IMG/VR virus record: IMGVR_UViG_3300020045_006357
Location: 1-39,388 of that record
Length of the DNA: 39,388 nucleotides
Strand: one strand, 5' to 3'
DNA from: a virus
Taxonomy: Duplodnaviria > Caudoviricetes
Shown: one piece after another, positions 1-39,388 of the stretch
Layout of the letters: every line of letters starts with the position of its first letter
How positions within the stretch are numbered: position 1 is the first letter of the stretch
Notes under the pieces: generated by a model
The model's input: only the letters and a program-made list of their open reading frames with translations
Told to the model about the DNA's origin: nothing
The model's database searches: none
Translations under genes and position numbers: made by a program

Positions 1-81
1 AATCTCGACCGCCGGATGGTAGGGGTAATCCAGCATACAGGCAATGGCTGAGAATTAATGGCCAACACACACCGAGCAATT

Positions 82-270
82 ATGAGCGCAAGAAACGACA
101 TCACTGGAGACGCTATCCAATCCAAGGCGCTATCGAAACAGGGCCGCGAGAATTACGACAGGATCTTCCGCAAGCCTCGCCCCGTTCCGCTCACGGTCCG
201 CCCGAAATGCCACCGCGCCCGAAGCCTTGAGGATGCCGTAAAAATCTGCCGGAAGTGCCGCCAATGCTAG
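82..270 (+). CDS. Small hypothetical phage protein (NDITGD...NYDRIF type)
   Basis: ORF 58..270, ATG at 82 preferred; motif resembles small proteins I recall from aquatic phages. Confidence 0.55.
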   Translation: MSARNDITGDAIQSKALSKQGRENYDRIFRKPRPVPLTVRPKCHRARSLEDAVKICRKCRQC

Positions 271-2054
271 AACTCGCCTCATTCCGCGAAGCTATCGCCC
301 CACGTTCCGACATGCACCCGGCTGACTGGGGTGCTGAACACGTTTACCTTGAGGGTTCCGAGCTTTCCTCAAAATTCGATCCCGAGCAATTCCGATGGTG
401 GCGGAAGCCGATGGGGCATTACGCTGATTATTCCACCCGGCACATGGTTTGCATCTTTCCCCCAGGCTTTGGTAAATCAGCGTTCTTTGAAACGATTTCA
501 TGCTGGATCGTCTCCGAGAATCCGGGGCCAACCCTCTACATCACGCAGACAAACCCAACTGCCGAGCAATGGCTGGAAACTCGCGCCAAGAAATCATTCG
601 GAAAGTGCAAGCCGCTCAAAAGCCTCTGGCCACTCAACGAGCGAAACGCATTCCGAAAAGACGCGATGATCTGGCCGCACATGTTCTTTTTGGCTGGCGG
701 CGCGAACGGCGCGAATCTCCAAGAAGTATCCATCCAGCACGGGCTAGGCGATGAGGCGTGGGCATGGAAACACGGGCTTGTCCGCGAGTGGCTAGCTCGA
801 TCGCACAACCGGGAGAATCGGAAATTCATCCTTTGCTCGCAAGCTGGATGGATCGTCTCAGAAGATGGCGTCGGTCAGACTTCCGAGTTGCACCTAGAGC
901 ACGATAAATGCCGGAAGTGGGAATTCGGCTGGCGCTGCCCGTCGTGCGGGATCGCTCATCCCTTCACCTTTGAGCAACTGAAATTCGACGAGCGCGCCGA
1001 CGACCAGGCGACGGCAGACACCGCCCGCCGCGCCTGCCCGGCATGCGCCATGGAATACGAGGATACCCCCGCCGTGCGCCGCGCCCTCCACGACTCGCTC
1101 AAAGAGGATGACGGCTATCTACTGGCGTCGGATGAGGGGTTGCGCGGCTACGAGGGCTTCCACGTCGATTACGGGGCAAACTGGCGGATTGCGTGGGGAG
1201 TCGATGTCATGCAAAAGCTCGGCGCGGACCGGCAGAACGCGCTCGGTGACGACACGCTGCTGCGGGCGTGGTGGCAGAAAAACCGAGCGATCGGGTGGAG
1301 TGATCAGAACTCAATCCAGAAAATCGAGCTAAGGCGGAGCGGCTACACAGAGGGCGATTACGCCGAGGCGCGTAAGATCGATGGGGAGCAATGCCGGTTC
1401 CTCACCGCTGACGCCGGGCTAGATCACTGGTGGGTCGTCATTCGGGCATGGGCGACGGGCGGCGCGTCAAAGCTGCTGTTTTTCGGCTACGTCGGGCGCG
1501 AATCAGAATTGCGGGACCTTGAGGAAAAATATGCCGTCCCGAAAAACTGCTGCTTCATGGATGTCGGATACCAGCAAACCGAGATTGCCGAAGTCGTGGC
1601 AAGACTCGGATGGAGGGGCGTCAAGGGAAAATCCGATACCGGCGAGAACATCACGCATCTGTTTGACTGGGAAATCAAAACCGGGCCAAACGCCGGGAAA
1701 ATGGAGCAGCGGCTATTTTCCAAGCGGAAAATCACCAAGTCCAAATCCGGCAAGGCCATCGAGTATTTCCACGTTTCGACCGAGCGGCTGCAATACATCC
1801 TGCAACGACTGATTGACGGCGAGGGCGCGGAGTGGCTGACCTATGACGACGCCCCACCAAGCTACGGGAAGCACCTCAACGGCGAGCGTCTAGCGACGGT
1901 TAAAAACTCCCGAGGGCGGGACGTAAAAAAATGGAAGCGCCACGGGGCGAATCATGGGCGCGATGGTGAACTCTACAGTCTGGCATGCGCCTTCATGTTC
2001 AAGGTGTTCCGCCCCGCCGCAGAAGACCTAGCCCCGCCCGAAACGCGGGATTGA
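255..2054 (+). CDS. terL: Terminase large subunit, lambda GpA-like
   Basis: 599 aa; Walker A-like PPGFGKS, Walker B GLGDE, CPSC...CPAC Zn site, nuclease LTADAG and NHGRDGELY; alternative ATG at 264. Confidence 0.93.
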   Translation: MPPMLELASFREAIAPRSDMHPADWGAEHVYLEGSELSSKFDPEQFRWWRKPMGHYADYSTRHMVCIFPPGFGKSAFFETISCWIVSENPGPTLYITQTNPTAEQWLETRAKKSFGKCKPLKSLWPLNERNAFRKDAMIWPHMFFLAGGANGANLQEVSIQHGLGDEAWAWKHGLVREWLARSHNRENRKFILCSQAGWIVSEDGVGQTSELHLEHDKCRKWEFGWRCPSCGIAHPFTFEQLKFDERADDQATADTARRACPACAMEYEDTPAVRRALHDSLKEDDGYLLASDEGLRGYEGFHVDYGANWRIAWGVDVMQKLGADRQNALGDDTLLRAWWQKNRAIGWSDQNSIQKIELRRSGYTEGDYAEARKIDGEQCRFLTADAGLDHWWVVIRAWATGGASKLLFFGYVGRESELRDLEEKYAVPKNCCFMDVGYQQTEIAEVVARLGWRGVKGKSDTGENITHLFDWEIKTGPNAGKMEQRLFSKRKITKSKSGKAIEYFHVSTERLQYILQRLIDGEGAEWLTYDDAPPSYGKHLNGERLATVKNSRGRDVKKWKRHGANHGRDGELYSLACAFMFKVFRPAAEDLAPPETRD

Positions 2055-2074
2055 CATTGCGGGGTGGTCCCGCA
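2051..2074 (+). promoter_or_regulatory. Late promoter/operator motif copy 1 (TTGACA-TTGCG-N9-CGCA)
   Basis: TTGACATTGCGGGGTGGTCCCGCA; starts 35 nt before ATG 2086. Confidence 0.75.
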
Positions 2075-2085
2075 TTGCGGCGCAA

Positions 2086-2361
2086 ATGTCGCCCCGCCTA
2101 CAAGCTAAAGCCAGTTTTGATACGGCAAAAGGAAATCCCGTGGCAATCAAGGCGCTAAGGGATGCGCGAGACGCGCTCCACGCCAGCATCATCGCCGGGA
2201 CCGCGGTCATGATCACCGGCAGCACCGTGAACGGGCAGGGCTTCACCGCGGCAAAGCCTGAAAATTCACCGAGCGATCGACTGATAATCATGAACATGGC
2301 GCTCCAAATGATTGAGCATGGACAGTCAGCTCCAGCTCGCACCGTGGGGAGGTTCCTCTAA
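2086..2361 (+). CDS. Head-tail joining protein (gpW position)
   Basis: 91 aa between terL and portal, lambda synteny. Confidence 0.6.
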   Translation: MSPRLQAKASFDTAKGNPVAIKALRDARDALHASIIAGTAVMITGSTVNGQGFTAAKPENSPSDRLIIMNMALQMIEHGQSAPARTVGRFL

Positions 2362-3830
2362 TGGCCCTCGTTGACCAGTGGGGAAACCCTCAGAGCTACA
2401 GCGGCAGCCGCCGCCCGGCACGTTCCGCGAACCTTGGCGGTGGCGATCGTCCCAGCGAATCATGGAACATCCGCGACGTTTCCAAGGCGGTGCCGCGCAT
2501 GGATCGGCGCATGATGGCTTCCGCATCGAAGACGCTCTACCTGAATTCCCAAATCCTGATTGGTGCGATCGACCAGAAGGCAATGTATTCGGTCGGCAAC
2601 GCATGGCTCCCGGTCTATCGAGGTCGTGACTCCAAATTCGGCGAGGCCGCAAAGGATTTCTTGGAGGGCGAGTGGTATGATATTTGTAACATCCAAGGCG
2701 GGCAGAACGACTTCGTTTCAGACCTTTACGTCGATTCCGTGGCAATGGACCGGGACGGGGAAATTTTCGAGTATTCCACCGCCACGCCGAACGGTTATCC
2801 ACAGATTCAGGTGATCCCGAGTCACCGGATCGACGCCGGGGGATTGCCTGAAGGCCAACTGCGCACGGGTCGATATTCCGGCAGCCAGTTCGTCCACGAG
2901 GACGGAATCATCTATTGGAAAGAAGGCGGGGCCGCGGTCGCCTACTCGTTTTGCGATGCTGAGGGACGCCACGAGAAATTCATCGATGCTGCGTTCATCA
3001 AGCACGTTTTCGACAAGGCGTGGCCTGAGCAGAAACGCGGTCTCCCGTTGTTCTATCACTCGCTTAACGGGTTGCGCGACATCCTTCAAAGCGAGGAATG
3101 GGAGCGGTTCAACCTGCTTTCGATGTCGCGGCTCAACTACACCGTCCACAATGAGACGGGCGGGCCAGATACTGAAGAACCTGGCTACGTCCCGCCAGTG
3201 GATTGCGACAAAATGGCTGTCGAATATCTCCAAGGCGGGCAGATCATGTATGCCAAGGCGGGCGCGGGCGAGAAGATCGAGCAGCACGCCAACTTCCGAC
3301 CCGGCAACCCATGGCACGAGTTTTACGACATGCAGGCGCGCGCCGCGCTCGTCGGGATCAACTGGCCCATGAGTCTCTGGAAGCCATCCGGCCAAGGCAC
3401 CGCCGAGCGCAGCCAGATCGGACTAGCCGTCCGCTCCGTGGATGATCGGCAGACGCTTTTGTCGAAAATCGCAAAGTGGCGGGTTACGAAAGCTGTCGCA
3501 TGGGGGATGGATAACGGAAGAATTCCGAAATCCGCCGACTGGTGGAACTGGGGGTTCACGAAGCCGCCCAAACTCACGATTGACGACGGCAGAAGCTCCA
3601 AGGAGAAGCTCGAAAAGTTCCGCGCCGGCATCCTCAACCAGACCGATCTAATCGGCGAAGAGGGCATGTCATTCGCTGACCAGCTCGCAATCCGCGGCGA
3701 GGAAATCGCGGCCCGCGCCATGAACCGCAAAGCGATGGAAGAGAAATACAAAATCGAAATCGACCCGCGCGAATATCTCATGATGACGCCGAACGAACAG
3801 CAACCTCAGAAAAAGAAAACCGACCCATGA
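2361..3830 (+). CDS. Portal protein, lambda family
   Basis: 489 aa; DGEIF, IQVIPSHRI, EQKRGLP motifs typical of lambda gpB-like portals; synteny. Confidence 0.9.
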   Translation: MALVDQWGNPQSYSGSRRPARSANLGGGDRPSESWNIRDVSKAVPRMDRRMMASASKTLYLNSQILIGAIDQKAMYSVGNAWLPVYRGRDSKFGEAAKDFLEGEWYDICNIQGGQNDFVSDLYVDSVAMDRDGEIFEYSTATPNGYPQIQVIPSHRIDAGGLPEGQLRTGRYSGSQFVHEDGIIYWKEGGAAVAYSFCDAEGRHEKFIDAAFIKHVFDKAWPEQKRGLPLFYHSLNGLRDILQSEEWERFNLLSMSRLNYTVHNETGGPDTEEPGYVPPVDCDKMAVEYLQGGQIMYAKAGAGEKIEQHANFRPGNPWHEFYDMQARAALVGINWPMSLWKPSGQGTAERSQIGLAVRSVDDRQTLLSKIAKWRVTKAVAWGMDNGRIPKSADWWNWGFTKPPKLTIDDGRSSKEKLEKFRAGILNQTDLIGEEGMSFADQLAIRGEEIAARAMNRKAMEEKYKIEIDPREYLMMTPNEQQPQKKKTDP

Positions 3831-4687
3831 AGACGATCACCCCATCAACATCACAGCTCCGAATCCTCGCAAGCCTCCGTTCTGAGCGGTGGATGATTCG
3901 CCCGGAAGCTGTCCAGGATTATGCGCTATCAGCAATGGACGCTGCGGAAAAGGGTGACTCTCAGCGGGCGGATTCGTATTGGGAGGACTACTACACACTC
4001 CGCAAAGCCGCGTTCGTCGACAACCGCGGAATCGCTCACATCGAGATCCGCGGAGCCGTGATGAATAAAGCCCCATCGCTCTACGAAAAGATCGGCATCG
4101 CAACCCGATACAAAACGATCATCGCTGAAACCAAAGGGGCGAAAGCGCAGGGAGCAAAGGCGATTCTCTATCACGTCGATTCTCCCGGCGGGACAGTTTC
4201 CGGAGTTTCCGAGGCCGGCGAGTCTATCGCGAACGCGGGAATCCCAACCTTGGCGCACTGCTCGGGGTTGGCGTGCTCCGCCGCCTATTGGCTTTCCGCT
4301 GGCATGGGGCAGATTATTGCCGATCCATCTGCTATTATCGGCAATATCGGGGCGATCATCTCATGGGCTGACTGCACGGCGTTCTGGCGAGAAAAGGGAG
4401 TTGAGTTCAAGGCTCTCGTTAGTGAGGGCGCGGACCTGAAAAGCACGTTTCACTTGGAGCCGAACGAGGCGCAGATTGCATTCCTGCAAGAGTCGATTGA
4501 CGAGGCGGGCGAGGCATTCCGCGGGCATGTCGCGCAAGGGCGGGCCGCAGCCGGCGCGGAGCTGAGCGCGGAGATTTGGCGGGCAGGGTGGTATTCTGGA
4601 TCCAAGGCGGGCGCGCTCGGTCTAATCGATGGGATCGGCGATGCTGACGAGGCCGCGGACTACCTGATTCAGTCCATTAAAAAATAA
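3827..4687 (+). CDS. Prohead protease, S49 (SppA/gpC-like)
   Basis: VDSPGG, ACSAAYWL, IGNIG, GLIDGI motifs. Confidence 0.92.
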   Translation: MKTITPSTSQLRILASLRSERWMIRPEAVQDYALSAMDAAEKGDSQRADSYWEDYYTLRKAAFVDNRGIAHIEIRGAVMNKAPSLYEKIGIATRYKTIIAETKGAKAQGAKAILYHVDSPGGTVSGVSEAGESIANAGIPTLAHCSGLACSAAYWLSAGMGQIIADPSAIIGNIGAIISWADCTAFWREKGVEFKALVSEGADLKSTFHLEPNEAQIAFLQESIDEAGEAFRGHVAQGRAAAGAELSAEIWRAGWYSGSKAGALGLIDGIGDADEAADYLIQSIKK

Positions 4688-4689
4688 AC

Positions 4690-4713
4690 TTGCCATTGCG
4701 ATAACGTAACGCA
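4690..4713 (+). promoter_or_regulatory. Late promoter/operator motif copy 2 (TTGCCA-TTGCG-N9-CGCA)
   Basis: TTGCCATTGCGATAACGTAACGCA; starts 34 nt before ATG 4724. Confidence 0.7.
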
Positions 4714-4723
4714 CGAAACCGCC

Positions 4724-5152
4724 ATGACGATTTTCAAGTCTGCAAAAGTAACCGAGCTGGAAGAGCGCGTCACCGCTCTCGAAGCTGACAACGCGAAGCT
4801 GACTGCTGATCTAGCGGCTGCCGGCGAAGTCTCCGCTGATCAGTCCGCGAACCTCGCCCGCATTGCCGAACTGGAAACGGCAAATGCCGAGATTCCAGTG
4901 TTGAATCAGGCCATCGCCGATCATGTCGCCACCATCGGCACGCAGGCCGCGGAAATCGCAACGCTCACCGCGTCCAACGTGGTGACCGCCGCGAAGATTA
5001 GCGAGCAAGCTGCGATCATGCTTGCCGCGAACGGTCACGGCGCGCCGCTGAACCTTTCCGGCGAAAAGCCGGATGGCGAAAGTAAAACCGAGATCAAGAA
5101 TCTCACCGGCTTCGCCAAAGCTTCCGCCGCCTTCGCCTCCAAGAAAGCATAA
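4724..5152 (+). CDS. Putative scaffolding protein
   Basis: 142 aa Ala/Glu-rich coiled coil between protease and capsid. Confidence 0.65.
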   Translation: MTIFKSAKVTELEERVTALEADNAKLTADLAAAGEVSADQSANLARIAELETANAEIPVLNQAIADHVATIGTQAAEIATLTASNVVTAAKISEQAAIMLAANGHGAPLNLSGEKPDGESKTEIKNLTGFAKASAAFASKKA

Positions 5153-5176
5153 TTTCAAAACTAGCAAAACATCACC

Positions 5177-6130
5177 ATGCCCAACATCACACTGCTCGAC
5201 GTTGCAAAACTGAACGGTAACGACGCCGTTGTCGGACTCATCGAAGAGTCGATTTCCGCCACTCCTGAAATGGCGCTGTTCCCCGTTCGCCCCGTGAAGG
5301 GCACCGGCTTCAAGACGCTCGTCCGCACTGGTCTACCAACCGTGGACTTCATCGCCGCATCCCAAGGTATCCCCGGTAGCAAGTCCACGTTCGATAACAA
5401 GCACTTTGACTGCTCGGTTCTCGGTGGCCGCATCGAAGTTTGGAAATCCGTTCTGGACGCCCCGGAAAACGGCCCAGCAGAAGACATCAAAGCCAACGAG
5501 GCTACCGGCGTTATGGAGGCGGCGCTCCGCAAGGTTGGCACCCAAATCTTCTATGGCAAGACCGCTCTTGGCTCCGCCGCTGGCTTCCCCGGTCTCGTTT
5601 CCTTTGTGGATTCCGGCATGATCAAGGACGCTACCGGCACCACGAACAACACCGCTTCTTCGGTATACTTTGTGAAGTTCGGACCGCGTGACGTCACGCT
5701 TGTCATGGGGCTCAACGCCACCATGGAGCTTGGCGATTTCCGGGTTGAGTCACTGACTGACAGCGCGGGCAACAAAGGCCCCGGCGAAGTTGCTGACCTC
5801 GCCTCGTGGATTGGGTTGCAGCAAGCCAGCAAGAACAGCGTCGTTCGCATCAAAAACGTCACTGCCGATTCCGGCAAGGGCGTGACCGACGCGCTGATTG
5901 CCGCCGCCCTCGATCTCTTCCCCGCGGGAGTCAAGCCGGACGCCATCTTTATGAGCCGCCGGAGCCGCACACAGCTGCAAACGTCCCGCTCCGCGGTCGC
6001 TACGCTCGCGCTTACCGGCAAGACCGGCCAAGCGGGCGGCGGCGCAGTCCACGCTCCAACCCCGACCGACTACGAAGGTATCCCCATCGTCGCCACCGAC
6101 TCCATCGTCAACACCGAACCCGTCGCCTAA
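5177..6130 (+). CDS. Major capsid protein
   Basis: 317 aa; TLLDVAK start, GFPGL, YEGIPIVATDSIVNTE C-terminus typical of HK97-fold capsids; strong codon bias. Confidence 0.9.
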   Translation: MPNITLLDVAKLNGNDAVVGLIEESISATPEMALFPVRPVKGTGFKTLVRTGLPTVDFIAASQGIPGSKSTFDNKHFDCSVLGGRIEVWKSVLDAPENGPAEDIKANEATGVMEAALRKVGTQIFYGKTALGSAAGFPGLVSFVDSGMIKDATGTTNNTASSVYFVKFGPRDVTLVMGLNATMELGDFRVESLTDSAGNKGPGEVADLASWIGLQQASKNSVVRIKNVTADSGKGVTDALIAAALDLFPAGVKPDAIFMSRRSRTQLQTSRSAVATLALTGKTGQAGGGAVHAPTPTDYEGIPIVATDSIVNTEPVA

Positions 6131-6157
6131 TTTCGGGCACTCCACCAAATCACCATC

Positions 6158-6580
6158 ATGGCTAACGAATTCGCACGAAACGTTCAAGACTTCGCGGTAA
6201 ACCCTGCCGCATTCGCGATGGGCGCTGCCTCCGCATCCACTACCAGCGCTGCAATTGATTTGCAGACAGCCGCCGGCAACAACTTCCGCCCAGAGAATAT
6301 TGAGTTTGAGTTGTCGATCCCCGCTCTCGCCACCGGCATCATTCCTGACGCTTCCGTCGTCAGTCTGATTTTGGAAACCTCGACAACCTCCGTATTCACC
6401 GCCATCACCGGAACCTACACCGAAACCGTCACTGGCGCGGGCGGAGTTGGCACGGGGGCGACCGTTGCTCGGTTCAAGATCCCGTCGAACGCCCCCCGCT
6501 ACGTTCGATTCAAGACGACCCGCGGCGCAGGCGGGACCACTGCCGCGGGCGTCAACTCCACCGGCGCCGTCCGCTTCTAA
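6158..6580 (+). CDS. Putative capsid cement/decoration protein
   Basis: 140 aa beta-rich Thr/Ala/Gly protein after MCP, with SAAIDL and PRYVRF motifs. Confidence 0.6.
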   Translation: MANEFARNVQDFAVNPAAFAMGAASASTTSAAIDLQTAAGNNFRPENIEFELSIPALATGIIPDASVVSLILETSTTSVFTAITGTYTETVTGAGGVGTGATVARFKIPSNAPRYVRFKTTRGAGGTTAAGVNSTGAVRF

Positions 6581-6609
6581 TTCTCATTGGTTGGTTTGTT
6601 CATCGGTTC

Positions 6610-6647
6610 CCCGCCGTCTGAGAAATCGGGCGGCGGGTTTCTTTTTT
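6610..6647 (+). terminator. Rho-independent terminator after capsid genes
   Basis: CCCGCCGTCTGA-GAAA-TCGGGCGGCGGG followed by TTTCTTTTTT. Confidence 0.85.
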
Positions 6648-6652
6648 AAGTC

Positions 6653-7003
6653 ATGGCATCCCCACTCCAAGCATTCACGCAAGCGGCTTTCGGCCTCGCA
6701 AAATCGATCATCGGCACCGAGTCGATCACCATCGGCGGCGGAACTCCGATTTCCGGCATCGAAAGCGAAGCGAGTTTTTCGCGCAACTACGAGGCGGGCG
6801 GATTCGAGCGCTCTGGGTCGCTGGAATTCGTGATTGATTCGCTGGCGTTCATCGCCGCCTATCCGCTGGCGCTGGAATCCTACGAGGGAAAAAGGGTAGC
6901 GGCTCGCGGCGCAACATGGCGGGTCGGATCAATCAAGGGCGGCGGCAGGACGGCTGGCCAGTTCGTGACAATTTCGCTTATCACTGAGAACAAATCCGCA
7001 TGA
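6653..7003 (+). CDS. Head-tail adaptor/closure protein (gpFII-like position)
   Basis: 116 aa, synteny, beta-rich pattern. Confidence 0.55.
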   Translation: MASPLQAFTQAAFGLAKSIIGTESITIGGGTPISGIESEASFSRNYEAGGFERSGSLEFVIDSLAFIAAYPLALESYEGKRVAARGATWRVGSIKGGGRTAGQFVTISLITENKSA

Positions 7004-7728
7004 TTTCGGCCGATTTCGACCTGAAGAAACTTGCCGCGGATATTGCCCGTGTCTCGAATGATTTCGGCGAGATGAATCAAACCGGCATTGCTCGCTGGGG
7101 GGTCTCGGCGTGCAGGCGGCTAACGATAGAAACGCAGGTTTGGGGCGATGGCGAAAAAGCCAAAGAAAAGCAAAAGCTGGCAATGCTGGCGGATGCTAAC
7201 CGGGTCGTCGCAATCGCCTCCAACGCGAAAGAAGCCAAGCTTTTCAATTCCGGCGTGAACGGGAAGCGGAAGGTCCTGAAGACTCCAGCAGAGGTAAACG
7301 CATGGATCGAAAGCCGGCGCAAGGGGAGCAAGAAGCGCACGTTCAAGATTCTCGGGAAAAACAAGGCGATCACCACTCGCCGAACGTTCGATTCCGCCAT
7401 GGGTCAGCGATTCAAGCGAATCTGGAAGGGCAAGGGTGGATGGATCGGAGCGGGCCAAGGAATCGCAAAATTTCAGAAAGCCGGGTCACGCCTGAACATC
7501 GGGAAAAACTTCGCCGGAGCCGCACACAAGTGGAAGGCGGGCGGCAGGGCATCCATGAGGAAATCAACATGGGATCCCGCCGGCACGATCGAGAATCTTT
7601 ATGAGCATGTCGCGACATCCTACGTGCTCAGTAAGGGAGCGCTCGACAAGGCGATCAAAGACGGCGGCGAAAACACCGTCAAATGGTATGAAAAAGCGAT
7701 GCAGGGGAGACTCAACAAACGGAAATAA
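7000..7728 (+). CDS. Basic neck/tail-completion protein
   Basis: 242 aa Lys/Arg-rich, ATGA-coupled, synteny. Confidence 0.5.
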   Translation: MISADFDLKKLAADIARVSNDFGEMNQTGIARWGVSACRRLTIETQVWGDGEKAKEKQKLAMLADANRVVAIASNAKEAKLFNSGVNGKRKVLKTPAEVNAWIESRRKGSKKRTFKILGKNKAITTRRTFDSAMGQRFKRIWKGKGGWIGAGQGIAKFQKAGSRLNIGKNFAGAAHKWKAGGRASMRKSTWDPAGTIENLYEHVATSYVLSKGALDKAIKDGGENTVKWYEKAMQGRLNKRK

Positions 7729-8177
7729 TGATCACTGACAAAACACTAGATGCGTGGAAAAGCTGGCTGGAAACATCGATTGCCGCGGATGAGGATTCAA
7801 TCCTTGCTGACATTCCGATTCAGATGCGCGATTCCGAAGAGGTGAAGACCTATCCGGGCATCTACATCGAAGAAGGCGGAAAGCCCCAGAGGATCACCCC
7901 TGGCGGCGTTATGGATGGTAATTCTTGGCTTGTGGAGATCATCACAAAGCTCGTCACCACCCCCGGCGATGACGATCAGGCAGCGACATCGAAACTGGAG
8001 CACGACGCGATGAGAGACGCGCTGTCGCCGCATATCAGCAGCGCTGACGCCAAGGCGCATATTGACGCCGCCGATGATATTGCGTGTCACCAGCTCGATT
8101 ATTCGCAACCGGAAACCACAGAGGCTGACGGCTATCGGGTCACCTCGTGGTCATGCGAGGCGGTGGTTTGCGGATGA
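7728..8177 (+). CDS. Putative tail terminator protein
   Basis: 149 aa acidic, YPGIYI motif, directly before tail tube gene. Confidence 0.55.
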   Translation: MITDKTLDAWKSWLETSIAADEDSILADIPIQMRDSEEVKTYPGIYIEEGGKPQRITPGGVMDGNSWLVEIITKLVTTPGDDDQAATSKLEHDAMRDALSPHISSADAKAHIDAADDIACHQLDYSQPETTEADGYRVTSWSCEAVVCG

Positions 8178-8189
8178 CGATTTCCGGCG

Positions 8190-8213
8190 TTGACATTGCG
8201 GGCGGGTGCCGCA
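8190..8213 (+). promoter_or_regulatory. Late promoter/operator motif copy 3
   Basis: TTGACATTGCGGGCGGGTGCCGCA; starts 36 nt before ATG 8226. Confidence 0.75.
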
Positions 8214-8225
8214 TTCCGCTGACAA

Positions 8226-8654
8226 ATGAGCGCTCGAAATTTCTCCGCTGCCATGTATGGCGCTGCCGACGACGACACCGCCACCGGACTCTACATCGGT
8301 GAAATCAGCTACTCCTACGAAGTGGACAAAGTGGACCTGAAGAACCACATCGGGTCCACGGTCGGCTTCACTCTCGCAGATGACCGGACCACGGTCAAAT
8401 TGTCTGGCGCGATCGTCACGAAAACCGCCGGCATGACTGGTGCCGTTGCATCTGTGCTCACCCTCGCGAACACCGCCGCCAACTCGCTGACGCTGACCAC
8501 CAAGGGCATCTTCTCAACGCCCGTGGCAAACGCCGGAATCGTTGTCATTGGCGCGAGCATGAAGCGGGCAAACTCCGAATATGAGACCGGCGACCTTGAT
8601 GCGGTTTACCACCCAGGGGTTTCCACAAGCTCCCCTGTTTCCATCACTGACTAA
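8226..8654 (+). CDS. Major tail tube protein (putative)
   Basis: 142 aa Thr/Ala/Gly-rich, own promoter, upstream of chaperone and tape measure. Confidence 0.65.
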   Translation: MSARNFSAAMYGAADDDTATGLYIGEISYSYEVDKVDLKNHIGSTVGFTLADDRTTVKLSGAIVTKTAGMTGAVASVLTLANTAANSLTLTTKGIFSTPVANAGIVVIGASMKRANSEYETGDLDAVYHPGVSTSSPVSITD

Positions 8655-8671
8655 CATCCGCACCATGACAA

Positions 8672-9232
8672 ATGACATTTCAAACGACATCCACCCATCG
8701 CACGGGCGACATTAACTTTTTCTCCGCGTGCATGGCAATCGGCATCGCGCCGTGCTTTCCCGAGCCCGCGGAAGTCATGCAGAATGACGACGGGCGGGAC
8801 TATCTGTCATTCCGTCTCAACTCGAAATCCGAGTGCGGGCTGCACGACACGCGGGAGATGAATCAGGCGTGGACCTACCCGAAGGCGTTCGCCGCCGAGA
8901 ATCCGCATCACCCGTTCTCGATTGTAATGGATTTTTCTAAATCCGCCAAGGGCGCGAGGACCAAGGACGAGTGGATCGAGAAGGCCGCGGCATTCCTGCT
9001 GATTTCTCGCGATGCTGTCCGCAAGGCCATCAAGGATATCTCCACGCTTGAGTCTGCCGCGCCAGAGTCGCCGTTGACCTACGTCGTCTGCTTCGTCGTC
9101 AACCGCATGGCAGCGATCCAATGGGCGAAGTCAGCGGTCCCGAAAACCGTCGTGAATAAGGGTCCGTCAATCGTGATGATGGACGGCAAGCTGCCTATCC
9201 GCAAACAGCGGGAAATCATTTCCTACCTATGA
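8672..9232 (+). CDS. Hypothetical protein in tail module
   Basis: 186 aa ORF in operon context. Confidence 0.6.
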   Translation: MTFQTTSTHRTGDINFFSACMAIGIAPCFPEPAEVMQNDDGRDYLSFRLNSKSECGLHDTREMNQAWTYPKAFAAENPHHPFSIVMDFSKSAKGARTKDEWIEKAAAFLLISRDAVRKAIKDISTLESAAPESPLTYVVCFVVNRMAAIQWAKSAVPKTVVNKGPSIVMMDGKLPIRKQREIISYL

Positions 9233-9417
9233 AACCAGAAGAAAAAACAATCGAACTCGCCGCGGTAATCGCAGCGCTATTTATCAATCCAGCGGTCGCT
9301 ATGTGGCTTTGGAATTGGGTTGGCCCGCAGATTTTCGAAGTCGCCCCACAGGTTGGTTACTGGCAGTCGTTTGCCGTAATGATTATCTGCGGAATTCTTT
9401 TCAAGCCCTCAAAATGA
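9229..9417 (+). CDS. Small two-TM membrane protein
   Basis: 62 aa hydrophobic, MWLWNW and GYWQSF motifs; ATGA-coupled at both ends. Confidence 0.6.
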   Translation: MKPEEKTIELAAVIAALFINPAVAMWLWNWVGPQIFEVAPQVGYWQSFAVMIICGILFKPSK

Positions 9418-9818
9418 AAAAGAAAATCACACTCGAACGCGCCCAATCCGCGAGCGTCACCGCAACCACGAAAACCATCGCTGGGCACAAGGTCTGGCCG
9501 GTCACTCATGGCCATATCATCTGGCTGCGGGACATTCGCAAAAACAAGATCATCTGCGGCAAGGCTGAGGATGATTTCGCGATGGCGGAAATCTGCTACG
9601 CCTTCACTCAAGCGCCACTCCCCTTGCAGCGCATCGTCGGCACAAAGGCAAAAACCGCGGTCGAAACATTGCTCATTGAAAGCACGCCCGCCGCGCTCAT
9701 CTCGCTTTTCACCTACGCCTCCGAGCAGCTTGAAATCTACCTGAAAACTCTCACCGCGCCAAAAAAACAGCCGGCAGAGGCAAGCCGCAAGCCTGCTGCC
9801 CGTGTTCGGAAGCGGTAA
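9414..9818 (+). CDS. Tail assembly chaperone (gpG-like)
   Basis: ATG 9414 in ORF 9303..9818; contains slippery A AAA AAA at 9761-9767. Confidence 0.75.
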   Translation: MKKKITLERAQSASVTATTKTIAGHKVWPVTHGHIIWLRDIRKNKIICGKAEDDFAMAEICYAFTQAPLPLQRIVGTKAKTAVETLLIESTPAALISLFTYASEQLEIYLKTLTAPKKQPAEASRKPAARVRKR

Positions 9819-10027
9819 TCATTTACGCGCTCGGGAAGTCGGGCCACTCACGAACGGAAATTCTCTACAAAATGCACGCCGGATTAGTAAACCAACTCAT
9901 GGCCTGTTATTGGATGGATCAAGGCGTCGAGCTTCAATCCGCCGAGGAATCCGCCGCCGGATCGTCCGACATTCTGGAAACGATTGCCAAAATCAAGAAG
10001 CGCCCCAAACCTCAATTTGATTTCTAA
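9414..10027 (+). CDS. Tail assembly chaperone frameshift product (gpGT-like, -1 shift at 9761-9767)
   Basis: -1 frame open from 9767 to TAA 10025-10027 (TAGRGKPQ...KPQFDF), ending 2 nt before the tape measure ATG. Confidence 0.7.
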
Positions 10028-10029
10028 TC

Positions 10030-11427
10030 ATGGCCATCTCAACAAGCATCGTCCTCAAGTTTGCGGGTGCCGCCGTCCAGCGCGGGCTAGCATCTATCCG
10101 CAAAGGATTCTCATCCCTCGCCAGCGCCGGCAAGTCCGCGCTGTCGTCGCTGTTTAGCCCCCTGGCCAAACTCGCAGCGCTACTCGGACCCGCCGCGCTC
10201 ACGGCTGGGATTGTGAAGCTGACCCGTGACGCTTCGGGCGCGGCTGCTGGATTCGAGAATATGAAAAGCCAGTTTGAGCTTTTCACCGGAAGCGTTGCGG
10301 AATCGCAAAAGCTCATTGGGGACCTTAGAAAAATCGCCATCGATTCGCCGCTTGAGCTTTCGGATATTTCCGGCGGCGCGAGGATGCTTCTTACCTACGG
10401 GGTCGCGGCGGATGAGGTTGCGGACTCAGTTTCCAGGCTGTCGGAAGTTAGCGCTGGAGACGCTGAAAGATTCGGGCGGATTTCCTATGCATTCGGCCAA
10501 ATCTCATCCCTTGGGAGACTCATGGGAACGGAGCTTCGCCAGCTCACCGAGGCGGGATTCAATCCGCTTGAAAATATCTCAAAGCGCACAGGGGAGACGA
10601 TGCGGCAGCTTAAGGGCCGCATGGAAGAGGGTGGAATTGCAATCGATGAGGTGAAGCTAGCGCTCAAGGACGCAACATCCGAGGGCGGCAGATTTTTCGG
10701 GCTAAACGCGAAGATGGCGCAGACGTTCTCCGGTCGCGTATCAATGATGCGCGACCAGTGGGGAAGATTGCTAGTCGATCTTGGCACGGGTCTCAATAAT
10801 GGGCTGAAGGTCGCCGTTGACGCAATGACGGCGAACATGCCCGCTCTGTCAGACAGTTTCAAATTAGCGGGAGGGCTTATCGGCCCGGCGATTTCGGATG
10901 CCGTCAGCGGTGACATGGCGCGATTTGTTGCCATCGGTGAAATTATCGGGGACGCGATGATGGTTGGCATGAAGACGGCTTTCCAGTCTCTCGGTAAACA
11001 TGTGATCGTGGCGATGGACGACATGAAGGATGCTCTCATTTCGCCAATGGGTAAAGCTCGTAACAAATGGTCAACTATCGCTGAGTATGACCAGCGCAAC
11101 CCCGGAACTGCCACGGCATCGGACCTGCTTCAGCACAACATCGATCAGAGCGGGATAGCGGCAAAGTTCGCGGCGATGAAAAATAGCGCTGTCATCAGGT
11201 CAGAGGAAAACCCTGGATTCCGTATGGCGAACGGCGGAGAGAGGTCGATTTTTAACGACGCGGCAGGGCGCAAAATAATCCAATTCCTTGAAGGTGTAGC
11301 CCCAAATACAGGCGGGAAATTCCGCTATGCGAGGGATGGCGAGCGGTCGACTTTTACAGACGCGACAGGAAACAGGCTGATTCAAATCCTCACGAACATT
11401 GATAGGTCACTATCGCCGCAACCATGA
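10030..11427 (+). CDS. Tape measure protein (short)
   Basis: 465 aa; ISYAFGQISSLGRLMGTELRQLTEAGFN and SEGGRFFG match the tape-measure N-terminal domain pattern. Confidence 0.9.
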   Translation: MAISTSIVLKFAGAAVQRGLASIRKGFSSLASAGKSALSSLFSPLAKLAALLGPAALTAGIVKLTRDASGAAAGFENMKSQFELFTGSVAESQKLIGDLRKIAIDSPLELSDISGGARMLLTYGVAADEVADSVSRLSEVSAGDAERFGRISYAFGQISSLGRLMGTELRQLTEAGFNPLENISKRTGETMRQLKGRMEEGGIAIDEVKLALKDATSEGGRFFGLNAKMAQTFSGRVSMMRDQWGRLLVDLGTGLNNGLKVAVDAMTANMPALSDSFKLAGGLIGPAISDAVSGDMARFVAIGEIIGDAMMVGMKTAFQSLGKHVIVAMDDMKDALISPMGKARNKWSTIAEYDQRNPGTATASDLLQHNIDQSGIAAKFAAMKNSAVIRSEENPGFRMANGGERSIFNDAAGRKIIQFLEGVAPNTGGKFRYARDGERSTFTDATGNRLIQILTNIDRSLSPQP

Positions 11428-12263
11428 GCAGCAAGATATTCTTCCCACCGGGAAAAGCCCACATCCCGCAAGACGACTTCTCGACCAATCCGACCGAAAA
11501 TGGCGGATGGGAGGGAACCCAATCCTTCTTGATGAAGAAGTCCTCGCTAGTGAAGGGATCGCCTGTCGGCATCCTATTTACCCGCGGCAGGCCAATCATC
11601 GCCATTGATCCGAATTGCCCGGTCGCCTACAGCTTTCTAACGCTAAAGACGTTCAAGATCGTTGATCATGCCCCCGGCGTGGTCAAAGTGGATTGCACGT
11701 TCACCGGTTACGAGCCGTCCAGCAACAACGGCAGCTCTGGGGAGGATGAGGTAACGATTCCCACCTACTCCCTGCGCGGCAATCTGGAAGAGTCGCCGCT
11801 CGTGGACCACCCGAAATGGAAGAATCTGCCGGATGCGTCGAGAAATAATCTCGGGTTGCTGATGAACTATTCCGACCTAATCACCTTCGACATCACCGAG
11901 GGGAAATATGGTAAGGTGGATTCAGAGACCGGGGTTTTCACGGCGTTCACTTCATTCGACACGCCGACCGGAGACGAGGCGAAATTTGCACGACTAATCG
12001 CGCAGGGCAAGCCGACATACAAAGCCCCGTCTTGGACCTACAACGTGCGCACGGAAGGCTCGACGGGATTCACGGGTTCGCAGTTAGCCAAGCTCGGAAA
12101 GATCGTCAGCAACCCTCCCGGCAATCCGCAAAAGCCTGGCGCTGGCTGGACATGGCTCCTTGTCGGTCCTGACCAGCAGCAATCCGGCGAAAAGCGATTC
12201 TTCAAGGATCTGCAATTCCAAGTCATTCCCGATACTGATGAAAACCGATTCCTCTACGACTGA
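11424..12263 (+). CDS. Tail tip/baseplate protein
   Basis: 279 aa directly after TMP, coupled. Confidence 0.55.
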   Translation: MSSKIFFPPGKAHIPQDDFSTNPTENGGWEGTQSFLMKKSSLVKGSPVGILFTRGRPIIAIDPNCPVAYSFLTLKTFKIVDHAPGVVKVDCTFTGYEPSSNNGSSGEDEVTIPTYSLRGNLEESPLVDHPKWKNLPDASRNNLGLLMNYSDLITFDITEGKYGKVDSETGVFTAFTSFDTPTGDEAKFARLIAQGKPTYKAPSWTYNVRTEGSTGFTGSQLAKLGKIVSNPPGNPQKPGAGWTWLLVGPDQQQSGEKRFFKDLQFQVIPDTDENRFLYD

Positions 12264-12853
12264 TGATTGTTAAAGCGCGAGGAACCGTTACCGTGCCAAG
12301 GCTGCCTGCATCCATCGGCGCGGTTCTAGGATGGTGCCGGGATGTCAACCGGGCGATCCAACAGCTACGGGACCGGGCGATCGTCGTTTCCGGCGGCGGG
12401 GGGAGAGGCGGCGCGACCGGAAGCAATGGCTGCCCGTTCGGCGAGATCATCGACACGCCCGACAGCGACCCGCCAACCAAGTCCATCCGCGGAGGACTGA
12501 TGGTCTGCGGGGATAAGAATTTCAACGTGCCGGATTATGTGATCGGAGCCGGCGATGCAATAGGGCTGATCGAAATAAGCCTATCCGGCATAGATCCGGC
12601 GACCGACGACGACGACGAGATTTTCCTGTCTGGAGTCATCACGGCTAGCGGCACGCCAACATGGGCAGGCGTCACGACGGAAGCGGGCTACACGGACACG
12701 ACCAACCCAACCGACCCGACCGGAACAGGAACCATCATTGTCGGAATCGGAGCGCTAACCGTGGCTGACGGGGTTGTCACATTTTACCCAACGGGCTGCG
12801 GGACCATTCGCGTAGGCCAGTGCGCCGGAATTCTTTCATATAGCCGAGGATGA
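12263..12853 (+). CDS. Tail tip protein
   Basis: 196 aa Gly/Thr-rich, coupled. Confidence 0.5.
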   Translation: MIVKARGTVTVPRLPASIGAVLGWCRDVNRAIQQLRDRAIVVSGGGGRGGATGSNGCPFGEIIDTPDSDPPTKSIRGGLMVCGDKNFNVPDYVIGAGDAIGLIEISLSGIDPATDDDDEIFLSGVITASGTPTWAGVTTEAGYTDTTNPTDPTGTGTIIVGIGALTVADGVVTFYPTGCGTIRVGQCAGILSYSRG

Positions 12854-14229
12854 TCATTAGGACGAGTCAAGACGCCGCCGCGGTTGATTGTTGCGGATGC
12901 CTGCCGCCAACATGCGCCGAACCGCGCAAAGAGTGCGAATCAATCACCGGCACGGTCTCGAGCGTCGGTCATTTTAACCCGACCAACACCGAGTGGATCA
13001 TTTACCTGAAAAGCGGCACGAAGTCCGAACAGGGCGGCGGGCATACATCGGTTGACGGCAACACTGTTTATTCGACCAGCTCGTTTGAATCTTCCGGCAC
13101 GGAATTTGCCATTAATTTTTCCGGGTCCGTTGGTAGCGGGGAAGATTGCAAGGTGTGGGATTCCGGCGAAGAGGATTTTTGTGATACGTCTGGAACAACG
13201 ACCCTCAGCTACTACGACGGGGAGGGCGAGGACAGGGAACTAGCCACTCAATATGTCACTACCCGCGCCCTCCTTACCGGCGAGACCGATGAGCACCAGG
13301 AGTGGGAAACCGTACACCCAGACCCAGAGGGTGAGGCGGCGGATTACGCGGAAGCCCTGGCGGAATACAACGACGTTTCGCTGCCCGCTTACAACGCAGC
13401 AATGACAGCATGGTATGCCGATTATGCCGTCTGGATTGCCGATGGCGAGGTTGGCGATCCGCCAGTGGAACCGGTAGCGCCGGAAGCTCCCATAGAGCCG
13501 CCAGCGGAACCCGCGGAAAACTACGTCTGCGCGTGGGAGGACACGACATCCCTGAGCAACCCGAATGAGGATCCGCCGGTTTTCATCCCAGACTGGCAGG
13601 TCGAACGAAATCAGCCGCACACCACGATGCACGGAGCGCCTGGCGTCGATGTGGTTTATTCCGATGTTTACGAGGGGCCGTCAACTTATGCAGAATGGGT
13701 AGAGGCGACCCGCGCCGCCGTGCTTGCCGAACTGGACTTTACGAATGAGGCGTGCATAACCGGATCGGCCTGCACTTCGTCCTATGTTGTAACGGGCGAG
13801 CCGGAGGGAAGCGGCTCGATCATCCTCAGCGCGACGAAAGCCCGCTACCGATTCGGCGTTCCTGAGGATTTTTCGACAACCGAAGCCCCGCGCTCGACCT
13901 GGGAGATGCAGTGGGACGAAGTGTTTTTCCCAACTGGATACGATGACGAGATAGACGACCCAGAAGTCACCCCACCCGACCCGCTACCAGAGGGCTGGGA
14001 GCATCCACGGATTGCCGACCCTGAAGCGCCCGCACCGTCGCTCGTAGCGAGTCAGGAGTGGGTATGGGGCGGCAGCATGGAAAGCCCGTGGTCCCCATGG
14101 CTTGAAATCGACGTTCCGACAGAGGACGGCGAAACCCGCCCGGTCAACGCGATGGTGAAGTGCTACAAATCCACCCGGCTAGGCGTCAAACCCACCGCGA
14201 TCGGCGAAATCTACCCGCTGCCGGAATGA
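12850..14229 (+). CDS. Acidic, Cys/Pro-rich tail-associated protein
   Basis: 459 aa, N-terminal CCGC, very Asp/Glu-rich. Confidence 0.55.
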   Translation: MIIRTSQDAAAVDCCGCLPPTCAEPRKECESITGTVSSVGHFNPTNTEWIIYLKSGTKSEQGGGHTSVDGNTVYSTSSFESSGTEFAINFSGSVGSGEDCKVWDSGEEDFCDTSGTTTLSYYDGEGEDRELATQYVTTRALLTGETDEHQEWETVHPDPEGEAADYAEALAEYNDVSLPAYNAAMTAWYADYAVWIADGEVGDPPVEPVAPEAPIEPPAEPAENYVCAWEDTTSLSNPNEDPPVFIPDWQVERNQPHTTMHGAPGVDVVYSDVYEGPSTYAEWVEATRAAVLAELDFTNEACITGSACTSSYVVTGEPEGSGSIILSATKARYRFGVPEDFSTTEAPRSTWEMQWDEVFFPTGYDDEIDDPEVTPPDPLPEGWEHPRIADPEAPAPSLVASQEWVWGGSMESPWSPWLEIDVPTEDGETRPVNAMVKCYKSTRLGVKPTAIGEIYPLPE

Positions 14230-14408
14230 AATGGAAACGGCCAACGAAACGGATCCGCGGAGCCGGTGACCTCGTGGCGATCGTCGCACAACCCATCGCC
14301 GGAATGATCGACCGCATCGCCGGGACCGACCTCAAGAATTGCGGAGGATGCGCAAAGCGACGCGCAGACTGGAATCAGGCGATGCCTTTCGGGAAATCGG
14401 AACCTTGA
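14226..14408 (+). CDS. Small GAGD...CGGC protein
   Basis: ATG 14226 overlaps upstream stop; GAGDLVA...NCGGCAKRR motif. Confidence 0.6.
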   Translation: MKWKRPTKRIRGAGDLVAIVAQPIAGMIDRIAGTDLKNCGGCAKRRADWNQAMPFGKSEP

Positions 14409-14428
14409 CATTGCGGGGTGGTCACGCA
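14405..14428 (+). promoter_or_regulatory. Late promoter/operator motif copy 4
   Basis: TTGACATTGCGGGGTGGTCACGCA; starts 35 nt before ATG 14440; 23/24 identical to copy 1. Confidence 0.78.
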
Positions 14429-14439
14429 CTACCCCCGCC

Positions 14440-15309
14440 ATGACGGTTACGGGGACACAGGCGCGATTTGAACTGACCGGATCAGCGAATTTTGACGCCG
14501 TGCATGTGACCGGCAGCGCGATCATCGGCAGCCCGCTAACCACCCTCGCATACGCGACGCCGCCAGATATCATCTATTCGCTCGGCATGAAGATATCAGC
14601 CGGCAATCCGCTGGTGATCGACATGGAAACGGGGATCGTCACCGGCTCGGTTGCTGGGGTTTCGCAGGTCGAGACAGCTACGGTTATCTCAGCAGCCGGA
14701 ATAACCGGCGACGGCAACGCAACCGTTTCGATCACAGGTTCTGAGCTTGATCCATACACCGTGGTTTTGTCGGTTCCGGTGACAACCGCCGAAAGCACGG
14801 CGTCTCTCGTGGCCGCTGAGATCCGGTCATTCATGGCGACCGACGAATCCGCCGCTCAAATTTTGGAATTTTTTACTGTCGGAGGAACCGGCGCGGATAT
14901 CGTCATTACGAAGATTCTGGCAAAGTCTAACGATAGCGCGCTAAACATCGCAATCGCCAACGGCACATGCACGGGCATCACGTCAGCGCCAACATCAACC
15001 GATACAACTGCCGGGGTGTCTGCGTCATTCGCTTACCGAATCGCAGGCTCTCCATGGGAAGCTGTTGACGCTGGGGGCGTCCCGCTTGCCACGGCAACGA
15101 AGATTTACGCATTCCTCGCCATTTGCTCCGCCGCCCCTGGGACCACCGTTGATATTAACGCGTCGTCTGGATACTCGGTCAACGAGAAGACGCCGTTTGT
15201 CAAAATGGGGGTTAACTCATATGGAGATCACTCGTGGGCCGGGAGCACCGTGACGTTCAGCTCGGACGATGAAGTTTTAATCACCCTCGATATCCACGCC
15301 GGAACCTAA
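14440..15309 (+). CDS. Virion structural protein (Thr/Ser/Gly-rich)
   Basis: 289 aa beta-rich, QVETATV motif, own promoter. Confidence 0.55.
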   Translation: MTVTGTQARFELTGSANFDAVHVTGSAIIGSPLTTLAYATPPDIIYSLGMKISAGNPLVIDMETGIVTGSVAGVSQVETATVISAAGITGDGNATVSITGSELDPYTVVLSVPVTTAESTASLVAAEIRSFMATDESAAQILEFFTVGGTGADIVITKILAKSNDSALNIAIANGTCTGITSAPTSTDTTAGVSASFAYRIAGSPWEAVDAGGVPLATATKIYAFLAICSAAPGTTVDINASSGYSVNEKTPFVKMGVNSYGDHSWAGSTVTFSSDDEVLITLDIHAGT

Positions 15310-15668
15310 TGGACTGCCCCGAATCATTTTCCCCGCCCTATTTCGACGTTTTCCTGCCGATCGTCTCGGGCGACACTTACCCGGAAGGGATCCAGTTTGA
15401 CGAGGACGGAATCGACTGGGATCTGTCCCGCGTCACCATCGATTTTAAGCTCGATCCAGCGCAGGAAACGGAAAGCCTGAAACTCGATTCAGATACCGGG
15501 GGTGTGACGCTGCTGACGACATCGGCTAGCGGATGGGCATTCCTGATTCCGTCATTCGAGGTCACGCTTCCCGCTGGCGATTACATCTACCACGTCCGCG
15601 CATTTTTTGGCGACGATCACAAGCGCACGCTGCTTTCCGGCGTTTTCCAAGTCCAAGCATCCATCTAA
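15309..15668 (+). CDS. Tail fibre adaptor (BppU N-terminal-like)
   Basis: 119 aa; GDTY...DLS...GDYIYHV...TLLSGVF pattern; precedes the fibre gene. Confidence 0.6.
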   Translation: MDCPESFSPPYFDVFLPIVSGDTYPEGIQFDEDGIDWDLSRVTIDFKLDPAQETESLKLDSDTGGVTLLTTSASGWAFLIPSFEVTLPAGDYIYHVRAFFGDDHKRTLLSGVFQVQASI

Positions 15669-17875
15669 TGATTATCCACCGAAACAGCGAAATCATCAAT
15701 CTCACGGTCACGAAAACCGGGATGACGGGACCTCCTGGCGCAGCGTCTGACGGCGGCGGATCATTCGCGACCATCACCGGCGATCCGACCGACAACGAGG
15801 CGCTTGCCGAGGCTCTAGCCGAGGCCGGAACGGATCTGACCAGCGGCCCGGTCACCAGCTCTGGCGGCGTCTCGGCCATCGATGACGCCGCGCTATCCAT
15901 AGCGAAAACCAACGGCTTACAAACGGCGCTTGATGGAGTCGCTGAAACCAACGGAAAAACCGCCACCCTCGCCCGCTTCACCCAACTAACCGCTGGCGCT
16001 TTTGTGGCCAGTGGCGACTCGCCGGAAATCGGCGGCGTTTACCGTATCGCCAGTCAGAACACGGAACCACGGATGACGGTCCAGACCGGCGGCGGAATCG
16101 CCGGCAGCGGCACGCTCGCGGACGGCAACGGGCAACTCTACTATTTTGGAAATGATCCGGGAAAAACCTGCCGTTCCTATGTGTTTGAAGTGGAATACAA
16201 GCCGATCACCAGCGGAACCGGGATCGCCTCCGGGGTGATCACGTTCTCGTTTCACTCAAGCCCGGTGCTACCAGACACTTACCTCGGGTTACTTCCATTG
16301 CCTGCTGGAATGCTGCACATTCAAACGTCCGAAGGTGGCATTGGAGACTTACATTTCGGTTATGCCCATGCTCAAGGGGCAAATTTCACTGCTATTCCAG
16401 CCGTTGGTGAAACGGCATCTGGTGGAATTTATCTCTGGAATCCAGCAAACCCAACCGGATCACTTCCCCGCAATAAAAAATTCACCATCGAGTTTCAATT
16501 CGAGGGCGAGGAATGCCGAGTGATTTGCATGGGGAGGACCATGGTTTTCCGCTCGCCCCACATTGCGGCAGCGGCACCACGCTACTGGTTTTTTGAGTCC
16601 TGTGGAGCTGCCAGTAATTCAAATGCGGCATTTCCGGTGTTGCACTCGGTTGCCATCGACTCCGACAAGTGGCAGGCAAATGCGGAACAGTCACAGACCT
16701 TGCGGGAGTTTGTTATGGGATCTCCGCTTGAGCGCCCAATCGTTCAAGGCGGATCTGCGGCCACATCATCCTTGACCCTGAAAGCCACAAGCTCAGGTTC
16801 AGCGGCATCAGGGGCTTCAATTGCCTTGTTCGGCGGCTCCACCACTCGCGTCTTCACTGGCGCTTATAACGGATTTATGTCACTTGGTGACACCGCTCCA
16901 ATCAATACCATCGCGGCATGGCCGCGCATTCAGCTCTTGGGGTCGCAAACACAAGGCAGCGTGATGGTGACCAACTCGTTCACGCAGTCCGCGAATAAGG
17001 ATGCATCGATAAATTTCGGCCACTACACCGGACAGACATCAGGGCTAGTTGCGGGAATCCGGGTTACATCAACATCAGGCGAAACGATCACTTCTTACGG
17101 CGGATCAAATGCTTCTATCCCCGCCACAATGAGGCACTCGTTTTATACTGGCGCGACGACCACCACATACGGCGGCGGCACGGAGCGGATGCGGATTTCG
17201 TCGGATGGCGCAGTTGAGGTATTCGGGGCGCTTACGGCGGCATCGTTCCCATCCGCAAACCTTACCGGAGACATCGCCGCCGCCCGCATCGCCAGCGCGC
17301 TGGCTGGCGGGACTCTGCCGGTTAGCGCGACGACGATCGCGGCGAGTGGAATCATTGCCGCGCCAACGATCAAGGCCGCGTCTGGCGGCTTGTCCATCGT
17401 CACAAACGCAACCGGGCCATCAGGCGCTGGCAGCGTGCGGTTTGGAGGGGTGGCTATCAACACCCTCGAATCGTGGGGCGGCACAGCGGGGGGCGCGCTT
17501 TATATTTATTCAGAGGGAGCTCTGCGAATGCTTATTGGCGGATCTAGCGGGATGGTATTTTACCAAAATGCCTACCCCGACAGCACGGGGTTAACTCTTG
17601 GGCTTTCTGGGAAACGGTGGGGGACGATGTTCGGGACCGCAATCGACGCATCCGGCACCCTCGCCGTCACCGGCATTTCAAGCCTGACCGGCGGCATGCA
17701 ACTCGGCACGAAAACGGTCGGAACGCTGCCAACCGCGAGCGCGAATCCCTATCTGGAATTCGTCGTCACCGATTCGCTCGCTCCTGTTGTCGGATCAACC
17801 GTCGCATCTGGCGGAAGCGCAAAATGCAAAGTCATTTCCAACGGCACCGCTTGGCTAGTCTCAACCGTCCTTTAA
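15668..17875 (+). CDS. Tail fibre / receptor-binding protein
   Basis: ATG 15668 in ORF 15533..17875; GMTGPPG collagen-like start, ERMRISSDG fibre motif, Gly/Ser/Thr-rich. Confidence 0.75.
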   Translation: MIIHRNSEIINLTVTKTGMTGPPGAASDGGGSFATITGDPTDNEALAEALAEAGTDLTSGPVTSSGGVSAIDDAALSIAKTNGLQTALDGVAETNGKTATLARFTQLTAGAFVASGDSPEIGGVYRIASQNTEPRMTVQTGGGIAGSGTLADGNGQLYYFGNDPGKTCRSYVFEVEYKPITSGTGIASGVITFSFHSSPVLPDTYLGLLPLPAGMLHIQTSEGGIGDLHFGYAHAQGANFTAIPAVGETASGGIYLWNPANPTGSLPRNKKFTIEFQFEGEECRVICMGRTMVFRSPHIAAAAPRYWFFESCGAASNSNAAFPVLHSVAIDSDKWQANAEQSQTLREFVMGSPLERPIVQGGSAATSSLTLKATSSGSAASGASIALFGGSTTRVFTGAYNGFMSLGDTAPINTIAAWPRIQLLGSQTQGSVMVTNSFTQSANKDASINFGHYTGQTSGLVAGIRVTSTSGETITSYGGSNASIPATMRHSFYTGATTTTYGGGTERMRISSDGAVEVFGALTAASFPSANLTGDIAAARIASALAGGTLPVSATTIAASGIIAAPTIKAASGGLSIVTNATGPSGAGSVRFGGVAINTLESWGGTAGGALYIYSEGALRMLIGGSSGMVFYQNAYPDSTGLTLGLSGKRWGTMFGTAIDASGTLAVTGISSLTGGMQLGTKTVGTLPTASANPYLEFVVTDSLAPVVGSTVASGGSAKCKVISNGTAWLVSTVL

Positions 17876-17877
17876 TC

Positions 17878-18225
17878 ATGTCACAAATCATCTACACCAT
17901 CGCAATCGCTGACGGGCAATTCCAGGGCGCATCGCATCACACTGACGGGCAGGATGCCGCCCCTCTGGACCTGACTGCGCTCGCCGCAATCGTTCCGTCA
18001 ATCAACGCCGCGGCCGTCGAAAAGCTCGGCGTGATCGAAGCGCAACTGTCAGCGCTCGCCACGCTGCAAGCCACCATGACCGCCCATGTGACCGCTGTCC
18101 TGCAATCCCGCGACCCGGCGCAATACGAGGCGCTTGCAATCGAGTTTCTGACGCCGGAGCAAGACAGGATCCGTGCCGAAAAACTCGCCCAACTTGAGGC
18201 GCTGAAAACCGAACTCGGATTATGA
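17878..18225 (+). CDS. Hypothetical protein (possible fibre chaperone)
   Basis: ATG 17878 in ORF 17617..18225, between fibre and lysis genes. Confidence 0.55.
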   Translation: MSQIIYTIAIADGQFQGASHHTDGQDAAPLDLTALAAIVPSINAAAVEKLGVIEAQLSALATLQATMTAHVTAVLQSRDPAQYEALAIEFLTPEQDRIRAEKLAQLEALKTELGL

Positions 18226-18785
18226 AAGCCATCCTCGCCATCTGCCTGCTTATCGCGTCATGCGCGCCGAAAGCCATCATTGTCGAGCCGATCGCCCCCG
18301 CCGTGGTCCGCGCTCGAGCGGAGGTTCGTGCTGCGGCCGTCAGCTCCGAGCGACTGCAGGAGTCGGTCTCAAAGGTTGACTCTGGAATCCATTCGGCTGC
18401 TGCAGTAATTTCGATGGCGCTCAAATCATCCGAGCGGCTTTATGCTGCAGGAATCGCCACACCTGCAGAGCTGCATGATCAGTGGCGTGCGATGGTGGGG
18501 CTGCAGTCAGCGGTTGCTGCAGTAGTTGCCGACAGCGAGGCGGCGACCCGTAACGCCACGGAACAAGCATTCCTCCGCCGGGTATCCGACAAGAGCATGG
18601 ATGCGCTGGTCCCTGTTGCGGTCAAGGCTGACAAGCAGGCTGTCGAGTCCGCAACCGCCCTCGCTAAACAGGCCGACAATGCCGCGCTCGGCAAGGCGAT
18701 GAAGTGGCTTTTCTGGATCGCCATCGCAGCAACCATCATCGGCGGGGTTGCCATGCTCGCCGTTCGATTTCTCAAGCCTATCTGA
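18222..18785 (+). CDS. Lipoprotein with C-terminal TM, unimolecular-spanin topology
   Basis: MKAILAICLLIASC lipobox; helical periplasmic region; C-terminal TM WLFWIAIAATIIGGVAMLAV; lysis cassette position. Confidence 0.65.
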   Translation: MKAILAICLLIASCAPKAIIVEPIAPAVVRARAEVRAAAVSSERLQESVSKVDSGIHSAAAVISMALKSSERLYAAGIATPAELHDQWRAMVGLQSAVAAVVADSEAATRNATEQAFLRRVSDKSMDALVPVAVKADKQAVESATALAKQADNAALGKAMKWLFWIAIAATIIGGVAMLAVRFLKPI

Positions 18786-18788
18786 TTT

Positions 18789-19211
18789 ATGACTACGCCT
18801 CCCTCGTTCAATTTCTCGGAATACGTGATTCCGTTTCTCATCACCCAGACCAACGCCGGGATTGCCTTCATCCTCACCGAAGGGATGTTTACCGTGCTCG
18901 TCGTGCAGTTCTTCACGGTGCTCCTGTTCGTGCTCAAGGATGTGTCGGATAGGCGAACCCGCAAGGAAGAGAGGGACGAGCGCAAGGCCGATAGGGAGGC
19001 TGCGGTAGTCGCCCGGAAAACGATCAACGAAAAGATCGACGACAACACGGTCATGAATGCGACCGCGCTCAATGCTGCCAACGGACTCAAGGCGGAAATC
19101 GCCGACTCCATCAAGCTGGTGGAGACCGCCGCAACCCTCATCTCTCAGCCGCAGCAAACCAAACCGCTCGGGGATTCCGCTGAAAACCCCGTCCACACGA
19201 TAACGCCATGA
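18789..19211 (+). CDS. Putative holin
   Basis: N-terminal hydrophobic segment(s) followed by charged tail; directly upstream of endolysin. Confidence 0.55.
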   Translation: MTTPPSFNFSEYVIPFLITQTNAGIAFILTEGMFTVLVVQFFTVLLFVLKDVSDRRTRKEERDERKADREAAVVARKTINEKIDDNTVMNATALNAANGLKAEIADSIKLVETAATLISQPQQTKPLGDSAENPVHTITP

Positions 19212-19711
19212 GTCTATCAAATCACATCGTCTCAATCGCCCGCTCTGAAATCGGAGTCACCGAAGTCAACGGCAGCAACTGCGGGCCGAGGGTCAACCAG
19301 TATAAAGCCGCGACATGGCTAGATGCCTCGCAAGCATGGCCGTGGTGTGCAGCCTTTTGCTGCTGGGTTATCCGTGAGGCGATGACGGCTGCAGGCATCA
19401 AGGAGACGGCAGGATTCAAGCGGCCCCACACTGCCGGCGCGCTCGACCTTGAAAATTGGTCCCGCGAGCAAGACGCCAGCACATGGACAAAAACCCCGCC
19501 GGATGGGGATATCGAGCCGGGCGACGTGATCACTTTCCGATTCAAAAATGGTGGCCACTGCGGGTTCGCGATCAGCGCGCCGGATGCGGGCGGATACGTG
19601 GATACCATCGAAGGAAACACCGACAGCGCGGGCAGTCGTGAGGGTGGTGGCGTATTTAAAAAGCGACGGCATATCCGGGATATCCACGGCAGGATCAGAT
19701 TTCGAGTTTGA
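19208..19711 (+). CDS. Endolysin, CHAP-family amidase/peptidase
   Basis: PWCAAF, GHCGF, TIEGNT motifs. Confidence 0.88.
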   Translation: MSLSNHIVSIARSEIGVTEVNGSNCGPRVNQYKAATWLDASQAWPWCAAFCCWVIREAMTAAGIKETAGFKRPHTAGALDLENWSREQDASTWTKTPPDGDIEPGDVITFRFKNGGHCGFAISAPDAGGYVDTIEGNTDSAGSREGGGVFKKRRHIRDIHGRIRFRV

Positions 19712-19736
19712 CGCCGCGCCCGGTTCGCGCTATCAC
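19708..19736 (+). promoter_or_regulatory. Sigma70-like promoter for ncRNA/tRNA unit
   Basis: TTGACG-17 nt-TATCAC; spacer carries GCG-N9-CGC in the same register as the late motif. Confidence 0.7.
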
Positions 19737-19741
19737 TCCCG

Positions 19742-19801
19742 CGCGGCTTGAGGGGCGCCAAGTAGCTCTTGGTAAGGTTAGCGCCCGTCCCGATAGCCGC
19801 G
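19742..19801 (+). ncRNA. Putative structured small RNA upstream of tRNA-Gly
   Basis: Nested stems CGCGGCT/AGCCGCG, GGGCGC/GCGCCC, CCAAG/CTTGG starting at the predicted +1. Confidence 0.45.
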
Positions 19802-19810
19802 ATATTTTCA

Positions 19811-19885
19811 GCGCGTGTAACTCAACGGTAGAGTGTCAGTTTTCCAAACTGGATGTTCTCGGTTCGAATCCGAGCATGCGCTCCA
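19811..19885 (+). tRNA. tRNA-Gly(TCC) with encoded CCA
   Basis: Full cloverleaf: GCGCGTG/CATGCGC, ACTC/GAGT, TCAGT-TTTCCAA-ACTGG, CTCGG-TTCGAAT-CCGAG, then T-CCA. Confidence 0.95.
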
Positions 19886-19930
19886 TTTTCGCCTGATGGG
19901 AGACCCCGTTGGGAGCTAGCCGAAAGACAG

Positions 19931-19964
19931 GCCCGCAGGACTTTGTAAACCCTGCGGGCTTTTT
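19931..19964 (+). terminator. Terminator of tRNA unit
   Basis: GCCCGCAGG...CCTGCGGGC followed by TTTTT. Confidence 0.85.
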
Positions 19965-19993
19965 CGCGCCTCCGATAAATTAGAAATGATTCC

Positions 19994-20022
19994 TTGCGGA
20001 AACCCATGCGCGCGGGTATTTC
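19994..20022 (+). promoter_or_regulatory. Early promoter with AACCCATGCGC operator in spacer
   Basis: TTGCGG-AAACCCATGCGCGCGGG(17)-TATTTC; spacer shared with the minus promoter at 24276-24304. Confidence 0.6.
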
Positions 20023-20051
20023 TTTTCCCGTCAACCAACCGCCAAACCAAA

Positions 20052-20417
20052 ATGAAAACGATCAACTGGACCACCGCCACCGGAGCCGCTCTTGACGTAA
20101 CCGTCTCGACCGGATTTGAGATTAACCGCCAAGGCATCCGCAAGACCAGCGGCGAAAAGGAAGTGATCATCACCGCCGCCATCAACGGCAAGAGCGAGCG
20201 CCATATGGGCATCCAAGCCGTCACGGGTCACGCAACCTGCATCGCCAAGATCGGCAACATCGGACTGACCGCCGAGACGCTGGCCCCAATCACCGCCGCC
20301 ATCGGAGCGGCCAAGGCTGAGATCGCCGCCCACAACGCGGCGCTTGCCGCACACGCCGCAAACCTCGACAGCCTCGGCAATGGCGACATTAACACCATGT
20401 TCGGCGCTGACGCCTGA
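20052..20417 (+). CDS. Early hypothetical protein
   Basis: ATG 20052 after A/C-rich leader; strong NNC codon bias. Confidence 0.7.
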   Translation: MKTINWTTATGAALDVTVSTGFEINRQGIRKTSGEKEVIITAAINGKSERHMGIQAVTGHATCIAKIGNIGLTAETLAPITAAIGAAKAEIAAHNAALAAHAANLDSLGNGDINTMFGADA

Positions 20418-20445
20418 TCCATCTAAAATCCCAACCAAAACAACC

Positions 20446-20667
20446 ATGAAAACACTGACCACCATCGTCTGCATCGCGGGAAACGCCGAGAAATCCCACA
20501 GCTTCATCCGCTCCCATTCCGCTAAAAAGCCGACCCACGCCGGAGCCGCCCGCATGGTCGCCAAGAAGCTCAATGACGACAATGATTCCGGCGGGGAGTA
20601 TCCCATGCTCAAACCGTCCGACATCAGCGTTTCGCGCATCGAGTATTGCGACTATCAAACCCGCTAA
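20446..20667 (+). CDS. Early hypothetical protein
   Basis: ATG 20446 after A/C-rich leader. Confidence 0.65.
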   Translation: MKTLTTIVCIAGNAEKSHSFIRSHSAKKPTHAGAARMVAKKLNDDNDSGGEYPMLKPSDISVSRIEYCDYQTR

Positions 20668-20713
20668 CCCAAACCCGCCGGGGTTCGATCCCCCGGCTAT
20701 CCAAACAGCCGAA

Positions 20714-20905
20714 ATGAACGACACTAGAACCGAAAAAGAAAAATACGAAGCATGGCTTCGCGCCGTTAACCTCTGCGCCCGTAACGGGTGGCAATACATC
20801 TCCTGCTGGATATTCCGCTCGCCATCTGGCACGCTGCACGACCTTTCGGCAAGCGATCTCACGCAACTCGACCGAATCGAGCGCGAGGGGCTGTCTCTGG
20901 CGTAA
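20714..20905 (+). CDS. Early hypothetical protein
   Basis: ATG 20714; WIFRSPSGTLHDLSASD. Confidence 0.6.
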   Translation: MNDTRTEKEKYEAWLRAVNLCARNGWQYISCWIFRSPSGTLHDLSASDLTQLDRIEREGLSLA

Positions 20906-20927
20906 CGGCGAAAACCACAATCCAGCC

Positions 20928-21203
20928 ATGAAACAAAAAAACGAAGCGGCCCAAGCAATGGCCCGTCTCAGCCACGCCGGGCCGGTCTCCGAAAAACGGA
21001 AAGCCAACGCCCGCGAAAACGGGAAGAAGGGTGGGAGACCGAAGAAGCCTCCGTTCGCATCGACGCTCCATCGCGACGGGACGGTCACCATCTGGAATAT
21101 TTACGCGCAGGAATGGGTGAGAACGGAAGCGCCGTCCGATCAGATTCTAGCCAGCCTGAGCCGGGACGAGCGCGACAAGATCGAGGCGCATCTTGCGAAG
21201 TGA
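20928..21203 (+). CDS. Small basic putative DNA-binding protein
   Basis: SEKRKANARENGKKGGRPKK motif common in phage proteins. Confidence 0.65.
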   Translation: MKQKNEAAQAMARLSHAGPVSEKRKANARENGKKGGRPKKPPFASTLHRDGTVTIWNIYAQEWVRTEAPSDQILASLSRDERDKIEAHLAK

Positions 21204-21211
21204 TACGACCC

Positions 21212-21238
21212 AGCCCGCTCCAAGCCGGAGCGGGCTTC
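21212..21238. terminator. Hairpin between convergent early gene and integrase
   Basis: AGCCCGCTCC-AAGCC-GGAGCGGGCT; weak U-tracts. Confidence 0.6.
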
Positions 21239-21241
21239 ATA

Positions 21242-22291
21242 TCACCGGAAAAACCGCTCTCCCGCCGCCTTAGTCACCGCCCGCCGATAGTGCCGGAACA
21301 GCGTAGAGCTGCCCGCAGCATGCCCCATCGCTTGCTTTGCAGCGTCCTCCCCGAACGCCGCCAGATAGTTGCTGCCGAACGTGTGCCGGCAAACATCGAC
21401 CATTTCAGCAATCCCAGAATCCCGCCGGATCCGCTGCCATTTTTTCCGCCAGCCGCTCGGGCAAACCGGGCCGGATTTCGGATGGTCGCCGATCAGTCGT
21501 CGCAACCTGGACGTGATCGGGATGTGCCTGTCACTTTTTGTTTTGGAGACGTGCCGAGGAACGTAAATCTCCGACTCGCCAACCGCGGACCAGTCGAGCC
21601 GGCCAATCTCGCCAGACTCCGAATCGGGACGAATCCCGGCAAAAATCAGCAGCGCGATAACCCGCTTCTCGTCAGCGCACTCGCAGACGCGCAAAACCCG
21701 CCCGGCTTGAGATGGCGACAGGATGTCGATATGCGACGATTTCCGGTGTCGCTCCCGGTAGCCGATTATTGCCGAGAGATAGCGCGCGCGGTTGTCGATG
21801 GTGCTGCGTTTGATTTTGGATTGCTCGGTCAAGGCGCGCTCCATTTCGGCGCGGTCAACCGACGCGCAGGGGAGCGCCATAAACCACGCAGGAACCCACC
21901 GCGGCAGTCTCCCCATGTCGTCGGCGTATCGAGGTGCCCACTCCTGCTCCATGGCCAGCATGGCGCGATCGTAGCGCTCCCGAAACGTCTCGCGATCCGA
22001 CTCGCTGGGCAGTCTCGCCATCGCCATCCGCGCAGCCTCCGCAACTGTTATCCCGCTGCCCGCAAGGATCCGCTCGGCTTCTTTTGCCTGGATCGCGAGG
22101 GTCGCCGATATCATCGACCCGCGAACGCCTGACGAGTGCGAGGCGCGAATGGATGCAGCGAATTTGAGCGCCTTGCTGCGATCTGGGAAATACCTCCGAA
22201 CTCGCTCGCCGGCGGGACTCATGGACGCAGGGACTGAGACCATCCATCCGCGGGAAGTTTCGACGGGGAGGAATTTAGGAGGCGCTGCCAC
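21242..22291 (-). CDS. int: Tyrosine recombinase/phage integrase
   Basis: AGIR (R), SKT (K), DVCRHTF (HxxR with H to D), MGH, HYR (Y); close to attP. Confidence 0.92.
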   Translation of the reverse strand: MAAPPKFLPVETSRGWMVSVPASMSPAGERVRRYFPDRSKALKFAASIRASHSSGVRGSMISATLAIQAKEAERILAGSGITVAEAARMAMARLPSESDRETFRERYDRAMLAMEQEWAPRYADDMGRLPRWVPAWFMALPCASVDRAEMERALTEQSKIKRSTIDNRARYLSAIIGYRERHRKSSHIDILSPSQAGRVLRVCECADEKRVIALLIFAGIRPDSESGEIGRLDWSAVGESEIYVPRHVSKTKSDRHIPITSRLRRLIGDHPKSGPVCPSGWRKKWQRIRRDSGIAEMVDVCRHTFGSNYLAAFGEDAAKQAMGHAAGSSTLFRHYRRAVTKAAGERFFR

Positions 22292-22324
22292 GGGCGGGGA
22301 TAAGGGATGCGGAAGACTTCCTGA

Positions 22325-22618
22325 TCAGCTGTTCTCGGAAGATTTGATTTCCTCCACGATGATCCGGTATTTCGGCACGCCATTCACTTTCACGTCGAGC
22401 GCGTAGCCGGGTTGCACGAGCTTCACCACAGAGTTCAGCGCGTCGCTCGTCACGTCCTGCTTGCCTTCCCTCCAGGTTTTCCCGTCCTTGCAGAGGCGTC
22501 CCACGAATATCCTCTCGGACAGCGCGGCGAGGCCGACAACCAACCGAGAACAAGTAGTCGTTGGCAACCCGCCATCTGGGGCGAGTTCGGGCGTTGAGTC
22601 TGATGGGGCAGTTTTCAT
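22325..22618 (-). CDS. Cassette 1 ORF, hypothetical (RIFVGR...KQDVTSD)
   Basis: ATG 22618 inside attC1 loop, overlapping TGA of upstream ORF (ATGA); part of ORF 22325..22759. Confidence 0.65.
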   Translation of the reverse strand: MKTAPSDSTPELAPDGGLPTTTCSRLVVGLAALSERIFVGRLCKDGKTWREGKQDVTSDALNSVVKLVQPGYALDVKVNGVPKYRIIVEEIKSSENS

Positions 22619-22660
22619 GGTGTCGGAGATTTGGTGTCGGCGGTTGCCAAGACAGGAGCG
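22332..22660 (+). mobile_element. Integron-type gene cassette 1 (329 bp)
   Basis: Begins at G^TTCTCGG (22331-22338), the exact reverse complement of CCGAGAAC (22544-22551, R'' of its attC). Confidence 0.8.
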
Positions 22661-22666
22661 TTCGTC
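22545..22666 (+). repeat. attC site 1 (122 bp)
   Basis: R'' CGAGAAC, 5-nt spacer, L'' GTC[G]TTGG, CAACC[C]GCC...GGC GGTTG, L' CCAAGAC, 6-nt spacer, R' GTTCGTC. Confidence 0.82.
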
Positions 22667-22950
22667 CGGCGGAATGCCCGTGGGTGCAGTATCTGTTCGC
22701 GGGGATGACGGTCGGCGTGATCTAGCCCCCAATACATCCGTGCATGAAGGCGGGTCCACGACTGCCCCTCGTCAATCCGGGTGATGGTGCATGATCTCCA
22801 TTGGCCTTCTCCACGGTAGCCATCCCACAGGTATTCCAGCGTTTCGCCCACGGTCGGCTTGATCGTTTTGTCAGCCTTGGCCGCAAGTTCCTGCCACGGA
22901 CGAACAAGGGAGCGCATACGACCCGGAGAAGCTTTTCTGTTACTTTTCAT
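22615..22950 (-). CDS. Cassette 2 ORF, hypothetical
   Basis: ATG 22950 inside attC2 loop; reads through the right arm of attC1 and stops in the attC1 loop; part of ORF 22615..23109. Confidence 0.6.
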   Translation of the reverse strand: MKSNRKASPGRMRSLVRPWQELAAKADKTIKPTVGETLEYLWDGYRGEGQWRSCTITRIDEGQSWTRLHARMYWGLDHADRHPREQILHPRAFRRTNAPVLATADTKSPTP

Positions 22951-22988
22951 TGGCTTGATCTTTCGCTCCGGGCGCATGGCCCCCAGCG
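22661..22988 (+). mobile_element. Integron-type gene cassette 2 (328 bp)
   Basis: Begins at G^TTCGTCCG (22660-22668), the exact reverse complement of CGGACGAAC (22897-22905). Confidence 0.78.
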
Positions 22989-22994
22989 CTCGGT
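22899..22994 (+). repeat. attC site 2 (96 bp; R' reads GCT)
   Basis: R'' GACGAAC, spacer AAGGG, L'' AGC[G]CATA, CG[A]CCCGGAG...CTCCGGGCG, L' CATGGCC, spacer CCCAGC, G^CTCGGT; L-box mismatches become G.T on the bottom strand. Confidence 0.72.
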
Positions 22995-23040
22995 CAGCGG
23001 AATCACTCTCCATAATACTAGCTGGAAAGCAATAATATTT

Positions 23041-23235
23041 GTCGCCACTATCGCCACATCGCAGAACGATGAGGAAGGAAACATGAGCAATCATGCATTG
23101 GAAAATCAACAGATTGGGGAGCCGGCTGAGGGATTTGAACCCTCGACCTACTGATTACAAATCAGAGGGCAAATTCATACGGCGCTAGGCGAATCGGCGA
23201 CGGGTTGAGAAATCGCCTCCAAATCGCCACATCGC
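23041..23235. other. attP region: tRNA-Thr(TGT) 3'-half core with arm repeats and IHF site
   Basis: Core 23118-23165; ATCGCCACATCGC at 23050-23062 and 23223-23235; AATCAACAGATTG (23104-23116) matches WATCAANNNNTTR. Confidence 0.85.
23118..23165 (-). other. att core = 3' half of tRNA-Thr(TGT)
   Basis: CTGA-TTTGTAA-TCAG TAGGTC GAGGG-TTCAAAT-CCCTC AGCCGGCTCC; D-arm and 5' acceptor strand absent. Confidence 0.88.
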
Positions 23236-24062
23236 GTTTTTTCTGGGAGGGATTGGGCTTTCCGCCGAATCTGATTAAGCTTCTCGCTCGCCCACTTTTT
23301 CAGAGGTCCAGTGTCCATTCCGTTCGCCTCGTTCTCTTCCTGCGCTTCTTCCAGCGAAGGGAAATCGGACTCGTAAATTTCCTCGTCATCTTCAGTTTTC
23401 TCACCAGCTTGGCACCGCTCCCGATACTCCGCGAATGCCTCTACCTCGTCCAGGACTTGGACGACTACCTCGCCAGCTGGCGAGCACTTGTATTCCGTCT
23501 TGTTCTCGGATTCCTCCGGCGTGTGCATCCACACGATCAGGCGCGCCTCTTGCATCGCCTTTGCTCTAGCCGCTTCAAGTTGAGCTTTCGTATATTGCTT
23601 TCGCCCGCCTTTCAATCGTGACGCGGCGTTTCCATAACAGAGGAATCGCCCTTCCAGTCGATCCATGACTTGTTGCCATGGCTTTTGCTCATGGTCAAAA
23701 TCATGGACGATGCCTTTGCTGATGCTTAAATTGCCATCCGCCCAATCAGAGGGCGACGCCCCATCGCTTTGGAGTTCATCATTGAGCTTTTTGATTAGAG
23801 CGTCCTGCCGCTTCAGAAGCTCGCCCGCTTCCAGCAACGCCTTCTGATTTGCCTGAGTCGCCTTCGTCATGGTTTCCAATTCGTGACGCATTGCAGTTTC
23901 TGCCATTTCAGCCCGCCCCACCATGTCGGAGGCGTCTTCGCATTCGGTGAGCAGTTCAAGCGCGAGCTGTTTAGAGATGAATCCGATGTATTGGCCCCCT
24001 GCGAGATTTACGTAATGAGCCTCGTCTTGATCGGCTCGTGATGTGTCTATTGGCGTTTTCAT
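23175..24062 (-). CDS. Hypothetical acidic/coiled-coil protein
   Basis: 295 aa ORF; 3' end overlaps an attP arm repeat. Confidence 0.7.
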   Translation of the reverse strand: MKTPIDTSRADQDEAHYVNLAGGQYIGFISKQLALELLTECEDASDMVGRAEMAETAMRHELETMTKATQANQKALLEAGELLKRQDALIKKLNDELQSDGASPSDWADGNLSISKGIVHDFDHEQKPWQQVMDRLEGRFLCYGNAASRLKGGRKQYTKAQLEAARAKAMQEARLIVWMHTPEESENKTEYKCSPAGEVVVQVLDEVEAFAEYRERCQAGEKTEDDEEIYESDFPSLEEAQEENEANGMDTGPLKKWASEKLNQIRRKAQSLPEKTRCGDLEAISQPVADSPSAV

Positions 24063-24113
24063 GGCTGCTTGGCTTGGGTATCGCCGAGGGATTGAACCTC
24101 GGCGGTATTTGTA

Positions 24114-24269
24114 TCACAGACCCATGATTTTGTCGATATCAGCCTTGGTGCGGACGATCTTCCAATATCCGCCGGTTTTCGCGTGGCGGACTTGGATCAT
24201 CGTGCCGTGGTCGTTGACTTCCATTTCGAGTTTGATCGCGTAGAGCAGTGCTTCGGTGGTGTTGGACAT
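24114..24269 (-). CDS. Small leaderless hypothetical protein (51 aa, not in ORF track)
   Basis: MSNTTEALLYAIKLEMEVNDHGTMIQVRHAKTGGYWKIVRTKADIDKIMGL; ATG 6 nt after a -10 box. Confidence 0.7.
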   Translation of the reverse strand: MSNTTEALLYAIKLEMEVNDHGTMIQVRHAKTGGYWKIVRTKADIDKIMGL

Positions 24270-24275
24270 GCGCAA

Positions 24276-24304
24276 AAACTACCCCTGCGCATGGGTTATG
24301 ACAA
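24276..24304 (-). promoter_or_regulatory. Leaderless promoter with AACCCATGCGC operator
   Basis: TTGTCA-TAACCCATGCGCAGGGG(17)-TAGTTT-TTGCGC-ATG. Confidence 0.72.
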
Positions 24305-24332
24305 GCGGGAAGTTCTAATTTATTTGGACGCG

Positions 24333-24376
24333 AAAAAACCCGCACCTCTTGGATTTCAGGTCCAGTCGATGCGGGC
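24333..24376 (-). terminator. Terminator directly after tRNA-like RNA
   Basis: CCCGCATC...TGGA/TCCA...GGTGCGGG followed by TTTTTT on minus strand. Confidence 0.8.
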
Positions 24377-24436
24377 TTACGCGAACCGGACTCGAACCGG
24401 CGACCAAAACGGTTCTGCCAACTGAACTACCGCGCG
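24377..24436 (-). ncRNA. tRNA-like RNA lacking the anticodon arm (~60 nt)
   Basis: CGCGCGG TA GTTC-AGTTGGCA-GAAC CGTTTT GGTC GCCGG-TTCGAGT-CCGGT TCGCGTA A. Confidence 0.8.
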
Positions 24437-24441
24437 CAGGA

Positions 24442-24470
24442 AGGATAGCGCGACGGGGCGCAGGCGTCAA
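24442..24470 (-). promoter_or_regulatory. Promoter of tRNA-like RNA
   Basis: TTGACG-17 nt-TATCCT; +1 falls at the RNA 5' end; similar to the tRNA-Gly unit promoter. Confidence 0.75.
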
Positions 24471-24474
24471 GGCT

Positions 24475-24897
24475 TCACTTCCAGACGATCAGCAGCGGCG
24501 GGGCTGGATTGAATTTACCGCTCCCCCGACACCGCGAGCACGGGGATTTGCGGTCGGGCGATTCGGATTTAACGTCCGGGATTTTGCCAAACCCGCCGCA
24601 GTTCGAGCATGCCGCGCCAGGTGCCGGGTGCTCGATCAGGAATTTTTCCCCGCGTTTGAGTTTGCCAGCGAGAACTGCCGGCGTGGTCCCGCGGTATTTC
24701 CGGGCGATGATTTCCGCGACCGTGGAGAATTTCGGCGAGTCGATCGGGATGTCCACCATGGGATACGGCGTCGGCGGCAGCTCCGGGAGCGCTGGGGCGT
24801 TGATCGGCGCGTCACGGTCCAGTTGTGGGCGGGCGTCGGTCTGAGCCGTCAGCGGGAGTGACATGGCGAGGAATAAGGCAATCACGAGTTCTTTCAT
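24475..24897 (-). CDS. Exported protein with DnaJ-type CxxCxGxG zinc finger
   Basis: Signal peptide MKELVIALFLAMSLPLTA; CSNCGGFG and CSRCRGSG. Confidence 0.75.
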   Translation of the reverse strand: MKELVIALFLAMSLPLTAQTDARPQLDRDAPINAPALPELPPTPYPMVDIPIDSPKFSTVAEIIARKYRGTTPAVLAGKLKRGEKFLIEHPAPGAACSNCGGFGKIPDVKSESPDRKSPCSRCRGSGKFNPAPPLLIVWK

Positions 24898-24987
24898 ATT
24901 TTTTGGCTTTTAGGGGTTATTTAATTTAACGGATCCGCAGATCCTGCTTTTATTACCATATGATTCTGGCAGACTGGCGAAGCCTGG

Positions 24988-25203
24988 TCAACCTTGGCGA
25001 GTATTTGGGCGGTTTGGTTTTGGCTCACGCCCTCCACGCCCGCCACGTTTAGCGTTGGCCTTTTCAAGGATCCACTGGGTCAGGAGCGCCGACATCGTGG
25101 TGTCGCTGTCCTTTGCGAGCTGTTCAAAGAGTTCTTTTGTGCTCGGTGAAAGCGACACGTTTTGGCGGGTTTTCCCTTGTTCTATACGGTTTCCTTGGTT
25201 CAT
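24988..25203 (-). CDS. Ribbon-helix-helix repressor-like protein (cI position)
   Basis: RQNVSLS-PSTKELFEQLA-...-MSALLTQWI: beta strand plus two helices; divergent to 25322. Confidence 0.72.
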   Translation of the reverse strand: MNQGNRIEQGKTRQNVSLSPSTKELFEQLAKDSDTTMSALLTQWILEKANAKRGGRGGREPKPNRPNTRQG

Positions 25204-25321
25204 GGTGCGCCCATTTTACCAAAAACCAATGCGCACGCAATGGATTTTTCGTGTGTAGTATTAATCATCGCGCATATTTTGTGTTGCTCGTGGATACGGC
25301 GTGTGTAGGTTTTGCGCATAG
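25204..25321. promoter_or_regulatory. Divergent immunity control region
   Basis: Minus: TTGCGT-16-TAAAAT with TG extension; plus: TTGCTC-16-TAGGTT with TG extension; several TGCGC/GCGCA cores including AACCAATGCGC. Confidence 0.6.
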
Positions 25322-25519
25322 ATGACTACAAACCAACCACCCACAACGAAGCCAAAACGCGGAGCGCCTAAGAAAAAGGTGACCAAGGTTCGGCAAAATA
25401 TTTCGATCAACCCCGCCGTTCTAAAGGCTGCGCAGAAGCTGGCATGCGCCGATGGGTTGTCGCTCTCGACGTGGCTTGAACAGCTCGTGCGGGGCAAACT
25501 GGAGGAGGTGATGCCATGA
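25322..25519 (+). CDS. Ribbon-helix-helix regulator (cro position)
   Basis: RQNISIN-PAVLKAAQKLA-...-LSTWLEQLV. Confidence 0.75.
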   Translation: MTTNQPPTTKPKRGAPKKKVTKVRQNISINPAVLKAAQKLACADGLSLSTWLEQLVRGKLEEVMP

Positions 25520-25680
25520 GTGATAACGCGCTAGTATGCGTCATCGTGGCCTCATGCCTAGCTGGTTGCGCCACCTGCTCGGTATCCGGCGACATCCGAA
25601 AAACGAGGGACACCGAAATCGAATCCATCGAACGCCTCGAAATCCTGAAGGCGACAGGAAAAATGGAGGTGAAGCCATGA
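25516..25680 (+). CDS. Small putative lipoprotein (54 aa, not in ORF track)
   Basis: MSDNALVCVIVASCLAGC...; ATGA-coupled at both ends with GGAGG. Confidence 0.6.
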   Translation: MSDNALVCVIVASCLAGCATCSVSGDIRKTRDTEIESIERLEILKATGKMEVKP

Positions 25681-26219
25681 GCGCGACAGCCCCAATCACG
25701 CTCCCGACCAAGCGGCTGGAGACGCAACTCGCGGCCAAGCTCGTCAAGCTCGGCAAGTTGGAGGCTGAGATTGCCACGATTGAAACCTCCATTGCCTGCC
25801 GCGCCTGCCCGTTCATCCCCGGCGACCGGATCACGTTCCAGCGCCCAGGTGTTGATTCGCGCAAGCAGACCGGGACGGTATCCCGCATCCTATATGCTGG
25901 AGGTCGCGACCTCTGGAAGGCTGAAGTTCTTCGGGATCACGCCATCACCGCCGTGACGGTTCGGGCATTTACCAACCCTAAGCTGGTGGAGGTTTCCATG
26001 AAGGGAATTCAAGTCGGAGTGCCAACAGCCAACCGCAACGCCGTCAGGGTTCTCCTGAGCGGCACGGAAGCTGAGTCCCTGAAATGGGTCCGTCACCACG
26101 CGGAAAACGCGGAGTGGCTGAAACTGGCGATGGAGATCGAAAGGGACAAGACTGTCCGCTTTTCGTCAGTCCGCAAATTTATTCAGGCGCTTCTCTCGAA
26201 ATTGGAGGTGGCGCTGTGA
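25677..26219 (+). CDS. Hypothetical protein
   Basis: ATG 25677, coupled; CPFIPGDRI motif. Confidence 0.65.
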   Translation: MSATAPITLPTKRLETQLAAKLVKLGKLEAEIATIETSIACRACPFIPGDRITFQRPGVDSRKQTGTVSRILYAGGRDLWKAEVLRDHAITAVTVRAFTNPKLVEVSMKGIQVGVPTANRNAVRVLLSGTEAESLKWVRHHAENAEWLKLAMEIERDKTVRFSSVRKFIQALLSKLEVAL

Positions 26220-26482
26220 GCGCGCCGAACCACGGCGGGTTTGCGTTTCCGGCCCCAAACAGCGCGAACGCCAACGGGCAAGAAGGCATGACCCTCCGCG
26301 ACTGGTTCGCAGGGAAAGCGCTCGAAGGAGAGTTGGCCAGCTCGTCAACCGAGATGTCGTGCCGTGCCACTTCGGAGGCAGCGACCAGAGCGGGCAGGAC
26401 GGTCGAGAGTCATATCGCGCTCAACTGCTACAAGCTCGCCGACGCCATGCTTGCCGCCAGAAATGGAAAGGAGCCCGCATGA
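26216..26482 (+). CDS. Conserved phage protein (GGxAFP...GMTLRDWFA...ADAMLAAR family)
   Basis: Recognisable motif; GTGA-coupled start. Confidence 0.8.
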   Translation: MSAPNHGGFAFPAPNSANANGQEGMTLRDWFAGKALEGELASSSTEMSCRATSEAATRAGRTVESHIALNCYKLADAMLAARNGKEPA

Positions 26483-26952
26483 GCGCCACGACGACACTAG
26501 AGGCGCTGTGCGCGATGGTCGACGCTGTTACCGAGGGCGACGACGACAAGCTCGCAGCGGCCACCGTTGACGCGTTAGACGTGATCAACCGGGAGATGCG
26601 GGAGACGGCGAAACCGCGGTCCGTGAGCGGCTATCAAATCAAAGGGGCTGGCTCTGACGCCTACGTTGTGGACGCTGCTGGAAATGATGTTGTCGAGACG
26701 GTAAGGCTTGGCGCCGAGTATGCCGTCAAGTTCGCGGGGGATGAAATCATGCAGATTATTTGCGCCGGGTTGAACGCGACGGCGAAACCTGCGGCTCGGT
26801 ATTTCCGTGATGGCGAGACGATCTGGAGATTCCGGGGCGGTGAGGCGCATGTGCGGTGCGAGCGCTACGGCCCGCAATGGACCGGATCCGTCTGCGGAAT
26901 CGAGGATATGGATACCGAGCCAGAAATCTCAGCCGAGGAGGGCGAGCCATGA
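26479..26952 (+). CDS. Hypothetical protein
   Basis: ATG 26479 coupled, with AAGGAG. Confidence 0.65.
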   Translation: MSATTTLEALCAMVDAVTEGDDDKLAAATVDALDVINREMRETAKPRSVSGYQIKGAGSDAYVVDAAGNDVVETVRLGAEYAVKFAGDEIMQIICAGLNATAKPAARYFRDGETIWRFRGGEAHVRCERYGPQWTGSVCGIEDMDTEPEISAEEGEP

Positions 26953-27155
26953 GCGACCCGAAAGTATCAACATCCGCAGAGCTAGCCAAAGCTCTCGGGG
27001 TAAACGTCTCGACCGTAAACCGCTGGCGCAGCGAGGGCTTAATCTCCGCGAAAATCAGCCGGCCCGGATTCGTCCGCTACGACATCCCCGAGGTGATCAC
27101 TAAGCTCGCGGATTCGTCCTACGAGAAAGACCCCGGCATGGCCCCAACCCTCTAA
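26949..27155 (+). CDS. MerR-type HTH, putative excisionase
   Basis: SAELAKALGVNVSTVNRWRSEGLI...VRYDIPEV. Confidence 0.75.
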   Translation: MSDPKVSTSAELAKALGVNVSTVNRWRSEGLISAKISRPGFVRYDIPEVITKLADSSYEKDPGMAPTL

Positions 27156-27159
27156 CGAT

Positions 27160-27408
27160 ATGACACTCAAAACAGCAACCTCCTATCAATTCTGCCGCTT
27201 TGATTTCATCCATCACGAGGTGACCACATCGTATGACCCGGATTCGATGGTCGATCACGATCATTCTGCCGCCGAAGCAATCGCCGACCAGATGGAAATC
27301 GATGGATGGCGAGACGGCGCTTGCCCGCCTTGCGCTATCCGTTACGCCGCTTGCCTCCATAGCGAGCACAACGCCGACCAGGACCGAGAAATCGAGCGGT
27401 CACTCTAA
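27160..27408 (+). CDS. Hypothetical protein
   Basis: 82 aa ORF in operon, CPPC motif. Confidence 0.55.
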   Translation: MTLKTATSYQFCRFDFIHHEVTTSYDPDSMVDHDHSAAEAIADQMEIDGWRDGACPPCAIRYAACLHSEHNADQDREIERSL

Positions 27409-27444
27409 TTGAAAATATCCACCACAAAAGTCAGAACCATACCC

Positions 27445-27690
27445 ATGAACATTACCTACACTCAAGAAATCAGCAAAGAACCGCGCTGCGAAGAGCGCCG
27501 CCGCCCCGTGAAACGCTACCTCGTGCCAAATGGTCAGTGGTCGAAAGGCGCGGAATTCACGAGCAACTACCCATTTTCGGGAATGCTAATTGCCGGCACC
27601 GCGAAAGGCCAACTACCCGCGCTCCGGCGATCCGTCCGCAGCAAATACACCCCGCATGTCGGGCAGAAGCAGGCGCTCAGGAATCTCTAA
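27445..27690 (+). CDS. Basic hypothetical protein (SKYTPH motif)
   Basis: ATG 27445 after A/C-rich leader. Confidence 0.55.
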   Translation: MNITYTQEISKEPRCEERRRPVKRYLVPNGQWSKGAEFTSNYPFSGMLIAGTAKGQLPALRRSVRSKYTPHVGQKQALRNL

Positions 27691-27767
27691 GTCATGAAAC
27701 TGGCAATCGCCGCATTTCTCGGAATCAACTTCATGATCGGGCTGATTCTAATCTCGCTGTATCACCA

Positions 27768-28010
27768 ATGACGAAGCCTAGAACGCCTGAGCAAATCGAG
27801 CACAAGCGGGCGTATCACGCGACCTATCGAAATCCGACACGGATAGCTGTCAAGGCCAAGCGGAACGCGAAGAAGCTGGCTGATGCCAGGACTGAAATCC
27901 GGCGCATGAAGGCCGAGATCCAAACGCTCATCCTCCTGCGAATCCGCCCGTGTGACAACACCAAATCAGTAATCCGAAAAGTAAAAAATATAATCAAGAA
28001 ATACTCATGA
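27768..28010 (+). CDS. Basic hypothetical protein
   Basis: ATG 27768, coupled to next gene. Confidence 0.5.
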   Translation: MTKPRTPEQIEHKRAYHATYRNPTRIAVKAKRNAKKLADARTEIRRMKAEIQTLILLRIRPCDNTKSVIRKVKNIIKKYS

Positions 28011-28633
28011 AAACAACAATAGAAATCCCCGCCCACTTGCCGCAACCGCCAGCACCGCCGGAAGGCATGGAGTGGCAATATCGCGGGATGGGTTGGGAAG
28101 CTGAAAAGCCAAATTTGAACTATGCATACACTAGCTCGCACCGCGATAACTGGGTGAGCATGCTGAATGACTCAGCGACATGCGGATCCAAAGGGCGCCA
28201 CTACCTCGAAGCCGTCCCGATCGCCAAGCCGCGGTTTGTGGCGGGGGAGGACAGTTGTGGCAGCGACCGTAACTTCAACTCTTACAATGTGGATGATTTG
28301 CGACCCGAATACAGAGATGGTCGCAGCCATACTGGGCGCATCGTGATCTATAGCGACACTCCAGAACTCCGCGACCGGATCGTGTCGCTTTTGAATAACT
28401 CGCCCGAGCCTATCGAAGCTCCGCAATTCGACTGGTCCGCGCTATGGTCCGAACTGCCTAGCTGGATCGGGTGGGTTGCGATGGATGCTAATGGCACGTG
28501 GTCAGGATACACAATCAAGCCGGTTGTTCAAAGGTGCTGCTTTCTGTCGCCATCAACTGAATATGCCATCCCCGCAGAATTCGCCCCGCCAGCCGCGACC
28601 GACTGGAAAACATCACTCACCAAAAGGCCATGA
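28007..28633 (+). CDS. Hypothetical protein (WVAMDANGTW...DWKTSL family)
   Basis: 208 aa; C-terminal motif common in phage proteins. Confidence 0.7.
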   Translation: MKTTIEIPAHLPQPPAPPEGMEWQYRGMGWEAEKPNLNYAYTSSHRDNWVSMLNDSATCGSKGRHYLEAVPIAKPRFVAGEDSCGSDRNFNSYNVDDLRPEYRDGRSHTGRIVIYSDTPELRDRIVSLLNNSPEPIEAPQFDWSALWSELPSWIGWVAMDANGTWSGYTIKPVVQRCCFLSPSTEYAIPAEFAPPAATDWKTSLTKRP

Positions 28634-28788
28634 AACCATATATCTACCGCCTACCACGCCCCGCCAAACGCGGCAAAGTCCGCTGGGGCGCGCTCGCCAT
28701 CTACGCAGGCTGCCTCCTAACCATGATTGCGCTCGGGACCGCTGTCGTGCTCGCCGGATTCGCGCTCATCGAGCATTTCCTCCCATAA
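28630..28788 (+). CDS. Small membrane protein (52 aa, not in ORF track)
   Basis: Basic N-terminus plus long hydrophobic stretch; ATGA-coupled. Confidence 0.5.
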   Translation: MKPYIYRLPRPAKRGKVRWGALAIYAGCLLTMIALGTAVVLAGFALIEHFLP

Positions 28789-28806
28789 TCTCCAACTGAA
28801 ATAAAT

Positions 28807-29091
28807 ATGAACCGACAACAAGCCGCCGAACTCGCCCCGATCATGCAAGCCTTTGCCGATGGGAAGGAGGTGCAATATGTCAGCACCGCTAAAAACAAAT
28901 GGGCCGACGCACATAATCCATCTTTTGTTACATCCGTCAAATACCGCATCAAGCCCGAGCCGCGGGAGTTCTGGATTTGCTTCGATAAGGGCGGAAGCCC
29001 GATTGATAGCAGCGCGCTCAATTACGAGGTCGAGCAGTCCCCGCTTCCCGCTGGACGCCGCCAAATCCGCGTCAGCGAAATCCTCGACTAA
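28807..29091 (+). CDS. Conserved phage hypothetical (AFADGKEVQ...YRIKP)
   Basis: Recognisable motif. Confidence 0.7.
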   Translation: MNRQQAAELAPIMQAFADGKEVQYVSTAKNKWADAHNPSFVTSVKYRIKPEPREFWICFDKGGSPIDSSALNYEVEQSPLPAGRRQIRVSEILD

Positions 29092-29108
29092 CCCCAACCG
29101 AAACCAAA

Positions 29109-30236
29109 ATGAATACACAACCAATCACCGCCGAGACCGTGGAATTTGAAATCGTTCTCGCTGATATTAAACAAGTATCAACCGAGCTATCCGTTCCATC
29201 CGACAAGGCGTCAGCGCTTTTCGTCCCATTTGTCGAACCATTCAAGGTCGCCGCGGCACTACTCGCCAAGGAGTCCGAAGCACTATCATCCGCCGAAGCC
29301 CGCGCACTCCGACTGCAAATGGTGAAGGCAAGAACGTCGATCACTGCAACCAAGGATGAATCCAAAAGTGACATTAAGCTCTCCGGCAATATCATCGACT
29401 GGTTCCACAACAAGGGGCGTGACCGGCTCGCGGCAGCAGAAGCTCGGCTGATGAAAATCGAAAAGGAGGAAGAGCGCGCCGAAACTGCTCGCGTCCAGGC
29501 CCTGAAAGACGAACGCGCCGAGGCGCTGGCAACGATCGAACATGAGCACTTCGGCGCTAACCTGGGCATGATGAGCGCCGAGCAATGGGGGGCATATCAC
29601 CAGCAGGCCAAGGACGCTTTCCTTGCCCGCCGTGAGCGTGAGGCCAAGGCAAAAGTCGAAGCTGAAGCCGCGGCCAAAAAGGAAGCGGAAGAGCGTGAGG
29701 CGCAACGGATGGAAAATATCCGGCTGCGGGATGAGCGCGACAAGGCGCTCGCCGAAGCTCGGAAGAAAGAAGCTGCCGCCGCAAGGGCTGCGGAAATCGC
29801 CCGCCAACAAGCCGACATCGAGCTGATGAAGGAGCGGGAAGCCGCCAGAATCGAGCGCGAGAAAATCGAAGCTGCTGCCGCCGAGGATCGCCGCAAAGCC
29901 ATCGAGGCCGCGGCTATCGAGACCCGTAAGCGTGAAGCCGCGGAAGCTGCCGCAAAGGCTGAGAATGCCAAGCTGGAAGCTGAGGCAAAGGCACTGCGAG
30001 ACGCTGAGGCAAAGCGCATCGCTGACGAAAAAGCGGAAGCCGAAGCTAAGGCCGAAGCAGAAAAGAAAGCCGCAGCCGCGCCTGACAAGGCAAAGCTGAT
30101 GGAGTTCGCCGTCAAGGTCCGCTCGCTGGTTGTTCCGCTGGCCAAATCCGAAGCAGGGCAAGCCGTCGCCGCTGAAATCAACAAGAAGGTCGAAGGCTTC
30201 GCCAAATGGATCAAAGCCCAAGCCGCAACTCTCTAA
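29109..30236 (+). CDS. Long Ala/Glu/Lys coiled-coil protein in recombination module
   Basis: 375 aa; AAAAPDKAKL C-terminal motif. Confidence 0.75.
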   Translation: MNTQPITAETVEFEIVLADIKQVSTELSVPSDKASALFVPFVEPFKVAAALLAKESEALSSAEARALRLQMVKARTSITATKDESKSDIKLSGNIIDWFHNKGRDRLAAAEARLMKIEKEEERAETARVQALKDERAEALATIEHEHFGANLGMMSAEQWGAYHQQAKDAFLARREREAKAKVEAEAAAKKEAEEREAQRMENIRLRDERDKALAEARKKEAAAARAAEIARQQADIELMKEREAARIEREKIEAAAAEDRRKAIEAAAIETRKREAAEAAAKAENAKLEAEAKALRDAEAKRIADEKAEAEAKAEAEKKAAAAPDKAKLMEFAVKVRSLVVPLAKSEAGQAVAAEINKKVEGFAKWIKAQAATL

Positions 30237-30253
30237 CCCCAACCACCGAAAAT

Positions 30254-31111
30254 ATGAGTAATCCAACAGACGTTGAAATCGTCACGGACACAAGCGCGCT
30301 TGGCCAAATCGAACGGGCGCAAATCGACATGCAAATCGCTACGGCTCGCCGATATCCGCGCCAGCTCTCACTCGTCAAGCAGCGCATGCTATCATTCGCC
30401 ACGTTGGACGAGGAGACGGCAAGCGGATGTTTTTACACGCTTCCGGGGCGCAAGGGCGGCGACGGGAAGCTGATTCAAGGGCCATCCGTTCGACTCGCCG
30501 AAATCGCGCTCTCATGCTACCAGCATTTGCGTGCAGGAAGCCGCATCATCGAAGACGACGGCAAATTCATTACCGCGCAAGGCGTGGTTCATGACCTCGA
30601 AAATAACGTGGTGATTTCCATCGAAGTGAAGCGCCGAGTGACCACTAAGATGGGCCAGCGATTCGGCGACGACATGATTGCGACCACGGGAAATGCGGCA
30701 TGCTCAATCGCTCTCCGCAACGCAGCCTTTCGGGTCATCCCAATGGCGCTCGTCAAGCCGGTTTACGAGGCAGCGAAGAGTCTGGCGATCGGTGACGCGA
30801 AAAGCCTGGTGCAGCGACGTTCCGCCAGCATCGACCATTTCGGGAAAATGGGAATCTCGAAGGATGAGGTTTGCGCGTCAATCGGGGTCCGCAGCGTCGA
30901 TGATATCCAGCTTGATCATATCGAGATCCTGATGGGTTACGCCACCGCGATCAAGGACGGCGATGCCACGGTTGATGATGTTTTCAGGTCGAAGCCGGCG
31001 GACAATAACCCGATGAAGAGCCGCTATGAAAAACCAGAGCAATCGCCAGGGGATCCGCCGCAATCGCCGGTTGAGGTATCCGAGGAATCCACGGGAAAGG
31101 AGATCGCATGA
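30254..31111 (+). CDS. Putative single-strand annealing/recombination protein
   Basis: QIDMQIATARRYPR and GPSVRLAE motifs; near YqaJ exonuclease. Confidence 0.6.
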   Translation: MSNPTDVEIVTDTSALGQIERAQIDMQIATARRYPRQLSLVKQRMLSFATLDEETASGCFYTLPGRKGGDGKLIQGPSVRLAEIALSCYQHLRAGSRIIEDDGKFITAQGVVHDLENNVVISIEVKRRVTTKMGQRFGDDMIATTGNAACSIALRNAAFRVIPMALVKPVYEAAKSLAIGDAKSLVQRRSASIDHFGKMGISKDEVCASIGVRSVDDIQLDHIEILMGYATAIKDGDATVDDVFRSKPADNNPMKSRYEKPEQSPGDPPQSPVEVSEESTGKEIA

Positions 31112-31335
31112 TCACCCCGAACTTCGGAGATGAAGGGCCGGCCAATAGCTTCGGAGACCCGCCGTTCTTACTCCAACAGATCATCGATGCAGATAAATCC
31201 GCGGAGCGCTTCGAGGCTGCCAACTCGGCAATGAACGCCATCATCGCCCACTCTGGCCCAATCAATCCATCGGAGACGGTCGCAACGTTAGCCGTCAGAT
31301 TCGCCGACGCGCTCCTTGCGGAACTCAAAAAATAA
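31108..31335 (+). CDS. Hypothetical protein (AVRFADALLAEL)
   Basis: 75 aa, coupled. Confidence 0.6.
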   Translation: MITPNFGDEGPANSFGDPPFLLQQIIDADKSAERFEAANSAMNAIIAHSGPINPSETVATLAVRFADALLAELKK

Positions 31336-31342
31336 CCCTCAT

Positions 31343-31367
31343 CCGGGGTCCGATCCTCCGGTTTTTT
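31343..31367 (+). terminator. Terminator with T-loop-like loop
   Basis: CCGGGG-TCCGATC-CTCCGG-TTTTTT. Confidence 0.65.
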
Positions 31368-31372
31368 AACCA

Positions 31373-31612
31373 ATGAAACAAATCGTAAACTACCAAGAGA
31401 AAAACGGGGTATTCAGCATTGACTGCCCGACCTGCCCGCTAATTCCAGTATTTGAGGCGCTGGGGCAGAAGCCGACCGCATGCGTCGCCGGAATGGTCAC
31501 CAACATGCAAGGGCATATGCCGATTCATACTTGCAAGCACTATCAAAAAAACAGCATTGCAAACGAGCCCGAAAAGAAGCTGTCAATCCAATGCGGAAAG
31601 GAGATCTCTTGA
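31373..31612 (+). CDS. Cys-rich hypothetical protein
   Basis: 79 aa, CPTC and further Cys. Confidence 0.55.
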   Translation: MKQIVNYQEKNGVFSIDCPTCPLIPVFEALGQKPTACVAGMVTNMQGHMPIHTCKHYQKNSIANEPEKKLSIQCGKEIS

Positions 31613-32433
31613 AAATTCACAATTTCCCGCAAGGATCGCCTAAATGGATGGAAATCCGCAACGAAAACTTCACCGCGTCAGAACTCGGGCAGTTCGCGCT
31701 CGATCCAGTCCGGGTTACGCTAACCGTCGATCAAATCAAGGTGGAACTCGACAAATGGGAAATCCCGCGCAAGGGGTTAACCAAGCGCGAGGACCTGCTT
31801 GCCAAGCTGCCGGATCATGGCCGCTATTCCTCGCTATGCGACGGCGCGCGAACCGCGATCATCAAGAAAATCGTCGCCGGCCAAACCAAGGACGCGTGGC
31901 AAATCCAGATGGACGACAAGCGCGAAAAGCAGTTCGAAAACATGATCCCAATTCAGCGCGGGAACTATCTGGAACCGCAAGCGCGGGAGCTATATGAGCG
32001 GCTGACGGGCTACTGTGTGACGCAGGTCGGTTTCATCGAACACGATTCAGGCGGGTTTGGATGCTCGCCGGATGGGTTGATTCGCGGCAGAGTTTGGAAG
32101 AAAAAGCGTGGGCGGTTGAGATTTCGAAATCGGGCAATTAAACACGGCCTCGAAATCAAATGCCCGATGCCGGAAACGCATATTGACTGGCTACTCGACG
32201 GCGTTCTGCCAGAATGCCACTCCTTGCAATGCCACGCCGGCATGGCGGTCACTGGGCTGGACCGCTGGGATTTCCTCAGCTACTGCCCAGGCGACGCGCC
32301 GCTGCTGATCGAAGTCTATCGGGACGAGACAACCGAGAAGCTGGAAGCGGGGCTGAAGGTCATGGTCGCCGAAAAGGCAAAGATGCTGGCGAGGCTTTCC
32401 GCGCTGGCTGCGAAGGCGGGAGGTATCGCATGA
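31609..32433 (+). CDS. YqaJ/lambda-exonuclease family nuclease
   Basis: QGSPKW, TASE, RGNYLEPQAR, GCSPDGL, LEIKCP; TTG start 31609 inferred. Confidence 0.9.
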   Translation: MKIHNFPQGSPKWMEIRNENFTASELGQFALDPVRVTLTVDQIKVELDKWEIPRKGLTKREDLLAKLPDHGRYSSLCDGARTAIIKKIVAGQTKDAWQIQMDDKREKQFENMIPIQRGNYLEPQARELYERLTGYCVTQVGFIEHDSGGFGCSPDGLIRGRVWKKKRGRLRFRNRAIKHGLEIKCPMPETHIDWLLDGVLPECHSLQCHAGMAVTGLDRWDFLSYCPGDAPLLIEVYRDETTEKLEAGLKVMVAEKAKMLARLSALAAKAGGIA

Positions 32434-32696
32434 GCGCGCGCACTCCGGGGCCTTGGGCGTGGAATACATCAACCGACATTTACGAGAAAGACACCGGGTT
32501 TACGGTGATCGAGATCGCCAACAAACCAAAGATCGAGGACGCCCGCCTAATCGCCGCCGCTCCTGAGCTGCTGGAAGCTCTCGAAATGCTTATGCCGCTT
32601 GAGCCGTCCCGATACGAGTCTGAATCATACGGCCGCGACATGTGGCAAAACGCCAGTGACGCCATCGCCAAAGCTACCGGGAAGGAGCCTGCATGA
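32430..32696 (+). CDS. Conserved phage protein (TPGPW...ARLIAAAPELLEAL)
   Basis: Recognisable motif; coupled start. Confidence 0.8.
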   Translation: MSARTPGPWAWNTSTDIYEKDTGFTVIEIANKPKIEDARLIAAAPELLEALEMLMPLEPSRYESESYGRDMWQNASDAIAKATGKEPA

Positions 32697-32842
32697 GCGC
32701 GCCAACCAACATTATCCAATTTCCGGCAATCACCAACTGCCCGGACTGCCGCGGCAAGGGAATCGTCACCGGCTGGACCGGCAAAATCAAATCCGAACAC
32801 AAATGCCCGCGCTGCAAAGGCGCTGGGAAACTTAGAATCTAA
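32693..32842 (+). CDS. Small CxxCxGxG zinc-finger protein (49 aa, not in ORF track)
   Basis: CPDCRGKG and CPRCKGAG; ATGA-coupled. Confidence 0.7.
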   Translation: MSAPTNIIQFPAITNCPDCRGKGIVTGWTGKIKSEHKCPRCKGAGKLRI

Positions 32843-32845
32843 TCA

Positions 32846-33079
32846 ATGACAACAACTATCTCGATATATCACGCGCTGGACGCTGACGCAGTCAAACGCG
32901 AAAATACTCAGGACGAAATCGCCGATTTCATCATGGAATTAGACTCGGCGGTAGCGGAATCAGACTTCACTGAAAAACTGATTCTCGACCTTGCCAAATC
33001 GCTATCCGGCGACGCGAAGACGTCCGACATGGCTCGCATTGCCGATAGAATCGCAAGCATGGAGGGATACGCACCATGA
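32846..33079 (+). CDS. Hypothetical acidic protein
   Basis: 77 aa ORF. Confidence 0.6.
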   Translation: MTTTISIYHALDADAVKRENTQDEIADFIMELDSAVAESDFTEKLILDLAKSLSGDAKTSDMARIADRIASMEGYAP

Positions 33080-33393
33080 AAACAATCTCCGCGTCGAGTG
33101 ACGCGAAAGAAGCCCCGCCCGCGCATCTTATGCAGCCGTCTCAGGTTACCTCCCACGGGTTGTCTGAGGCGGCAGCGGGCGGGGCATATTCTCCAAGAAA
33201 ATCAGCACTAGAGCGCCTAGCTGAAGCGCTCGGAGTGCCAGCCGACGAACTGCGGGAGTGTGCAATCTCAATCCGAAATGAACGACTGAACGCAAAGAAT
33301 CCCGGATCATGCCAGCATGACTGGCGCATGTCATGGCCGCTCGATCCGGTGGAATACACCTGCGAGAAATGCGGCGAGAAAACCCTAAAATAA
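33076..33393 (+). CDS. Hypothetical protein with HTH-like segment and C-terminal CxH...CxxC
   Basis: LERLAEALGVPADEL, CQHDW, CEKCG; 5' part overlaps a strong hairpin. Confidence 0.55.
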   Translation: MKTISASSDAKEAPPAHLMQPSQVTSHGLSEAAAGGAYSPRKSALERLAEALGVPADELRECAISIRNERLNAKNPGSCQHDWRMSWPLDPVEYTCEKCGEKTLK

Positions 33394-33411
33394 CCCTCAA
33401 CCTCTGAAACC

Positions 33412-33732
33412 ATGCTAGACCAACAACTACAAGCCGCCGCAAAACTCGGCATAACCACAATCACCCAGCTCCGATGCCTTCTCAGCCTATGCGAAGCCCC
33501 AAAAGGCGGGAGCACCGCTAAGGAAATCTCGGAAGTAATCGGGACCTATCCAGAGCGGGCGCATTCCGCGTTTCGGATGCTTAAAAGCAAGGGGTTGGTG
33601 TCTATCGGATCCCGAGAGGTTCAGCACACCGCTGCGGCGTTTCACTTTACGAGGGAAATCATGGTCGCTGAGGTGACCGATGCCGGGCGGAATGCTCTTA
33701 GGTCTGCTGAAGACGGAAGGGGGGATGCGTGA
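33412..33732 (+). CDS. Winged-helix (MarR-like) DNA-binding protein
   Basis: TITQLRCL...TAKEISEVIG...LKSKGLV...VTDAGR. Confidence 0.7.
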   Translation: MLDQQLQAAAKLGITTITQLRCLLSLCEAPKGGSTAKEISEVIGTYPERAHSAFRMLKSKGLVSIGSREVQHTAAAFHFTREIMVAEVTDAGRNALRSAEDGRGDA

Positions 33733-34193
33733 GACCAACGACAATCATTGGCATTGATCCAGGCAAGGGGGGCGGAATCTCATGGATCGGAGAGGAAAGC
33801 ATGAGGGCGGAAAAGATGCCGGAAACCATATCGGATCTATGGGAACTGATTTCCAGCATCGTCCAGCACACGGCGCAGATTTACCGGCATACCGAGTGCA
33901 AGGCGTATCTTGAGCAGGTGTCAGCAATGAGAGGGCAAGGCGTGACAAGCTGCTTCACTTTCGGCAATGGGTTCGGGCATCTTGAGATGGCGCTAACTGC
34001 CGCCGGAATCCCATTCGAGCGAGTCCGTCCGCAGAAGTGGCAAAGGGCCATGGAGTGTCTCACCGGAGGCGACAAGAACGTGTCCAAGCGCCGCGCCCAG
34101 GAGCTATTCCCTGCGATTAAATGCACTCATGCAATTTCCGACAGTCTTCTTATAGCCGAATTCGGCAGACGCCAAAATCAACCAAATATCTAA
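33729..34193 (+). CDS. RuvC-like Holliday junction resolvase
   Basis: IIGIDPG, YLEQV, FTFG, VRPQKWQ, SDSLLIA. Confidence 0.88.
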   Translation: MRPTTIIGIDPGKGGGISWIGEESMRAEKMPETISDLWELISSIVQHTAQIYRHTECKAYLEQVSAMRGQGVTSCFTFGNGFGHLEMALTAAGIPFERVRPQKWQRAMECLTGGDKNVSKRRAQELFPAIKCTHAISDSLLIAEFGRRQNQPNI

Positions 34194-34208
34194 TCAACAA
34201 ACACAATC

Positions 34209-34556
34209 ATGGAGCAACTAATCGAAAACGTAAAGCAATGGGGAATTGAAAAGGGCATAACCGGGCCGAATGGCAAGGGGGCGCTACTCGGGCAGTTATC
34301 GAAAACCCAGGAAGAATTGACCGAGACGCGGGACGCCGCGGTGTTGGTCATGGCCGCAAAACGATGCGAGGCAATTATTGATGAAGTCATGGAAACTCGG
34401 TGCCTTATGGACGGCATCGGCGATTGCGCTGTGACGCTCATCCTCGCCGCGGAAATGGCCGGGCTGGATTTCATCGAATGCCTGCAAACCGCCTATGACG
34501 AGATCAAGGGGCGCACGGGCAAAATGGAGAACGGGATTTTCATCAAAAACAAATAA
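34209..34556 (+). CDS. MazG-like nucleotide pyrophosphohydrolase
   Basis: KTQEELTE, DGIGD, AYDEIKGRTGKMENGIFIK. Confidence 0.85.
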   Translation: MEQLIENVKQWGIEKGITGPNGKGALLGQLSKTQEELTETRDAAVLVMAAKRCEAIIDEVMETRCLMDGIGDCAVTLILAAEMAGLDFIECLQTAYDEIKGRTGKMENGIFIKNK

Positions 34557-34561
34557 CACAT

Positions 34562-34918
34562 ATGCAATCAATCAAGCTCGACATGAACAAATTCATCGCC
34601 GCGCAGTTCTTTAAATCGAAGTCCGGCGTGGACCATATCGCGATACCTCTCGACGCCAACAATATGTATCGAGGCGACAAGGGGCTATATTGCTCGCTAA
34701 CGCTACACGACAAGCCGAACGAATACGGAGACGATGGATTCGCGACCGTCGATCTAGGCAAGGACCGACGCATGGCCGGCGAGAAAGGCCCGATCCTTGG
34801 AAACTGGCGTCACATCGGCGAGCGCCAGCCCGCAAGGTCGCCGAATCAGAACGGGGCGAAACCTCCGCTCTCGGCGATGGATGATAGCTTGGATGAATCG
34901 GACACTATCCCATTTTGA
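34562..34918 (+). CDS. Putative single-stranded DNA-binding protein
   Basis: PILGNW motif and acidic C-terminal DESDTIPF tail. Confidence 0.7.
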   Translation: MQSIKLDMNKFIAAQFFKSKSGVDHIAIPLDANNMYRGDKGLYCSLTLHDKPNEYGDDGFATVDLGKDRRMAGEKGPILGNWRHIGERQPARSPNQNGAKPPLSAMDDSLDESDTIPF

Positions 34919-34921
34919 TCT

Positions 34922-35143
34922 ATGAGCGACACACCAATGACGGACGCCGCGATCTACCCCGGCCAGTGGACAATCTTGGCCACGAAAGCAAAAGCCATTG
35001 AGCGGAAACTCAACGCCCGCATCGGCGATCTTGAATCAACGATCCGCGAAACGCTGATGGAAAACCTGCACCTGGCGGACGGCGACGACTGCACGCTGAA
35101 ACGGCTGAAGGACGCGATCAACTTTGAACTGCCCAACGAATGA
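34922..35143 (+). CDS. Hypothetical protein (SDTPMTDA)
   Basis: 73 aa ORF in operon. Confidence 0.6.
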   Translation: MSDTPMTDAAIYPGQWTILATKAKAIERKLNARIGDLESTIRETLMENLHLADGDDCTLKRLKDAINFELPNE

Positions 35144-35331
35144 AAACACCCATAAAAACACTGCCCGCCGACGTAGCCCGCTGCGACGGATCCGGCGACG
35201 ATGAAGGATGGCGCGAGGGATGTGAATCCTGCCTGCGCCGGACTGCACCGAGGGGATTCATGCCGCCCATGATTCTGCCGCCGCTGATCATCGTGTTCGA
35301 GTGCGAATATTTAATCGAGGAAACGAAATGA
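35140..35331 (+). CDS. Cys-rich small protein (DVARCDG...CLRR)
   Basis: 63 aa, coupled. Confidence 0.6.
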   Translation: MKTPIKTLPADVARCDGSGDDEGWREGCESCLRRTAPRGFMPPMILPPLIIVFECEYLIEETK

Positions 35332-35483
35332 AAACACCCAACGAAATGACGCGGGCCGAACTAATCGAGCACGCGGCGCATCTGGAAAGGATGATTCGAG
35401 CGCTGAAAGAGACGGTCAAACGAGCGCTTGAGACTGTCGCGGAACTGAAGCGGCAAGCAATCCAGCAATCAGAGCAACCATGA
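35328..35483 (+). CDS. Small coiled-coil protein
   Basis: ATG 35328, coupled. Confidence 0.5.
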   Translation: MKTPNEMTRAELIEHAAHLERMIRALKETVKRALETVAELKRQAIQQSEQP

Positions 35484-35592
35484 AATCGGCTTTTCGGTTA
35501 CCCGCGAGGGTATAGGATTAGCCCGTCAAGGTTACGGCCCTGGCAACTGGAACGGAAAGCACCCGGCCCATGAACATCACTTTTCAAACTTT

Positions 35593-35657
35593 CCCCGCTC
35601 GGGGCGCGATTCTGTCCGAAGTGACAGGTGCTAATCGCATTCCGGGCGGGGCTTTTT
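35593..35657 (+). promoter_or_regulatory. Long hairpin/attenuator-like element before HNH gene
   Basis: CCCCGCTCGG...GCGATT CTGTC/GACAG AATCGC...CCGGGCGGGG followed by CTTTTT. Confidence 0.55.
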
Positions 35658-35664
35658 ATTTTCC

Positions 35665-36210
35665 ATGAATAAGCTATCGAAGGAGAGAATTGAGGAGGTG
35701 TTGAGCTATGACCCAACAACGGGGCTATTCACTTGGATCGCTCCTAGTGGACCAAGGGTCAGGCAGGGTGATCTAGCTGGAACGGTCAGCGGTCACGGAT
35801 ACAGATCGATTTATATCGACGGCATCAAATTTAGGGCGCACAGGCTGGCGTGGTTCCTCATGACGGGTCAGGTGCCAGAGCAGGTTGACCACATAAATAG
35901 AGAAAGGGACGACAATCGGATATCTAATCTAAGGGCTGCCACAGCGTCGCAAAACAGATTCAATACCGTGGCGCACAGGGATAGCGGAACCGGCGCAAAA
36001 AATGTTTACCGCGTTAAAAGAGGAAATTGCGAGAGGTGGAAAGTCGCGATGATGGTAAAGGGTAAGACCATCAGGCTGGGCAGCTTTAAAACACAGGAAG
36101 ATGCCGAGATCGCGGCTTCCAAAGCCAGGGAAACCCACCACGGCGAATTTGCGAATCACGGACGATCTGGGATTGCACCGATGGCGGAGGAGGCATCACC
36201 CACCAAGTGA
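35665..36210 (+). CDS. HNH endonuclease with AP2-like domain
   Basis: YDPTTG, AHRLAW, VDHINRERDDNRISNLR, LGSFKT...HGEFA. Confidence 0.92.
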   Translation: MNKLSKERIEEVLSYDPTTGLFTWIAPSGPRVRQGDLAGTVSGHGYRSIYIDGIKFRAHRLAWFLMTGQVPEQVDHINRERDDNRISNLRAATASQNRFNTVAHRDSGTGAKNVYRVKRGNCERWKVAMMVKGKTIRLGSFKTQEDAEIAASKARETHHGEFANHGRSGIAPMAEEASPTK

Positions 36211-36929
36211 GAATCAGGACCATAAAACCGGAGTTTTTCCTTCACGAAGGACTGTTTGAATTGGAGCATGAAAGCTCGCTTCCGGTTCGCTTGGCATTCA
36301 CCGGACTCTGGTGCATTGCCGACAGGGAGGGGCGCTTCAAGTGGGAGCCAAGGAAGATCGGGGTGCAGGTATTGCCTTACGACTCCCTCGACTTTTCACG
36401 CGTGCTCGACGCGTTAACAACGCGTGGATTTGTTCGAAAGTATTCCGTTGATTCCGTCGAATATGGATGGATCCCGAGCTTTTCCCGCCATCAGGTGATT
36501 AACAACCGCGAGAGGCCGTCAGAGCTTCCCGAGCCTACGGAATACGACATCTGCGACGCGTGCCCTACGCGTGAACCACGCGTGCCCCACGCCGGAAAAG
36601 CGGAAGGGAAGGGAAGGGAACAGGAAAGGAAGGGAACAGGAAAGGAAGCTGAAGATGAAGAGCGGCAGCATCCCTTGGATTTTGAAGAACCAAAGGCAGT
36701 TAAATTCAACCCGAACCGGATAGCTAAATTTGAGGAAGTCCTGAAGCTGGGGCGGGGGCAGCTACCGCCAGTCTCTGACGAGTGCTGTGAGAAGTTTTTC
36801 GACCGCATGGAGGGCGATGGCTGGATTAACAAGCAGGGGTTCCCTCTGGCTGACTGGCGACCCCGCTTCCGTGAATGGGCGAACGCATGGGTCAGTAATT
36901 CAAACTCCCCAAACCGGAAATCCAAATGA
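36207..36929 (+). CDS. Replication initiator protein
   Basis: MRIRTIKPEFF...GLWCIADREGR N-terminus; upstream of DnaB; internal iteron-like repeats. Confidence 0.8.
   Translation: MRIRTIKPEFFLHEGLFELEHESSLPVRLAFTGLWCIADREGRFKWEPRKIGVQVLPYDSLDFSRVLDALTTRGFVRKYSVDSVEYGWIPSFSRHQVINNRERPSELPEPTEYDICDACPTREPRVPHAGKAEGKGREQERKGTGKEAEDEERQHPLDFEEPKAVKFNPNRIAKFEEVLKLGRGQLPPVSDECCEKFFDRMEGDGWINKQGFPLADWRPRFREWANAWVSNSNSPNRKSK
36398..36648 (+). repeat. Putative replication origin: ACGCGT iterons plus purine-rich tandem repeat
   Basis: ACGCGT at 36398/36409/36420 and 36556/36567/36578 (11-bp spacing); GGAAGGGAACAGGAAA x2 at 36612-36643. Confidence 0.65.
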
Positions 36930-38290
36930 GCGACGACATCACCCGACCATTCCCGCACGCTGTCGGTCCCGAGAAGTCAATCCTCTCATCGATGCTGCAA
37001 GACCCGCAGGAGTTCATTCCTGCCGCGATCGATGAGGGTCTGACCGCCGCGCATTTCTACCTGCCGAACCACGCGATTCTGTTCGATGTGATTTCTGACA
37101 AATTCAGAACCGGCGAGGTGATCGAGCTGGTTTCGCTGGCTCAAAACTTGAACGACTGCGGAAAGCTCGACCAGTGCGGAGGCCCATCGGCAATATCCGA
37201 CGTTTACACCTACGCGGCCGGCTCCGCCCATTTCCGGCACCACCTGGAGATGGTCCGGTCGAAATACGTGATGCGGTCGATTCTCAACCTGTGCTCAACA
37301 ACCACAGATGCCGTTTTCAACTCACCGGACGAGGTGCGGGAGGCGCTTGCAGAGTTCGAGCGCGGTGTGACTGCCATCGCGGCCATTGCAAGCGGCTCTG
37401 AGGCATCCCTGACAACGCTGCAAATCCTCCGGGAATCGTTCGAGGAATTCGAGCGGCGGATGAAGGGCGGCGAGGGCGCCATCGGGCTGCCGACATTCCC
37501 GGCGCTTGACCGGAAAATCCGCGGGTTGCATCCGGGTCGGATGTATGTCCCCGGCGCTTACCCAGAAGGCGGCAAGTCAACGTTTTGCTCTGAGATCATC
37601 GCGAACCTGGTGATCAGCGGCGTGCCATGCGCCTATCTGCCGCTCGAAGGAACGGAAAAAGACCTGATGACGCGGATGATCATCCAGGCGGCAGGAATCC
37701 CAGCACAGGCCTACACTGACCCGATGGGATACGCTCGGGAAAATGGAGGGCCGGAAATGTCGAAAATGGGAATGCAGCGAATCCAGCGAGCGATTCAGGC
37801 GCTGGCAAAAGCCCCGCTTCACATCCGCCGGCCACAGGGCAACAAGCTGACATCGATCATTTCAATCATCCGCAGATTCCACCGGGAACACGGAATCAAG
37901 GTGGTCGTGATCGACTACGCGCAACGGATCAAGGGCAGCAAGTCCGAGAGTCGCGAGATCGAGCAGACCGAATGCAGCAACGCGATTCAGACGCTCGCTG
38001 GAGAGCTTGGGATTGCGATCATCGTTCCGAGCCAGCTCAACGACGACGGGGACACCAAGCACGGCAAGGTCTGGCAGGAGGATGCCGACGTTGTGCTGCG
38101 GATCGTCCAGGACCGGAACAAGGAGTCGGACACCTACAAGATGCACCGATACCTAGCGATCGACAAGGACCGGCACAATGGATCCGGCGGGCAGTCGGTT
38201 GGGCTAATTCTCGACCGCGAGCACATTAAATTCGTGGAGGGCGAAGACAAGACGGAATCGAGCGCCAAGAAGCCGAAATGGACACGATGA
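36926..38290 (+). CDS. dnaB: Replicative DNA helicase, DnaB-like
   Basis: N-terminal PHAVGPEKSIL; Walker A GAYPEGGKST, VVVIDY, SQLN, EDADV, KDRHNG. Confidence 0.93.
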   Translation: MSDDITRPFPHAVGPEKSILSSMLQDPQEFIPAAIDEGLTAAHFYLPNHAILFDVISDKFRTGEVIELVSLAQNLNDCGKLDQCGGPSAISDVYTYAAGSAHFRHHLEMVRSKYVMRSILNLCSTTTDAVFNSPDEVREALAEFERGVTAIAAIASGSEASLTTLQILRESFEEFERRMKGGEGAIGLPTFPALDRKIRGLHPGRMYVPGAYPEGGKSTFCSEIIANLVISGVPCAYLPLEGTEKDLMTRMIIQAAGIPAQAYTDPMGYARENGGPEMSKMGMQRIQRAIQALAKAPLHIRRPQGNKLTSIISIIRRFHREHGIKVVVIDYAQRIKGSKSESREIEQTECSNAIQTLAGELGIAIIVPSQLNDDGDTKHGKVWQEDADVVLRIVQDRNKESDTYKMHRYLAIDKDRHNGSGGQSVGLILDREHIKFVEGEDKTESSAKKPKWTR

Positions 38291-38324
38291 GAGCAGGGCG
38301 GATTTTTTCCAACAACAGACAACC

Positions 38325-38498
38325 ATGAGTAAATTAGCAGAACTGAAACAACAGCTTGAAATCGCACAGGAGGGATTGGCTGAGGCTGAGACGTATGGAG
38401 CAAGGGAGCATTTCCAGCATAGATGCTGGGAGATTTACGAGCAGATTCAAGAGCAGATTCAAGAGATCGAGAACGAACAAGCCGAAGTGGAACAATGA
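38325..38498 (+). CDS. Small Glu/Gln-rich protein (57 aa, not in ORF track)
   Basis: MSKLAELKQQLEIAQ...; stop overlaps ATG 38495. Confidence 0.55.
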   Translation: MSKLAELKQQLEIAQEGLAEAETYGAREHFQHRCWEIYEQIQEQIQEIENEQAEVEQ

Positions 38499-38851
38499 GC
38501 ACAAAACCAACAGGAACAGAAGCGGGAGTCTGCGAGGACATCGCAAGGCGTCAGCAGGCAGGCATGAGCAAATACGGAACGACCGTCGCGGACAATCCGC
38601 TGGAGTTGCGGGAGTGGCTGAATCACGCTTACGAGGAATGCCTAGACCAAGCGGTTTATCTCAAGCGGGCGATGGATGAGATGGGGGTATTACCGCGAGG
38701 CATCGACCAGGACAGCATGCGGCACCTTGCCGGCGAGCTAATCGCGGCAATCCGCGTCAACGTCCTGCGCGGGACATTCGCAACAGCGACGGTCGAGCAG
38801 GTTGATGAATGGATCAAGCCGTTTGTGGCCAGGCAGGAGGTGAAGCCGTGA
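38495..38851 (+). CDS. Conserved phage protein (KYGTT...WLNHAYEECLDQAVYLKR)
   Basis: Recognisable motif, possibly a MazG/dATP-pyrophosphatase-like helical fold. Confidence 0.75.
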   Translation: MSTKPTGTEAGVCEDIARRQQAGMSKYGTTVADNPLELREWLNHAYEECLDQAVYLKRAMDEMGVLPRGIDQDSMRHLAGELIAAIRVNVLRGTFATATVEQVDEWIKPFVARQEVKP

Positions 38852-38896
38852 GTGCGGGGAAGGGGGATTTGCAATTAATCAGCAAATGCATTCGGC

Positions 38897-38925
38897 TTGC
38901 AAAAACAATCGCGGAATGATAGGAA
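38897..38925 (+). promoter_or_regulatory. Putative leaderless promoter
   Basis: TTGCAA-17-TAGGAA, 5 nt before ATG 38931. Confidence 0.5.
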
Positions 38926-38930
38926 GGGAC

Positions 38931-39164
38931 ATGCCAAGCGAGACAAAGAAGAAGGCGAGCTACAGACGGCGCACGGATCCGGGGAATCGTGGGGTGGTCA
39001 GCCACAGGAACGAGCGATGTCAGTCCAGCGTCAAGGCGGGCCGCAAGGGGTGCAGCGAGTTCTGGGAAGAGCGCGGGATGGATCAGCCATCGGTGAGCTA
39101 CTCGATGCCGATGGGGGGAATCGCCGAGCAGGTCAAGCGATGGGTGAGTAGAGGGAAGCGGTGA
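38931..39164 (+). CDS. Basic hypothetical protein
   Basis: ATG 38931 in ORF 38886..39164. Confidence 0.45.
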   Translation: MPSETKKKASYRRRTDPGNRGVVSHRNERCQSSVKAGRKGCSEFWEERGMDQPSVSYSMPMGGIAEQVKRWVSRGKR

Positions 39165-39388
39165 GCGATCAATACGTCAGAATCCAGAGAAATTCTACCA
39201 AACGTGTCAAGCTTTATCCAAGTATCACACAGTCAAGAGGTTGTAGCGATTCTCTGGCTTCGTTGCATTATGCACGAATCTGTTAATCTAACCTTGAAAT
39301 CTATCGGTCTAGCACCTACCCCGTTTTTCTCTTGGTAGTTTACGATTTGTTTCATTGGTTAAAAAACCGAGGATCGCCGCAAAGCCAT

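What the first reader, a model, noticed from the sequence alone, without database searches (positions are those of the whole stretch)
22331..22994. Two tandem integron gene cassettes (attC array without IntI) inside a phage, between attP and int
Seen: two sites with full attC anatomy (R''-5 nt-L'' with one extra base, a second extrahelical base, variable loop, L'-6 nt-R'). The cassette signature also holds twice. GTTCTCGG at 22331 is the exact reverse complement of attC1 R'' (8 bp). GTTCGTCCG at 22660 is the exact reverse complement of attC2 R'' (9 bp). Each unit (329 and 328 bp) would therefore regenerate a fully paired attC when excised as a circle. The attC2 L-box mismatches become G.T pairs on the bottom strand, the strand IntI recombines (established). 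No IntI is encoded in the window. Inference: the phage uses the host integron integrase to acquire and shuffle accessory genes, making it a phage-borne cassette system.
Basis: partly seen in the sequence, partly recalled or inferred. Interest (0 to 1): 0.9.

Follow-up and report, generated by a model that had tools for sequence, protein, structure and literature searches.

The report
Back-to-front integron cassettes in a phage
This phage carries two small genes packaged as integron-type DNA cassettes that recur in other genetic elements with different neighbours, but the genes face backwards so that each recombination hairpin supplies a gene's start and its neighbour's end, which likely lets phages swap genes without breaking their reading frames.

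Summary
Both attC sites are real. A model built only from Akkermansiaceae-family chromosomal attC sites scores them 40.5 and 23.6 bits; the next hit is 8.5. Both cassettes have moved. Cassette 2 recurs whole (89.6%) in a 76-kb phage array with other neighbours. Cassette 1's body recurs at 99% in public contigs (one study), joined to another attC exactly at G|TT 22331. In 21 of 21 relatives checked, attP abuts int without cassettes.

Both genes run antisense to attC polarity, start inside their own attC loop and cross the junction AAC in frame as Asn (65 of 72 cassettes in related viral arrays); host cassettes run the normal way (43 of 46). The DUF7446 cargo is a phage family, absent from 201 host-family genomes searched. 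attC2 ends in G|CT, not G|TT.

The phage's own integrase is not IntI. IntI-type enzymes occur in 67 of 151 host-family genomes and, as divergent forms, in four viral records. Recombination was not tested. Phage attC clusters are published (Qi 2023); I found no paper on the inverted design. This scan noted it before in at least 18 other genomes. Verdict: new variant of a known kind.

The parts
21242..22291 (-). Phage tyrosine integrase, 349 aa, GTG start; attP/tRNA-type, not IntI
   Evidence: PF00589 and phrog_1; no NCBIfam integron-integrase match; 361 homologues; relatives mostly in Verrucomicrobiota MAGs
22292..22333 (.). 40-bp spacer ending in the left crossover G|TT (22331); possible attI-like site (bottom strand AAC-5 nt-ATC, against AAC-5 nt-RTT at other array ends); weak
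   Evidence: Sequence; the public contig match begins exactly at 22331
22332..22660 (+). Cassette 1, 329 bp
   Evidence: R'/R'' 8-bp complement; body 22331-22555 found at 99% in contigs of one public study, flanked by other attC arms
22325..22618 (-). Cassette 1 gene, 97 aa, DUF7446 family; ATG inside the attC1 loop; first ~24 residues encoded by attC1; ends Asn-Ser-stop across the left crossover
   Evidence: PF24233 E 6.7e-10; homologues with other leaders and tails
22544..22668 (+). attC1 (top strand +, folded bottom strand -); its loop holds the overlapping stop of gene 2 and start of gene 1 (ATGA, 22615-22618)
   Evidence: 40.5 bits with host-only model; fold
22661..22988 (+). Cassette 2, 328 bp
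   Evidence: 9-bp complement; whole unit at 89.6% in locus L216, homology 22657-22991, different neighbours
22615..22950 (-). Cassette 2 gene, 111 aa, no family; ATG inside the attC2 loop; last 15 residues after Asn encoded by attC1 L' arm; core predicted to be a small Tudor/SH3-like barrel (weak)
   Evidence: model pLDDT 77.7; best fold hits are Tudor domains at E about 0.1 only
22897..22994 (+). attC2, with degenerate R' G|CT at 22988
   Evidence: 23.6 bits; intact AAC copy in L216
22989..23040 (.). 52-bp distal flank of unknown origin
   Evidence: No significant match in the loci held
23041..23058 (-). Arm-type repeat that lies a few bases before the int start in relatives; a further copy at 23223-23231
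23119..23166 (-). attP core: 3' part of a tRNA-Thr gene (anticodon TGT read from the sequence)
   Evidence: Sequence; many tRNA-bearing contigs match 23119/23131-23166; same core upstream of int in relatives

Best explanation
This is a two-cassette array of integron-type units whose genes run opposite to normal cassettes, so each attC hairpin encodes its own gene's start and the upstream gene's last codons, and the units were likely moved by an IntI-type recombinase supplied from outside this genome. Shown: attC anatomy; recurrence of both units elsewhere with breakpoints at the crossover; gene inversion; start codons in the loops; an in-frame Asn at the crossover; an empty attP-int junction in distant relatives; no IntI here. 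Inferred steps: (1) IntI cuts the folded bottom strand at AA|C, as in known integrons, and inserts the circle at an attI-like end; cassette 1, next to that end, would be the newest. (2) Because AAC is read in frame, any cassette would take its tail and stop from whichever attC follows, so order changes would keep a translationally coupled operon. (3) Less often the exchange happens at R'', which swaps the hairpin and leader between gene bodies; top-strand recombination or 8-bp microhomology could do this. (4) The enzyme comes from the host (about 50%), from another phage or prophage with an IntI-like gene (about 35%), or elsewhere. (5) Here the array looks partly worn (G|CT, ATC), and in a lysogen it would lie just downstream of the host tRNA-Thr gene, co-oriented with int.
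For: Host-only attC model hits both sites. Cassette 2 recurs whole at 89.6% between the two crossovers in L216, in a 7-site array with other neighbours. Cassette 1 body recurs with 2 differences in 225 bp, starting exactly at 22331 behind another attC arm and ending in the R'' spacer before another arm (three runs, at most two samples, one study). Same leader on an unrelated body (P0125), same body with other leader and tail (P0122); gene 2 homologues diverge after Asn. Orientation: host 43 of 46 top strand, viral 5 of 5 bottom. Frame 0 at the crossover in 65 of 72 viral cassettes, ATG inside own attC in 45 of 72. IntI over cut-off in 67 of 151 host-family genomes. IntI-like proteins in viral records G156, G160, G163, G166 (193-260 bits), three directly behind an inverted array. 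Phage attC sites recombine with IntI1 in PMC9892861.
Against: No recombination, circle or transcript was observed; read laying showed no joint. No close relative with an empty or differently loaded site was found. Removing both cassettes leaves about 85 bp more than in relatives. attC2 has G|CT; a mismatched second position cut attC x attI1 recombination from 2.2e-3 to 6e-6 in PMC2811028, though a G.T wobble as here was not in the passages I read. The left end matches the array-end motif at only 2 of 3 positions. The viral IntI-like proteins score under the family cut-off of 265. In 27 of 72 cassettes no ATG lies in the attC, and 7 of 72 break the frame rule.
Confidence: 0.72

Rival explanations
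1. Passenger relic: the cassettes were assembled by IntI elsewhere, but came here as one block by homologous or illegitimate recombination and are no longer recombined at this site.
For: About 85 extra bp beyond the cassettes; G|CT in attC2 and a degenerate left end; the phage encodes a YqaJ-type recombination exonuclease; no joints in runs.
Against: Cassette 1 body is 99% identical to a copy with other flanks, with the break exactly at 22331; both R'/R'' signatures are still exact; both ORFs are intact and coupled.
Confidence: 0.17
2. One reading: an ordinary CALIN in which the phage picks up host accessory cassettes with the host IntI.
For: Same attC type as host integrons; IntI common in the host family; precedent in PMC9892861.
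Against: Genes inverted against 43 of 46 host cassettes; DUF7446 in 0 of 201 host-family genomes and mostly viral; the published TJE1 array is in normal orientation, unlike this one.
Confidence: 0.06
3. The phage's own attP integrase doubles as the cassette recombinase, since int sits where intI sits in related phage arrays, 40 bp behind the array end.
For: Layout parallels G156, G160 and G163, where intI follows the array end by about 45-50 bp.
Against: No match to integron-integrase models; at most 22% identity to any IntI in the set, on a very long branch; none of 36 loci with this integrase family has attC in the attP-int gap.
Confidence: 0.03
4. Chance hairpins or RNA elements such as terminators, unrelated to recombination.
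For: None specific; attC1 folds slightly better on the top strand (-14.4 vs -11.8).
Against: 0 of 30 random sequences match; model E 3.7e-8; exact breakpoints in other elements; no Rfam family; no terminator call there.
Confidence: 0.02

Closest known systems
Phage CALINs (Qi et al. 2023, PMC9892861; read: main text parts 1-4 of 7 through the conclusion, supplement part 1 of 2)
   Same: Two or more attC sites in a phage genome without intI; phage attC sites were recombined by IntI1 there.
   Different: In TJE1, the one published case I checked, genes run in normal cassette orientation. Here genes are inverted, start in the loop and are frame-locked at the crossover. The text I read does not describe inversion.
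Sedentary chromosomal integrons of Akkermansiaceae (Verrucomicrobiota)
   Same: Same attC sequence type; a model built from them finds both window sites.
   Different: They have intI next to attI and genes on the top strand (43 of 46); DUF7446 not found in 201 genomes searched.
SALINs and attG secondary-site insertions (bioRxiv 10.1101/2022.09.11.507474; read: passages and section 33)
   Same: Short cassette clusters far from intI, proposed to arise by IntI insertion into genome sites.
   Different: attG consensus is GWT; the putative target here would be G|CT, and the left end resembles phage array ends instead.
Synthetic protein-coding attC sites (Nivina et al. 2020, PMC7439510; read: passages)
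   Same: attC hairpins that also encode peptide and still recombine.
   Different: Those are designed; here natural attC arms encode leaders and tails, with stop/start overlap in the loop.

Membership tests
attC site | R''-5 nt-L''...L'-6 nt-R' imperfect hairpin with extrahelical bases on the R''-L'' arm | tested here: met
   both sites
attC site | Conserved AAC (R'') and GTT (R') | tested here: inconclusive
   Met for attC1; attC2 has AAC but G|CT
attC site | Folded bottom strand recombined by IntI | not testable with these tools
   Needs a recombination assay
Integron gene cassette | Unit moves with breakpoints at G|TT and carries a matching R'/R'' pair | tested here: met
Integron gene cassette | ORF on the top strand, upstream of its attC (typical, not mandatory) | tested here: not met
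   Both ORFs on the bottom strand, starting in the attC loop
CALIN | At least two attC sites within a few kb and no intI nearby (threshold used in PMC9892861) | tested here: met
CALIN | Called by IntegronFinder or HattCI | not testable with these tools
   Programs not available; own model used instead
Complete integron | intI gene with the IntI-specific insertion next to the array | tested here: not met
   Adjacent integrase has no TIGR02249 or PRK15417 match
Complete integron | attI site at the array head | tested here: inconclusive
   AAC-5 nt-ATC versus AAC-5 nt-RTT at 13 other array ends
Complete integron | Pc promoter driving cassettes from attI | tested here: not met
   No sigma-70-like site near the array; genes point toward the attI-like end, so such a promoter could not express them
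attG secondary-site insertion | GWT target | tested here: not met
   Right flank starts G|CT; mutation after insertion cannot be excluded

The most novel reading that the evidence does not exclude
Phages of Verrucomicrobiota run their own mirror-image integron system: a phage-only cassette pool, phage-encoded IntI enzymes and attI sites, and attC hairpins that act as exchangeable translation modules. Recombination at both ends of the R box would shuffle gene order and also swap protein leaders and tails, and insertion between attP and int would let cassettes tune integrase expression and be expressed in lysogens.
Probability: 0.35. Interest if true: 0.85.

Novelty: new variant of a known kind. 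Interest (0 to 1): 0.66.

Why it matters
Integron cassettes are treated as a bacterial device that phages occasionally carry. Here the cassettes look built for phage operons: 10 of 24 related phage records carry such sites, the cargo is viral, and the recombination site is protein-coding. If IntI moves them, site-specific recombination is a route to phage genome mosaicism, and natural attC sites do what was so far shown only with designed ones. This window gives two concrete cassettes with mapped breakpoints that can go straight into the standard attC x attI assay.

Tried and rejected
Close relatives: the integrase as single query found none in viral contigs; an exact 23-base left-flank pattern found 0 metagenome contigs; the region has no match among 50,697 GenBank phages. 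So no empty or reloaded version of this exact site was seen. Sequencing runs: three small-share holders only, no RNA holder listed, no joints; this is no evidence on expression or excision. Pattern scans gave false loci: of 7, L066, L068, L070 and L071 were not attC arrays (L068 and L071 judged from the hairpin scan alone), and of 3 only L114 was. The search for an empty attI of another array type returned one already known record. Gene 2 metagenome hits L211-L215 and viral L217-L218 were weak and had no attC. Rfam gave only chance-level hits. The IntI tree was a quick, unfinished run with long-branch warnings and lacked L147, L155 and L236; I use it only to say the window's integrase is unrelated. 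A 15-of-16 match of the joined flanks to integrase coding sequence of relatives (E 7.6) was rejected as chance. Fold search for gene 2 gave no hit under E 0.001; Atlas hits for it were under 0.9. My hairpin scanner missed real sites that the covariance model found, so model counts are used.

Full report
Context. The window is a whole virus record, 39,388 bp, estimated complete. It encodes terminase, portal, capsid, tape measure, a CHAP protein, YqaJ exonuclease and DnaB, so it is a tailed temperate phage. The best relatives of its integrase in genome contigs are mostly Verrucomicrobiota MAGs, including Luteolibacter and Akkermansiaceae; the host is inferred from this alone.

Observation. Both hairpins exist where stated, with the stated spacers, extra bases and exact R'/R'' signatures. 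They are the only strong hits of my scanner in the window, against 0 in 30 random sequences. For an independent test I collected 48 attC sites lying next to intI genes in Akkermansiaceae-family genomes. Their stem covaries strongly (91.8% of cells paired; 30-47% when slid; the sites were chosen by a pairing scan, so this is partly by construction). The model scores the window's sites 40.5 and 23.6 bits, both on the minus strand, with the next hit at 8.5. One correction: attC2 ends G|CT. On the folded bottom strand this is a G.T wobble in the R box. The same site in another phage has AAC, as do 81 of 83 sites in related viral arrays, so it is a mutation here; a single transition or a 2-base deletion both fit.

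Insertion relative to kin. An alignment of the integrase family fetched 36 viral loci at 42-62% identity. None has an attC between attP and int. In 21 of 21 loci with a full N-terminus that I measured (17 viral, 4 from genome contigs), the tRNA T-loop lies 101-131 bp before the int start; in the window it is 850 bp, and 193 bp with both cassettes removed. So the array is lineage-specific, but it came with about 85 extra bases and is not a clean G|TT indel against these distant relatives. No close relative was found.

Mobility. Cassette 2: locus L216, from a 76-kb phage, matches window 22657-22991 at 89.6%, from one crossover to the other, inside a seven-site array with different neighbours on both sides. 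Cassette 1: contigs from three public runs (at most two samples, one study) match 22331-22555 with two differences. The match starts on the G of G|TT, and the letters before it read as the L' arm and spacer of a different attC. At the other end it stops in the R'' spacer and continues into a different L'' arm (my reading of 30-letter loose ends). The first break is the standard crossover. The second shows that a gene body can also change its own hairpin near R''. Proteins agree: P0125 has the window's attC1 leader on an unrelated body, and P0122 has the body with another leader and tail. Recombination of the top strand occurs at R'' in PMC5027507 (passages read), so top x top exchange could do this; 8-bp microhomology is the alternative. 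Neither is shown.

Inverted design. Gene 1 (22325-22618, DUF7446) and gene 2 (22615-22950) are on the minus strand. Each ATG lies in its own attC loop, the frame runs through L'' and R'', crosses the next AAC as Asn, and ends in the next site; stop and start overlap as ATGA in the attC1 loop. Host cassettes run on the top strand in 43 of 46 cases, viral ones on the bottom in 5 of 5 (longest-ORF rule). In 19 viral or prophage loci with 83 model-called sites, 72 had a downstream partner; the longest open frame met the AAC in frame in 65 of 72 (one third expected), and an ATG lay in the own attC in 45 of 72. Four weak or duplicate model hits were left out, and related arrays are not independent. 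Gene 2 homologues share the body up to Asn and then differ. Several distant DUF7446 proteins are 71-74 residues with no leader or tail (16 of 89 hits viewed), so these parts are add-ons from the hairpins. The cargo is viral: DUF7446 clusters are 48-75% viral and the family was not found in 201 host-family genomes. Neither gene has a known function; gene 2 may be a small Tudor/SH3-like barrel (weak).

Which enzyme. The adjacent integrase has no integron-integrase match and is far from IntI. IntI passes the family cut-off in 67 of 151 host-family genomes. Such sites occur elsewhere in 10 of 24 phage records with this integrase family (24 of the 36 loci were given). IntI-like genes occur in 2 of 28 records and 2 of 5, at 193-260 bits against a cut-off of 265; their best NCBIfam match, for the two tested, is the integron integrase. 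In G156, G160 and G163 the gene follows the array end directly and in the same direction as the cassette genes. Of 23 non-attC partners, 13 read AAC-5 nt-RTT a short way before a phage gene, like an attI; 8 look like missed attC sites or chance partners and 2 differ. The window's left end reads AAC-5 nt-ATC, 40 bp before int, a weak match. Cassette 1, next to this end, has the closer outside copy (99% against 89.6%), which fits newest-first loading but depends on sampling.

Mechanism. See Best explanation. In a lysogen the array and int would follow the restored host tRNA-Thr gene in the same direction, so readthrough could express them; this is inference, and no promoter was found near the array. 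PMC2811028 (abstract and passages) reports tolerance at the second base when paired and a 400-fold drop for a mismatch, so cassette 2 may be partly locked.

Comparison with what is known. Qi et al. 2023 (PMC9892861; main text parts 1-4 of 7 and supplement part 1 of 2 read; figures and the Dryad annotation file not seen) found 17 CALINs in 10,705 phage genomes and showed IntI1 recombination for five of six sites. In TJE1 the sites are in normal orientation to the genes; I did not check their other phages, and the unseen file may hold inverted cases. Also consulted as passages: PMC2727003, PMC4889954, PMC7439510 and bioRxiv 10.1101/2022.09.11.507474 (its supplements closed). Nine full-text searches showed no paper on inverted, frame-locked phage cassettes; two listings were not opened, and subscription journals are largely missing. 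This scan's own notes describe the design in at least 18 other genomes; I had reached the inversion reading before looking, and I tested the points I took from them.

Verdict. A real, mobile pair of attC cassettes that meets the definition of a two-site CALIN but not of an integron. The phage-borne part is known; the inverted, protein-coding design is a new variant. Interest 0.66.

Noticed in passing
L157:1-4068 (G240): A 4,068-bp viral record with direct terminal repeats made only of eight inverted cassettes; either an excised multi-cassette circle or an assembly loop through a repeated cassette.
   Followed up: partly
L178:1438-2496; L179:753-1718; L235; L236: Phage-encoded IntI-like recombinases, three directly behind inverted arrays, on long branches apart from host IntI in a quick tree.
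   Followed up: partly
L230:2175-2265 and 7778-7868 (G156): One phage has two copies of the same attI-like end, one behind a nine-site array and one behind a single cassette.
   Followed up: no
L001:2955-3240: A DUF7446 gene in another phage keeps the inverted GTTCTCGG/CCGAGAAC brackets but its hairpin is not recognised by the model: a likely domesticated cassette next to a tRNA-like sequence.
   Followed up: partly
window:23026-23040: Right after the arm repeat, where relatives have ATG GCN as the int start, the window reads ATT GCT; possibly a relic of the original start, with int now starting at GTG 22291.
   Followed up: no
L114:3906-4856: An 813-bp inverted cassette encodes what looks like a DNA methyltransferase by its sequence motifs; not scanned against families.
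   Followed up: no
window:19811-19885: Phage tRNA-Gly(TCC) gene after the lysis region.
   Followed up: no
L129, L130, L139, L141, L144: Several host-family IntI open frames are 680-770 residues, far longer than usual IntI; fusion or long N-terminal extension not examined.
   Followed up: no
window:23175-24062: 295-aa minus-strand ORF on the far side of attP with no convincing family match.
   Followed up: no

Follow-up and report, generated by a model that had tools for sequence, protein, structure and literature searches.

Between the integrase gene and the attachment site of a temperate phage lie what appear to be two phage-adapted integron-type cassettes. Their genes stand on the attC sites' bottom strand, would take their start and stop signals from these sites, and would be shuffled by the integron integrase (IntI) of a Verrucomicrobiota host. 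Judging by the sequence comparisons reported below, we put the probability of this reading at about three in four. In the proposed mechanism, each attC would give its own gene the likely start and first 15–25 codons and, read in the AAC frame, would give the gene in front its tail and stop. Host IntI would cut the folded bottom strand at AAC in R', a cassette and its own attC would move as one unit, and cassettes would enter at a GTT within a phage operon. Since a start and an in-frame stop would be fixed in each attC, any cassette order would give an operon coupled by termination–reinitiation. The reversed polarity would leave inserted host-type cassettes, including anti-phage genes, antisense to the phage transcript; anti-phage genes are described in chromosomal integrons (bioRxiv 10.1101/2024.07.02.601686).

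A cassette array separates int from attP

The window, that is, the whole stretch of 39,388 nt analysed, is the entire virus record of a 39.4-kb temperate phage (IMG/VR IMGVR_UViG_3300020045_006357). Its left half encodes terminase, portal, protease, capsid and tape measure proteins; the right half carries replication genes. The features of the region are:

21242..22291, minus strand: phage tyrosine integrase gene (int); PHROG_1, E 1.7e-16; GTG start aligned to the ATG of relatives
22292..22331, no strand: receiving side of the array; 40 bp absent from six aligned int relatives; crossover G at 22331
22332..22660, plus (top) strand: cassette 1; body 22332-22544 plus attC1 through the G of R'; 8-nt R''/R' complement
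22545..22666, plus (top) strand: attC1; R'' 22545-22551, L'' 22557-22564 (extra G), loop 22565-22646, L' 22647-22653, R' 22660-22666
22661..22988, plus (top) strand: cassette 2; body 22661-22898 plus attC2; its copy in viral locus L005 has other neighbours
22899..22994, plus (top) strand: attC2; R'' 22899-22905, L'' 22911-22918, loop 22919-22974, L' 22975-22981, R' 22988-22994
22325..22618, minus strand: ORF1; 97 aa, DUF7446 (Pfam PF24233, 39.1 bits against a cut-off of 24.1)
22615..22950, minus strand: ORF2; 111 aa; likely start in the attC2 loop, last 15 residues and stop from attC1
22989..23033, no strand: leader; 45 bp between attC2 and an attP arm site, absent from five aligned relatives
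23042..23230, minus strand: attP; 3' half of tRNA-Thr(UGU) (∼23118-23165) plus arm-type repeats at 23042, 23051, 23213 and 23224

The int gene starts with GTG at the place where six aligned relatives have ATG. It had no match in NCBIfam and no BLASTP similarity to a host IntI, and a TIGR02249 search found no IntI in this genome. The resident int thus reads as a phage integrase, not as an IntI. This tyrosine integrase lies beside an attP consisting of half a tRNA and arm-type repeats, the make-up of a tRNA-targeting integrase module. The array parts int from attP, whose core and arm repeats seem intact. The tRNA part of attP has at most 90% identity to tRNA-Thr genes of Akkermansiaceae-family genomes; in the prophage state, the array would come after the host's tRNA-Thr gene. 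An Rfam search returned a tRNA-Gly elsewhere, a sub-threshold tmRNA match on attP and nothing else; an exact DNA search of genome contigs with the attP core gave no match.

An alignment query found viral relatives of int in 42 loci, where a single-sequence query had found none. We examined 38 relatives, comprising 29 of these viral loci (13 at ≤36% identity were dropped) and nine genome loci, six of which are labelled Verrucomicrobia or Akkermansiaceae and three as other phyla (MAG bins). A tRNA-like core lies ∼90–165 bp before int in 24 of the 38, and none of these 24 has an attC in between. The int ATG of five aligned relatives lies ∼8 nt past the arm site; in the window, ∼740 bp are inserted between the arm site and int, of which cassettes account for 657 bp and flanks for 85 bp. 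These flanks have no counterpart in the aligned relatives and are possibly the receiving site and the remnant of a third cassette, of which the leader (22989-23033) may be the end. Because int is not an IntI and its relatives are without cassettes, the link between int and the array is one of position only.

No consensus promoter was found adjoining the array; the nearest on this strand lies at 24470. The phage also has two related promoter-like units, inverted to each other, at 19708-20030 (plus) and 24274-24470 (minus). Both consist of a TTGACG...TATC(A/C)T promoter, a tRNA part and then a common ∼80-nt block before a gene start; the tRNA part is a tRNA-Gly(UCC) gene (19811-19885) in one unit and a tRNA-like remnant in the other.

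Two attC sites, one of them damaged

Both sites read AAC, an A-rich 5-nt spacer, an 8-nt L'' with the extra base at position 4, a loop, a 7-nt L', a 6-nt spacer ending in C, and R'. A scan of the whole window for this geometry gave attC1 and attC2 as its two hits, with scores of 15 and 14, while five Markov shuffles of the window gave zero to four hits each, the best scoring 12.5. A relaxed scan of the window yielded no convincing further attC, and none left of 22331 either. In both cassettes, R'' and the G|TT box at the cassette's opening (22331 and 22660) are complementary at 8 of 8 nt. The minimum-free-energy folds of the bottom strands pair the R and L boxes, with z-scores against shuffles of 0.50 for attC1 and −1.69 for attC2; the fold of attC1 is thus no stabler than that of shuffled sequence, and the fold of attC2 only modestly so, which speaks against the reading as attC.

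Whereas attC1 matches the full geometry, including an intact GTT in R', the R' of attC2 is damaged: it reads GCT and has two bases fewer than the intact copy in L005. Because this cleavage triplet (AAC on the bottom strand) is lost, cassette 2 is probably locked in place. The two sites, one of them damaged, stand without an IntI, as in a cluster of attC sites lacking an integrase (CALIN); a complete integron would have an adjacent intI gene, and none is present. Exact DNA searches gave no match for the attC1 arm in viral contigs or for the attC2 arm and int-side flank in metagenome contigs. The idea that the empty target site forms a hairpin was discarded, as 198 of 300 shuffles fold equally well.

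Both genes lie on the attC bottom strand

An earlier note on this DNA had placed both ORFs on the attC bottom strand, and site markers, codon changes and the DUF7446 match of ORF1 bear it out. The top strand of an attC can be told by an extra base on the R''–L'' arm, an A-rich R''–L'' spacer and a G after the bottom-strand AAC (PMC2727003). All three make the plus strand the top strand here. The canonical polarity, with the gene on the top strand and attC at its 3' end, is therefore not the one found.

Compared with its homologue in L005, ORF2 has 26 synonymous and four non-synonymous codon changes; 28 of 32 changes fall at third positions, and all five other frames are interrupted by stops. 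ORF1 and its homologue in viral locus L001 differ by 21 synonymous and 23 non-synonymous codons. The top-strand ORFs at 22412-22597, 22461-22784, 22561-22725 and 22801-23154 had no Pfam match. ORF2 has six homologues but had no Pfam, PHROG or NCBIfam match; its Atlas matches, all below 0.9, are leads only.

To survey attC sites, we searched viral contigs with two DNA patterns, which gave 120 and 115 loci, and applied both patterns to 201 genomes from the family to which the hosts likely belong, from which 43 loci were fetched. Our own geometry scan scored every well-formed attC in the fetched loci, giving starts on either strand the same chance. G is the extra base in 44 of 46 host sites and 45 of 50 viral sites. 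In host cassettes, the main ORF lies on the top strand in 37 cases and on the bottom strand in none, with three ties (n = 40); in viral cassettes, it lies on the bottom strand in 37 cases and on the top strand in two, with ten ties (n = 49). The difference is strong (Fisher p 1e-19), the sites having been dereplicated but not being independent, as one host genome gave many. The suggestion of a cassette class specific to phages agrees with these counts of bottom-strand genes, 37/49 viral against 0/40 host.

Pfam matches point the same way: they occur in 12 of 24 bottom-strand ORFs of surveyed cassettes (two short ones of 26 were left out) and in none of 25 top-strand ORFs. The 12 Pfam-positive cargo genes, from viral loci L008 to L200, comprise ten DNA methyltransferases, one Mom and one match under the cut-off. 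The assignment of L145, L151, L157 and L179 as host-type top-strand cassettes proved wrong once these loci were inspected. In a separate viral contig (L150:1498-1917), a host-type cassette, with a top-strand gene and a host-like attC, lies antisense to the neighbouring phage genes.

Likely start and stop signals within attC

ORF1 starts with ATGAAAA in the attC1 loop (22618), so that attC1 encodes its residues 1–25, and terminates as Asn-Ser-stop just beyond the crossover at 22331, the receiving side (22292-22331) providing the Ser and the stop in frame with the crossover. ORF2 likewise begins ATGAAAA, at 22950 in the attC2 loop, and has no stop within its own cassette. It passes the crossover as an in-frame Asn codon and ends in the attC1 loop, which thus contains both the TGA of ORF2 (22617-22615) and the ATG of ORF1, overlapping by 4 nt. 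The sequence accordingly contains what the earlier note described: ORF2 crossing the junction to a TGA on the ORF1 ATG, and ORF1 ending past its crossover. The array was also said to form an operon co-oriented with int. The orientation is correct; int is not overlapped, the ORF1 stop lying 33 nt before the int GTG.

A survey of frame conservation had been proposed as a check. Among 43 viral cassettes with a bottom-strand ORF across AAC, 42 have the AAC in frame: 35 in that frame only and seven in that frame among others, leaving one solely out of frame. Stops follow the same frame. Within 36 distinct viral attC sites, the first AAC-frame stop lies ≤14 nt from the outgoing ATG in 29, compared with nine and eight for the other two frames, and the median stop–ATG distance is 4 nt in the AAC frame versus 160 and 41.5 nt. 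When sites from the search pattern that contains ATG are omitted, the counts are 14 of 19 versus seven and five. By contrast, host sites have a stop near the start in two, two and three of seven for the three frames. Bottom-strand ORFs start in just seven of 50 host sites, and their stops have no frame preference. These data agree with the view of attC sites as protein-coding elements that carry start and stop signals. They also support the predicted consequence, that stacking would couple cassettes independently of the neighbour.

At 26 junctions, the two genes overlap by 1 or 4 nt in six and lie within 14 nt in 23. The ATGA overlap alone shows little, because such overlaps are common in this phage (14 of 43 hand-picked plus-strand genes); the case for coupling rests on the frame-specific stop statistics. 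In L005, the tail of ORF2 is a different one and its overlap with the following start is 11 nt; the preceding gene in turn stops 11 nt into the start of ORF2. L005:2604-5975, part of a 76-kb phage, has at least seven such cassettes in a row, some carrying two or three genes, and several of its junction attC sites have poorly pairing arms. A short element also recurs right after R'' in several unrelated viral cassettes; translated, it gives LPSSSGISS from the bottom strand and, from the top strand, REEMPEDDGREQ (L129:1560-2111, L130:1498-1700 and 2663-3119, L145:2199-3099, L184:1490-1500).

Starts in attC loops, as claimed, are likely for both ORFs here. Such starts are widespread without being the rule: of 49 viral cassettes, 34 have their start inside attC but just 17 have it well inside the loop, the others starting in the arms or after R'' (the latter in L145, L151 and L157). 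An alternative is that the reversed cassettes are real but truly start in the arms or shortly past R'', the overlap being a by-product of a compact genome. A TTG at 22543, immediately outside attC1, is in frame with ORF1, and ORF2 has further in-frame ATGs at 22917, 22977 and 23013. The DUF7446 core begins only at ORF1 residue 28, and ordinary homologues start there: of 100 further homologues, most are plain genes of ∼70 aa starting at the core, most have no attC, and four have a long N-terminal extension. Gene callers choose an internal Met as the start of several ORF1 homologues and, for those of ORF2, a later Met within the L'' arm. The frequency of ATGA overlaps in this phage would fit this alternative too.

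Start context argues otherwise. With a matrix built on 47 hand-picked genes of this phage, the ORF1 loop ATG, the sole in-frame ATG ahead of the core, ranks at the 99.3 percentile of 1303 ATGs. The ORF2 loop ATG ranks at the 89.6 percentile, against 9.8, 24.3 and 65.9 for the ATGs at 22917, 22977 and 23013, respectively, and the L005 equivalent of 22977 runs into a stop after four codons. A by-product of compactness would also not be expected to favour stops near starts in the AAC frame specifically, or to be absent from host sites. We thus consider this alternative unlikely. The loop ATGs are the likely starts of ORF1 and ORF2, and no more than likely because of the TTG just outside attC1.

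The 11 closest homologues of ORF1 all have the Asn, followed by differing tails. One homologue (L001:2968-3246) has both 8-nt boxes and an attC-type N-terminus but no detectable attC hairpin; we read it as a domesticated cassette.

Exchange of cassettes and attC sites

Cassette 2 recurs in L005 with 87% identity in the body and 98% in attC but with other neighbours, the change falling exactly at R'. Only two of 90 positions differ in attC2, compared with 32 of 238 in the body (p 0.002), and this low divergence fits either a dual constraint or recent exchange. Among 28 pairs of homologous bodies, some of which share contigs, 18 have the same attC and neighbour, eight have the same attC with another neighbour, and two borderline pairs (74%) differ in attC. 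The eight pairs with a constant attC and a different neighbour indicate that attC moves together with the gene for which it probably supplies the start.

The body of ORF1 presents a different case. Contigs in four sequencing runs, which belong to one study and come from no more than two samples, match 22331-22555 with two differences in 225 nt (99%). In them, another attC-type arm precedes the ORF1 body, the match setting in precisely at the crossover G (22331); past R'', it breaks off within the spacer and gives way to a different attC. The four runs contained no joints and no cover of ORF2. Sites like attC1 occur on other cargo in four loci (P0005, L129, L130 and L154), and 56 attC pairs at ≥85% identity stand on unrelated bodies. 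An ORF1 body with a different attC of its own is unexplained by bottom-strand recombination alone. Some attC top strands recombine at low rates (PMC5027507), and exchange at R'' could occur by top-strand recombination or through micro-homology.

These data suggest a conversion of native phage genes into cassettes and an occasional exchange of attC start modules at R'', the ORF1 body being the one direct case. A more far-reaching idea, which we offer tentatively and consider doubtful, is a phage cassette factory run on the host integrase: ordinary phage genes would be captured in reverse orientation between G|TT boxes and fitted with attC start modules that are interchangeable. Captured phage genes would lose their own start and stop, and attC modules would be exchanged at R'' and moved at R'. 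If so, protein ends would arise by combination, polarity would shield the phage from anti-phage cassettes of the host, and there would be a direct handle on the origin of cassettes.

The same observations could be taken to mean that we have assigned the polarity wrongly: the other strand would recombine, with the crossover at the R'' box, and the genes would lie the usual way round and borrow a start from the upstream attC. Inverted 8-nt boxes flank the bodies and their matching fits both polarities; the switch of attC in the spacer beside R'' on a 99%-identical ORF1 body, the 56 attC pairs on unrelated bodies and the low-rate top-strand recombination of some attC sites (PMC5027507) would all be expected. 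However, genes are on the top strand in host arrays whose sites share this geometry and the extra G. Moreover, eight of the 28 body pairs keep the R''-side attC and change the other neighbour, only the two borderline pairs differing in attC, and attC2 stays with ORF2 in L005 at 98%. The scan found no attC beyond 22331, where this explanation needs one. We judge it very improbable.

Returning to reversed cassettes moved at R', the recombining enzyme is likely the integron integrase of a Verrucomicrobiota host. Of five genomes from the likely host family, one encodes a full IntI. We only infer this enzyme, because no IntI was found in this genome or in any of five array-bearing viral records (one of them complete). 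An IntI-like integrase gene in genome G004 (L297:178-1167; 198 bits, under the cut-off) is followed by a phage replication-type gene and may be a prophage-borne relative of IntI. There is little chance that the shuffler is instead a phage recombinase, the resident integrase or short-arm homologous exchange, with the likeness to attC inherited: the lack of IntI in these viral genomes, the position of the array beside the resident integrase and attP, a RecE-like exonuclease gene in the phage, and micro-homology in the common GAACAAG motif, which could give exchange at both R' and R'', are outweighed by neighbour changes exactly on the G|TT crossover, a box geometry as in the integron attC sites of hosts, the presence of IntI in likely hosts, cassette-free attP sites in relatives of the resident integrase, and the recombination of phage attC sites by IntI1 (PMC9892861).

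Comparison with known systems

The reversed layout is real and is best read as a phage variety of integron cassette. In integron biology, bottom-strand recombination is held to serve to bring genes on the top strand under control of Pc (PMC5027507); the sites described here have that geometry but carry phage genes reversed, with translation signals and a fixed frame inside the recombination site. If host IntI moves them, phages turn an adaptation system of the host to their own use and reshuffle accessory genes, of which many encode DNA methyltransferases, into coupled operons. The origin of cassettes has been called largely unknown (PMC5371416). A gene family with both plain and cassette-borne members, and with the same body on different attC sites, makes that question testable. 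In phage genomes, attC finders and gene callers mis-assign cassette genes and their starts. Our full-text literature search, which did not extend to most subscription papers, found no description of reversed, attC-started phage cassettes.

The closest counterparts are phage CALINs, clusters of at least two attC sites without IntI in which bacterial IntI1 recombines the bottom strand of the sites (Qi, Rajabal, Ghaly, Tetu, Gillings 2023, PMC9892861). As here, attC sites cluster without IntI and DNA methyltransferases are frequent cargo. The text of that paper describes arrays that are typical or have divergent attC directions and does not mention systematic bottom-strand genes, starts within attC or a frame rule; the comparison is with the text, and its figures and annotation files may show reversed cases.

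Classical cassettes of class 1 and Vibrio integrons (PMC2727003, PMC5027507) share the R''–L''–loop–L'–R' order, the extra base, the G|TT crossover and the complementarity of R'' to the cassette's own core. Unlike these, the cassettes described here have a bottom-strand gene with attC at its 5' end, both arms code for protein, and the crossover is an Asn codon. On the bottom strand, the extra base is C rather than G, a change that costs 2.7-fold (PMC2727003), and no intI, attI or Pc was identified. Chromosomal cassettes of the Akkermansiaceae family resemble ours in box geometry, the GAACAAG start and the top-strand extra G; by contrast, their genes lie on the top strand (37/40), often reading into attC at the 3' end.

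ORF-11 of attI1 and short attC ORFs (PMC8876359) offer a parallel for the frame. There too, a frame crosses the crossover and uses a neighbour's stop, which is thought to aid re-initiation. In that system, the product is a short top-strand helper peptide, whereas here it is a bottom-strand cargo protein with both ends encoded by attC. Finally, the GTT at the first crossover (22331) agrees with GWT, the consensus for insertion by IntI at attG sites (bioRxiv 10.1101/2022.09.11.507474). Such insertions are described in host chromosomes, with top-strand genes that need a nearby promoter, while here 85 bp extra surround the array. By analogy, an attG-type insertion would be a route by which a phage array can start.
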